Program-made: the position numbers and the translations under genes | The notes under the pieces: model-generated | Seen by the model: the letters and a program-made list of their open reading frames with translations, nothing else | Told to the model about the DNA's origin: nothing | The model's database searches: none | NCBI GenBank assembly: GCA_964631415.1 | Contig: CAZVZC010000020.1 | Coordinates: 1 to 35,411 of the forward strand | Length of the DNA: 35,411 nucleotides | DNA from: an uncultured archaeon | Lineage (GTDB): Archaea; Asgardarchaeota; Thorarchaeia; Thorarchaeales; Thorarchaeaceae | Reading direction: 5' to 3' | Part shown: piece after piece, positions 1-35,411 of the stretch | Numbering within the stretch: the stretch's first letter is position 1 | Layout: every line of letters begins with the position of its first letter

Positions 1-13
1 CTCTAACGGCTCA

Positions 14-2749
14 TTGGGTGACGCTGTGCTACTGAACCTTTCTGATAACTCCGAAACCAGGCTTGGGTTCTCAGGTCATCACGAATACGAGTACAACCAT
101 CGCACGAACACAGTATTCACATTCGAGTCCTACTTCGCCACAGCTAACGGGTCCGTATACGTCTATGACATGATTCGTGAGTTCAACCTGACAGGGTATT
201 GCGTCTGGTCATTCGACACTCAGACACTTGTCCCGCCCGGCAGATGGCATCCTCGCGACATGTTTGACACAACATGGCCTCTCTACGATGTGACTCACTC
301 GAACACGATATTCTTCGACAGCGATGAAGACATCATCTACTACAACTCACGCAACCTGAGTACATTCTACAAGATCAACCATACGGATAGTCGAGTGATC
401 TGGGGACTGGGCGAGTATGGCAACTTCACGCTCTACAATCGTTGGGGCGATGAACGCGACACTCTCTTCTATCATGCTCACTCAGTCGAGAGAGTTGACG
501 ACAACACTTTCATCATCTTCGATAACGGCCCGTTCAATCAGACCGACCATGCGAATGAGCGCTCTCGCATTGTGGAGATCACAGTGAATGAAACGGCCAT
601 GACTGCGTACGAGTCATGGTCTTGGGCTGCGCCCCGTGAGTACTACAGCGTCATATGGGGGGACGCAGACAGGCTGCCCAATGGCAACCGTTTAGGGGTG
701 TTCGGGACACATAGCCACCCCGATTGTGACATCGGAGCCCGGATTGTGGAGGTCAATCCTGAAGGTAAAATCGTCTGGGAACTGAACTTCCCACACTCTC
801 AGGATTTCACCTATGGCATCTATCGAGCTGAACGATTTCGTTACAGCCCAATAGTATCTGCTGAATCTGAGAACATCAGGGCCGTGACGCATGAGAACTT
901 GAGTGTTGCCTGGAATCTCTGGTACAACTATCGTCCCAAGCATACCGTCACTGGGAGCTATACTGTGTACCTCAACGGGATTCCCGTAGAGAACGGGACC
1001 TGCGCCTATGACAGGTTCTGGCGAGCAGAGCGCCTCTTGTCCGTTCTGGGCGAGCTGGAAATCGGCAACTACAATGTGACTCTGGAGATTTCTGACGAAG
1101 ACGGACATACTACGACCAGCAGCGTAAGTGTTTTCGTGAGCAACTTCTACATCGATCGCGAAGGTCCCCTGTCGTTTGAGATAGGACAGGAGAAACACAC
1201 GATTCTCTGGTCCGGAGAAACAAGTGGTCCTTTGGACTGTAACATCACGGTCGATGCTGCTCTCCATGATTCTCTTGTGTGGACCGGTTCCAACATTAGC
1301 GTTGACTTGTTGACACTAGGGGTTGGTAATCACAGTGTTTGTCTGAAACTGTTCAATGGAACCGATCTTGTGTATGAAGACGGCATGATGGTCGCCGTCT
1401 ACCCCTCGGAGGAGCCGGTGTTTCTCTTTATGCCGCCCGTCACCCCGCTCCGTTGGAACACAACGACGGTGGTTTCCTGGACTTTCACGGACAAGTCCCC
1501 AGCCACTTGGCACCTCTACATCAACTCCTCCGCGGAGAAGTGTGGCACTTGGAACTGCACAACATACACCCTCAACTGGAAGGTGCCCACAGAGGCTCTG
1601 TACAACCTCACATTGGACGTCTTTGATTCAGCTGGGCATGTCGCACGATGCTCTTCATGGCTCGTAGTGCTTCCGCCGAGTCCACCCATCTTTACTTCGA
1701 CTCCTGGCAACCGCACAGTGACATGGGGAGCCGAGGGCGTCACTTTCACATGGGAAGTGCATGGTGGCAGCTCTTGGAGCGTATGGAGAAACGGCACAGT
1801 GATTCTAGAGGACGAGCTGCATGGAGACTTAGTCAGCGTGGCCGTAGCTGATTGGAGGACCTATGGATGGCGGCCCGGTCTGTACAACCTGACCTTGCTT
1901 GTTGTCGACAGCAACTCCTCTGCCAGAAGCACTGTCTGGATTGGCGTGACTGTCGACTTGGGTGATCCATATGCAGATTTGAATATCAAGGCAGAATCAC
2001 TATGGGTTTCGTTTCCTGAGAATGCTCTCGGACCTCCGGATGGACAGTCTGCGAGGATCTTTGTGGACTATGGAAACGGATACCTGACTCTAGACATGGG
2101 TGCAAGTGAAGAGATTGTCGACGGTCAAGGGAACGACCTGAATGTGATTGCAGGAGGCGGCACATACGCCGTTCTCGCAAGCAGTAGTCTGAGCGAGCTG
2201 TTCGTTCCATTGGGCGCCGGTAGCGGTAGTCAGAGCTTTGATCTAGCTGCTGCCGGCATTGAGATGGCTCGTTACGTCCGAATCGAATATGTGTCCGGCG
2301 AATTCGTGATGCTCGATGCGATCGTCGCACTGAACTACAATAGGCCAGCTCAAGACACTGAGCGTCCACAGGTCTACGGCCCCGAGGACTTCTGGATTTG
2401 GGAGAACCAGACCGATGCGACTCTGACGTGGATTGCTTCCGATGCAACACCATGGAGTTACAGCATACTCATCAATGGCAGCCGCGCTAGCTCAGGCAAT
2501 TGGAATGGCTCTGACATTGTGTTTGTGTTCATGCCCCAAGGCCTCGGGACATGGAATGTGACTCTTCTCCTAACTGATGCCTTTGACAACTGTGTTCAAG
2601 ACACTGTTTTCGTTGAAGTGCGATCTTATGCAACCACGACGACACTCACTGTCAATGCATACGTCCTCATAGCAGTGTCAGCATGCGTCTTGGGCGTCTG
2701 TGTGGCTCTTGTTTACATAGTGGCTCAATACCATCGCCGGATTGGTTAG
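14..2749 (+). CDS. Arylsulfotransferase (ASST)-like beta-propeller surface protein with Ig-like repeats and C-terminal membrane anchor; probably 5'-truncated by the window edge
   Basis: DVTHSN, FYHAHS, FDNG and GDADRLPNGN motifs typical of ASST-like propellers. Repeated beta-sandwich units (G.YN.TL...D..G), many N-x-S/T sequons, C-terminal TM followed by HRR. No signal peptide at the called start. Confidence 0.75.
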   Translation: MGDAVLLNLSDNSETRLGFSGHHEYEYNHRTNTVFTFESYFATANGSVYVYDMIREFNLTGYCVWSFDTQTLVPPGRWHPRDMFDTTWPLYDVTHSNTIFFDSDEDIIYYNSRNLSTFYKINHTDSRVIWGLGEYGNFTLYNRWGDERDTLFYHAHSVERVDDNTFIIFDNGPFNQTDHANERSRIVEITVNETAMTAYESWSWAAPREYYSVIWGDADRLPNGNRLGVFGTHSHPDCDIGARIVEVNPEGKIVWELNFPHSQDFTYGIYRAERFRYSPIVSAESENIRAVTHENLSVAWNLWYNYRPKHTVTGSYTVYLNGIPVENGTCAYDRFWRAERLLSVLGELEIGNYNVTLEISDEDGHTTTSSVSVFVSNFYIDREGPLSFEIGQEKHTILWSGETSGPLDCNITVDAALHDSLVWTGSNISVDLLTLGVGNHSVCLKLFNGTDLVYEDGMMVAVYPSEEPVFLFMPPVTPLRWNTTTVVSWTFTDKSPATWHLYINSSAEKCGTWNCTTYTLNWKVPTEALYNLTLDVFDSAGHVARCSSWLVVLPPSPPIFTSTPGNRTVTWGAEGVTFTWEVHGGSSWSVWRNGTVILEDELHGDLVSVAVADWRTYGWRPGLYNLTLLVVDSNSSARSTVWIGVTVDLGDPYADLNIKAESLWVSFPENALGPPDGQSARIFVDYGNGYLTLDMGASEEIVDGQGNDLNVIAGGGTYAVLASSSLSELFVPLGAGSGSQSFDLAAAGIEMARYVRIEYVSGEFVMLDAIVALNYNRPAQDTERPQVYGPEDFWIWENQTDATLTWIASDATPWSYSILINGSRASSGNWNGSDIVFVFMPQGLGTWNVTLLLTDAFDNCVQDTVFVEVRSYATTTTLTVNAYVLIAVSACVLGVCVALVYIVAQYHRRIG

Positions 2750-2790
2750 AGCAAGTACTGCACTCATGCCGCCGCCGAAGATACGGCTTC

Positions 2791-4350
2791 TCACTTCCTT
2801 CTTTTCAGAGCTAAGGCAATCACCAGAATCGCTGCGACTCCTATGACTAGACTGCCAACGATGATCGGGTCCAATGCCCTGCTAGTCCCAACAGAGAAGA
2901 AAGCAGTGACAAATGATGCCATTTCTGCTGCGTACACATAGACCGTGTAGTTGCCGTCTTGCAATGTCCGTGAAACCGTGACGGTCCATGTCTGGTTTTC
3001 AGCATCTACCCAGTTGCCTGTCGAGTTGCTGTAGATCCTATACGCAAGACCAGTGAACTCAGACCCCTCCGCCGGTCTGTACCACAGCTCGATGGGAATG
3101 GAACTGCTCTCATAGACATGACCGGCTATGGGAGAAACAACATCAACAGCGTGTTCGGCGTAGTTCGGAATGTAGTCAATGTCGAATATGGCACCGGCAG
3201 GCCCTTTCCATACTGTGGCGTCGATCTCCCAGATGGTGCTCCCATTCGGGGCCACTTCCCACACCCAGCTATTGACGGAGTCAAGAAGAAGAGTATTTCC
3301 GTTGGGCAACCTATCTGAATCCTGTAGCTTGGAGCTGTTGAACTTGTGCTCTGTCACGCTGTATTCCCACACGATTTCCTTCGTGCTACTGTTTATCTCA
3401 AAAGCACGCCAATTGCTGCTGTCGGAAACTATGAGGTTCCCGTTTCTTAGCATCACTGGATCGTGCTGATAGTAGGGTATGGACCCTCCCCACTCCCAAT
3501 CGATCTTGCCGGACGCATTGATCCAGGCATGCTCTGGGCCAAAGAGCCAAACAGGCATACCAGTGGGGTCAACAATCACTGTCATGTTCAAGTGGCGGAG
3601 GTTGATCATTGTGTTTCCATTGGGCAGACGGTCCGCGTCATTGATGTGCGTCCATCTAGCTTCTTGACCGCTACTCGGTGTATCTTGATATATCTCCCAC
3701 TGAGTCCAGTTCGGATACCTTATCCACTCCCGTGGATTCCAGTCCCATACAATCTGGCCCTCCGAATTCACTTCTATGACTCTACCATCGGAGCCGTTAC
3801 CTTCAGCTGAGCCCATTGCGTTTGCCACGAGTGTGTTGCCGTTCGGCAATCGTTCCACATCATGAGGCCATTGCATGTCAGAGTCAGACACATATGACCA
3901 CACGAGGTTGTTCTCTCCATCAAGTTCGACTATGCATCCGGGACGCACTGGATAGACAAACGCCCCGGTGGTCGTGTTCCATATTCCTGCTGCGCAGCCG
4001 GGACGCTTGTTGTATCCGACCTGCAGTAGGAAGTGACCATTGGAAAGGTATTCGACAGAGAACACACCACAGTCCGCCAAGGGATACTTCCAGTCTGGTA
4101 TGCCGCCTGGGATTCTCTTAATGCTCACATTGAGGAACTCGTGTCCCGTGGAGTTGATGATCACTGCGCCGTTGATCTTCGGCGCGTTTAGGACAAAGCA
4201 TCCTGCATACTCTTTCACTTCTAATGCGGCAGATGGACGAGTGGTGTGAAGCTTCACCATCCCCTGTGCCACAGGCTGATACAGAGAAAGAACGAGCGCA
4301 AGAACAGCAATCAGTATGAATGTCCTCGAGTTCAAATGTGACAACCTCAA
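2791..4350 (-). CDS. Arylsulfotransferase (ASST)-like secreted, membrane-anchored protein
   Basis: N-terminal hydrophobic signal. Repeats HDVERLPNGN, HINDADRLPNGN, QHDP..L.NGN and QDSDRLPNGN. C-terminal TM followed by KRRK. Confidence 0.75.
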   Translation of the reverse strand: MRLSHLNSRTFILIAVLALVLSLYQPVAQGMVKLHTTRPSAALEVKEYAGCFVLNAPKINGAVIINSTGHEFLNVSIKRIPGGIPDWKYPLADCGVFSVEYLSNGHFLLQVGYNKRPGCAAGIWNTTTGAFVYPVRPGCIVELDGENNLVWSYVSDSDMQWPHDVERLPNGNTLVANAMGSAEGNGSDGRVIEVNSEGQIVWDWNPREWIRYPNWTQWEIYQDTPSSGQEARWTHINDADRLPNGNTMINLRHLNMTVIVDPTGMPVWLFGPEHAWINASGKIDWEWGGSIPYYQHDPVMLRNGNLIVSDSSNWRAFEINSSTKEIVWEYSVTEHKFNSSKLQDSDRLPNGNTLLLDSVNSWVWEVAPNGSTIWEIDATVWKGPAGAIFDIDYIPNYAEHAVDVVSPIAGHVYESSSIPIELWYRPAEGSEFTGLAYRIYSNSTGNWVDAENQTWTVTVSRTLQDGNYTVYVYAAEMASFVTAFFSVGTSRALDPIIVGSLVIGVAAILVIALALKRRK

Positions 4351-4491
4351 AGGTAGTGAGCGTCACGCTTGCACTACAACCATGGAAGGACCCAAAGTGT
4401 GAGTCCTGTGTTACGGCCGCCTAGATAAAAGCCTTGGGCGTTGGAATTGCGCCCTCACCTCTGAGGTGCAATCCATCTGCCACTATCTGTG

Positions 4492-4896
4492 TCAAGGCAC
4501 AACAAAGAAACCTGCTTGCCTGAAGTGGTCGTCAAACGTGAACGCCTTGTCTATGCCGAGAGATCGCATTGCTGCAAAGCTAGTGCAGTCCGTGAAGCTG
4601 TAGTCCTTGTCGGGGCTGCTCCGAAATATGTCAAAAGCACTCCTCCTGATGGCAGGTGCTACCGGTGCAGTCCGGACATTGGGCGATGAGTCTATTGATT
4701 CATATGCCTCGACAGCCTGCTGATGGCCCACGCGTACTCTCATGAGTGTGATGAGTTCGCTGATGATGTAGTCTGTCGTCACCATGACCCCGAACTCGCC
4801 ACTCTCTACCTGCGTAGAGGCATGTTGTGCTTCTAGGTGGTTCACATCATTCTCCACCATCATGGCGAAGAAGGCGCTCGTGTCCACGAAAATCAA
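4492..4896 (-). CDS. vapC: PIN-domain toxin (VapC family)
   Basis: IFVDTSA, ISE, SFTDCTS and TFDDHF supply the PIN acidic residues. TTG start preceded by AGGTGA. Confidence 0.9.
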   Translation of the reverse strand: MIFVDTSAFFAMMVENDVNHLEAQHASTQVESGEFGVMVTTDYIISELITLMRVRVGHQQAVEAYESIDSSPNVRTAPVAPAIRRSAFDIFRSSPDKDYSFTDCTSFAAMRSLGIDKAFTFDDHFRQAGFFVVP

Positions 4897-4907
4897 GAAC
4901 GCTTCAC

Positions 4908-5129
4908 CTATCCATAGAGAACGCGGTCGTGTTCCACTGACCCTCGCTCACCGCGCTTACCCTTGAAACTCAGCTTGAAGAACGGATCATCGGGCTCTAT
5001 CTGTTCTCCGAGGAGATAAGACCTGATGATGTTTCTGACGAGTTCCTTTATTGTCTTGTTGGCCTCTCGAGCTCTCGCGGCCAAGAGTGCGTGTTCCTCC
5101 TCGCTCAAGACAGTCTGCACAACTCTCAT
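4908..5129 (-). CDS. vapB: Ribbon-helix-helix (CopG-like) antitoxin
   Basis: 73 aa with an N-terminal beta-strand (RVVQTVL) and two helices, ending S.EHD..LYG. Immediately upstream of the PIN gene. Confidence 0.8.
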   Translation of the reverse strand: MRVVQTVLSEEEHALLAARAREANKTIKELVRNIIRSYLLGEQIEPDDPFFKLSFKGKRGERGSVEHDRVLYG

Positions 5130-5133
5130 CTTA

Positions 5134-5166
5134 CATCAAGCATTCAACATGCAAGATGCATATAAA
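5134..5166 (-). promoter_or_regulatory. vapBC promoter: TATA box and palindromic operator
   Basis: TTTATATG on the minus strand at 5159-5166. Imperfect palindrome CATCaaGCAT-N5-ATGCaaGATG at 5134-5158, between the TATA box and the ATG. Confidence 0.55.
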
Positions 5167-5230
5167 GACCAACATACACCCCCAAGCCAACAATCAACAT
5201 GGTTCCTAACCTAGACTCCCAACTGCGTTC

Positions 5231-6685
5231 TCACAATGTCGCCGTGCTGTCATTCCCTATCAGGTCCCGAACATGAAACACGCCAACTAAGTTAGTTCGG
5301 CCGGGTATGTACCTTATGCCAGAGGTGAAGACGATGTCCTTGTCCTTGTTGATCAGTCCCATCTTGTAGACTGACCGGACTGCTTCTCGAATGATGTCGT
5401 CGAGATTGTCTATCGCTTCATAGTATTGGACGGGGTGCACTCCCCACAATAGTCTGAGCCTTCTCATAACAGTTGGGTCGTTCGTGACCGCGAATATGTC
5501 CGCCGGAGGCCGAAACTTGGAGATCCATCTCGCGGTGTAGCCGGTTCGGGTTGCCGTGATGATGCCATCCACGTTCTCCGGAATGAGTGAAACCGCATTG
5601 TAGACGAGGTTTCCGATGATTTCGACAATCATCTTCCGAGGAGAGGTCATGTCTGCCGGGTTCACTGGGGTAATTCGCTTCTCTGCCTTGGTGACGATTC
5701 TATTCATCATGCTGACTGCGCCAACCGGGTCATGTCCCATGGCAGTTTCGCCGCTGAGCATGACGGCATCCGCCCGGTCGAAGATCGCATGTGCAACGTC
5801 ACTGACCTCTGCTCGTGTCGGAACCGCTTCGTGGGTCATTGATTCAAGCATGTGCGTGGCCACAATGACGGGTTTTGCCCACATGTTGGCCTTCCTGATG
5901 AGATCTCTCTGGAGGATTGGCACATCCTCTATTGGCACCTCTATTCCGAGATCACCACGTGCGACCATTATCCCGTCAGATTCCTTGAGGATCTCTTCGT
6001 AGTTCTCGACGGCAAGCGTGTGCTCGATCTTGCTGATGATGCCTGCGTGAGCTGGTCCGTTAGACTGGATTACCTTCCTCACATTGACGACGTCACATGG
6101 ATCGACCACGAACGAGAGAGCGATGAAGTCCGGTTCAAGCTCAGCCGCCAGTTCCAAGTCTTTGTGGTCCTTCTCCGTCGGAATGGAACAGGACAGCCTA
6201 ATGCCCGGGATGTTGACGCCCTTCTTGCTGGAGATGGGCCCACCATGCACAACTTCTGTGATGACATCAGACCCTTTGATCTTCTTCACGGTAAGTCTGA
6301 TCACACCATCGTTTATTGCAATGGCGTCCCCTGGCTTCACGTCCTTGGGCAAGTCCTTGTGGGAGATTGACACCCGCGTTGCGTCCCCGACAAAGTCCTC
6401 AATCGAGAGGGTGAACTGCTGACCTGTCTTAAGTTCGGCAGGAGCCTTCATTTCGCCAATCCGGATCTTCGGACCCTGAAGGTCGAACATGATGCCCACT
6501 GTGTCATCGAGCGACCTGATTCCATCGAATGTTTCCTTAGCTGAAGCATGATCATCGTGCGACAGGTTGATTCTAGCGACATCCATTCCTGCCTCTATCA
6601 TCCCTGCTAGCACTTCCTTTGACCTTGAGGCCGGGCCAATAGTGCAGACAATCTTCGAGCGCGTCTTGTCGAACTGCATCGTCAT
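5231..6685 (-). CDS. pyk: Pyruvate kinase
   Basis: KIVCTIGPAS, DLQGPKIR, ISKIE, IMVARGDLGIE, PTRAEVSDV, MLSGETA. Start moved to the ATG at 6685 (6679 is an alternative). Confidence 0.97.
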   Translation of the reverse strand: MTMQFDKTRSKIVCTIGPASRSKEVLAGMIEAGMDVARINLSHDDHASAKETFDGIRSLDDTVGIMFDLQGPKIRIGEMKAPAELKTGQQFTLSIEDFVGDATRVSISHKDLPKDVKPGDAIAINDGVIRLTVKKIKGSDVITEVVHGGPISSKKGVNIPGIRLSCSIPTEKDHKDLELAAELEPDFIALSFVVDPCDVVNVRKVIQSNGPAHAGIISKIEHTLAVENYEEILKESDGIMVARGDLGIEVPIEDVPILQRDLIRKANMWAKPVIVATHMLESMTHEAVPTRAEVSDVAHAIFDRADAVMLSGETAMGHDPVGAVSMMNRIVTKAEKRITPVNPADMTSPRKMIVEIIGNLVYNAVSLIPENVDGIITATRTGYTARWISKFRPPADIFAVTNDPTVMRRLRLLWGVHPVQYYEAIDNLDDIIREAVRSVYKMGLINKDKDIVFTSGIRYIPGRTNLVGVFHVRDLIGNDSTATL

Positions 6686-6878
6686 GACTTCCTTAGCTTC
6701 AGCTGCGCCCCCAACGCAGTTTCCCCATAATAGGACTTGCTTCTGACCTAGAGGGCACTCGCTCTTGAGAAGATTCACGTTTGGGAGTCATGCGTTCGCA
6801 TGGATTGACATAAATCCGAGTTGGCGCTGCCGTGGTAAGCCAGTAGAAGGAGAATCCCCCATATACAAGGTGACCAGC

Positions 6879-8177
6879 ATGGTCCAGATCAAGTCAATCA
6901 AAGCAATCGAGATACTCGACTCACGTGGTAACCCGACTCTGTTGACAAGAGTCACTCTGTCAGACGGGACGGTCGGTAGTGCGAGGATTCCCAGCGGCGC
7001 CTCGACAGGAACGCGTGAAGCTCTTGAGCTCAGGGACGCAGACAAGAGGTACGGTGGAAAGGGAGTACTGAAGGCTGTCAAGAACGTCAACACAGTCATT
7101 GCCAAGGTCATGTCCTCAGTAGACGCACTCTCGCAGCGCGACGTTGATGCTGCCATGTTGAAGGCCGACCCGAGCAAGGGGAAGAGTCAACTTGGTGCAA
7201 ATGCCATTCTCTCTGTTTCAATGGCAACGGCCGTCGCCGCAGCGGGACATCTCAAGCTCAATCTGTTTGAGTACCTCAGGACAAAGGTGATTGGCAAGCC
7301 CGCGAGCTACCTGCAGCCAGTGCCTCTTTCGAATGTGATCAACGGAGGCGCGCACGCAGGAAACGATCTTGCCGTACAGGAGTTCATGATACTGCCTGTA
7401 GGAGCCGCAGATGTCCGAGAAGGTATCCGATACACGAGTGAGGTGTACCAAGCTCTCGGGAAGAGGATGATCTCCAAGTACGGAAGGATGGCAAAACACG
7501 TTGGTGATGAGGGCGGCTACTGTGGCTTTGGACTGAAGACCACACGAGATGCATTCGACGAGATCATTGGTGCGATTTCGGGAGCCGGCTATCAACCTGG
7601 CAAGGACGTTGTTCTCGGCATCGATTGCGCCGCCAGTAGCTTCTACAAGGATGGCAAGTACACTGTTGATGGCAAAACCATGGACCCCGGTCAGCTGATT
7701 GACTACTATCTGGACTTAGAGAAGACATTCCCAATGAGGAGCATTGAGGACCCGTTCCATGAGGAAGCTTTTGACACATTTGCAGAGCTGACCAAGAAGA
7801 CGCGTTGTCAGGTGATCACGGACGACCTCACAGTATCCAACTCGTCAACTGTTCAGAAGGCGATAGACATGAAGGCTGGCAATGCACTACTGTTGAAGCT
7901 GAACCAGATTGGCACGGTCACAGAGGCCATTGATGCCGCCAAGACCGCGAACAGGGCTGGATGGCCGGTCGTCGTCAGCCATAGAAGCGGTGAGACTGGT
8001 GATACGTTCATCGCCGACCTCGTGGTTGCGCTGTCGACTGGCCAGATAAAGAGCGGGGCGCCAGCACGAAGCGACAGGGTCGAGAAGTACAACAGGCTCC
8101 TTGAAATCTATGACCTGCTCGACGGGAAATGCGGCTATGCTGGTGCAGACTTCATGACAGCATGGAGGAAGTACTAA
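6879..8177 (+). CDS. eno: Enolase (phosphopyruvate hydratase)
   Basis: EILDSRGNPT, PSGASTG, VGDEGG, LLKLNQIG, VSHRSGET, KYNRLL. ATG at 6879 preceded by AGGTGA. Confidence 0.97.
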   Translation: MVQIKSIKAIEILDSRGNPTLLTRVTLSDGTVGSARIPSGASTGTREALELRDADKRYGGKGVLKAVKNVNTVIAKVMSSVDALSQRDVDAAMLKADPSKGKSQLGANAILSVSMATAVAAAGHLKLNLFEYLRTKVIGKPASYLQPVPLSNVINGGAHAGNDLAVQEFMILPVGAADVREGIRYTSEVYQALGKRMISKYGRMAKHVGDEGGYCGFGLKTTRDAFDEIIGAISGAGYQPGKDVVLGIDCAASSFYKDGKYTVDGKTMDPGQLIDYYLDLEKTFPMRSIEDPFHEEAFDTFAELTKKTRCQVITDDLTVSNSSTVQKAIDMKAGNALLLKLNQIGTVTEAIDAAKTANRAGWPVVVSHRSGETGDTFIADLVVALSTGQIKSGAPARSDRVEKYNRLLEIYDLLDGKCGYAGADFMTAWRKY

Positions 8178-8180
8178 GCA

Positions 8181-9422
8181 ATGACAACCAAACTCACAGC
8201 AGTCATGGTCGTAATGGATGGTGGGGGCGACCGGCCCGTACCTGAGCTTGGCGGTATGACCCCACTTCAGGCAGCAAAGACCCCAAACTTCGATCGTCTT
8301 GCTTCTCAGGGGCAGAGCGGACTCATGCATGTGATATCTCCCGGCGTGACTCCTGGCAGTGATACCGCACACTTGGCACTCTTCGGATACGACCCGGTGG
8401 CGACCTACCCGGGACGAGGCCCGCTTGAGGCGCTCGGTGCAGGCCTCCAGTCCAAACCCGGGGATGTCGCGTTTCGTGCCAACTTTGCAACCATGAACCC
8501 TGACTTCACAGTGACTGACCGTAGGGCAGGAAGGGAATTCACAAGCGAAGAAGGCACGGCTCTTCAGAAAGCGCTCGACGGCTTGGATATTGATGGAGTG
8601 AAGGTTCACTTCGTGCACACGGTCGAGCATCGCGGTGCGCTTGTTCTGGAGGGCAAGGGTCTCTCAGAGAAGATAACCGATGTTGACCCGCATGAGGATG
8701 GGAAGAAGATACTCCAAGCAGAGCCGCTCGTTCCTGACGCGAAGAAGACTGCTGATGTCGTGAACAAACTGATTAGGCTCTCCTACGAGCGGCTGAAAGG
8801 TCTCGATGTCAACAAGGCTCGGCAGAAGAGAGGGATTGCACCTGCAAATGTGCTCCTTCTAAGAGGACCTGGCCAGCACCGAGAGGTTGCGACACTCAAA
8901 GAACGGTTCGGCATCAGGTGTGCCGTTCTCGCAGGAGGCGCACTCTACATTGGCACGGCCAAGTATGTCGGCATGGATCATGTCAAGGTCCAAGGTCAGA
9001 CGGGAACCATAGACACCAACTTCGACGGGATAGCAGACAAGGCAATAGAGTGTGTTGAGGCCGGTTATGACTACGTCTTCGTCCACATCAAGGCCACGGA
9101 CAACGCGAGCCATGACCACAATGTGAAGCAGAAGATACTCGCGATTGAACGAACTGACAAGATGGTTGGCCGAATACTAGAGAAGGTTCGTGACCGGATC
9201 GTGATTGCTGTCACTGCAGACCACACTTCTCCCGTGACTGTGGGCGAGCACACATGTGACCCTGTGCCGATAGTGATCTGGGCACCATTCATCCGTCCAG
9301 ACTCTTCCAAGCGATTCACTGAGATTGATGCGGCGCGTGGAGCCCTTCACACCATTCGTGGTATGGACATTCTACCGACGCTTCTGGGCTATGCAGGGAA
9401 GACCGAGAAGTTTGGCTCTTGA
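8181..9422 (+). CDS. apgM: 2,3-bisphosphoglycerate-independent phosphoglycerate mutase, archaeal type
   Basis: MDGGGD, TPLQAA.TP, PGSDTAHL, YPGRGPLEA, HIKATD..SHD, TADH.SP, H..DPVP. Confidence 0.95.
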   Translation: MTTKLTAVMVVMDGGGDRPVPELGGMTPLQAAKTPNFDRLASQGQSGLMHVISPGVTPGSDTAHLALFGYDPVATYPGRGPLEALGAGLQSKPGDVAFRANFATMNPDFTVTDRRAGREFTSEEGTALQKALDGLDIDGVKVHFVHTVEHRGALVLEGKGLSEKITDVDPHEDGKKILQAEPLVPDAKKTADVVNKLIRLSYERLKGLDVNKARQKRGIAPANVLLLRGPGQHREVATLKERFGIRCAVLAGGALYIGTAKYVGMDHVKVQGQTGTIDTNFDGIADKAIECVEAGYDYVFVHIKATDNASHDHNVKQKILAIERTDKMVGRILEKVRDRIVIAVTADHTSPVTVGEHTCDPVPIVIWAPFIRPDSSKRFTEIDAARGALHTIRGMDILPTLLGYAGKTEKFGS

Positions 9423-9425
9423 GGC

Positions 9426-9604
9426 CCGCTCATTGCAAGTTGGACAAAGTTGGACACAGGAGTCTTTATCCTCCCAGAAACGTGCCTGGGGTCGTACTCC
9501 TTGAGGCTAGTCTGTGTCGGGTCAACCTCGGAAAGGAGTCCAGTCTGGACCTATCTAGGTCCATACTGAGGATTGTCCTACCTGTGAGCAGCTGCCACAT
9601 GCCC
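9426..9604. mobile_element. ~180-bp non-coding repeat, copy 1 (MITE-like or structured RNA)
   Basis: 9426-9529 matches 13445-13548 at 91/104 nt by manual alignment, with weaker similarity to about 9604. Left end has tandem AAGTTGGACA x2. Fills the gap between the convergent apgM and HEPN genes. Confidence 0.6.
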
Positions 9605-9623
9605 GTGTACTGGAGGTGTAACA

Positions 9624-10046
9624 TCATGAAGCTTCTTGGGCCAGCTTCTTGGCCGCAGCGAAGACTACTCTTGCTTTCCTCAGTGCATCCAATGCGTCAT
9701 CTCTCAGAAACATGACCCCCGCCGGTGTTCTGCTGTTCTCATCACCGTACATAGCAAGGCCTCTCACGGCGAACAGGTCATGCGAATACCCTGCAATCTC
9801 ATCTATGCTGGTCCGGAACCAAATGGGGAATCGCTCCCTGTATCTGATTAGCACATTGCCGACATCATGGCTTTTTGGGTACTCGATGCCGAGCAATCGA
9901 AGACAACCTTTCAGTGCCAGTTCGCTGCATTCCTGCGAGTAGCGTACCGCCTCAGGATATCTTCCCTCCTTGCCGGATCTTTCAGCATCCCTCAGTCGGT
10001 TCTTGGCACGCGCCATCAGGTCTATTCCTAGTCTGTCGGGACTCAT
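9624..10046 (-). CDS. HEPN-domain protein (MNT-HEPN toxin partner)
   Basis: A..RL.DA, SQECSELALK, YPKSHDV and R...MYGDE fit archaeal HEPN. The ATG at 10046 overlaps the upstream stop (ATGA). Confidence 0.88.
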   Translation of the reverse strand: MSPDRLGIDLMARAKNRLRDAERSGKEGRYPEAVRYSQECSELALKGCLRLLGIEYPKSHDVGNVLIRYRERFPIWFRTSIDEIAGYSHDLFAVRGLAMYGDENSRTPAGVMFLRDDALDALRKARVVFAAAKKLAQEAS

Positions 10047-10786
10047 GCCGTAAGCACCTCTGATAGCGTCTTTCCGGACGGCATCTCCCATACATGACCG
10101 CCGTCTGGCAGGGCCACCCTTGCAGCGCCGGTCTGATGAAGCAGCAACCTAAGGCGGTCGAGCACGTCTGTAAAGAATCGGTTCCTATCATAAACGACAA
10201 CAGCGTCAATGGTCATGTCAAGATAGAGGGGTCTCAGCGCTGCTGCGTCTTCCATGTCCAGAGGGTACCATTGGATTGGAGAGTAGGCGCCCTCTGACAC
10301 CCAGAGATGGACGAGCAGTCGGCTTGTTTCCTCAGTGGCTGCTGTCAGTTCCTCAATTCTGGCCATGACTCGTTTCTTCCAATGCCCGACAATGACCAGT
10401 ACATCTATGTCAGACTCATTGGTGTAGTTTCCTCTTGCCATTGAACCAAAGACAACCACACTGACAAGACGATCGCCAAAGTGCTGCAACAAATCGGAAA
10501 CAATGCTCTTCAATGCAGAACCGTGTGTATTTCTCTCTAGCCTTCCGAACTGGATGGAGCCCGCCACTGATGCGGCTATGTATTCTGGACTCCAGACCCG
10601 GTATTGGCCTCGTTGCACTCTCGCCGCATAGCCCTGTCTAGCTAGCCTGCTCATGATGTTCAGGAGATATGATCTATCGACTGAGAGTGCCTGCTCAGCT
10701 TGATTAAGACTGAACTCCCGCGGGCCGAATGTCTGCCATAGCTTTGAGTAGGACTTCCCCAGCCATTCCGGAACCCAGAGTGTCAT
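10043..10786 (-). CDS. Winged-HTH fused minimal nucleotidyltransferase (MNT) antitoxin
   Basis: FGSMARG....ESDIDVLV gives the GSX10DXD motif. The N-terminal ~65 aa look like a wHTH (MSRLARQGY..RVQRGQY). Confidence 0.85.
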   Translation of the reverse strand: MTLWVPEWLGKSYSKLWQTFGPREFSLNQAEQALSVDRSYLLNIMSRLARQGYAARVQRGQYRVWSPEYIAASVAGSIQFGRLERNTHGSALKSIVSDLLQHFGDRLVSVVVFGSMARGNYTNESDIDVLVIVGHWKKRVMARIEELTAATEETSRLLVHLWVSEGAYSPIQWYPLDMEDAAALRPLYLDMTIDAVVVYDRNRFFTDVLDRLRLLLHQTGAARVALPDGGHVWEMPSGKTLSEVLTA

Positions 10787-10904
10787 AATACATCAATGGT
10801 TTATAATATACTAGCAGCATATTAACTTCACTGTCGTGCTCTTGCTCAGGAATGAGCCTGTTCGTCCATCGACTAGTGCACCGGCTCCGACAGAGAGCGG
10901 GCTG

Positions 10905-11750
10905 CTACTCGACATCAACAACTGCAGATATGCGGCGAACGGAGTCCTCGAAGTACTCGGTGTCATCGATTGTCAGTTCTATTGCCTTATTGGGACAGAC
11001 TTCAACACATCTGCCACAGCCTCGGCACTCCTCGCTTATGACCGCCCGGCCATTCACTAGAGAGATCGCATTGACGAAACAGCTGCCCTGAGTACATGTC
11101 CCGCAACCTTGGCATCTGTCTGTGACCTTCACATGGACGCCTGGCATGCTTGTGATCTTCCTGCCAATACCGGGGGTGAGATCTGGCAGAATCTTCCAAA
11201 GACAGCAACAAGGACAGCAATTGCAGACAGTGAGTAGCTTGTTGCCGGGTTGTGCGCCGAGCCACATAGAATCGAGCTTGTTGCGGCCAATGAGATGAAC
11301 GAGCCCCGCTTCCCGACACTTCTTAACATAGTCGAGCGCTTCTTCCTTCGTGACCCTGCGGCCCAACTGCGGGTTTATCCTGAGCGAGGCTTCTCCAAGA
11401 AAGAGGCAGCCGTACTCTATCGGGTAGTCCTTGCACTTGGAGGCATGCCTGCAGATGCAGAAGTTCATGATCCAATGGTAGTTTGCTTTCTTGATGAAGT
11501 GCTCCACAATCTGCGATGGCAGAACTGTCTCCACGGGCCGCTGAACCGATTTCTGAATGGGTATGGTCTTCTGGACCACAGAGTCCTTGGGAAGATAGAT
11601 TATGTCATCGTTCTCGAAGACCATCTTGTCAACTAGGCGACCCAGTAAGGGCACATGTGTCATGAGTGCTATCATGCGCCTGTTCGGGAACGTCTTTTCG
11701 AGGAGCGCTACGAACCAGAGAGGACGGGGCATAAGCACAGAACTGGTCAC
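10905..11750 (-). CDS. 4Fe-4S dicluster (ferredoxin-domain) protein
   Basis: CICR....C, GCL and CNCCPCCC motifs, then CQGCGTC....C and CRGCGRCVEVCP. Start may be the ATG at 11732. Confidence 0.85.
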   Translation of the reverse strand: MTSSVLMPRPLWFVALLEKTFPNRRMIALMTHVPLLGRLVDKMVFENDDIIYLPKDSVVQKTIPIQKSVQRPVETVLPSQIVEHFIKKANYHWIMNFCICRHASKCKDYPIEYGCLFLGEASLRINPQLGRRVTKEEALDYVKKCREAGLVHLIGRNKLDSMWLGAQPGNKLLTVCNCCPCCCLWKILPDLTPGIGRKITSMPGVHVKVTDRCQGCGTCTQGSCFVNAISLVNGRAVISEECRGCGRCVEVCPNKAIELTIDDTEYFEDSVRRISAVVDVE

Positions 11751-11937
11751 AAGCCACTGATATTACTATCGTACTAATGCTCGGCAATCGGCGTTGCAGG
11801 TTGGTGGCATCGTCAGACGTTGTCTTCTCTCCGCTAGCCAGACCGAAACCACGGGAGTTCATCTGAGAATACGGACACGAAACTGATTTAGCAGACGCAT
11901 CTGACTACTGTGAACGCCGGCTCAAAGAGGAATCAGG

Positions 11938-12744
11938 ATGAAGTGCTTCACGCTACACAGCTACAAAGGTGGCACAGGCAAGACTACTATTGCAGCCAAC
12001 CTCGCCGTGATACTCAGCCAGATGGGACGGAATGTGGCTCTCTTGGATCTGGATTTTCAAGCTCCAAGCTTGCACACACTCTTTGGTATAAGACCCCAAA
12101 CGACGTACATCAATGCCTATTTGGCGCAAGAGAAGTCCCCCAAGGAGGTGCTGGTTGATCTGGCCCCAAGTCTCAAGCTCAAAGGCAAGCTCTTGGTCGG
12201 CTTTTCGGACCCCAATGTGGAGGCAATAAGGTCGCAGTTGGCACGCGACCGCAAATGGCACATGCAGGCACTATCACAGCTTCTGAACCTCAAAGTGAGG
12301 TTGCAGGCTGAGGGAGCTGACTACATGATTCTTGATTCCGCGCCCGGAGTACACTACAGCAGCGTCAATGCAATAGTGCTTTCGGACTTCACTGTCATAG
12401 TGGCCAAGATTGACAATTTCGACTTTGACGGCACTGTGAATGTGCTTGACGGTCTCTATGCTCCTCTGAACAAACAGACACTCCTACTGTTCAACAAGGT
12501 CGTACCAGCGCTCCTCGAGGAACCCCGCTATTCACAGGTGCGAAAGACCATCGAAGACACTTTCAGTTCAAAGACCAAGCTCATGGGATTCATACCCTGC
12601 TATTGTGATATTGCACTGGGAATGGGCAGTGAGATTCACGCGCTCACTCAACCAAAGATAGCTTTCGTCCAGTCGCTGAGGAAGATGGCTACAATACTTG
12701 AGAAGTGGCCGGGACCGGAGGAGAGAACCAAGGGTGGTGCCTAA
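11938..12744 (+). CDS. MinD/ParA-family ATPase
   Basis: Deviant Walker A KGGTGKTT, LLDLD..AP, ILDSAPG, NKV. Confidence 0.9.
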   Translation: MKCFTLHSYKGGTGKTTIAANLAVILSQMGRNVALLDLDFQAPSLHTLFGIRPQTTYINAYLAQEKSPKEVLVDLAPSLKLKGKLLVGFSDPNVEAIRSQLARDRKWHMQALSQLLNLKVRLQAEGADYMILDSAPGVHYSSVNAIVLSDFTVIVAKIDNFDFDGTVNVLDGLYAPLNKQTLLLFNKVVPALLEEPRYSQVRKTIEDTFSSKTKLMGFIPCYCDIALGMGSEIHALTQPKIAFVQSLRKMATILEKWPGPEERTKGGA

Positions 12745-13355
12745 TGATCAGGGCAGTATACATCCTGATTGAAGGAGGCATCTGTATCTACAGCAGAGTG
12801 TACGACACGGCACTAGCCGACTCCATGCTGATGAGCAGTTTTGTTTCCGCCATCACTACGTTCAGTAGAGAAGCAATGGGCGATGAGCTGCGAGGGATTG
12901 AGTCCGGTGGCCATTTTCTATTCGTGGCTGACCATGACAAAATCTCCACGGTGATTGTCGCAGACAGCCCTGGTGAGGTAAGCTCCAGTGTGATGGACTA
13001 CATTGGTGTCAGTTTCCTGAGCATGTTCTCTGTCCTTCTTCAGCACCAGATGAGTGATATGTCAGTGTATCGCTCGTTTGATGAAGTCATCGACAGGATC
13101 ATTCCTCAGAAAGCAAACGCGGAGTCTAGGATCGATCCGCGAGAGCCTCTCGACGCTCTCAGCATCGTCGAGGTGCCGAGGTCGATCAGGGACGCAGCAC
13201 TCGTTCTTCTCCGTAGACAAAGCGTGCAAGCCCAGCAGGCCGCCAGGGAGCTGTCAATCGACATCAATGAAGCCGTAGAGAAGCTTGAGCAGCTAGTGAA
13301 GCTTGGCAAGGCCGGCCGCAGGGAAACGACAGAGGGAGTAGTCTACTTCATCTGA
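12744..13355 (+). CDS. Longin/roadblock-like N-terminal domain with C-terminal winged-helix
   Basis: ATG overlaps the MinD stop (TAATG). VYILIEGGICIYSR...D..LMSSFVSAI..FS.E..G..L..I resembles Asgard longin-like domains. AARELS......E.LE.LV..G is wHTH-like. Confidence 0.6.
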   Translation: MIRAVYILIEGGICIYSRVYDTALADSMLMSSFVSAITTFSREAMGDELRGIESGGHFLFVADHDKISTVIVADSPGEVSSSVMDYIGVSFLSMFSVLLQHQMSDMSVYRSFDEVIDRIIPQKANAESRIDPREPLDALSIVEVPRSIRDAALVLLRRQSVQAQQAARELSIDINEAVEKLEQLVKLGKAGRRETTEGVVYFI

Positions 13356-13412
13356 TTCTCCCACGTGCGATATATGCTCTGTCCTATTAGGCCAGACCCC
13401 CGGTTGGGTTCG

Positions 13413-13903
13413 ATGACAGTCAAGGACATACTGCTCCTTGGTGACCGTTCATTGTAAGTTGGACAGAGTTGGGCACAGGAGTCCTTGTCCTCCCAGAAAC
13501 GGCACTGGGGTCGTACTCCTTGAGGCAGGTCTGTGTCGAGTCAGCCTCAAAGAGATGTGTGGTTCGAGCTATTTAAGCCCCTACTCGAGAATGTCCAAGA
13601 TTGTCCAACTTCTACACAGCTGTTGCATACCCCTCACTCTGTAACAAGGGCCAGGATATGATGGAAATCTGGGACGATTGTATGAGCTTCCCGGACCTGC
13701 TTGTGAGGGTCTATCGCCACAGGCGATGCCGAATCGAGTTCAAGGGCATGAAATGGGAAAGCAAGTCACTGGACCTGAAGGATGACATGTCAGAGCTCCT
13801 TCAGCATGAATGTGATCACTTGGACGGTGTACTTGCTGTGTCAAGAGCCATTAACGGAAAGTCCTTTGCCCTCGCGAGCCAGAGGCACCTCCTGCAGAAG
13901 TGA
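13413..13903 (+). pseudogene. def: Peptide deformylase-like gene, interrupted
   Basis: MTVKDILLLGD(RSL*) from the ATG at 13413. The C-terminal half resumes near 13628 in another frame, with WDDCMSFP and ELLQHECDHLDG. The middle, including the AAPQ motif, is missing and replaced by the repeat element. Confidence 0.85.
13445..13632. mobile_element. ~180-bp non-coding repeat, copy 2, with imperfect terminal inverted repeats
   Basis: Left TGTAAGTTGGACAGAGTTGGGCAC (from 13453) versus right ATGTCCAAGATTGTCCAACTTCTACA (13591-13616), giving TGT...ACA ends. Homologous to 9426-9604. Confidence 0.65.
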
Positions 13904-14007
13904 CCGGTATGCGGGCAGTAGTCTATGTTGCTGGGGTTCGACTTCGTTAGCAATTCTCTTATGCAGTTTTGTCCTCATGCTGTAGCAGGCCAGTCGGGGT
14001 CTATTCC

Positions 14008-17000
14008 ATGAAGCGAACGAGCGTCCTTATCCTTCTGGGCATCATCTGCGGGACATCCATCGCGGCGGTTGTCTTGGGCTATAGCTGGTTTCTGAACCAG
14101 ATCATATATCAGCACACGTTTTCAAGTAAGGCAGGTGTAGACTACTGGGCGACTTGGACCCTTGGAAACCGACTCTTCACTGCCTCTGTTCTTCTGACGC
14201 TTCTGAGCATGATAACACTCCCTCAACGGTCGACGTTCGTTTCGTTCATCACGACAATATCTCAGATGGGCGGAACGGTCAAGCGCCTAGACCGGCCCTC
14301 GGCTGTGGCCTGGAGGGTACTCGAGGCCTGTGGTTTCTTCGTATTCTACGTTTCGACAGGTGGGTATTCGCTGACTGGTCAGAATGTAGCCTTTCTCTTG
14401 ATGATGCTGAATCTCGGCGCCATCTCGGTTTCTGCTGATGATGTCGCGACTTTGTTCGCGCTTCCCTTCGCCCCTGGCACGTCTGCGGAATCGATTCAGA
14501 GTCTCGTGCCAGCCATGGAGGCGTATCAGCTGTACATGGGACTGGTCGCGACCTTTCTCGCAGTGACTGTCGGTCGAATCGTCCTGAGCATTGCCACAGA
14601 CCTCTTTGCCCAGAAGAGAGACATTCTGGAGATACTCTCCAAGGCGCTACTCGCCGGTGCGCTGGTCATAGCGATTGAGATAATGGGAGTACCCTTGTGG
14701 ACTGTCAACGCAGGGACGTGGATGACGTATTTGGCGTGCATCATTGCCCTGGGATCCTGCATCGTGGGTTCGCTTGCTCTTTTCGCATTCCGCGTCCGCT
14801 CTGGTGATGTCCGGACCCGGATAAGAGGAAAGATAGCGCAGCTAGAGGAAGACCTAGCGCGGCTTCAAGGGGAGCTGCTGTCCCTTCGTCAGGAGTATGA
14901 GGGCGGAGCCGTTGGTGCAGAGGACTATCGACGCAGAGTCAACATGCTCATGGAGGACAGGTCCAGTATCGCAGGTGAACTCAGGCGTTTGAAGATCGAG
15001 AGGCTCATACCAATTGGCGGCTCACCTCGCAGGTTTGGACTGCTTGCAGTCGTGTTGATTGGAGTTGTTGTGATGCTCCCTGCAACGCAGGCATTCTATT
15101 ATGGCATCCAAATGGATGGTGACAAGTTCATCGAATGGAAGTTCAACCTTGAAACCCAGAAGGAGATTCAGTTGACAAGCTGGGCTGCTGGCACTCAGGG
15201 AATGAGTACCATGACCCTACACGATTTGACACTGAACGCAACGCCTGAGAGCGAGTTGGAGTTTCTGACAACAGTCCGTCAGTGGGACCAAGATGCGAGT
15301 TACCTTCGGATGAAGAACCAAATAGGTGCCAACTGGATGCAGCTGGCTGACTCTGATATTACGTTTCTCCGCGAACATGAGTACTGGCTTGCCCCACTGA
15401 CGCTCGACTACGACACTATCAGTACGAACTTCATCAACCAGCATCTGATTTACACGCACACAGAAGGTCTCGTTGTCCTCGATGCATATAGCGGCAACAT
15501 CATCGACAGCGACAACCTAGTCACGCTTCTCAACCGTAGTGAGGGTATAGGCACCTACTATGGGGAAGGATTGGGGTTTGACGGTGTCGTGTTCGTCAAT
15601 GTTCCCGGTTTTGACGAGGTCGGTAATGTCAGCTACCAAGGGCAGCCAGACTACACACTGAGAGGTTTCGAGTCATGGTTCTACATGCTCACAATGGGTC
15701 CTCAGGCGTGGTCCTTCCTTGGTCGTGACCTTAACATGCTCGCTGAAAGGGATGTCCTCTCGAGAGTCAGCAGGATACTGCTGCAGGGCTTGGTTGCTGA
15801 TTCGGACCCGTACATAGCGGTAGACCCTGTAGGCAATATCTACTACGCGGTATCAGTATATGCCGACTATAGGCTGGCCACATCCTATGCCCACGAGAAC
15901 TACATGCGATTCATGGGCGTTGTGCTTGTTGATGTAGGAACCGGTGTCATGGAATTCTACAGGTCTCCGACTGTGGACACAACATTCTTCATTGACAAGC
16001 TCTTCAGTGATTACTATCCTTGGCAGGAAACACCCTCTTGGCTTCAATCACAGATGAAGTGGCCCGAAGATCTGTACGAGCGTCAACTCAGTGTGGCCTA
16101 CACATATCATGTCACAAATGGCTTCATCTGGAGAAGCGGAGTAGACTTCCATTCTGCACCTGGGGAGTATGACACACGGTACATCATTATGCGAATCGCA
16201 GGGGTCGACCGATTCGTTGCCACGCACAATGTGGAGTTTCTCAACTCATACGGAAAGAACTTGGCAGGTCTCTATGTCATGGGTTGTGGTGACAGGAACT
16301 TCGGGCAGCTGACCTTCTATGGCTCGGGGGCTATCGGTGCTTCCGACTTCATCGGACCTGAGGCCGCGCGTCAGGCGTTTCTGACCAGCGATAACGTAAG
16401 GGATCAGCTGACACTCTGGGGCACTTTCAGGTACGGCAACATCCTGCTGTACCACCTTGGCGGAGAGGTGCTATTCGTGATTCCTGTCTTCCTTCAAGTG
16501 GAAACGACTGAGAACAGGGTGATTGAGAAGCTGGGCGGTGTGGGACTGGTCGATGCCGAAACAGGCTCCCATGTTGCGCTGGGTAGCAATGTGGTCGAGG
16601 CATACAGTCTGATGTTCGGGCTGCTGAACAAGACGATCGTTTCGGAGGGTGTGGTTGGGCTTGAGAGTGCGGTGTTCAGTCCTGCTACTGTCCAATCCGG
16701 TGCTCCGTCAGGGCTTGTCGCTCTCATGAGAAACAACGACAATGTGAGCCACAGCCTGTACCTCGATATGACCGTTAAAGCAGGCAACTTCTCGGTTCAG
16801 TGGCACGGGACAGAGGTGACCCCCACACTCTATCCCACGAACACCACATTCACTCTTGACATTGGTATGATTGGCTCTACTGATCTGTATGGCACTTCGC
16901 CGATGGTGACTGTGTATCTTCCTCCGGGGATTGTGTCTGCAACTTATCTGGTCACACTAGTGCTCAGGACAGAAGAAGGTGTGGTCGACCAGCTTAGCCT

Positions 17001-17022
17001 TTTCATGACAGTTGTCGTATAG
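14008..17022 (+). CDS. UPF0182-like large membrane protein
   Basis: Multi-TM N-terminal third, then a soluble domain with VRQWD, HLIYTH, YYGEG, DSDPY and G.L..Y, as seen in UPF0182. Start taken as the ATG at 14008. Confidence 0.7.
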   Translation: MKRTSVLILLGIICGTSIAAVVLGYSWFLNQIIYQHTFSSKAGVDYWATWTLGNRLFTASVLLTLLSMITLPQRSTFVSFITTISQMGGTVKRLDRPSAVAWRVLEACGFFVFYVSTGGYSLTGQNVAFLLMMLNLGAISVSADDVATLFALPFAPGTSAESIQSLVPAMEAYQLYMGLVATFLAVTVGRIVLSIATDLFAQKRDILEILSKALLAGALVIAIEIMGVPLWTVNAGTWMTYLACIIALGSCIVGSLALFAFRVRSGDVRTRIRGKIAQLEEDLARLQGELLSLRQEYEGGAVGAEDYRRRVNMLMEDRSSIAGELRRLKIERLIPIGGSPRRFGLLAVVLIGVVVMLPATQAFYYGIQMDGDKFIEWKFNLETQKEIQLTSWAAGTQGMSTMTLHDLTLNATPESELEFLTTVRQWDQDASYLRMKNQIGANWMQLADSDITFLREHEYWLAPLTLDYDTISTNFINQHLIYTHTEGLVVLDAYSGNIIDSDNLVTLLNRSEGIGTYYGEGLGFDGVVFVNVPGFDEVGNVSYQGQPDYTLRGFESWFYMLTMGPQAWSFLGRDLNMLAERDVLSRVSRILLQGLVADSDPYIAVDPVGNIYYAVSVYADYRLATSYAHENYMRFMGVVLVDVGTGVMEFYRSPTVDTTFFIDKLFSDYYPWQETPSWLQSQMKWPEDLYERQLSVAYTYHVTNGFIWRSGVDFHSAPGEYDTRYIIMRIAGVDRFVATHNVEFLNSYGKNLAGLYVMGCGDRNFGQLTFYGSGAIGASDFIGPEAARQAFLTSDNVRDQLTLWGTFRYGNILLYHLGGEVLFVIPVFLQVETTENRVIEKLGGVGLVDAETGSHVALGSNVVEAYSLMFGLLNKTIVSEGVVGLESAVFSPATVQSGAPSGLVALMRNNDNVSHSLYLDMTVKAGNFSVQWHGTEVTPTLYPTNTTFTLDIGMIGSTDLYGTSPMVTVYLPPGIVSATYLVTLVLRTEEGVVDQLSLFMTVVV

Positions 17023-17025
17023 GAA

Positions 17026-17973
17026 TCAGACGGCCGCCTGGCGGTACCAGTCGATAGTGCGGCTCAGGCCCTCGTTTAGTCCAACTCGGGGGGTGAAACC
17101 CAAGACCCTGGCGGCTTTCTTCATAGTGCCGATGCTCTCCAGTACGTCGCCTTTCCGGGGTGGCATATGGACTATCTTAGAGGTTGAACCAGCCATGGCC
17201 TTGATCCTATGCGCTAGGTCGAGAACGCTAATCAAATCTGTCCCAGAGATGTTAATCGTCTGCCCTTTCGCTTTCGGCGACTGAGCCGCAGCATAAGTTG
17301 CCTCTACTACGTCATCTACGTAGATGAAGCTTCTAGTTTGGCTACCATCGCCCTCCACGGTAATTGACTGGTTATTGAGCGCTTGGTTGATGAATATCGA
17401 AATCACGCCACTGTATGCCGAGTAGGCCTGCCGCGGCCCGTACACGTTGAAGTACCGCAGAATGACCGGCTCTATGCCATGGATGTTACCATAGGCCTTG
17501 AAGTAGGACTCCGCAGATATCTTGGACGCCGCATAGGGGCTGAGAGGATTGAGCACACTCTCCTCAGTGACTGGCAGTCGGGTTGGATTTCCATAGACGG
17601 CAGCGCTTGAACTCAGGACGGCTCGTTTCGCGTTTCTCATCCTCGCTAGCTCTAGCACATTCAGAGCTGACGTGACATTGCTATTGTGGACAATGAGGGG
17701 GTTCTCGACTGAGAGCGCCACTGATGATATTGCGGCTAGATGGAAGACCGCGTCAATGTCACCCTTGATGCTCTGCACCGCCTCCGGATCGCATACGTCC
17801 ATCTCTAGGTACTTGAAGTGTGGGTGCGACCTCGCCTGCTCCATGTTGCCAGTCGTGCCTGTGCGAAGGTTATCGACACCAATCACTCTGACCCCATTCT
17901 TGAGAAGGAGGTCGACCAAGTGGCTTCCAATGAAGCCCGCACAACCCGTGACAAGAGCGGTCTGAATCGTCAT
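17026..17973 (-). CDS. NAD-dependent nucleotide-sugar epimerase/dehydratase (GalE/WbpP-like)
   Basis: [40 protein letters not shown]. Confidence 0.92.
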
Positions 17974-18128
17974 CTGAAGTCTGGCTAGCAGTTGTGGTAC
18001 CTGCTATATCCTTTTCCGCTCTGTCTCTAGTCGATGGATGCACTGCGCCCAGTTGTGAAACCTTCAGAGCACAGTGCCAAACGGATTTGTACTCGATATG
18101 CTTTGACCTCGTTAGGAGACATATTCAG

Positions 18129-19328
18129 ATGCCAAGCCCGCATTTCGATGTCGCTGTGGTGGGTGCAGGTCCAGCTGGATCCACAGCTGGGAGAGTGACA
18201 GCGGGCAATGGCCTCAAAACGGTGGTCTTTGAGCGGCGCGCGAGTGTTGGCGTTCCCGTTCAGTGCGGGGAGTTTCTTCCTGCTCCGAAAGAAATGGCGG
18301 ACCTGTTCCCGAAGTCGTCACGTGGGCCTCGACTTGTGAGAGTACCTGAGCGCTTTGTCACGAACGCATGTTCTCGGATTCGTCTTGTTTCCCCACGCTG
18401 CAGGCAGTTTGAGTTCAGTTTTGAGGGTCAGGTCCTCAATCGTGCAGAGTATGACCAATGGCTTGCCAAGGAAGCGGAGGTGTCAGGTGCGGAGATTCGG
18501 GTGAGGTCGACAGTTGTTGGCATGGCTGGCCCCAATGAAATCGTCGTCAAAGACAAGATGGGTACGCACAATGTAACGGCAGATGTGATCGTGGGTGCCG
18601 ACGGTCCTCGGTCTCGAATTGGACACTCGCTGGGGGCCGCCTACATGACCAAGCCCCAGGACCTCAGCATCTCAATGCAATATGTGATGACAGGTGTGAA
18701 ATGCGACCCTGGCGTGGTTGAGATGTACTTCGGTGGGATGGTCGCTCCGGGCGGGTATGCTTGGATCATTCCCAAGGGTGGTTCAACTGCGAATGTGGGA
18801 CTTGGCCTTCGGCGGGCCTTCGCATCACCCGATGTTCGTCTAAGAGAGTACCTCGACCGCTTCGTGCGGCATCATCCGCTGGCTAAGCTACGCACAAGGG
18901 ATGCCAAGGCAGTGAGTAGCGTTGGTGCCCTAATACCCATGGGAGGACCCCTTCAAAGGACTTGGTCCGACACTACTGTACTCGTGGGCGATGCTGCAGG
19001 GCATGTGATGGCCTCCAATGGTGGCGGCATACCAACAGCTCTCATTGGCGGCGAAATCGCAGGTGAGACCATAACCAGATGCGCGGCGGGAGAGTCTCCT
19101 CTCTCATTGTATGAGGACACGTGGAAGAGAGAGATGGGCAACGAGCTTGCTACGGCGCTCACCACACTTCGCATCGCAGACCAGGTAATGCCATCAGACA
19201 GCCTGACCGATCTCTGCATGCGCATGGCAGGCGTGCGCTACCTCGAGCCTCTCATCCGCTGTCGTCTTCCTCTGCCAGTCAGTCTGGCCGCAAACAGCTT
19301 TGTAAGAGTGCTTGAGTGTCTCCTATGA
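18129..19328 (+). CDS. Geranylgeranyl reductase family flavoprotein
   Basis: DVAVVGAGPAG, PVQCGE, VGADG..S, PGGYAWIIPK, GDAAG....NGGGI. ATG at 18129 with AGGAGA upstream. Confidence 0.88.
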   Translation: MPSPHFDVAVVGAGPAGSTAGRVTAGNGLKTVVFERRASVGVPVQCGEFLPAPKEMADLFPKSSRGPRLVRVPERFVTNACSRIRLVSPRCRQFEFSFEGQVLNRAEYDQWLAKEAEVSGAEIRVRSTVVGMAGPNEIVVKDKMGTHNVTADVIVGADGPRSRIGHSLGAAYMTKPQDLSISMQYVMTGVKCDPGVVEMYFGGMVAPGGYAWIIPKGGSTANVGLGLRRAFASPDVRLREYLDRFVRHHPLAKLRTRDAKAVSSVGALIPMGGPLQRTWSDTTVLVGDAAGHVMASNGGGIPTALIGGEIAGETITRCAAGESPLSLYEDTWKREMGNELATALTTLRIADQVMPSDSLTDLCMRMAGVRYLEPLIRCRLPLPVSLAANSFVRVLECLL

Positions 19329-19338
19329 TTGTCAGAAT

Positions 19339-20418
19339 CTAGTATTCTCGCTCTGATACAAGATCCGCGAGAGCCTTCAGGAGTCGCTCGTTGGGGAAAC
19401 CCTGTCCTTCAAGTGCTACCTTCGCCTGTTCAACATAGTCACTCGCAGTACTTGAGGCATATTCGATAGATTCTGTTTCCTCTATCAGAAGCATCGCTTC
19501 TTCGACAAGTCCATCTGACAGCTTTGTCCGACAAGACTCACGCCTCTCTTCGCTACTGACCTCCAGCGCATGGATCAGAGGGAGGTTACTGCGAGTCCAT
19601 CTGAGGTCTGAACAGACTGACGTACCTGTGACCTCTTGTGTCGATGTGACGTCGAGGATGTCATCGCGTATTTGAAACGCTATGCCCAATGCTGCGGCAT
19701 ATCTAGAAAGCGCATCTTGCTGTGCTTGCGATCCCTTACCTATGCATGAGCCAATCTTGGCCGCAGCCTCTATGAATGCGGCAGTCTTTCGCTTCACTGT
19801 GTCCATATACTGCTCCTCGCTGAGCACCCCCTCTCTCTCGATGAGCAGGTCAAGCGTTTCTCCTTCACACATTCTGACTCCAGCAAGACCGGCATACTCA
19901 AGCAGTTCGGGGCGACCGTGTTGGCCGACCATTCGAACAGCCTGCGCGACAAGAAGATCGGCGGCCAGCGTTGCGATGTCATCACCGAACTTGCGATGGA
20001 CTGTCATGACACCGCGTCGGAAGTCGTCGTGGTCAATCATGTCGTCGCGGATCAGACTCGCAGTCTGGATGAGCTCTGTGGCTACTGCGATGGGCAGTGC
20101 ATCCTTTGTAGTTCCTCCAACGGCCTCGCAGCACAGAAGAATGAGCAGTGACCTGAGGCGTTTGCCCCCTGCCGCAATCAGGTGGTGCGCCGCCTGATAG
20201 AGCACGGCCGGCTCGCCCGTGTCAGTTGAGAGGTATTTGTTCATCGCACCATCAATCAGGTCTATACGTGCGATGATTTCGGGATGGAGGGTCGCTGACA
20301 ACGGAGGCTTTGTCTTCTCTCGTTCGGTCTCTTGCCTCACGTCGCTCTCAGAACCGGTGCAGACTGTCACTTTGGGCGGTGTTGTGCCTTTCACTGTTGT
20401 TGGGTTTCGCTTTGGCAA
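19339..20418 (-). CDS. Trans-isoprenyl diphosphate (polyprenyl) synthase family protein
   Basis: GGKRLR, first Asp-rich motif DDMID....RRG, KT, second motif FQIRDDILD. Start uncertain. Confidence 0.85.
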   Translation of the reverse strand: MPKRNPTTVKGTTPPKVTVCTGSESDVRQETEREKTKPPLSATLHPEIIARIDLIDGAMNKYLSTDTGEPAVLYQAAHHLIAAGGKRLRSLLILLCCEAVGGTTKDALPIAVATELIQTASLIRDDMIDHDDFRRGVMTVHRKFGDDIATLAADLLVAQAVRMVGQHGRPELLEYAGLAGVRMCEGETLDLLIEREGVLSEEQYMDTVKRKTAAFIEAAAKIGSCIGKGSQAQQDALSRYAAALGIAFQIRDDILDVTSTQEVTGTSVCSDLRWTRSNLPLIHALEVSSEERRESCRTKLSDGLVEEAMLLIEETESIEYASSTASDYVEQAKVALEGQGFPNERLLKALADLVSEREY

Positions 20419-20560
20419 CCCGGCATCTCCTTTCGGCTATGACTCCGGGTATATCTTTGCCATTTAGCGATTATGTTCGTCACTCGAGGGCATTTTCGGT
20501 TGTGTGGCAGTGGAGGCAGGACATCTCCGCCTGCCTCCGGCCTGTGAGCAACTAGACCTA

Positions 20561-21256
20561 CTACGTCCACCAACCGATGAAGCGTAGTACACGGTTTCCA
20601 GACTTATCCAGTCTGGGTCCTATGACTTGATCGATGCCAAGGACTCTGCCAGCTTGGAGCATTCCAACGGCAAGGAATGCAATAGAGCCTACGAAGTTGA
20701 TACCGAATGTGGAAACACTGAGCCATCCCAGTAGGAACAGGAATGTCCACTGCAAGAGGACCCCACCAAGTGCTCCAAGTCTGGTGAAGCCACCCACGAG
20801 CATAGATAGCCCAACTAGCGTTTCGCCTACTGCAATGAGAAGGAGGACAGCCGCGTAGTTCTGGAGAAGAACGCTCATGACCGCTCGCACCCATTCGCTT
20901 GGTGCAGACGCAGCTGCCAACCCGATGAGTCCTGGGCTCGCGAGATACGTTGTGTCCAGGATCTTTTCTAGGCCTCCGTGGAGGAACTCATAGGCGAGTG
21001 CCAGCCTCAGTGGCAGAAGTAGTGCACCTGTCCCTATCTTGCCTTTCCAGCCTATCCTAAGCAGGAACACTGTTGGCAGCAGGAGCAGTGCAATTGCGGC
21101 CAGTGGCGCCATATACAAGCTGAGATATGGGATTAGGAGATCACTATTCGGTTCAGACCACATCGGTACAAGTGACAGCACTATCAGTGCACTAATCACG
21201 GCATCGACGATTATTATGGACAGGACAGATGTCCACTGTTTTCTGTCAAGTTGCAT
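20561..21256 (-). CDS. DoxD/DoxX-like (TQO small subunit) membrane protein
   Basis: LRL.LAYEFLHGGLEK, GE..VGL....G.FTRL and GR..GID motifs, multiple TM helices. Confidence 0.7.
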   Translation of the reverse strand: MQLDRKQWTSVLSIIIVDAVISALIVLSLVPMWSEPNSDLLIPYLSLYMAPLAAIALLLLPTVFLLRIGWKGKIGTGALLLPLRLALAYEFLHGGLEKILDTTYLASPGLIGLAAASAPSEWVRAVMSVLLQNYAAVLLLIAVGETLVGLSMLVGGFTRLGALGGVLLQWTFLFLLGWLSVSTFGINFVGSIAFLAVGMLQAGRVLGIDQVIGPRLDKSGNRVLRFIGWWT

Positions 21257-21298
21257 GTTCGTACCCCCAAAGGGCCTGCATCTTTTAACGATAGTGAA

Positions 21299-21320
21299 CT
21301 TATAAGCATAACTATAGTTA
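21299..21320. promoter_or_regulatory. Divergent promoter region with palindromic TATA-like box and 12-bp palindrome
   Basis: CTTATAAG (21299-21306) and the perfect palindrome TAACTATAGTTA (21309-21320) lie between the divergent doxD-like and menA genes. Confidence 0.45.
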
Positions 21321-21373
21321 CCTCAGGAACCCTTTTGTCCTCGGGAGTATGCGTTCTTGGCAGGCGAATCAGC

Positions 21374-22480
21374 GTGAGCCAACCCGGCAAAACCGAAGAA
21401 ACCTCTCCAAACCAGGGTCGTTCAGGAGTCAGCGGGTCTGCCGCCGCGGAGTCAGTTAAGCGCCCAAGCAGGGCCAAGCTCTGGTTTGCTGAAATCCGTC
21501 CCCCTTTCCTCACAGCCTCGATTGTTCCAGTTGTGCTCGGCGCGGCGGTCGCTTGGGCCGAAACTCATAGCTTCCTGTGGGGCTTCTTTCTGCTGTCTCT
21601 CATCGCTGGTTGTTGTCTTCACATCGCGGCGAACGTTGCAAACGACTACTTTGACCATCTGAGCGGTACTGACGACATGAATGTGGAGTTTGTGAGGCCG
21701 TTCACGGGTGGCAGTCGAATGATCCAGCGTGGTCTCCTCTCGCCATCTGAAGTCCTAGCTGAGTCAATGGTCTTCTTTATGATTGGAGGAGCCATCGGTC
21801 TGTACCTTGCATTGACCAGAGGGATGATCATCATAGCCCTGGGACTCGCAGGAGTTGCCTCTGGTTTCTTCTACACGGCACCACCGGTGCGGCTCGTGAG
21901 TCGGGGTGTGGGCGAAGTGTTCATCGGTCTCAACTTCGGCATTCTGATGACACTTGGAGGCTATTATGTCCAGACGCAGGCGTTGTCCCTAGTGCCAATC
22001 CTGCCATCAATCCCGGTGGCGCTGCTGATAACAGCAGTCTTGTACATCAATGAGTTTCCCGATGATCGTGCGGATGAGGCTGCAGGCAAGAGGACTCTCG
22101 TGGTCCGGCTGGGAAGAAGAAGGGCATCCAAGGGCTATGCCGTGATAATGAGTGCTGTCTACTTGTCGATAGTCCTGCCTGCCATGGCTGGCTGGATGAC
22201 ATTGTACTCGTTGATAGCACTGTCGACTCTTCCTCTGAGTGCTCTGGCTGTGCGGCATGCCATGGCCTCCTACGAGAAGTCGTTCGAGCTGGTACCTGCC
22301 AATGCGTCGACTGTGTTGAGTCATCTATTGACAGGCATGTTTCTGGCGCTGGGGTATGTGTTGGACGGTTTTGTACTTCCCGCCACTTGGACGCTGGTGG
22401 TGGGCATGGTGCTGTTGGTGGTCACTCTGATGCTCAGTGCGAAGATTTACCTTCAGAAGGCTCCTCGTGAGGGACTCTGA
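21374..22480 (+). CDS. menA: 1,4-dihydroxy-2-naphthoate polyprenyltransferase (MenA/UBIAD1 family)
   Basis: RP.FL.AS, NVANDYFD..SGTD, GGSR, YTAPP, G.GE, NEFPD...D..AGKRTLVVRLG. Start uncertain; GTG at 21374 chosen. Confidence 0.88.
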   Translation: MSQPGKTEETSPNQGRSGVSGSAAAESVKRPSRAKLWFAEIRPPFLTASIVPVVLGAAVAWAETHSFLWGFFLLSLIAGCCLHIAANVANDYFDHLSGTDDMNVEFVRPFTGGSRMIQRGLLSPSEVLAESMVFFMIGGAIGLYLALTRGMIIIALGLAGVASGFFYTAPPVRLVSRGVGEVFIGLNFGILMTLGGYYVQTQALSLVPILPSIPVALLITAVLYINEFPDDRADEAAGKRTLVVRLGRRRASKGYAVIMSAVYLSIVLPAMAGWMTLYSLIALSTLPLSALAVRHAMASYEKSFELVPANASTVLSHLLTGMFLALGYVLDGFVLPATWTLVVGMVLLVVTLMLSAKIYLQKAPREGL

Positions 22481-22488
22481 GCGTCTGT

Positions 22489-23715
22489 CTAGGAATAAAC
22501 CTCACTCAGACCGTCCCAAGTAAGTCCCATTGCCTGTGCCACAATGACTGCTAGGTCCTTTACCCTCTTGCTGGATCCGCTCTGAGGGAGCTGGTCCTGC
22601 ATGAAGTCAACGCAAGAGGGACATGCCGAAATCACCCACTGGGCTTGTGTCTGCTCAATGTCTTTCAGCTTGAGCTCGTTAATGTTGAGAGCGAACTCAT
22701 TGTCTACCGCTCTCAGGACTCCACCTGAACCACAGCAGAAGCAGTTGTTTCTGTTGTGGGGCAGCTCCTCTAGCGTCAGTCCGGGCAGGTTCTCAAGCAC
22801 CTTCCTCGGTTCCTCAAAGAACCCTTCGTTGCGGCCGGCATCACAGGGATCGTGAAATGTAACGGTCATGTCAAGTGGAGTTCGCAGGTTGTTCAACTTT
22901 CCACTGTCACAAAGACGCGCGAGGTAGGCTGCGCCATACTCCACTTCGAACGGATGCTCAATGTCAAGTAACTCATGGTACTCATGAGCCCACATCTTGT
23001 AGCAGCCCGGGCAGTTGGTTATCACTCGCTCAACCCCGAGCTGCTTGTATCTCTCTATGTTGTGTTCTGCTAGAGTCTTTGCTGTAGCGAAGTCACCGGT
23101 CATGACCATTGGAGCGCCGCAGCACCACTCGTCCTGTCCAAGGATCGTGTAGTCCTCACCGATTTTGTCCATCACCAGCGTCGTTGCGATTGTCGCTTGG
23201 ATGGGGACGGCTTTGTAGGATGATGCACAGCCGAAGAAGAAAGCGGTCTTTGCCTTTCGGCCCACACTTCTTTGAAGAGAGTCCTCATCTGGGTGCCAGT
23301 ATGACCAGCCGTCTATTCTGTCGGCCTGCGCTTGACCCTGGATGTTGTTTGTCTTCAGTAGTGTGTCCTTTGCGGCCTGCAGGTTCTTGGGCCAGAGCCC
23401 TCTTCTGTAGAACTCCGCTCGCATCAGCTGGTATAGCTTGACAAACGGTATGTCCACCTGACAGACCTCTTCGCAGCCGCCACACAGGGTACAACCAAAG
23501 ATACCATCCCTGAGTCCCTCGAGACCTTCAGAGGGCTTGATACGCCCCTGCATCAGTGCCCGGGCAATGATCATCTTGCCCTTCCCAGAATAGCTGTCAA
23601 GGTGCTTCACCTTGTAGGTGGGACAGGATCCATGCCCGACCTGGCAAAAGCTGCACTGCGCACAGGTGAAAGGCATATTCTGGAGTCCGTGTTTTTCGAG
23701 CAGAGGGAATCGCAC
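22489..23715 (-). CDS. Fe-S oxidoreductase with ferredoxin and two CCG domains (GlcF/HdrD/GlpC-like)
   Basis: CAQCSFC......CP, CTLCGGCEEVC, FFGC, EWCCG, NCPGC, FHDPC, CCGSGG, ACPSC. Confidence 0.9.
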   Translation of the reverse strand: MRFPLLEKHGLQNMPFTCAQCSFCQVGHGSCPTYKVKHLDSYSGKGKMIIARALMQGRIKPSEGLEGLRDGIFGCTLCGGCEEVCQVDIPFVKLYQLMRAEFYRRGLWPKNLQAAKDTLLKTNNIQGQAQADRIDGWSYWHPDEDSLQRSVGRKAKTAFFFGCASSYKAVPIQATIATTLVMDKIGEDYTILGQDEWCCGAPMVMTGDFATAKTLAEHNIERYKQLGVERVITNCPGCYKMWAHEYHELLDIEHPFEVEYGAAYLARLCDSGKLNNLRTPLDMTVTFHDPCDAGRNEGFFEEPRKVLENLPGLTLEELPHNRNNCFCCGSGGVLRAVDNEFALNINELKLKDIEQTQAQWVISACPSCVDFMQDQLPQSGSSKRVKDLAVIVAQAMGLTWDGLSEVYS

Positions 23716-23934
23716 CGTGTTCGAACCTCTTTGGCGTCACGAGAGTGACTCTTGGGCTGCGATGTCAGCAGACGGTTCAGCCATCATTCAGCTACAAATA
23801 CCTTGGGTCTTGACTCACTGGGGCGTCGGCGGGGGTGCAGCAAGCGCCGCCTCGCTATGTTTTTATCCTATGCTCTTCCTCGGCCCTATCTGCTGGCCTT
23901 GGACACCATTGCCTGCTCAGTGGAGAATGCCTAG

Positions 23935-25875
23935 ATGACACTGAAAGGCGAGAATGCAGCTGAACTCGCTAAGATCTTCGGTAACCGGCTCGTCACTGCC
24001 AAACATGAGCTGATTGTCCACTCAATGGACGTGGGGTCACTACCGAAGCAGGTCGGCTGGCTAATGAACACAAACCCCGACGCAATGGTGCAGCCAGAGT
24101 CGGCAGAAGAAGTCCAATCGTTGTACGACTTCGCCCGTTCTCACAGAATTCCCGTGGTTCCTCGAGGGGCAGGGACATCAGGCTACGGGGGTGCCATACC
24201 ACGGAAGGGTGGTATCGTTGTCGACATGCGCAGGATGGATCGGGTCCTGAGTGTCGACAAGGAATCGATGACTGCCGTGGTGGAACCGGGCATTTCATGG
24301 GCAAACCTGCAGCTAGAGCTGAACCGTCAGGGCCTTGATCTTAGATGCTATCCTTCGTCAGCAGTGTCCGCGACCATTGGAGGCTGGGTGGCGCAGGGCG
24401 GCGATGGTATTGGCTCGCTCAAGTACGGCAACATCAATGACAACGTGGTTGAACTCGAAGTTGTTCTACCCGACGGGAAGACAGTCGTGACTAGAGACAC
24501 GGATCTGTTCTGTGACACAGAGGGGATTTTGGGCATAATCACAAAGGTCACACTCAAGGTCAAACCTCTGGTTCCAGTTCGCTCCATTGTTGTGAGCTTT
24601 CCCGAGAACTACCTGATGGTCTTCGCGATTGAGAGGATAATGAAGGATGGACCCCTGCCGTTCACCATGAGATTCGAAGAGAGCAAGTACACAGACCTCA
24701 AGAAGAAGATCTGGGAGGGCAAGGCGCCCTTCCCGTTTCCTGTGCATCACTGCGTTCTGTTGATCGCCTACGAGGGGACAGATGAAGAGATTGCTAACGG
24801 ATTCGACGTAGTCAAAGAAGTGTGTGAGGAACTGAAGGGGACTGTCTACGATGAAGGCGTCGCACTCCATGAGTGGGAAGACAGGTTCTATCCCATGAGG
24901 ATAAAGAAGATTGGCCCCACACTCGTTGTTGGACAGGCATTCGCCCCGATAGAGAACCTAGAGGCCGTTCTAGACGACTTCCAGTTTGAACAAGCTTCGG
25001 CTCATGCGGGAATCGACGGTTACGTGACATCGAAGAATGGTGTCACAATGATGGGCTACTTCCTTGAGGACGAGCGGCGTCATTTCTTCATGCTGTCTTG
25101 GTCGCAGAGTTTTGTGATCTTCAAGATTGCACAACGCCACGGAGGGCACCCTCATTCGACAGGGATCTGGCTGGCGAACTACGCACCGATATACTTCGGC
25201 ACACGTCGCCTTGGCAGGATCAGAGCCGCCAAGCTGAAACTGGACCCGCTTGAGATCTCCAACCCGGGCAAGGTGTTTGCGTACTGGCTTCCACTGATAC
25301 TCAGAATCGGCAAATACTTCATGTGGCTGGGATTCGATCTGTTCAGGAATGGATTCGGTAGGATTGCGCCTATTCTCCTAAGGTGGCTCCAGAACCTCCC
25401 ACCGATAAAGTGGCTTCTTCGCTGGGGTCGTGCCCACAGCCCTTGGCCGGTCCAGTACGGTCTCGGGTGTTGCATGGTCGATGGTGCAGCCGCGGTCGCA
25501 TCTCGCTGGGACCTTGAGAGGTTCGGCATGCTTCCACTATTTGGTCCCCGGCAGTGTGATGTGCTGTGGGTATCGGGTTCCCTGACAAAGAAGATGGCTC
25601 CTCGTCTGCGGAGGATCTATGAGCAGATGCCTGACCCCAAGTTCGTCATATCATTCGGACAGTGTGCTGCAAGCGGAGGTCTCTTCTGGGATGGATACTC
25701 GCTCGTTACTCCTCCTGACAAGGTGGTGCCAATCGATGTGTATCTACCAGGTTGTCCTCCGAAGCCTTCAGACTTTGTCAGGGCACACCTGATTCTTCAG
25801 AACAAGATTCGTGCAGGGACAACCCACTGGCAGCTGAAACATGAGAATCAAGATGCGATGGGCGTGATAAAGTAG
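23935..25875 (+). CDS. FAD-linked oxidase/dehydrogenase (GlcD-like) fused to a C-terminal NuoB-like Fe-S domain
   Basis: VPRGAGTS..GG, VEPG, ATIGG, TEG.LGIIT and K..LDP...NPGK, followed in frame by GLGCC, PRQ.D....G..TKKMAP.LRR.YEQMP.PK.VI..G.CA..GG and DVYLPGCPP. Confidence 0.9.
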   Translation: MTLKGENAAELAKIFGNRLVTAKHELIVHSMDVGSLPKQVGWLMNTNPDAMVQPESAEEVQSLYDFARSHRIPVVPRGAGTSGYGGAIPRKGGIVVDMRRMDRVLSVDKESMTAVVEPGISWANLQLELNRQGLDLRCYPSSAVSATIGGWVAQGGDGIGSLKYGNINDNVVELEVVLPDGKTVVTRDTDLFCDTEGILGIITKVTLKVKPLVPVRSIVVSFPENYLMVFAIERIMKDGPLPFTMRFEESKYTDLKKKIWEGKAPFPFPVHHCVLLIAYEGTDEEIANGFDVVKEVCEELKGTVYDEGVALHEWEDRFYPMRIKKIGPTLVVGQAFAPIENLEAVLDDFQFEQASAHAGIDGYVTSKNGVTMMGYFLEDERRHFFMLSWSQSFVIFKIAQRHGGHPHSTGIWLANYAPIYFGTRRLGRIRAAKLKLDPLEISNPGKVFAYWLPLILRIGKYFMWLGFDLFRNGFGRIAPILLRWLQNLPPIKWLLRWGRAHSPWPVQYGLGCCMVDGAAAVASRWDLERFGMLPLFGPRQCDVLWVSGSLTKKMAPRLRRIYEQMPDPKFVISFGQCAASGGLFWDGYSLVTPPDKVVPIDVYLPGCPPKPSDFVRAHLILQNKIRAGTTHWQLKHENQDAMGVIK

Positions 25876-25899
25876 CTTCGAACCACAGGAGGTCCATGA

Positions 25900-26364
25900 A
25901 TGAGCCTAAGAGAAGACAGTGACCCATACTGCATGCTTTGGATTGGCGTCGCTCTGTTCGCTGCCTACTACTTCAGTTTCGCATATCTAGGGCTCACAGT
26001 AACCGGCTATCTCAGTGCAATCGCCGCATACCTCCCTATTCTACTAGGGCTGCCGATAGTGATGGTGTTCTTGTTCACTGGCTATTTGAAGCCCCATCGA
26101 GGTCGCTACAGACCAACAGTTCTTGCTCTGTCAATTCTGGCATCACTGTTCTACTTCATCATAGCGTCGACCCTGCGGCAGGTCGGTAGTGTGACACATG
26201 ATTCAATCTTCCTCTCATCATGGGTGATTGGAGGGGCCATTCTCATCGCAGGCGCTTTTTCCGAAATCCCTCCCCTTTCAGAGAGTACTAGCCCAGGAAT
26301 GCTTGACGTCAGTTCACTTCAATACCACACCGACGAAGATGCCACCCCTAATGAGAGCAGCTGA
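25900..26364 (+). CDS. Small 4-TM membrane protein of unknown function
   Basis: GGAGG upstream, four hydrophobic segments, co-oriented 25 nt after the GlcD-NuoB gene. Confidence 0.7.
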   Translation: MSLREDSDPYCMLWIGVALFAAYYFSFAYLGLTVTGYLSAIAAYLPILLGLPIVMVFLFTGYLKPHRGRYRPTVLALSILASLFYFIIASTLRQVGSVTHDSIFLSSWVIGGAILIAGAFSEIPPLSESTSPGMLDVSSLQYHTDEDATPNESS

Positions 26365-26610
26365 GTGGACTGATCCGGCGCAGACTGAGAGTATGATGTC
26401 CCGCTCAGACGTTCAGACTGCATCGACTTCTTCTTCTCCCAGGCTAGGCGTCAAGGGCTCCCTCACTCATTCTCGGTCCAAGTCAATGAATGTTGACTCA
26501 TTGGTCAACGATGAAAGGATAATAGCCTGCCGCTGGACCATAAGAACTGGTCATAATGAACTCGATATTCCAAGCGAGAAGACGAATAACTGGAATGAGG
26601 TCGGAAACCG

Positions 26611-27390
26611 ATGGCAGCTGTTAGCATCAAGCATCTTGTGAAGAGTTATGGCAGCTTCGTTGCTGTGAATGATCTCTCGTTCGATGTACGTGAGGGCGAA
26701 GTCTATGGGCTTCTTGGACCCAATGGTGCCGGGAAGTCGACAACCTTGAAGGTCCTCATGGGCCTTTTGGATCCCGACGCAGGGACCTCCACCGTCTTTG
26801 GCATGGACTCTGGCGCGAGCCCTGTTGAAGTGAAGAAACGAGTCGGCTACGTGCCAGAGGAGCTGTCACTCTATGAGTCGCTCACAGCGAGAGAGCTCAT
26901 TGACTTTGTTGCCTCAATAAGGGGGCTCAGCCCAGAAACTGCAACAAAGCGGGCGTCCGAGATGTCAAAGGCGTTAGACTTCACTCAACAGTATGACAAG
27001 ACTGTCGTGACACTATCACATGGAAACAAGCAGAAGGTGATGTTGATCATTGCCATGCTTCACGCTCCAGACTTGCTGATTCTTGACGAGCCCTTCACAG
27101 GCCTAGATGTCCGAACTGCTCGAATCATGAAAGATGTCATCAAAATCCATGTGAAAGGGGGTGGCTCCGCCCTGCTGAGTACTCACATAATGGAAATGGC
27201 AGAGGGGCTATGCAATAGAGTAGGAATCATCGACAAAGGAGTCATGATTGCTGAGGGTACGCTGGAGGAACTGCGCAAACAAGCCCAGAGTGAGGGAGCA
27301 ACACTTGAGAAACTGTTCCTCAAGTTGACCGGCGCAGAGGAAGAGGTAGAAGAGGGCATAGAAACTCTCCGGGAGGCTTTGGGAGATTGA
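26611..27390 (+). CDS. ABC transporter ATP-binding protein (exporter type)
   Basis: GPNGAGKST, LSHGNKQK signature variant, LILDEP, STH. Confidence 0.95.
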   Translation: MAAVSIKHLVKSYGSFVAVNDLSFDVREGEVYGLLGPNGAGKSTTLKVLMGLLDPDAGTSTVFGMDSGASPVEVKKRVGYVPEELSLYESLTARELIDFVASIRGLSPETATKRASEMSKALDFTQQYDKTVVTLSHGNKQKVMLIIAMLHAPDLLILDEPFTGLDVRTARIMKDVIKIHVKGGGSALLSTHIMEMAEGLCNRVGIIDKGVMIAEGTLEELRKQAQSEGATLEKLFLKLTGAEEEVEEGIETLREALGD

Positions 27391-29027
27391 ACTTCGGCAA
27401 GAGGTGGCGCATAGCTGGAGTCGTTTCAATGGAGCTGCGCTTCCGGGGCTACCTTGATGCCAACCCAATGGGCGCTTCTCGAATCAAAGAGAACCCCGAG
27501 AGGATCATGAGGCAGATAAGAAGTTCGAATCGGATGAGCGGACTGCTCTCAGCCATGTTTATTTCACTTATTGGAGCAGTGTCTGTTGTAGGGGCCTACT
27601 TCAACAATGCCGTCGGATCATTCTACCTTCGTATGGCACTGTCCATATCCTTCTTCTTTGTCCTCACATTTGTGATTGTGTTCTTCATGAACCTCATGGC
27701 AACGACGGGATTCTTTGGAGCAAGTGCCATGCGTTTGTTGTCGATTCTGCCTTTCTCACGGGGGGATCTCGAGAACATCATCCTTCTGGCATTTGGCAGA
27801 GTCTTCATCGCTCCCGCTGTGATAATCAATGTAGTCTTTCCTCTCATCTGCCTCGCCCTGTTGGGGCCTCTTGTCGGACTCGTTGCATTGGCAGGTTGTC
27901 TGATGACCACGTCCTTTGCCATTGGAGCACTGGTCAAGGTTTCTAGGTGGTTCTACATCAAATCACACACCTCGACTGATTCTCGGGCATCGACCATCAT
28001 CCGGATAACTGCAGGTTTGGGGATTGTGGTTGGAATGTTTGCCGTCTACGGCATGATAGGAATTCTACCAACGCTGGTGCAGTCATTGGTGCAAATGTCC
28101 CTGAGCATCGGTGAGATTGCAGTATCATTGCTTGCTCTTGTGTTCCCCTTCAGTATTGGAATTCTGGCCGCGGCACTCTTACCGGGCATGGTCTTCTCGC
28201 CAATAACAATCGGGGCTGCGATTGTTTCTTCCATACTGTATGGGTTTCTCGCGCTTGTCGCTTACGTGCGCAGTGGGAACTCACTGAGATCCGTGGCCCT
28301 GGGAGGAGTGACAACAAGTGGCAAAGAGATTCTACGCGACATCAGCGTAGACATAGTCAGCCCCATAAGTGCAATAATCCGGAAGGACATGAAGCTGGCA
28401 AGTCGCAACCTCGGATCAATGGTGATCATCGTACTGCCTATCCTGATGATATTCTCGGCCTATCCTATCGTAGCATTGACAACAGAGGGGTTTCTGAGGA
28501 GTTCTTCAGCTCTGGTCGGTGCAGGATACATAACTTCGTTCACGGGAATCTCGTTCATTGGTCTCCTGTCCTTGGACTCAGAGGGTGCGTCGCTCCACGA
28601 GGGACTTCCGATAGACAGCAGAATGATACTGAGCGCGAAAGTGAGAGTCTTCACAGTGCAGTTTGCCTTGGCGATGAGTGTGCTTGTGGTCTGGTTTGCA
28701 CTGGCCAGCCCGATAACGCCGCTTCTAGTGCTACTACCGATTATCGAACTGCCCTGCGCATACGCCATTGGCTACTTGGTTGGTGCGGCAGTGTACCACA
28801 TGAGAGGAGGTGGCCGAGTCGTTGCCATCAATATCGCGGGCGACCAAGCAGTCGTCTTCCTTTCCATGGCTCTGACTGCGGCCATTGGCGCCGCCCCTCT
28901 GGGAGCATATGCATTGACCTTATTGACAACAGGCAATCACATCATGGCACTCGGTCTGCAACTAGTGGCTGTTCTGCTTGAGGTACTTGCCGCACGTTAT
29001 GCATCTCCGAGAATGCTAAAGGGCTGA
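27387..29027 (+). CDS. ABC exporter permease (12 or more TM)
   Basis: Overlaps the ATPase stop (TTGA). Highly hydrophobic, with a twofold LP..R motif and I.RKD.K...R. Confidence 0.8.
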   Translation: MNFGKRWRIAGVVSMELRFRGYLDANPMGASRIKENPERIMRQIRSSNRMSGLLSAMFISLIGAVSVVGAYFNNAVGSFYLRMALSISFFFVLTFVIVFFMNLMATTGFFGASAMRLLSILPFSRGDLENIILLAFGRVFIAPAVIINVVFPLICLALLGPLVGLVALAGCLMTTSFAIGALVKVSRWFYIKSHTSTDSRASTIIRITAGLGIVVGMFAVYGMIGILPTLVQSLVQMSLSIGEIAVSLLALVFPFSIGILAAALLPGMVFSPITIGAAIVSSILYGFLALVAYVRSGNSLRSVALGGVTTSGKEILRDISVDIVSPISAIIRKDMKLASRNLGSMVIIVLPILMIFSAYPIVALTTEGFLRSSSALVGAGYITSFTGISFIGLLSLDSEGASLHEGLPIDSRMILSAKVRVFTVQFALAMSVLVVWFALASPITPLLVLLPIIELPCAYAIGYLVGAAVYHMRGGGRVVAINIAGDQAVVFLSMALTAAIGAAPLGAYALTLLTTGNHIMALGLQLVAVLLEVLAARYASPRMLKG

Positions 29028-29101
29028 ATCTCCTGTGTCAAGTCAGTTGGCTGTGGCCAGACCGTACAGACAACTCCCACATGGGGACCAGAGTCTCTCT
29101 C

Positions 29102-29482
29102 CTAGGGCTCGTTGAGCCATCCGACGGAAGCCACCACAAGGAGGACACCGAAGGCAATCCAAAGGAAGACTAGACCACCAAGATAGCCTGCGTAAAGTGT
29201 GACATCTAGATAACCCTGGATTCCTCCAAGTATGCCGGAAATGAATGTGAGCGCCATGCGCCTTGGACGGGTTCCTGCGTATGCCACGGCCGCTGTCGCT
29301 AGTACAAAGAGACTGCAGTCCACGAGAAGGAGTGGGCGGAGAAATGGCTCTGCGACAGAACTCATCGTCCACAACATGTACAGGAGAATCAGAGCCAGTC
29401 CGATAGCGAGCACGGAGTAGTAGACTAGAACGATTTTTGTCTTGGGCGCCAAGCGAATCACCTGAGGTCTGGCCTCGGACAT
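29102..29482 (-). CDS. Small 4-TM membrane protein of unknown function
   Basis: ATG start and four hydrophobic segments. Lies just downstream of the cassette array. Confidence 0.65.
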   Translation of the reverse strand: MSEARPQVIRLAPKTKIVLVYYSVLAIGLALILLYMLWTMSSVAEPFLRPLLLVDCSLFVLATAAVAYAGTRPRRMALTFISGILGGIQGYLDVTLYAGYLGGLVFLWIAFGVLLVVASVGWLNEP

Positions 29483-29556
29483 CCGGGAGAAACCGTCGTA
29501 GTGCTCTATTTAACTGCTTTGAGGAATGGGGCTCTGACTTCCAGTGACACCGGCTT

Positions 29557-29690
29557 CCGTGCCATCGACCGGGGTGGCATCTTCCGGCAAAGGCGCAGTC
29601 GGGTCACGCTTTGACAGGTCAGCGACTACACTGTTGTCGTGGACCCAAATGTCCACAAAACGGTAGCAGACAGCCACACGCTTCAAGGTG
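29557..29690 (-). pseudogene. Cassette conserved module, copy A (degenerate, no C-terminal domain)
   Basis: Reads YRFVDIWVHDNSVVADLSKRDPTAPLPED..PVDGT, homologous to copies B-D. The frame stops at 29510. Confidence 0.8.
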
Positions 29691-29699
29691 GTGGGGCAA

Positions 29700-29915
29700 T
29701 CAGGAGTCGGGTCGGTGCTCTTCCAGTGTTCTCTTTCCCTCCATGGCAGACAACTCACATTTCAGACCACCAGTTGGGTCAGGGCTCACACTGAGCGCCC
29801 TGAGGATGGCGAAAAGCGAAACGAACAACATCACGGGGACGGGCTGGTCGGAGAAGCCGAGGAGCTCTTCAGACCAGAGGATTCCCAAAGCAAGAAGCGG
29901 CAAGCCGAAGAACAT
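29700..29915 (-). pseudogene. Fragment of a small membrane partner-like gene
   Basis: Two hydrophobic segments, same strand as the array, positioned between a partner gene and module A. Confidence 0.35.
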
Positions 29916-29939
29916 GAGGAGTGACTCGAAGCATCGCGG

Positions 29940-30347
29940 CTAAGGCCCTTTGTTGTCTGTTGGACGGTCTTGCGGTTCATGTACCAGCTCATACTCTTTC
30001 GGTGGGCTCTGAGAAACCTTTCGATGAGTCGCCATGACTCCTGCAAGGGCGGTCAGTAGCATCCCGACTGAGACCCCGACCAACAGGACAACGAAGTCCA
30101 AGTGTGGAAATGCGCCCGCCCATCTAGCAGTAGCCAAAAGGACAAGAAAGCACACTACCCCAACGCTGCACCCTAAGCCAGAGAACCACAGAACCAACGA
30201 TTGTTCTTTGTCCGTCATCTTGCTCCATGGCTTTTTCCGTGTGCCAATCGCCTCGTAGACCAGTAAGTAACTCGAGAGGACTGAAAGTGACCATGACGCA
30301 ACCATAAGCAGCAACGAGAGCACCAGAGGATTCATCACTTCTTGCAC
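29940..30347 (-). CDS. Orphan 3-TM partner (putative immunity) protein
   Basis: GTG start with AGGTGA upstream. TM, basic loop, TM, TM, tail layout like the other partners. Confidence 0.65.
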   Translation of the reverse strand: MQEVMNPLVLSLLLMVASWSLSVLSSYLLVYEAIGTRKKPWSKMTDKEQSLVLWFSGLGCSVGVVCFLVLLATARWAGAFPHLDFVVLLVGVSVGMLLTALAGVMATHRKVSQSPPKEYELVHEPQDRPTDNKGP

Positions 30348-30491
30348 TGGGTTTCACCTTCCAATCGTCATGCCTTCTCTGTTGGTAGTTGCGGATCCGC
30401 GAGAGGGGATCATGTCGACGCCCTCCAATAAGACACACCGAAGAGCGCGGTTATTCTTAGTGTCACCGGCAGAAGTCCAACCGTTCTCTTT

Positions 30492-30872
30492 TCACCCCTG
30501 CTGCAACTCTTTATCCATCTCCAGAAGCACCTTGCGGACTTTGTGCTTCATGGGGATCCCGGCGATACTTACAATCAGGATAAGAGCAGTGGCTACCACT
30601 GGCGTGAAAGGAGAGGAATACCCCACGGCAATCTCGGTCAAGGGTGGCAGAATGTAGGTCCCCCAAATGGTGTATGCAACGATAGCGTTAGGAAGTAGGA
30701 CCATCATATCGAGAAGGAAGTCGCCCAGTCGAGTGTTGGCTGAATATGACTTGACTAGCCACCTCCTACGTCCTATATGCCACAGCATCGCTGCATGCGC
30801 TATCTCTCCAACTAGAAGTACGGATCCAGCCGATAAGAGCGCGAGGACCACTGCAAAGGCGAAGACCAACAT
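30492..30872 (-). CDS. 3-TM partner (putative immunity) protein of cassette B
   Basis: ATG at 30872, one nt after the cassette B stop. 126 aa with three hydrophobic segments. Confidence 0.65.
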   Translation of the reverse strand: MLVFAFAVVLALLSAGSVLLVGEIAHAAMLWHIGRRRWLVKSYSANTRLGDFLLDMMVLLPNAIVAYTIWGTYILPPLTEIAVGYSSPFTPVVATALILIVSIAGIPMKHKVRKVLLEMDKELQQG

Positions 30873-30873
30873 A

Positions 30874-31911
30874 CTAGAACACTCCGACGCGGCATTGAGC
30901 CGCGAATGACAGCAACAACAGCCCCGTGACCAGTAGCACGATTCTGATTGCCAGAGAACCAATAACGGTCGCTTGGGCCATTTCCCAAATGAACCAGATT
31001 GCTGGCGGGAAGACAAGGCTCACCACCACGGCTCCAAGCCATGCCAGCGCAGGAAGACCGAACAGGGTGCCGAGGCATCCCATTCCCAGAAGGAAGTAAA
31101 CCCACGCCGCCCACCCGAGTCCCTTCGCTCCCGACGCCAACCACGCGTCCACAGATATCCTGAGCGACACTATTGCACAGACCCACATAGCTACAGCGAA
31201 GGCTCCTGCGCCGCTTATGAAACCGAGGCCAGCAGTCCCTTCAATGAATCTTATCGCGAGAAGACATGCCGCGAGGAAGCTAGTGAAGAGAATGAAGGGT
31301 GCCAGCTCCTCAAGAGCCTCTCCCCAGAACTCTCGGTCGTCATCATCGGTCCATTCAGACCCCGTGTCAAACTGCAGGACAGTGACCTGATCGAGTAGGT
31401 CTCTCTTCCCATGGAAAGATGGTTCGACTTCCGGATGCTGACAATCTGGCGGTCGTTCTCTGACAAAGTGAAGCTCCGGCCACGGTCCGGTCCAGTAGAG
31501 TTGCAGTTCCGCGTTCACCTTGTCTAGGTCCGTCTGGAACGTCGCTTCGGGCTCAGGAGTTGCAGTTCCCTTAATCGTCCCATCGTAGTCCACGGGCTCG
31601 TCAGTGTCAGGCGCAGTGGGGTCATGCCTTGACAAGTCAGCGACCACGTTGATGTCATGGACGCGCACGTCGACCAGCGTGTATGAGGAGGCCCTCTGGC
31701 CGAGAGTGACCACGTACTTGATGACGCGTGAGGAGTTGTTGACCTCTGCTATGGGATAGCCGCTGCCGGACCCATCGATGCTCGAGTATATGGCGCCATC
31801 GCCTCCCTGCCACGGGTCCCACCAGACCTTCGCAGTCTTCTGGAAGGACGTGTAGATGTAGCCTGACGACTGAGAGTAGGGCGCGCCACGACACGTGGTT
31901 TCTGACCCCAA
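30874..31911 (-). CDS. Cassette B: conserved module plus variable multi-TM C-terminal domain (probably a 5'-truncated orphan)
   Basis: EVNNSSRVIKYVVTLGQR..SY.LVDVRVHDINVVADLSRHDPTAPD, then GPWPELH and about 5 TM helices. Only a TTG start, no signal peptide. Confidence 0.7.
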   Translation of the reverse strand: MGSETTCRGAPYSQSSGYIYTSFQKTAKVWWDPWQGGDGAIYSSIDGSGSGYPIAEVNNSSRVIKYVVTLGQRASSYTLVDVRVHDINVVADLSRHDPTAPDTDEPVDYDGTIKGTATPEPEATFQTDLDKVNAELQLYWTGPWPELHFVRERPPDCQHPEVEPSFHGKRDLLDQVTVLQFDTGSEWTDDDDREFWGEALEELAPFILFTSFLAACLLAIRFIEGTAGLGFISGAGAFAVAMWVCAIVSLRISVDAWLASGAKGLGWAAWVYFLLGMGCLGTLFGLPALAWLGAVVVSLVFPPAIWFIWEMAQATVIGSLAIRIVLLVTGLLLLSFAAQCRVGVF

Positions 31912-31933
31912 ACGGCCACCTTTGCGGCTTCTG

Positions 31934-32494
31934 TCATTCCTTGCGTTCTTGTCCTGGCTCTAGCCGTTTCAGGGCGTCCCTGAACGCTTGCCCAATCTCG
32001 TCATCGCGGGACAGAAGCCTCTGTTTTGCATGCATGTATTCTTTAACCATTACGTCATCGGGATCCAACTTCCTCATTTCTCCCAGGAGCGTTGAAAGCA
32101 GCCCATCCAGATGCCCGTTTCTGTAATTCTGTTCAATCGTGAGTTCTAACATCTGTTCTAACATCTCGCCGGGCTCCACATCCTTTCTTGCTGTTGCTTT
32201 GAATCGCTGCCCTATCAGCACGTAAGTGAATGCAGGTGCAGACATCAGAATGACTAGCACCACACCAACCTCAGGATGCGCCGCTTGAACCCACAACACA
32301 GGAAGAACCCAGAAAAGAAGCACCAGGAGCATGGCTTCGTATGCGGCAATGGCCCTTCGACGCGTACCGAAGACTCTGTGTCCTACGTTGCGCAGAGTGG
32401 ACGGCCCCCTGTTTCGAGAAGTCAGCAAATCTACGAATGCGAAGAACAAGACTATGCCACAACTCGCAATTGCCGCTAATCCGAATGTATCCAC
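31934..32494 (-). CDS. 3-TM plus helical-tail partner (putative immunity) protein of cassette C
   Basis: GTG start with AGGAGG overlapping the cassette C stop. C-terminal LLSRDDEIGQAFRDAL motif. Confidence 0.75.
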   Translation of the reverse strand: MDTFGLAAIASCGIVLFFAFVDLLTSRNRGPSTLRNVGHRVFGTRRRAIAAYEAMLLVLLFWVLPVLWVQAAHPEVGVVLVILMSAPAFTYVLIGQRFKATARKDVEPGEMLEQMLELTIEQNYRNGHLDGLLSTLLGEMRKLDPDDVMVKEYMHAKQRLLSRDDEIGQAFRDALKRLEPGQERKE

Positions 32495-32507
32495 GATTCA
32501 GGGCCTC

Positions 32508-33420
32508 CTAGGTGCTCCAACCCATAGCAAGGTAGTATCCAACATACCATGCGCAGGTCAACATGACGGCCATCTTGATAAAGGCCACTGCAAAGAACCA
32601 GATGCCTCTGTTGAATCCAGCTGGGGCTATCGGGAAGGGCTTACAGGCTTTGTAGAGCCTGTACATGAGCCAGCCCGCCGCAAGATCAGGACCTACGCCC
32701 GGGAATAGTAGCATAATCAGACTCAGGAAAGCGGCGGCCGCACCGTATGGATGCATCACATTGTTTTCCACTGCCCATTGGATAAATGCCACATACACTA
32801 AGAACAGGACGGTCCATGCGCCCAACATCGCCAAGAGGACCCAAATGCTGGTAAGCATAGCAAGCGGACTGGCAAGATTCTCGATTAGCATCAGCCCATA
32901 CTTCAATGCGAAAGCCAAACCCACTGGCGCCACGAATTTAACTAGGAACTCGGCCCACCCACTGTCCATCTGTTGAGCCACTGCGCCCATCTCTTCTTCT
33001 GTACCCTCGGCCTCTATGCTTGACGCAATCGACAAAGTATGCACCTGTATGTCTCCCAGGATATCGACCGAGATCAGCACATTGAATACGGTCTCGATCA
33101 CGTCAACGAGTTCTAGGAACAAGCGGGGCCAGAAGTTCACTAGAGCCCAGAATGCCTCTAGGGAAACACTCAGCAAGCTGAGCGTCTGTTCTCCCTCTTC
33201 CTGACCACACTCAGGAGTGGGAGCGGTTCCATCGTTCTCCTCCGGGTCCGGTGCTGTCGGGTTGTGCCTTGTCAAGTCAGCGACGACGTTGATGTCATGG
33301 ATGCGCATGTCGACCAGCGAATACGAGTTGGACCTCTGTCCGACTGTGACCACGTACTTGATCACGCGGGAGCAGTTGTTGACCTAGATGATTGGGCATG
33401 AACCTATAGACCTGTCAATG
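32508..33420 (-). pseudogene. Cassette C: truncated conserved module plus variable multi-TM domain (open frame 32508-33385)
   Basis: 33251-33385 matches 31611-31745 at 114/135 nt by manual count. Upstream homology continues through an in-frame TAG (IDRSIGSCPII*VNN versus IDGSGSGYPIAEVNN in B). Confidence 0.75.
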
Positions 33421-33442
33421 AGGGGTCAACCTTTTCTGTGGG

Positions 33443-33870
33443 CTATGCCTCTATTCCGAGCTCCTCGATCTTCGCCCTTGCAGCACTTCCAAAGTCATCT
33501 GTGCGGCGCGCCATCAGAACCAAGAAGATCTTGCGGTCGCCAGGAGGGCAGCCATGACTGGGGTCCCGTATGTAGCTTACAATATAGTCTATGCCTTCAG
33601 CCGGACTACGACCCCCCATTGCCTCGACGTATCCGGCAATGTGCTCCTCAGGGCCCGGAGCAGAGGAGAACCTTTCTCTGTTGAGATACACTGCCGCCTT
33701 AAGGACGGCAAGATCACTGATGAGTGTCACCAACAGAATCATCGAGTAAGAATCACCCCGACCATCATCAGACCCTAGACTGATGTGATGAGGATTAATG
33801 TGGCGGAGTAGCAGAGAAGGTTCAATATGTGGCTTTCGAATACATGATGAGCAAACTGGTGTGCCAGCAG
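33443..33870 (-). pseudogene. Decayed orphan partner gene (intact part 33443-33742)
   Basis: C-terminus LMARRTDDFGSAARAKI shares the partner motif. The upstream hydrophobic frame (ILNLLCYSATLILITSV*GLMMVGVILTR*) has a stop and a frameshift. Confidence 0.6.
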
Positions 33871-34021
33871 TCAGCCCATCGCATCCTCTGCAACCTCCAG
33901 GTAAGCGATAGCAGCCAGCATTGGGATTCTTGGTGCCAACGCGCTCATTCCGGTCATATACTCACCAGAAACATTCGTCCTGAATACAGCCAGCCCGCCG
34001 ATAGAAGAGCTCTGTATATAA

Positions 34022-34546
34022 CTAGTCCTTCTGCTCGTAGTGGAGTGCCTTTCTGACGAAGTCCCCTAGCGAGTCCTGACGCAGTATCAGTGCATCCAAA
34101 GCGGCTCTAGCGTCCGGCTCAACTGCGGCTTCCTGAGTTAGCGCATCGATAGCGTGTTTCAGTTTGGCAGTGTTTCCTCTAGCGAATTGATAGTCGATGT
34201 GGGAAGTATAGAAGCCGGGGCCTTCGAGTCGCACTGAAGACCGGCGGTCCCTTGCCACGATCTCTCCAACCACCCCAACGGCTCCTCCGAATCCCGTCAA
34301 TAGAACAAAGGCGAGCCCAGATGCCTCTGCAATTCCGAAGTACATCACACAAGAGAACAAAGCGTACAAGTATGCGAGAACGAAGACCATGCATGTCCGG
34401 ACTCGTCCCTTGAAAATCTCGCCGCTGACCCTGGATAAAACCGAATTCTCTCGCCGTCCAAGGTGAATGCCGTCCAGCACCACAAGTAGAACGTACAGCA
34501 GTATCGATGTAATGAGGTTCAAGAGGTAGAGCATGCTGGTCACCAT
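34022..34546 (-). CDS. 3-TM plus helical-tail partner (putative immunity) protein of cassette D
   Basis: ATG at 34546 overlaps the cassette D stop (ATGGTGA). C-terminal LILRQDSLGDFVRKAL motif. Confidence 0.75.
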   Translation of the reverse strand: MVTSMLYLLNLITSILLYVLLVVLDGIHLGRRENSVLSRVSGEIFKGRVRTCMVFVLAYLYALFSCVMYFGIAEASGLAFVLLTGFGGAVGVVGEIVARDRRSSVRLEGPGFYTSHIDYQFARGNTAKLKHAIDALTQEAAVEPDARAALDALILRQDSLGDFVRKALHYEQKD

Positions 34547-35411
34547 CCATAAAGTTGTACGTGAAGCCAAGCGTAATGTAACGCCAAGTAGATGCATGTA
34601 ATGGAAGCCGAAACCTTCACGGCAATCGTGACTATGGTATAGAGGACTTGCAGCAATCTGATTTGCTTCCAGTGGGGATGGGTGGTTATCAGGTACTTCT
34701 GATACCACTCCTTACCTTGTTTCCATTGAGCGGATAGGCCACTACCCATGAAGTTCATAAAGCTGAGCCCCATAACGCAGAAACCTGCGGCAGCAGCTCC
34801 TGGGGACATCAGTTCCATGTCCACAGCACAGACCACGGCATACACCCAACAAGCGAATAACACTGCCCACGCGACATAGAGGGCTGTCATTGCCGCAATC
34901 CACGCGGGTATTGGCACCAACCCGGCAATATCAAGCAAAACGAGGGACACTCGCAGACTCAATGCAAACACACCTAGCTGACCACCCCACACCCTAAGAA
35001 GCTCATCCCACAACCCAGCACTGGCGGTCTGAATGAGCTCAATGGGGACACCATTTTCGAATGGCAAGAGCATACTTAGTGTTTCGAGAACTACATATTG
35101 AAGGATATCAATCGCGATTGTAAAACTGGCCACGCAGTCTTCTACATGCAGTACGGCCGGAATATGAAGCACGGGCCAGGGTCCGGTCGAATATGGCTGT
35201 TGAGCTGTTGCGCCTGCGTCGAGGCCACTATCGGCTGCCAGTCTGCTCTGGGGTTTCAGGAATCTCACAGACAACGCCTCAAGCTCGCCCTTATCCGTCC
35301 CATCGCACTCCACAGGCTCGTCGGGGTCAGGCGCCGTGGGGTCATGCCTTGCCAGATCAGCGACCACGTTGATGTCATGGATGCGCATGTCCACGAGCGA
35401 GTACGAAGAGT
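34540..35411 (-). CDS. Cassette D or 3' end of the full-length parent gene: conserved module plus variable multi-TM domain; frame open at the window edge
   Basis: SSYSLVDMRIHDINVVADLARHDPTAPDPDEPVECDGT, GPWPVLH and about 4 TM helices. No upstream stop within the window. Confidence 0.75.
   Translation of the reverse strand, partial: SSYSLVDMRIHDINVVADLARHDPTAPDPDEPVECDGTDKGELEALSVRFLKPQSRLAADSGLDAGATAQQPYSTGPWPVLHIPAVLHVEDCVASFTIAIDILQYVVLETLSMLLPFENGVPIELIQTASAGLWDELLRVWGGQLGVFALSLRVSLVLLDIAGLVPIPAWIAAMTALYVAWAVLFACWVYAVVCAVDMELMSPGAAAAGFCVMGLSFMNFMGSGLSAQWKQGKEWYQKYLITTHPHWKQIRLLQVLYTIVTIAVKVSASITCIYLALHYAWLHVQLYGW

Follow-up and report, generated by a model that had tools for sequence, protein, structure and literature searches.

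Organization of the array at the contig end

The window, i.e. the whole stretch of 35,411 nucleotides that was analysed, is an entire contig. A repeat search of this window detected one repeat family, consisting of four direct copies (A to D) of a module of 123 nt each. All genes of the array are on the minus strand. In the direction of transcription, the following features were identified (percentages are identities to copy B, the reference):

35288-35410, minus strand: module copy D (85%)
34540-35409, minus strand: copy D, comprising the 3' part of the module (SSYSLVDMRIHDINVVADLARHDPTAP), linker and variable tail (profile positions 73-356); 5' end cut by the contig end
34022-34546, minus strand: partner of D, 174 aa, three TM segments and a cytoplasmic helical tail ending in ..RQDSLGDFVRKAL (TM prediction)
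33443-33742, minus strand: 99-aa ORF, spacer between the D unit and C (ORF listing)
33384-33470, minus strand: decayed lectin-domain remnant upstream of C with in-frame stops (three-frame translation)
33208-33330, minus strand: module copy C (72%)
32508-33383, minus strand: copy C, a 5'-truncated cassette with module from VNNCSRVIKYVV, linker and variable tail (profile positions 55-342)
31934-32494, minus strand: partner of C, 186 aa, three TM segments and a helical tail ..SRDDEIGQAFRDAL (ortholog in G002)
31568-31690, minus strand: module copy B (reference)
30874-31911, minus strand: copy B, comprising about half a lectin domain (from SSGYIYTSF), module, linker and variable tail (AF2 model)
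30492-30872, minus strand: partner of B, 126 aa, three TM segments (TM prediction)
29940-30347, minus strand: orphan partner gene, 135 aa, three TM segments, without a tail upstream (orthology)
29550-29672, minus strand: module copy A (62%)
29510-29758, minus strand: copy A, a degenerate module and linker remnant without a tail (repeat and profile matches)
29102-29482, minus strand: 126-aa gene with three TM segments (G003 homolog away from the array; covered by all four runs)

The four direct copies lie at the cores given for same-strand modules in an earlier note on this DNA, and the identity of 114/135 nt stated there for B and C agrees with a B/C pair of 149 nt at 83% (31597-31745 versus 33237-33385) found by the repeat search. 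Many of the B/C changes were said to be synonymous, which was also found in the core of the two copies (pS 0.38, pN 0.10, dN/dS 0.21). For all paralog pairs of the module, dN/dS ranged from 0.04 to 0.58 and dS from 0.24 to 1.1. Thus, the modules, i.e. the potential homology arms, are constrained at the protein level and not homogenised, and some of the short copies may therefore be translated genes. Among the copies of the window, the identity of the modules is 62-85% (nucleotide), that of the tails 30-35% (protein).

Copies B (30874-31911), C (32508-33365) and D (34540-35409) run into hydrophobic tails of approximately four helices, each followed by a translationally coupled gene for a protein with about three TM segments, as the earlier note had described. 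The stop codon of D and the start codon of its partner (ATG at 34546) overlap in the sequence ATGGTGA. For C, a GGAGG motif positioned 8 nt before the GTG start of the partner (32494) overlaps the TAG stop, and the ATG of the B partner (30872) lies 1 nt past the B stop codon TAG. The statement that B and C possess neither a convincing start nor a signal peptide applies to C as regards the start, its GTG having no Shine-Dalgarno (SD) motif, and to B as regards the signal peptide, but the TTG start of B is preceded by AGGTGG. SD-led starts occurred in 9 of 37 cassettes and in 12 of 36 internal controls, which is no excess, while 21 of 40 partners had an SD-like motif at the chosen start. Copy E contains a TAG stop, and the N-terminus of copy F resembles a signal peptide. 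Two further copies are located on a second contig of the same genome, C67.

C and B are stored units of the array. The sequence upstream of C reads IDRSIGSCPII*VNNCSRVIKYVV, where the profile match passes through one TAG, and the C ortholog in G002 (P0004) retains a longer arm. The B tail has no counterpart in G002. D probably is a stored unit as well. Since its 5' end is lost at the contig end, D may belong either to a stored cassette or to the terminus of a parent gene; contigs from the runs X2 and X6 likewise end within the D module, at about 35283-35290. Orthologs of the orphan partner come after the parent tail of G002 and after a matching G003 cassette. A is a decayed end marking the downstream limit of the array, and the adjacent gene at 29102-29482 is probably a conserved flanking gene and not a partner. 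The 99-aa spacer ORF probably does not belong to the core of the system; no Pfam match was obtained for it, and a homolog is found within the G003 array, where it is encoded on the other strand.

Carrier, tail and partner proteins

Since the contig does not extend beyond the window, the sequence of a parent gene is not available here. In relatives belonging to several genera, secreted parents of 1,000-2,100 aa were found that end in the module and a tail. The long secreted gene terminating in the module which the earlier note had envisaged therefore exists in relatives, but a tblastn search of this genome (85% complete) recovered no N-terminal part of a parent. The parents of the relatives possess a Sec-type N-terminus (signal or anchor, judged by eye) and a conserved N-terminal domain in which the motifs SHGG and FAAC are invariant, as well as regions rich in beta structure and two to three lectin domains of the concanavalin-A type. 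They end in a Pro/Asp linker (DPTAP..DGT) and a tail, in which a small sheet of four strands is combined with four long helices of hydrophobic character. In five parents, Pfam revealed only DUF2341, fn3 and Glce_b_sandwich, including two fn3 stretches (Ig-like fold) that are both in one parent. RHS, haemagglutinin, LXG and Hint domains were not detected in these five proteins, which is in line with the previous view that the carrier is not of the RHS/YD, haemagglutinin, LXG or Hint type.

The module (..IKYVV..VDMRIHDINVVADL..DPTAP..DGT) consists of the two terminal strands of a lectin domain of the concanavalin-A type and the DPTAP..DGT linker. This position was revealed by an AF2 model covering the C-terminal 407 aa of the G002 parent (pLDDT 85 overall, above 95 for the jelly-roll at residues 1-175), in which the module supplies the final two strands of the jelly-roll; the linker behind them is disordered and leads to a sheet of four strands and then to four long helices. 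Foldseek yielded 108 PDB matches at E<=1e-3 to galectins, GH16 glucanases and PL7 lyases, with the galectin 4agr as top match (TM 0.63, normalised to the target). On this basis, the carrier domain containing the module is assigned, at the level of the fold, to the concanavalin A-like lectins/glucanases.

A single profile spans nearly the whole tail of almost all copies, its end lying at positions 280-360. Together with the common motifs WP.LH and DLLG and the identities of the window tails, this rules out that the tails are unrelated domains. Instead of diverse unrelated toxin domains, the C-termini are one divergent, fast-evolving family. Pfam and structure searches detected no known toxin fold or family, and there was no informative structural match for the tail.

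Downstream of 39 of the 48 cassettes, an ORF with two to four TM segments is present, mostly starting at most about 40 nt from the cassette stop. The similarities of tails and partners were strongly correlated (Pearson 0.86), a value reached in none of 2000 permutations. Along with the coupling seen in the window, these data demonstrate that a cognate small gene lies directly downstream and is inherited with the C-terminus.

Exchange and distribution of the cassettes

In relatives, arrays of 5'-truncated cassettes come after the long parents, and in many genomes the truncation points cluster at the arm. Up to the module, identities among the parents amount to 45-85%, and beyond it they fall to 7-35%; hence the conserved body gives way abruptly to a hypervariable C-terminus, with a conserved boundary motif in between. 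The same carrier with different C-termini, for which the earlier note had suggested to look, was thus encountered, with alternative tail/partner pairs stored elsewhere. The tail of the G002 parent and its 137-aa partner match a truncated G003 cassette without a parent and its 143-aa partner. Similarly, the tail of the G374 parent matches a stored G360 cassette (normalised score 0.81), the partners being identical at 134 of 189 positions.

From genome to genome, the cassettes vary in order and content, and the breakpoints fall on the edges of the module. G000 and G002, which belong to the same genus, show about 90% homology from the 3' edge of the B module through the 186-aa partner and C. This homology ends at module edges, outside of which differing tail/partner pairs are located. 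Recombination through a short homology arm, also suggested before, is substantiated by an in-register module-to-module recombinant in environmental DNA: on a metagenome contig (run X2), position 29642 is joined to 33332 within the module, giving an A-C junction with 3.7 kb deleted. The same loose-end letters at 33332 were found in run X6, which stems from another study.

Orphan C-terminus/partner cassettes with homology arms are accordingly found downstream and are exchanged with the parent, and it is highly probable that the locus has a polymorphic-toxin-like architecture with arm-mediated exchange. The array region of the window represents the downstream portion of a polymorphic locus confined to a single Thorarchaeota family. 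At the contig end, the exchangeable, membrane-embedded tail of a large lectin-like surface protein is kept in spare copies, each having a small membrane partner gene of its own. The system was found in 29 of 85 genomes of this one Asgard family and in none of 314 genomes elsewhere in the phylum. An origin of the DNA from Asgard archaea (Thorarchaeota), which the earlier note had considered probable, is supported by the source names attached to near-identical proteins. The protein families of the locus are undescribed.

Possible functions and relation to known systems

The reading we prefer, to which we assign a probability of roughly 0.55, is a polymorphic locus with a secreted lectin parent and swappable tail/partner cassettes, in which the tail acts as an effector or identity determinant. 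In relatives, the parent is a surface protein of considerable length, secreted in a Sec-type manner, with a lectin body; it ends in the tail, next to the coupled gene of a small 3-TM partner. The spare units downstream each contribute a homology arm (the final lectin strands and the linker), a different tail and its own partner, and recombination in the arm removes or replaces units. In consequence, parents with similar sequences up to the arm differ in their tail/partner pairs, and the same pair is expressed in one genome and stored in another. The lectin body may bind the glycan coat of a neighbour, and the conserved N-terminal domain with its SHGG and FAAC motifs could represent a caspase-like peptidase that processes the protein. 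The tail could be a membrane-active effector or an identity determinant. It is conceivable that it resides in the membrane, where it would be bound and neutralised by the cognate partner; in this case the pair might work like toxin and immunity protein in conflicts between neighbouring cells. For such an antagonistic function of tail and partner the chances are somewhat below even. When a Sec substrate has four hydrophobic helices at its C-terminus, these are expected to become inserted into the membrane of the producing cell, and an export to another cell is therefore difficult to envisage.

A single homologous family of tails, all made of membrane helices, is equally compatible with a toxin and with a determinant of specificity or recognition. 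Because the tails belong to one family and are not diverse toxins, allorecognition may be considered as well, as the earlier note had allowed. Tail and partner might form a cognate membrane complex for allorecognition or kin recognition without killing, by which a cell would learn whether a neighbour that touches it or fuses with it is kin, the cassettes serving to diversify identity. IdsD/IdsE of Proteus and the TraA-dependent exchange of membrane in Myxococcus would be the nearest parallels. One fast-diverging tail family with co-varying partners is what specificity determinants look like, the tail is predicted to be embedded in the membrane of the producer, and the lectin-like body suits cell-surface contact. 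On the other hand, partners retained without tails (as at 29940-30347) are a habit of immunity genes, which give protection from the effectors of others, with no clear use in pure recognition, and single-fold toxin/immunity families also exist, e.g. the colicin/immunity pairs. We regard recognition without killing as unlikely. A membrane-embedded system separating self from non-self, in which lectin-glycan contact leads to membrane sharing or fusion and tail exchange, and a neighbour without the cognate partner is depolarised or rejected, is quite unlikely.

It is improbable that the locus merely represents an expanding gene family of the ordinary kind, in which membrane-anchored proteins resembling lectins are accompanied by small membrane accessories and whose short copies are independent genes or pseudogenes affected by incidental unequal crossing-over. 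Purifying selection on the module in all copies would fit such a family, as would the SD-like motif and TTG start of B, the signal-peptide-like N-terminus of F and the stops in several copies (upstream of C and in E); moreover, the X2 recombinant is a deletion and not a swap into a parent. However, the truncated copies hold only the last two to five strands of a jelly-roll with more than ten and, thus, cannot fold a lectin domain alone. Their truncation points concentrate at the arm across many genomes, start signals are found with partners and not with cassettes, the parents diverge abruptly right past the arm, and one finds identical tail/partner pairs now at the end of a parent, now in storage. 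Surface variation as a means to escape viruses or predators, in which cassettes would alter the end of the parent, a receptor or adhesin, as in the antigenic variation of pilE/pilS or vlsE, is very improbable. One expressed gene, silent partial copies and recombination arms are in place, and the body is surface-exposed and lectin-like, but this exposed body is conserved while the variable part consists mostly of membrane helices and a small membrane-proximal sheet. In addition, every variant has its own co-varying membrane partner, which antigenic variation would not need.

The preferred reading, a polymorphic locus with exchangeable tail/partner cassettes, has its closest layout counterparts in bacterial polymorphic toxin systems with orphan C-terminus/immunity arrays, namely CdiA-CT/CdiI, Rhs-CT/RhsI and MafB/MafI (Zhang et al. 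2012, cited in PMC6393860). There as well as here, the secreted carrier is long and has a conserved boundary motif just ahead of its hypervariable C-terminus, and the cognate small gene comes next. Spare pairs of C-terminus and partner, which are truncated at the 5' end but retain a homology arm, are arranged in tandem, some partner genes are kept alone without a C-terminus, and strains vary in cassette content and order. The present host, by contrast, is an archaeon with a single membrane, apparently outside a T5SS, T6SS or T7SS context, the carrier has concanavalin-A-like lectin domains without detected RHS/YD, haemagglutinin, LXG or Hint domains, the C-termini (putative toxins) are one four-helix membrane family instead of diverse enzymes, and the partners are polytopic membrane proteins.

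IdsD/IdsE mediate self-recognition in Proteus mirabilis and TraA/SitA exchange in Myxococcus xanthus. The latter exchange is also treated in PMC6880969. In these systems, too, identity or toxicity is set by variable membrane-associated proteins with cognate partners, and the action, as proposed for the tail, would follow cell contact or membrane sharing. There is no homology, however; these systems use T6SS or outer-membrane exchange and are without truncated-cassette arrays with lectin-domain arms.

VARTIG modules of Thermococcales (Makarova et al. 2021, PMC8416519) are built on Ig domains and encode a large surface protein in which the C-terminal Ig domain is hypervariable, and their authors reported no counterpart outside Thermococcales (PMC8416519). 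Membership of the present locus in VARTIG is ruled out since its variable part is a membrane helix bundle and not an Ig domain and the host belongs to Thorarchaeota; its body is concanavalin-A-like, and there is no sequence relationship. What both have in common is a lineage-specific archaeal locus for a large surface protein, recombination as the source of hypervariability in the C-terminal region of this protein, variable downstream genes including specific membrane proteins matched to particular variants, and a polymorphic-toxin-like layout without a recognisable toxin, for which the same three kinds of hypotheses have been considered (PMC8416519).

Module copies and gene order of the array

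A repeat search of the window confirmed the four copies (A to D) of the conserved module described in the earlier note, the repeat having a length of 123 nt and identities of 62-85%. Contig C20, which constitutes the entire window, belongs to a genome (G000) of 2.16 Mb that is 85% complete; the source name of proteins nearly identical to window products is "Candidatus Thorarchaeota archaeon". The minus strand carries every gene of the array. Copies B to D continue beyond the module into a tail and are each followed by a small coupled gene encoding a protein with three transmembrane segments, the partner. In the direction of transcription, the features are:

35409-34540, minus strand: copy D, 5' end missing at the contig end
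34546-34022, minus strand: partner of D (174 aa)
33443-33742 (stop-to-stop frame 33446-33961), minus strand: 99-aa ORF in the spacer from D's unit to C
Just upstream of C, minus strand: decayed domain remnant with in-frame stops
33383-32508, minus strand: copy C
32494-31934, minus strand: partner of C (186 aa)
31911-30874, minus strand: copy B
30872-30492, minus strand: partner of B (126 aa)
30347-29940, minus strand: lone membrane gene (135 aa)
29758-29510, minus strand: remnant A, only module and linker
29482-29102, minus strand: membrane gene p126 (126 aa)
Next after p126 in the direction of transcription: ABC transporter gene, convergent

Coupling of the partners takes three forms in the window, a stop within GGAGG, an ATGGTGA overlap and TAG-N-ATG. 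The 228-aa and 174-aa ORFs as called were dropped; the true partner starts are 34546 and 30872. Likewise, p126 was dropped as partner of A and is regarded as a conserved flanking gene. Two further module copies, E and F, were detected on a second contig of the genome (C67). Copy E (C67:2111-3487, corresponding to L003:762-2135, minus strand) possesses a membrane-anchor leader (MKPLLHRKPQGMIGALLFLSAIIVFSLLVY..) in frame with a lectin remnant and a tail. This frame is broken by one in-frame TAG (..VNLVIYE*IALLIM..), which may reflect a recent nonsense mutation, an error of sequencing or read-through. The assumption that the tails are unrelated to each other was rejected, as they are homologous. 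The family alignment comprises a conserved N-terminal part, the DPTAP..DGT linker, conserved WP.LH and DLLG motifs and divergent hydrophobic helices.

For the 99-aa spacer ORF, no family match was found; a homolog (E 2e-17) lies on the opposite strand in the array of the related genome G003. On the plus strand at 23935-25875, a single 646-aa frame combines an FAD-linked oxidase (FAD_binding_4, FAD-oxidase_C) with a NuoB-like Oxidored_q6 part, and in G003 these two parts are encoded by separate overlapping frames adjoining the array. The other end of the contig contains two large arylsulfotransferase-like (ASST) proteins in tail to tail orientation (14-2749, plus strand; 2791-4350, minus strand).

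Parent genes and the lectin-like carrier

The earlier note had predicted a parent, a long secreted or surface protein ending in the module, and long proteins that end in the module and a tail are indeed present in relatives. With a search profile built from 14 family members, many matches were located at the end of open frames of 1,040-2,120 aa, and downstream of the long frames, on the same strand, shorter matches beginning at profile positions 30-105 (cassettes). By profile search, the family was found in 12 of 25 genomes of the same taxonomic family (G000 counted) and in none of 16 outside it; a wider scan yielded 29 of 85 genomes of that taxonomic family and none of 314 in the phylum's other families. 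The array of G002, a genome of the same genus, starts with a 1,061-aa signal-anchor protein, followed by a 137-aa partner, a 134-aa gene, an ortholog of C and a 183-aa partner; then come a copy, a 141-aa gene, another copy, a 229-aa partner and an F-like N-terminal fragment. G010 harbors an array of approximately ten units whose frames open at varied points of the module. Nucleotidyltransferase-like genes, judged by eye from translations, adjoin the arrays of G003 (L035:3927-4741) and G022 (L027:4366-4749); that of G003 has a possible HEPN-like neighbor, a setting as in conflict or defence islands.

A profile search of a library of 1.84 billion proteins matched 258 clusters at E<=0.001. Among the 150 of these that were listed, at least ten comprise 719 aa or more and about 25 are called from the Met of VDMRIHD. 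In P0065, P0068, P0071, P0076 and about 20 further clusters, the calls begin at the LVDMRIHD Met (profile position 80) or at MIKYVV. Public gene calls opening at an internal Met of the module are probably gene-caller artefacts on 5'-truncated cassettes, the practical point being that the start of many family members is misplaced in this way.

A tblastn search with five parents from relatives did not reveal the N-terminal parent part in the G000 genome, which, at 85% completeness, may still encode one. In Pfam, the parents matched only generic surface domains (DUF2341, fn3, beta-sandwich). Their common N-terminal domain contains the invariant motifs SHGG and FAAC; in L026:12804-15986, for example, ..VIYVSHGGP.G.. 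and ..HLFAAC.S.. follow hydrophobic strands within residues ~40-160. Apart from a CHAT lead at 0.88, an Atlas search with this domain returned unnamed clusters only. From the two motifs and this weak lead, the domain is possibly caspase- or CHAT-like and a candidate processing peptidase.

The last 407 residues of the G002 parent were modeled with AlphaFold2 (pLDDT 85). The model comprises a beta-sandwich (pLDDT >95), in which the module forms the final two long strands (IIKYVV.., ..LVDMRIHD..), and beyond it a disordered linker, a four-stranded sheet and four long helices. Structural matches of the sandwich are galectins, GH16 glucanases, PL7 lyases and calreticulin (108 hits at E<=1e-3), so that the modeled sandwich has a jelly-roll fold of the concanavalin A type. 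For copy B, modeling (pLDDT 74) gave confident sheet and helices but a poorly defined partial domain. Judging from these models, a copy that opens at IKYVV or further downstream is unable to form the lectin domain by itself. Foldseek returned nothing at E<=1e-3 for the copy B model, and the matches of the tail in a VIA-align comparison with all representatives were confined to generic helical bundles, the best Z of 10.9 being too low to be informative for helices. Searches of Pfam and NCBIfam returned no significant family match for module, tails or partners, and the PDB sequence search with the G002 parent gave no match.

Probable exchange of tails between parents and cassettes

Pairwise identity of the parents amounts to 45-85% up to the module and to 7-35% beyond it. 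G000 and G002 share 1.8 kb at ~90% identity, which extends from the 3' edge of B's module to the 186-aa partner and C, ending at VNNCSRV. Neither the tail of B nor its partner has a counterpart in G002; a different tail/partner pair occupies that place there. The N-terminus of F is common to both genomes, likewise up to ~IKYVV. In G003, the tail of the G002 parent and its partner are found again in a 5'-truncated unit that lacks an upstream parent. Similarly, a stored cassette of G360, on another contig, carries a tail matching that of the G374 parent (normalised score 0.81); the respective partners are identical at 134 of 189 positions, and the parents of both genomes share 60-85% identity up to the homology arm, which comprises the final strands of the last lectin domain and the linker. 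In G022, parent and downstream cassette share an arm of 373 nt (85% identity, 94-98% over a 100-nt stretch) that ends at the module's 3' edge. Over 37 units, tail similarity correlates with partner similarity (Pearson 0.86, a value reached by 0 of 2000 permutations), and the ten partner pairs of highest similarity rank among the most similar tail pairs as well. Since kin share tail and partner genes, this correlation is evidence of movement as a unit rather than of functional co-evolution.

Logan contigs were aligned to the stretch, no run covering more than 0.17 of its sampled words. In a freshwater-sediment run (X2), a contig of 1,696 nt joins 29642 to 33332; the intervening 31 letters complete the module in register, and the product reads ..VNNCSRVIKYVVTVGQRYSTYSLVDMRNHDNSVVADL.. 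and then runs into the short end of A. In X6, a run of another study, these letters recur as a loose end at 33332, and a wetland contig spans only C and its partner, between two modules. An assembly artefact was rejected because the same architecture occurs in many independent genomes and runs. The locus shows rearrangement still under way in natural populations of sediment and wetland.

The short copies may be silent or translated. Stops lie directly upstream of C, and an SD-led start within the first 45 codons was present in nine of 37 cassettes compared to 12 of 36 internal control windows; an SD-like motif precedes the chosen start of 21 of 40 partners. On the other hand, AGGTGG precedes the TTG start of B, and the arms are protein-constrained (dN/dS 0.04-0.58, dS 0.24-1.1), this dS range also being the ground on which homogenisation of the arms by gene conversion was rejected. 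The constraint would be explicable by cycling through an expressed position, and equally by translation of some short forms.

Predicted function and related systems

The layout fits a polymorphic toxin system in all structural respects examined. The lone membrane gene at 29940-30347 is telling, as its orthologs follow one specific tail in G002 and G003; kept without a tail, it behaves, by analogy, like an orphan immunity gene. The tail may thus be a membrane-active effector that would be neutralised within the membrane by its cognate partner, serving in conflicts between neighboring cells, a predicted function to which we assign a probability of roughly 0.4-0.45. The main rival, pure recognition with the tails as identity tags, is considered less likely. 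Should the tails turn out to be toxins, the locus would represent a polymorphic toxin system of archaea whose effector acts on membranes and has a fold unmatched in this analysis; should they serve as identity tags, the locus would be an example of archaeal allorecognition. To our knowledge, almost nothing is known about the dealings of Asgard archaea with their neighbors. Cell-cell contact, protrusions and membrane interplay are central in current ideas on eukaryogenesis, and the locus offers components open to testing, namely a surface carrier resembling lectins, a membrane tail that can be exchanged, its small cognate membrane partner and an arm for recombination.

A full-text literature search did not reveal a description of the family, the 2019 mBio survey of archaeal polymorphic toxins (PMC6509191) lying outside its scope. 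In archaea, the closest kind is the VARTIG module of Thermococcales (PMC8416519), for which the authors found no counterpart in other archaea. The closest known kinds overall are the bacterial CdiA, Rhs and MafB loci with orphan arrays. Two features separate the predicted effector system from classic polymorphic toxin systems: all tails belong to one membrane-helix-bundle family and, being C-terminal in a Sec substrate, would be expected to enter the membrane of the producing cell itself.

Follow-up and report, generated by a model that had tools for sequence, protein, structure and literature searches.

The pore-forming domain of colicins is a globular bundle of ten helices which buries one hydrophobic hairpin, and colicin immunity proteins are integral membrane proteins, matched to each type, with tandem arrays that evolve by recombination. 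TspA/TsaI and EsxX are membrane-depolarising polymorphic toxins (PMC9484751, PMC12258717). Sec-exported polymorphic toxins with caspase-like releasing peptidases are described by Zhang et al. 2012 (PMC3482391), together with the pore-forming domain Tox-WTIP, which has two membrane helices carrying RxxR and Wx[ST]IP. For the Proteus pair IdsD/IdsE, allele-specific recognition maps to regions overlapping the transmembrane (TM) helices (PMC4471559). In archaea, the VARTIG modules of Thermococcales comprise a large signal-peptide protein with a hypervariable C-terminal region, followed by smaller downstream genes which align to the variable region and seemingly recombine with it; many of the neighbours are membrane proteins, and the authors found no counterpart beyond Thermococcales (PMC8416519).

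The window analysed in this study (35,411 nucleotides) is the entire contig of a Thorarchaeota metagenome-assembled genome (MAG) that is 85% complete. Judged by analogy of gene organization, the locus at 29510-35409 is built like a bacterial polymorphic toxin/immunity array, with cassettes (B, C, and D) that consist of a conserved arm and a variable tip, each followed by a partner gene. Its features are as follows.

29510..29758, minus strand: arm remnant A (translation; tblastn matches at 29513-29689 from B, C, and D queries)
29940..30347, minus strand: orphan partner, 135 aa
30495..30872, minus strand: partner of B, 126 aa, with three hydrophobic (TM) segments; aligns with the other partners
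30874..31911, minus strand: cassette B, 345 aa (ORF and translation, arm HMM match); partial arm, junction from ~31665, beta unit with WPELH from ~31482, helical membrane part at ~30877-31338
31934..32494, minus strand: partner of C, 186 aa, with three TM segments and a cytoplasmic C-terminal domain
32508..33365, minus strand: cassette C, 285 aa from a GTG start; a short arm and the junction, then the beta unit (~33021-33164) and the helical membrane bundle (~32514-32999)
33386..34021, minus strand: spacer between the partner of D and cassette C, without an intact family ORF; described by an earlier reader as decayed cassette material
34022..34708, minus strand: partner of D, 182 aa from 34570 or 228 aa from 34708 (start uncertain)
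34540..35409, minus strand: cassette D, at least 289 aa, a 5'-open ORF leaving the contig end

Cassette D is cut by the end of the contig and may therefore be the 3' portion of a full-length gene; only cassettes, and no full-length N-terminus of the gene, were found in this MAG. Arm remnant A stops soon after the junction and lacks a tip, and the arm homology of C extends to 33419 through an in-frame TAG. The partner of B starts 4 nt past the B stop and is a short form without the C-terminal cytoplasmic domain, and that of C starts 16 nt past the C stop and ends in an R-D-D-x-I-G motif. The partner of D, which would overlap cassette D if it started at 34708, has three TM segments and a C-terminal domain with an R-Q-D-x-L-G motif.

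Full-length relatives of the cassettes are proteins of 1,050-1,430 aa with a signal peptide, ending in the same arm and tip. Three of them (P0044, P0045, and P0048) begin with a hydrophobic leader, continue with approximately 850 conserved residues, and reach the tip through the RIHDINVVADL..HDPTAPDP junction. The arm is the end of a beta-rich ectodomain, which is conserved between genera (54-63%), and a divergent paralog in genome G055 retains ectodomain, tip, and partner. In two other contigs (G029:C77 and G010:C12), a full-length gene is followed by truncated cassettes. In the N-domain of 17 full-length parents, H103, G104, and C138 are nearly invariant. This domain had no match in Pfam; the top Foldseek rows were caspases, the MARTX cysteine protease domain, CHAT, metacaspase, C11, and legumain, with clan CD matches at E 5e-3 or weaker from a model of pLDDT 65. 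In clan CD (caspase-like) cysteine peptidases, a His-Gly ... Cys dyad follows consecutive strands of an alpha/beta fold. The N-domain is a candidate caspase-like domain.

The gene family which carries B, C, and D as C-terminal cassettes is confined to Thorarchaeota. The lone match outside the family in the phylum scan, in G136, was considered spurious because it is an MnhB-like antiporter subunit within an mrp operon. The locus type occurs in about half of the sampled genomes of one Asgard family, with up to at least 11 copies per genome, and comprises at least 250 clusters at 50% identity. In the literature searched, which did not extend to the 2019 mBio paper of Makarova et al. on archaeal polymorphic toxins, no description of it was found.

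As in polymorphic toxin systems (PMC3482391), a constant exported N-terminal part and a conserved junction precede a variable C-terminal module, with the export signal and junction seen here in the relatives; a small, type-specific and co-varying gene lies directly downstream; 5'-truncated orphan cassettes form arrays, partners also occur as orphans, and recombination falls in the conserved segment; and a putative clan-CD-like domain is present within the same polypeptide. Unlike those systems, in which the variable modules are many unrelated enzymes, every variable module here belongs to one four-helix membrane family, and the protease-like domain is N-terminal, not just upstream of the tip. 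The locus is also archaeal and belongs to one Asgard family only. In a polymorphic toxin system, by definition, the C-terminal domain is toxic to cells without the cognate partner; for the present tips, toxicity is putative.

With pore-forming colicins, TspA/TsaI, and EsxX the locus shares the principle of one homologous membrane-acting domain diversified into specificity types, an integral-membrane protein matched to each type, and tandem arrays of the matching genes shaped by recombination, but it has no sequence match to any of them and none of them is among the listed structural matches. Neither tips nor partners matched the Pfam colicin pore-forming and immunity families at E <= 1. In contrast to colicins, the tips have much greater hydrophobicity, four complete membrane helices, a positive-inside charge pattern, and no glycine zipper. 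The AF2 model of tip C has a beta unit and four long helices, for which only generic bundles are listed. RxxR and Wx[ST]IP, the pair of motifs of Tox-WTIP, occurred together in the helical part of 0 of 106 tips. As in IdsD/IdsE (PMC4471559), two membrane proteins are encoded side by side and their variation overlaps the TM helices, although here only co-variation is observed and binding is putative. IdsD and IdsE each span the membrane with two TM segments, and the type VI secretion system (T6SS) exports IdsD, whereas tip and partner have four and three TM segments, and export would be through a signal peptide; furthermore, Ids loci have no orphan cassette arrays. The T6SS sheath gene (VipB/TssC) had no match in the MAG (85% complete), and the parents have a Sec-type leader. 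The VARTIG locus is likewise archaeal and lineage-restricted; however, its variable part is an extracellular Ig domain with a putative sorting signal, whereas in the present locus a membrane bundle varies, paired one-to-one with its partner.

The conserved arms of B, C, D, and two copies on contig C67 are 85-89% identical in amino acids, and beyond the arm identity drops to noise level. At the DNA level, similarity between copies is limited to the arms (blastn, 81-86% over 89-123 nt), with no match in the tips, in agreement with the loss of DNA similarity that had been noticed in a sequence-only reading of the window. The protein landmarks listed in that reading are also present in the translations: WPELH, WPRLF, and WPVLH; DLL, DIL, and DIL; and WGEAL, WAEFL, and WDELL in B, C, and D, respectively, as well as AWTVLF/AWAVLF, AV....M.P..AAA.F, and K.....TC in C and D only. 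The landmarks go beyond chance: among 106 tips from many genomes, 97 have a WPxL-type motif approximately 60 aa past the arm motif and 92 have D[IL]L, which lies at a median of 24 aa past the WP motif in 86 of the 97; both motifs are borne by the beta unit. W.E.L is found in just 11 of the 106 tips and is not a family landmark, and the C/D motifs, found in 3-9 of the 106, mark a C-D subgroup.

The layout beyond the arm is constant: the junction (HDPTAPDP…DGT), a four-stranded beta unit, an acidic linker, and four hydrophobic helices. Tips have a median length of 275 aa (5th-95th percentile, 248-287), and 109 of 183 C-terminal 165-aa stretches show four Kyte-Doolittle segments; the tip of B, 252 aa beyond the arm, also has four hydrophobic segments. 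In the AF2 model of tip C (mc5546b4ba8a6; pLDDT 77), the strands occupy residues 49-96 and the helices residues 104-146, 155-181, 187-222, and 231-265. Fold searches gave no specific fold for this model, the listed matches being generic helical bundles with Z up to 11.9, and no colicin, transporter, or other distinct fold stood out among them. A claudin-like fold was rejected, since the Foldseek row had a TM-score of only ~0.2. Among these matches, the model of tip C corresponds to no known transporter or anchor family; such a fold would have spoken against the sequence-only reading. A protein atlas search with the B tip gave no usable match. No tip or partner matched Pfam at E <= 1, the tips had no match in NCBIfam or PADLOC, and a sequence search of the PDB gave no match; the absence of enzyme families in these three family collections accords with the earlier view that the tips are not enzymes.

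It is very improbable that the tips are unrelated hydrophobic modules, alike in size, which were swapped in behind a common beta unit. Such an origin is contradicted by phmmer, which connects 153 of 175 helical parts by single linkage with 763 real edges and only 4 matches to reversed sequences; by jackhmmer from the B type, which retrieves 76 family members with 0 reversed matches and none of the 253 membrane ORFs taken from its own genome; and by the positions of the helices, which shift by only 6-9 aa. Homology of the helical parts of C and D is detected by hhalign (97% probability, E 3e-10). Against a single family, it could be said that few pairs of type clusters (5%) have significant helical-part similarity (E < 1e-3) by hhalign, and that the helical part of B, which is indeed the most divergent tip as noticed in the sequence-only reading, is directly linked by phmmer to three sequences only and enters the family through iteration. 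However, hhalign of small type clusters was too insensitive for most types, and it took larger sequence sampling to link them; even the non-significant alignments are in register more often than expected (53 observed vs 22 +/- 4 expected). On these comparisons of sequence, the helical parts of all tips make up one homologous family, which is split into dozens of old types. The family has 293 representatives (50% identity) at E <= 1e-3, in which the tip is invariably C-terminal, and it is a previously undescribed family of four-helix membrane tips.

The tips follow the positive-inside rule, with an acidic stretch ahead of TM1 and approximately four Lys/Arg in the TM3-TM4 loop (31 aa). This charge pattern appears to fit a protein inserted in the producer's own membrane better than a colicin-like soluble pore-former or another toxin that enters from outside. 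Glycine zippers are not enriched, with 2.9 per 1,000 residues in tips and 3.7 in other membrane ORFs. The Met in DMRIHD, at which many database gene calls start, was considered as the true start of tip-only proteins and judged unlikely, because without a leader either the acidic N-terminal part of ~120 aa must pass through the membrane, or the topology is at odds with the charge pattern.

An ORF with about three TM segments lies within 50 nt of 37 of 41 tips, and the top 13 pairs in partner similarity are all also top tip pairs. By gene order and sequence, each tip type is tied to its own three-TM partner gene, with similarities that co-vary. Many partners have a conserved cytoplasmic tail of 60-120 aa, in which the motif R-[DE]-D-x-[IL]-G is found (~18 of 31 partners). 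Partners that lack a tip are present in the window, on C67, and at other loci, whereas few complete tips lack a partner nearby; by analogy, this asymmetry is the one expected of immunity genes. The orphan partner at 29940..30347 is 91% identical in nucleotides and 85% in amino acids to the partner behind a full-length gene in the congeneric genome G029 (dN/dS 0.57), and a tblastn search of the MAG (85% complete) gave no tip matching it. A predicted complex of tip C (residues 50-266) with its partner scored 0.00 in a run without controls, which is uninformative on binding either way.

The order of the array differs between the window and G029. Metagenome contigs from two freshwater-sediment runs of different studies join arm A (29642) to arm C (33332), skipping 3,689 nt, and the spacer at 33386..34021 is covered by metagenome contigs at 90-95% identity. 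The sequencing runs listed as carrying the locus all do so in small shares, and none of them is RNA. Tip C is 99% identical to an orphan tip of G029, with dS 0.08 and dN/dS 0.12, which indicates purifying selection, and it shares 41% identity with the tip of P0044, a full-length protein; its partner is 83% identical in amino acids to the G029 partner (dS 0.40, dN/dS 0.19). The B and D tips have orthologous tips in P0002 (57%) and P0019 (45%), respectively, and the same tip types reappear in other genera at 41-65% identity, on a full-length gene or as an orphan. Because the C type is under purifying selection and recurs across genera, the tip types are considered to be old and reshuffled by arm recombination; from these sequences, the diversity of tips looks like old types that were retained and recombined through the arms, rather than rapid point divergence. 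Therefore, the proposal of one fast-diverging membrane-domain family instead of swapped enzymes holds for the single membrane family with its uniform layout, and is to be qualified as to the fast divergence.

A possible mechanism can be described as follows. The full-length protein would be exported via the Sec pathway, and the caspase-like and beta-sandwich domains would be displayed at the cell surface with the tip at the end. Arm recombination would change the tip carried by the expressed gene. The tip may be an effector that perturbs membranes, or at the very least a membrane module that does harm; the cognate partner would neutralise it through helix-to-helix binding within the membrane. 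Together they would form a polymorphic effector/immunity system acting between related cells, and the tip could reach a neighbour after cleavage by the N-terminal protease or by contact exchange of membrane material.

That the tip is a membrane effector and the partner its immunity protein is the reading we favour, although tentatively and at somewhat less than an even chance. The constant architecture, the single family, the linkage of partners, the excess of orphan partners, the turnover and selection, the putative processing domain, and the ancient core seen in G055 are in its favour; the positive-inside tips and the lack of a glycine zipper, a W-TIP motif, a colicin-like fold among the listed matches, and conserved adjacent secretion genes count against it, as do the weak E-values behind the caspase-like assignment and the lack of a full-length N-terminus in this MAG. 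It is also possible, if rather unlikely, that tip and partner are a non-lethal lock-and-key identity pair such as Proteus IdsD/IdsE, in which match or mismatch signals kin and would alter behaviour (adhesion, fusion, or syntrophic contact) instead of killing. The specificity-bearing, co-varying variation in and around the membrane helices of both proteins would suit such a pair, the binding determinants of IdsD/IdsE likewise overlapping predicted TM segments (PMC4471559), as would the many old types under purifying selection and the absence of a toxin signature in the tips. However, the tip would have to meet the partner of another cell, and besides the missing T6SS sheath gene, no secretion or injection genes are conserved beside the full-length genes; tip-less partners are more easily read as protective immunity genes, and the sequences do not resemble those of Ids proteins.

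A resident membrane complex is a further and likewise rather unlikely reading: the tip would anchor a surface protease or adhesin by its C-terminus, and the partner would be an assembly, stabilising, or signalling subunit of the same cell. In both tip and partner, charges are distributed as in ordinary resident membrane proteins whose N-terminus lies outside, and four strongly hydrophobic helices behind a Sec-exported ectodomain should stop transfer and remain in the producer. The conserved cytoplasmic tail of many partners might pass on a signal, or the complex might serve as a surface-triggered suicide switch against viruses, and the divergent paralog still keeps both tip and partner; cassettes would then vary the anchor for purposes other than cell-to-cell attack. 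For a plain anchor, however, dozens of co-varying types, silent cassettes, and orphan partners would be pointless, and a conserved exposed ectodomain with a variable buried part is the reverse of antigenic or receptor variation.

Asgard archaea are the closest known relatives of eukaryotes, and cell-cell interactions among them are scarcely known. In its genetic logic, the locus is a system of conflict or recognition. Since the variable module and the partner matched to it both lie in the membrane, experiments could reveal a new membrane-acting effector fold; they may also yield natural orthogonal helix-helix recognition pairs and perhaps evidence of membrane protein exchange between Asgard cells. 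It is a distinctly unlikely extension that Thorarchaeota discriminate kin, or attack non-kin, via a code read inside the lipid bilayer. If this were true, one cell's four-helix tip, cut loose from its ectodomain by the N-terminal caspase-like domain, would be checked against the three-helix partners in a second cell, and integral membrane proteins would have to pass between Asgard cells through protrusion contact, vesicles, or transient fusion.

The window comprises the complete 35,411-bp contig of a metagenome-assembled genome (MAG) of 2.16 Mb that is 85% complete. Its housekeeping genes, among them genes for a phosphoglycerate mutase of archaeal type and for geranylgeranyl reductase, are consistent with an archaeon, and the named sources among the cassette homologues are Candidatus Thorarchaeota or Promethearchaeia, which places the window in an Asgard archaeon. 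Each cassette consists of a conserved arm, a junction (HDPTAPDP…DGT), and a variable C-terminal module, the tip; the gene of a small membrane protein, the partner, lies directly downstream of nearly every tip.

Cassette copies, and the N-domain of the full-length relatives
30874-31911, minus strand: cassette B, an ORF paralogous to C and D
32508-33365, minus strand: cassette C, an ORF paralogous to B and D
34540-35409, minus strand: cassette D, an ORF that continues past the contig end
near 29513-29710, minus strand: A, a tipless arm remnant
5.2-kb contig C67: copies E and F, which adjoin nuo genes
residues 40-210 of P0044 (L039:15266-16285, minus strand): N-domain, found in relatives only

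At the DNA level, the copies are similar in the arm only (89-123 nt at 81-86%). Protein identity among the arms of B, E, and F is 85-89%, and past the junction it is 19-46%, which is about the noise level for that alignment. Cassette D may be the 3' end of a full-length gene. In public databases, numerous orphan cassettes (P0084, P0099, P0112, and others) have gene calls that start exactly at the Met within the arm motif D-M-R-I-H-D; this Met is probably no real start but a by-product of gene calling on arms that are truncated.

Directly downstream of arm A, a 126-aa membrane ORF at 29102-29482 (minus strand) has a weak match to DUF7546 of archaea (E 0.02) and could be a further partner-like gene or unrelated. 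Converging on the end of the array (26611-29027, plus strand) are genes for an ABC ATPase and for a multi-pass permease of 546 aa that matches nothing in Pfam; at the DNA level, this pair is not seen beside the array of the congeneric genome. Elsewhere, one ORF at 23935-25875 (plus strand) fuses FAD_binding_4/FAD-oxidase_C with a NuoB-like Oxidored_q6 (Pfam E 7e-44 and 7e-24), and two large ORFs at 2-2749 (plus strand) and 2791-4350 (minus strand) carry arylsulfotransferase-type (ASST) beta-propeller domains.

The region past the arm motif R-I-H-D-I-N-V-V-A-D-L is of near-constant length (median 275 aa, 5th-95th percentile 248-287). Tip C was modelled by AlphaFold2 from a 60-sequence alignment (pLDDT 77). 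In this model, a disordered Pro/Asp-rich junction is followed by a four-stranded beta unit at 49-96, which contains WPRLF and DIL (block pLDDT 77-94), and by four long helices at 104-146, 155-181, 187-222, and 231-265. Four membrane-length hydropathy segments are present in 109 of 183 C-terminal stretches, and their positions vary by just 6-9 aa. The charges obey the positive-inside rule with the N-terminus outside: the 18 aa preceding TM1 are acidic (3.7 Asp/Glu vs 0.6 Lys/Arg), the 31-aa TM3-TM4 loop carries about 4 Lys/Arg, and the tail past TM4 has about 9 aa. All of the landmarks listed in the sequence-only reading were found in the translations of B, C, and D. The WPxL-type motif occurs in 97/106 tips from many genomes, and D[IL]L in 92/106, at a median of 24 aa past the WP motif in 86 of the 97. 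W.E.L, which had been noted in all three tips, is present in only 11 of the 106 and is therefore no family feature; the motifs confined to C and D (3-9 of 106 tips) mark a C-D subgroup.

That reading had also proposed a single membrane-domain family. Profile-profile comparison of the helical parts of the first 70 tips joined few types (C-D at 97%, F and the P0017 type at 94%), and 53 of the non-significant alignments were in register, with 22 +/- 4 expected. When the tip alignment was searched against 1.84 billion representatives, 293 proteins were recovered at E <= 1e-3 (254 at E <= 1e-10), the tip being C-terminal in every one. Single linkage by phmmer at E < 1e-3 joined 153 of 175 distinct helical parts, C, D, E, and F included, with 4 reversed-sequence hits against 763 real edges. 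The helical part of B has direct links to three sequences only; jackhmmer started from B recovered 76 family members in six rounds, and none of 175 reversed sequences or 253 membrane ORFs of the same genome. Because of this linkage and the clean controls of the search from B, it is concluded that the tips form one family, as had been proposed, with B on a remote branch. With a strict cut-off (E < 1e-15), 34 types are separated among 69 tips.

Neither the tips, the partners, nor a full-length parent matched Pfam, NCBIfam, or PADLOC, or the sequences of the PDB. Among the matches listed for the tip C model, there was no known transporter or anchor fold: the best Foldseek match in the PDB had E = 0.2, and the matches listed by an exhaustive VIA search were all generic helical bundles (Z up to 11.9, within the background of helical models).

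A total of 41 arm-plus-tip modules were recovered (window, C67, and 20 related-genome loci). Downstream of 37 of them, at a distance of no more than 50 nt, lies an ORF 100-230 aa long, in most cases with three hydrophobic segments within the first 110 aa. Judging by the charge pattern, the partner is predicted to have its N-terminus outside and to keep the basic TM1-TM2 loop (5.5 Lys/Arg) inside, together with a C-terminal tail that averages about 64 aa. A common C-terminal motif, L..R-[DE]-D-x-[IL]-G, is seen in about 18 of 31 partners; the others are short forms. Partner similarity tracks tip similarity, as 13/13 best partner pairs were among the best tip pairs; the modules being related, this comparison falls short of a formal test, but the trend is plain. 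The partners of the C-type tips of three related genomes (G003, G010, and the congeneric G029) and this MAG match mutually at E 1e-11 to 1e-117. The partner gene at 29940-30347 is orthologous to the one that accompanies the full-length tip of G029 (dN/dS 0.57), and no tip of its type is present in this 85% complete MAG. Tipless partners were also seen on C67 and at other loci. On C67 (L006), a second partner-like ORF at 1179-1571 (minus strand) follows the partner of E, with no tip between, and adjoins the nuo genes; its identity to the partners of the L040/L041 tip type is 31%, and it therefore counts as a further orphan partner.

The same arm and tip form the C-terminus of longer relatives (1,050-1,430 aa), which start with a hydrophobic leader and contain an N-domain of about 300 aa, in which His103-Gly104 and Cys138 are nearly invariant, and tandem beta-rich repeats, two of which match Glce_b_sandwich. 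The N-domain is not recognised by Pfam. Its AlphaFold2 model (pLDDT 65) has an alpha/beta core, and the best Foldseek rows are all clan-CD proteins (caspases 1, 3, 7, and 9, the Vibrio cholerae MARTX cysteine protease domain, CHAT protease, metacaspase, C11 protease, and legumain; E 5e-3 to 5e-2, probability up to 0.97). Together these rows point consistently but weakly to a clan-CD (caspase-like) peptidase. Caspase-like domains are processing peptidases in Sec-exported polymorphic toxins (PMC3482391). The N-terminal part of the full-length gene was not found in this MAG, at 85% completeness. Overall, a constant, probably exported protein carries a variable membrane tip, which is accompanied by a cognate, co-varying membrane partner.

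The C tip type ends a full-length gene in G010 (P0044) and is an orphan in this MAG and G029. Between the window and G029, alignment at the DNA level (about 90%) is confined to the C module and a single partner, and their order differs. The C tip has dS 0.08 and dN/dS 0.12, and its partner dS 0.40 and dN/dS 0.19; therefore, histories differ within one C module. In contigs from two freshwater-sediment metagenome runs of different studies, position 29642 (arm A) is joined to 33332 (arm C) with 31 other letters between, which omits 3.7 kb containing C, B, and their partners. Therefore, the arm is a recombination site in natural populations. A search of sequencing runs found no RNA data. The tips had been described as fast-diverging; they are diverse, but the low dN/dS of the C tip and the recurrence of types across genomes speak against rapid divergence, and the term is better read as many old types that are kept and reshuffled. 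The system combines silent-looking cassettes, orphan partners, and arm-mediated rearrangement with purifying selection within a type.

Of the genomes sampled from the order, 42 of 81 (13/17 genera) have the system, the highest number of matches in one genome being 11 or more. In a phylum-wide sample, 18/43 genomes of the window's own family were positive, and 158 genomes of 26 other families gave no real hits; a single hit in G136 was rejected as an MnhB-like antiporter subunit. In G055, a divergent paralog of 1,257 aa has retained the protease-like domain, both the WP and the D-F-L motif, the four helices, and a partner of 113 aa. Therefore, tip and partner are both old and integral to the protein.

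The most similar systems in the literature are bacterial polymorphic toxins (PMC3482391), T7SS toxins that depolarise membranes and have tandem membrane immunity genes (PMC9484751, PMC12258717), IdsD/IdsE (PMC4471559), and the archaeal VARTIG module (PMC8416519). Among the papers covered by the search, no account of such a system in Asgard archaea was found. The reading favoured here, tentatively and at somewhat less than an even chance, is that the tip is an effector and the partner its immunity protein, because the locus follows the grammar of polymorphic toxins, partners are retained where tips are missing, and a protease of the processing type appears to be built in. Against this reading, the tip shows the features typical of a protein inserted in the producer's own membrane, and it has no pore-former signature (no glycine zipper, no W-TIP motif, and no colicin-like fold among the matches listed). 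Nor is a delivery route visible: the upstream neighbours of the full-length genes vary among genomes, and therefore no dedicated secretion apparatus is nearby. The live alternatives, each less probable, are an Ids-like, non-lethal identity pair, also proposed earlier, and, with a slightly lower probability still, a resident complex of anchor and subunit, possibly a surface-triggered switch. Tip and partner would bind each other via their helices, and the system would serve conflict or recognition among related cells.
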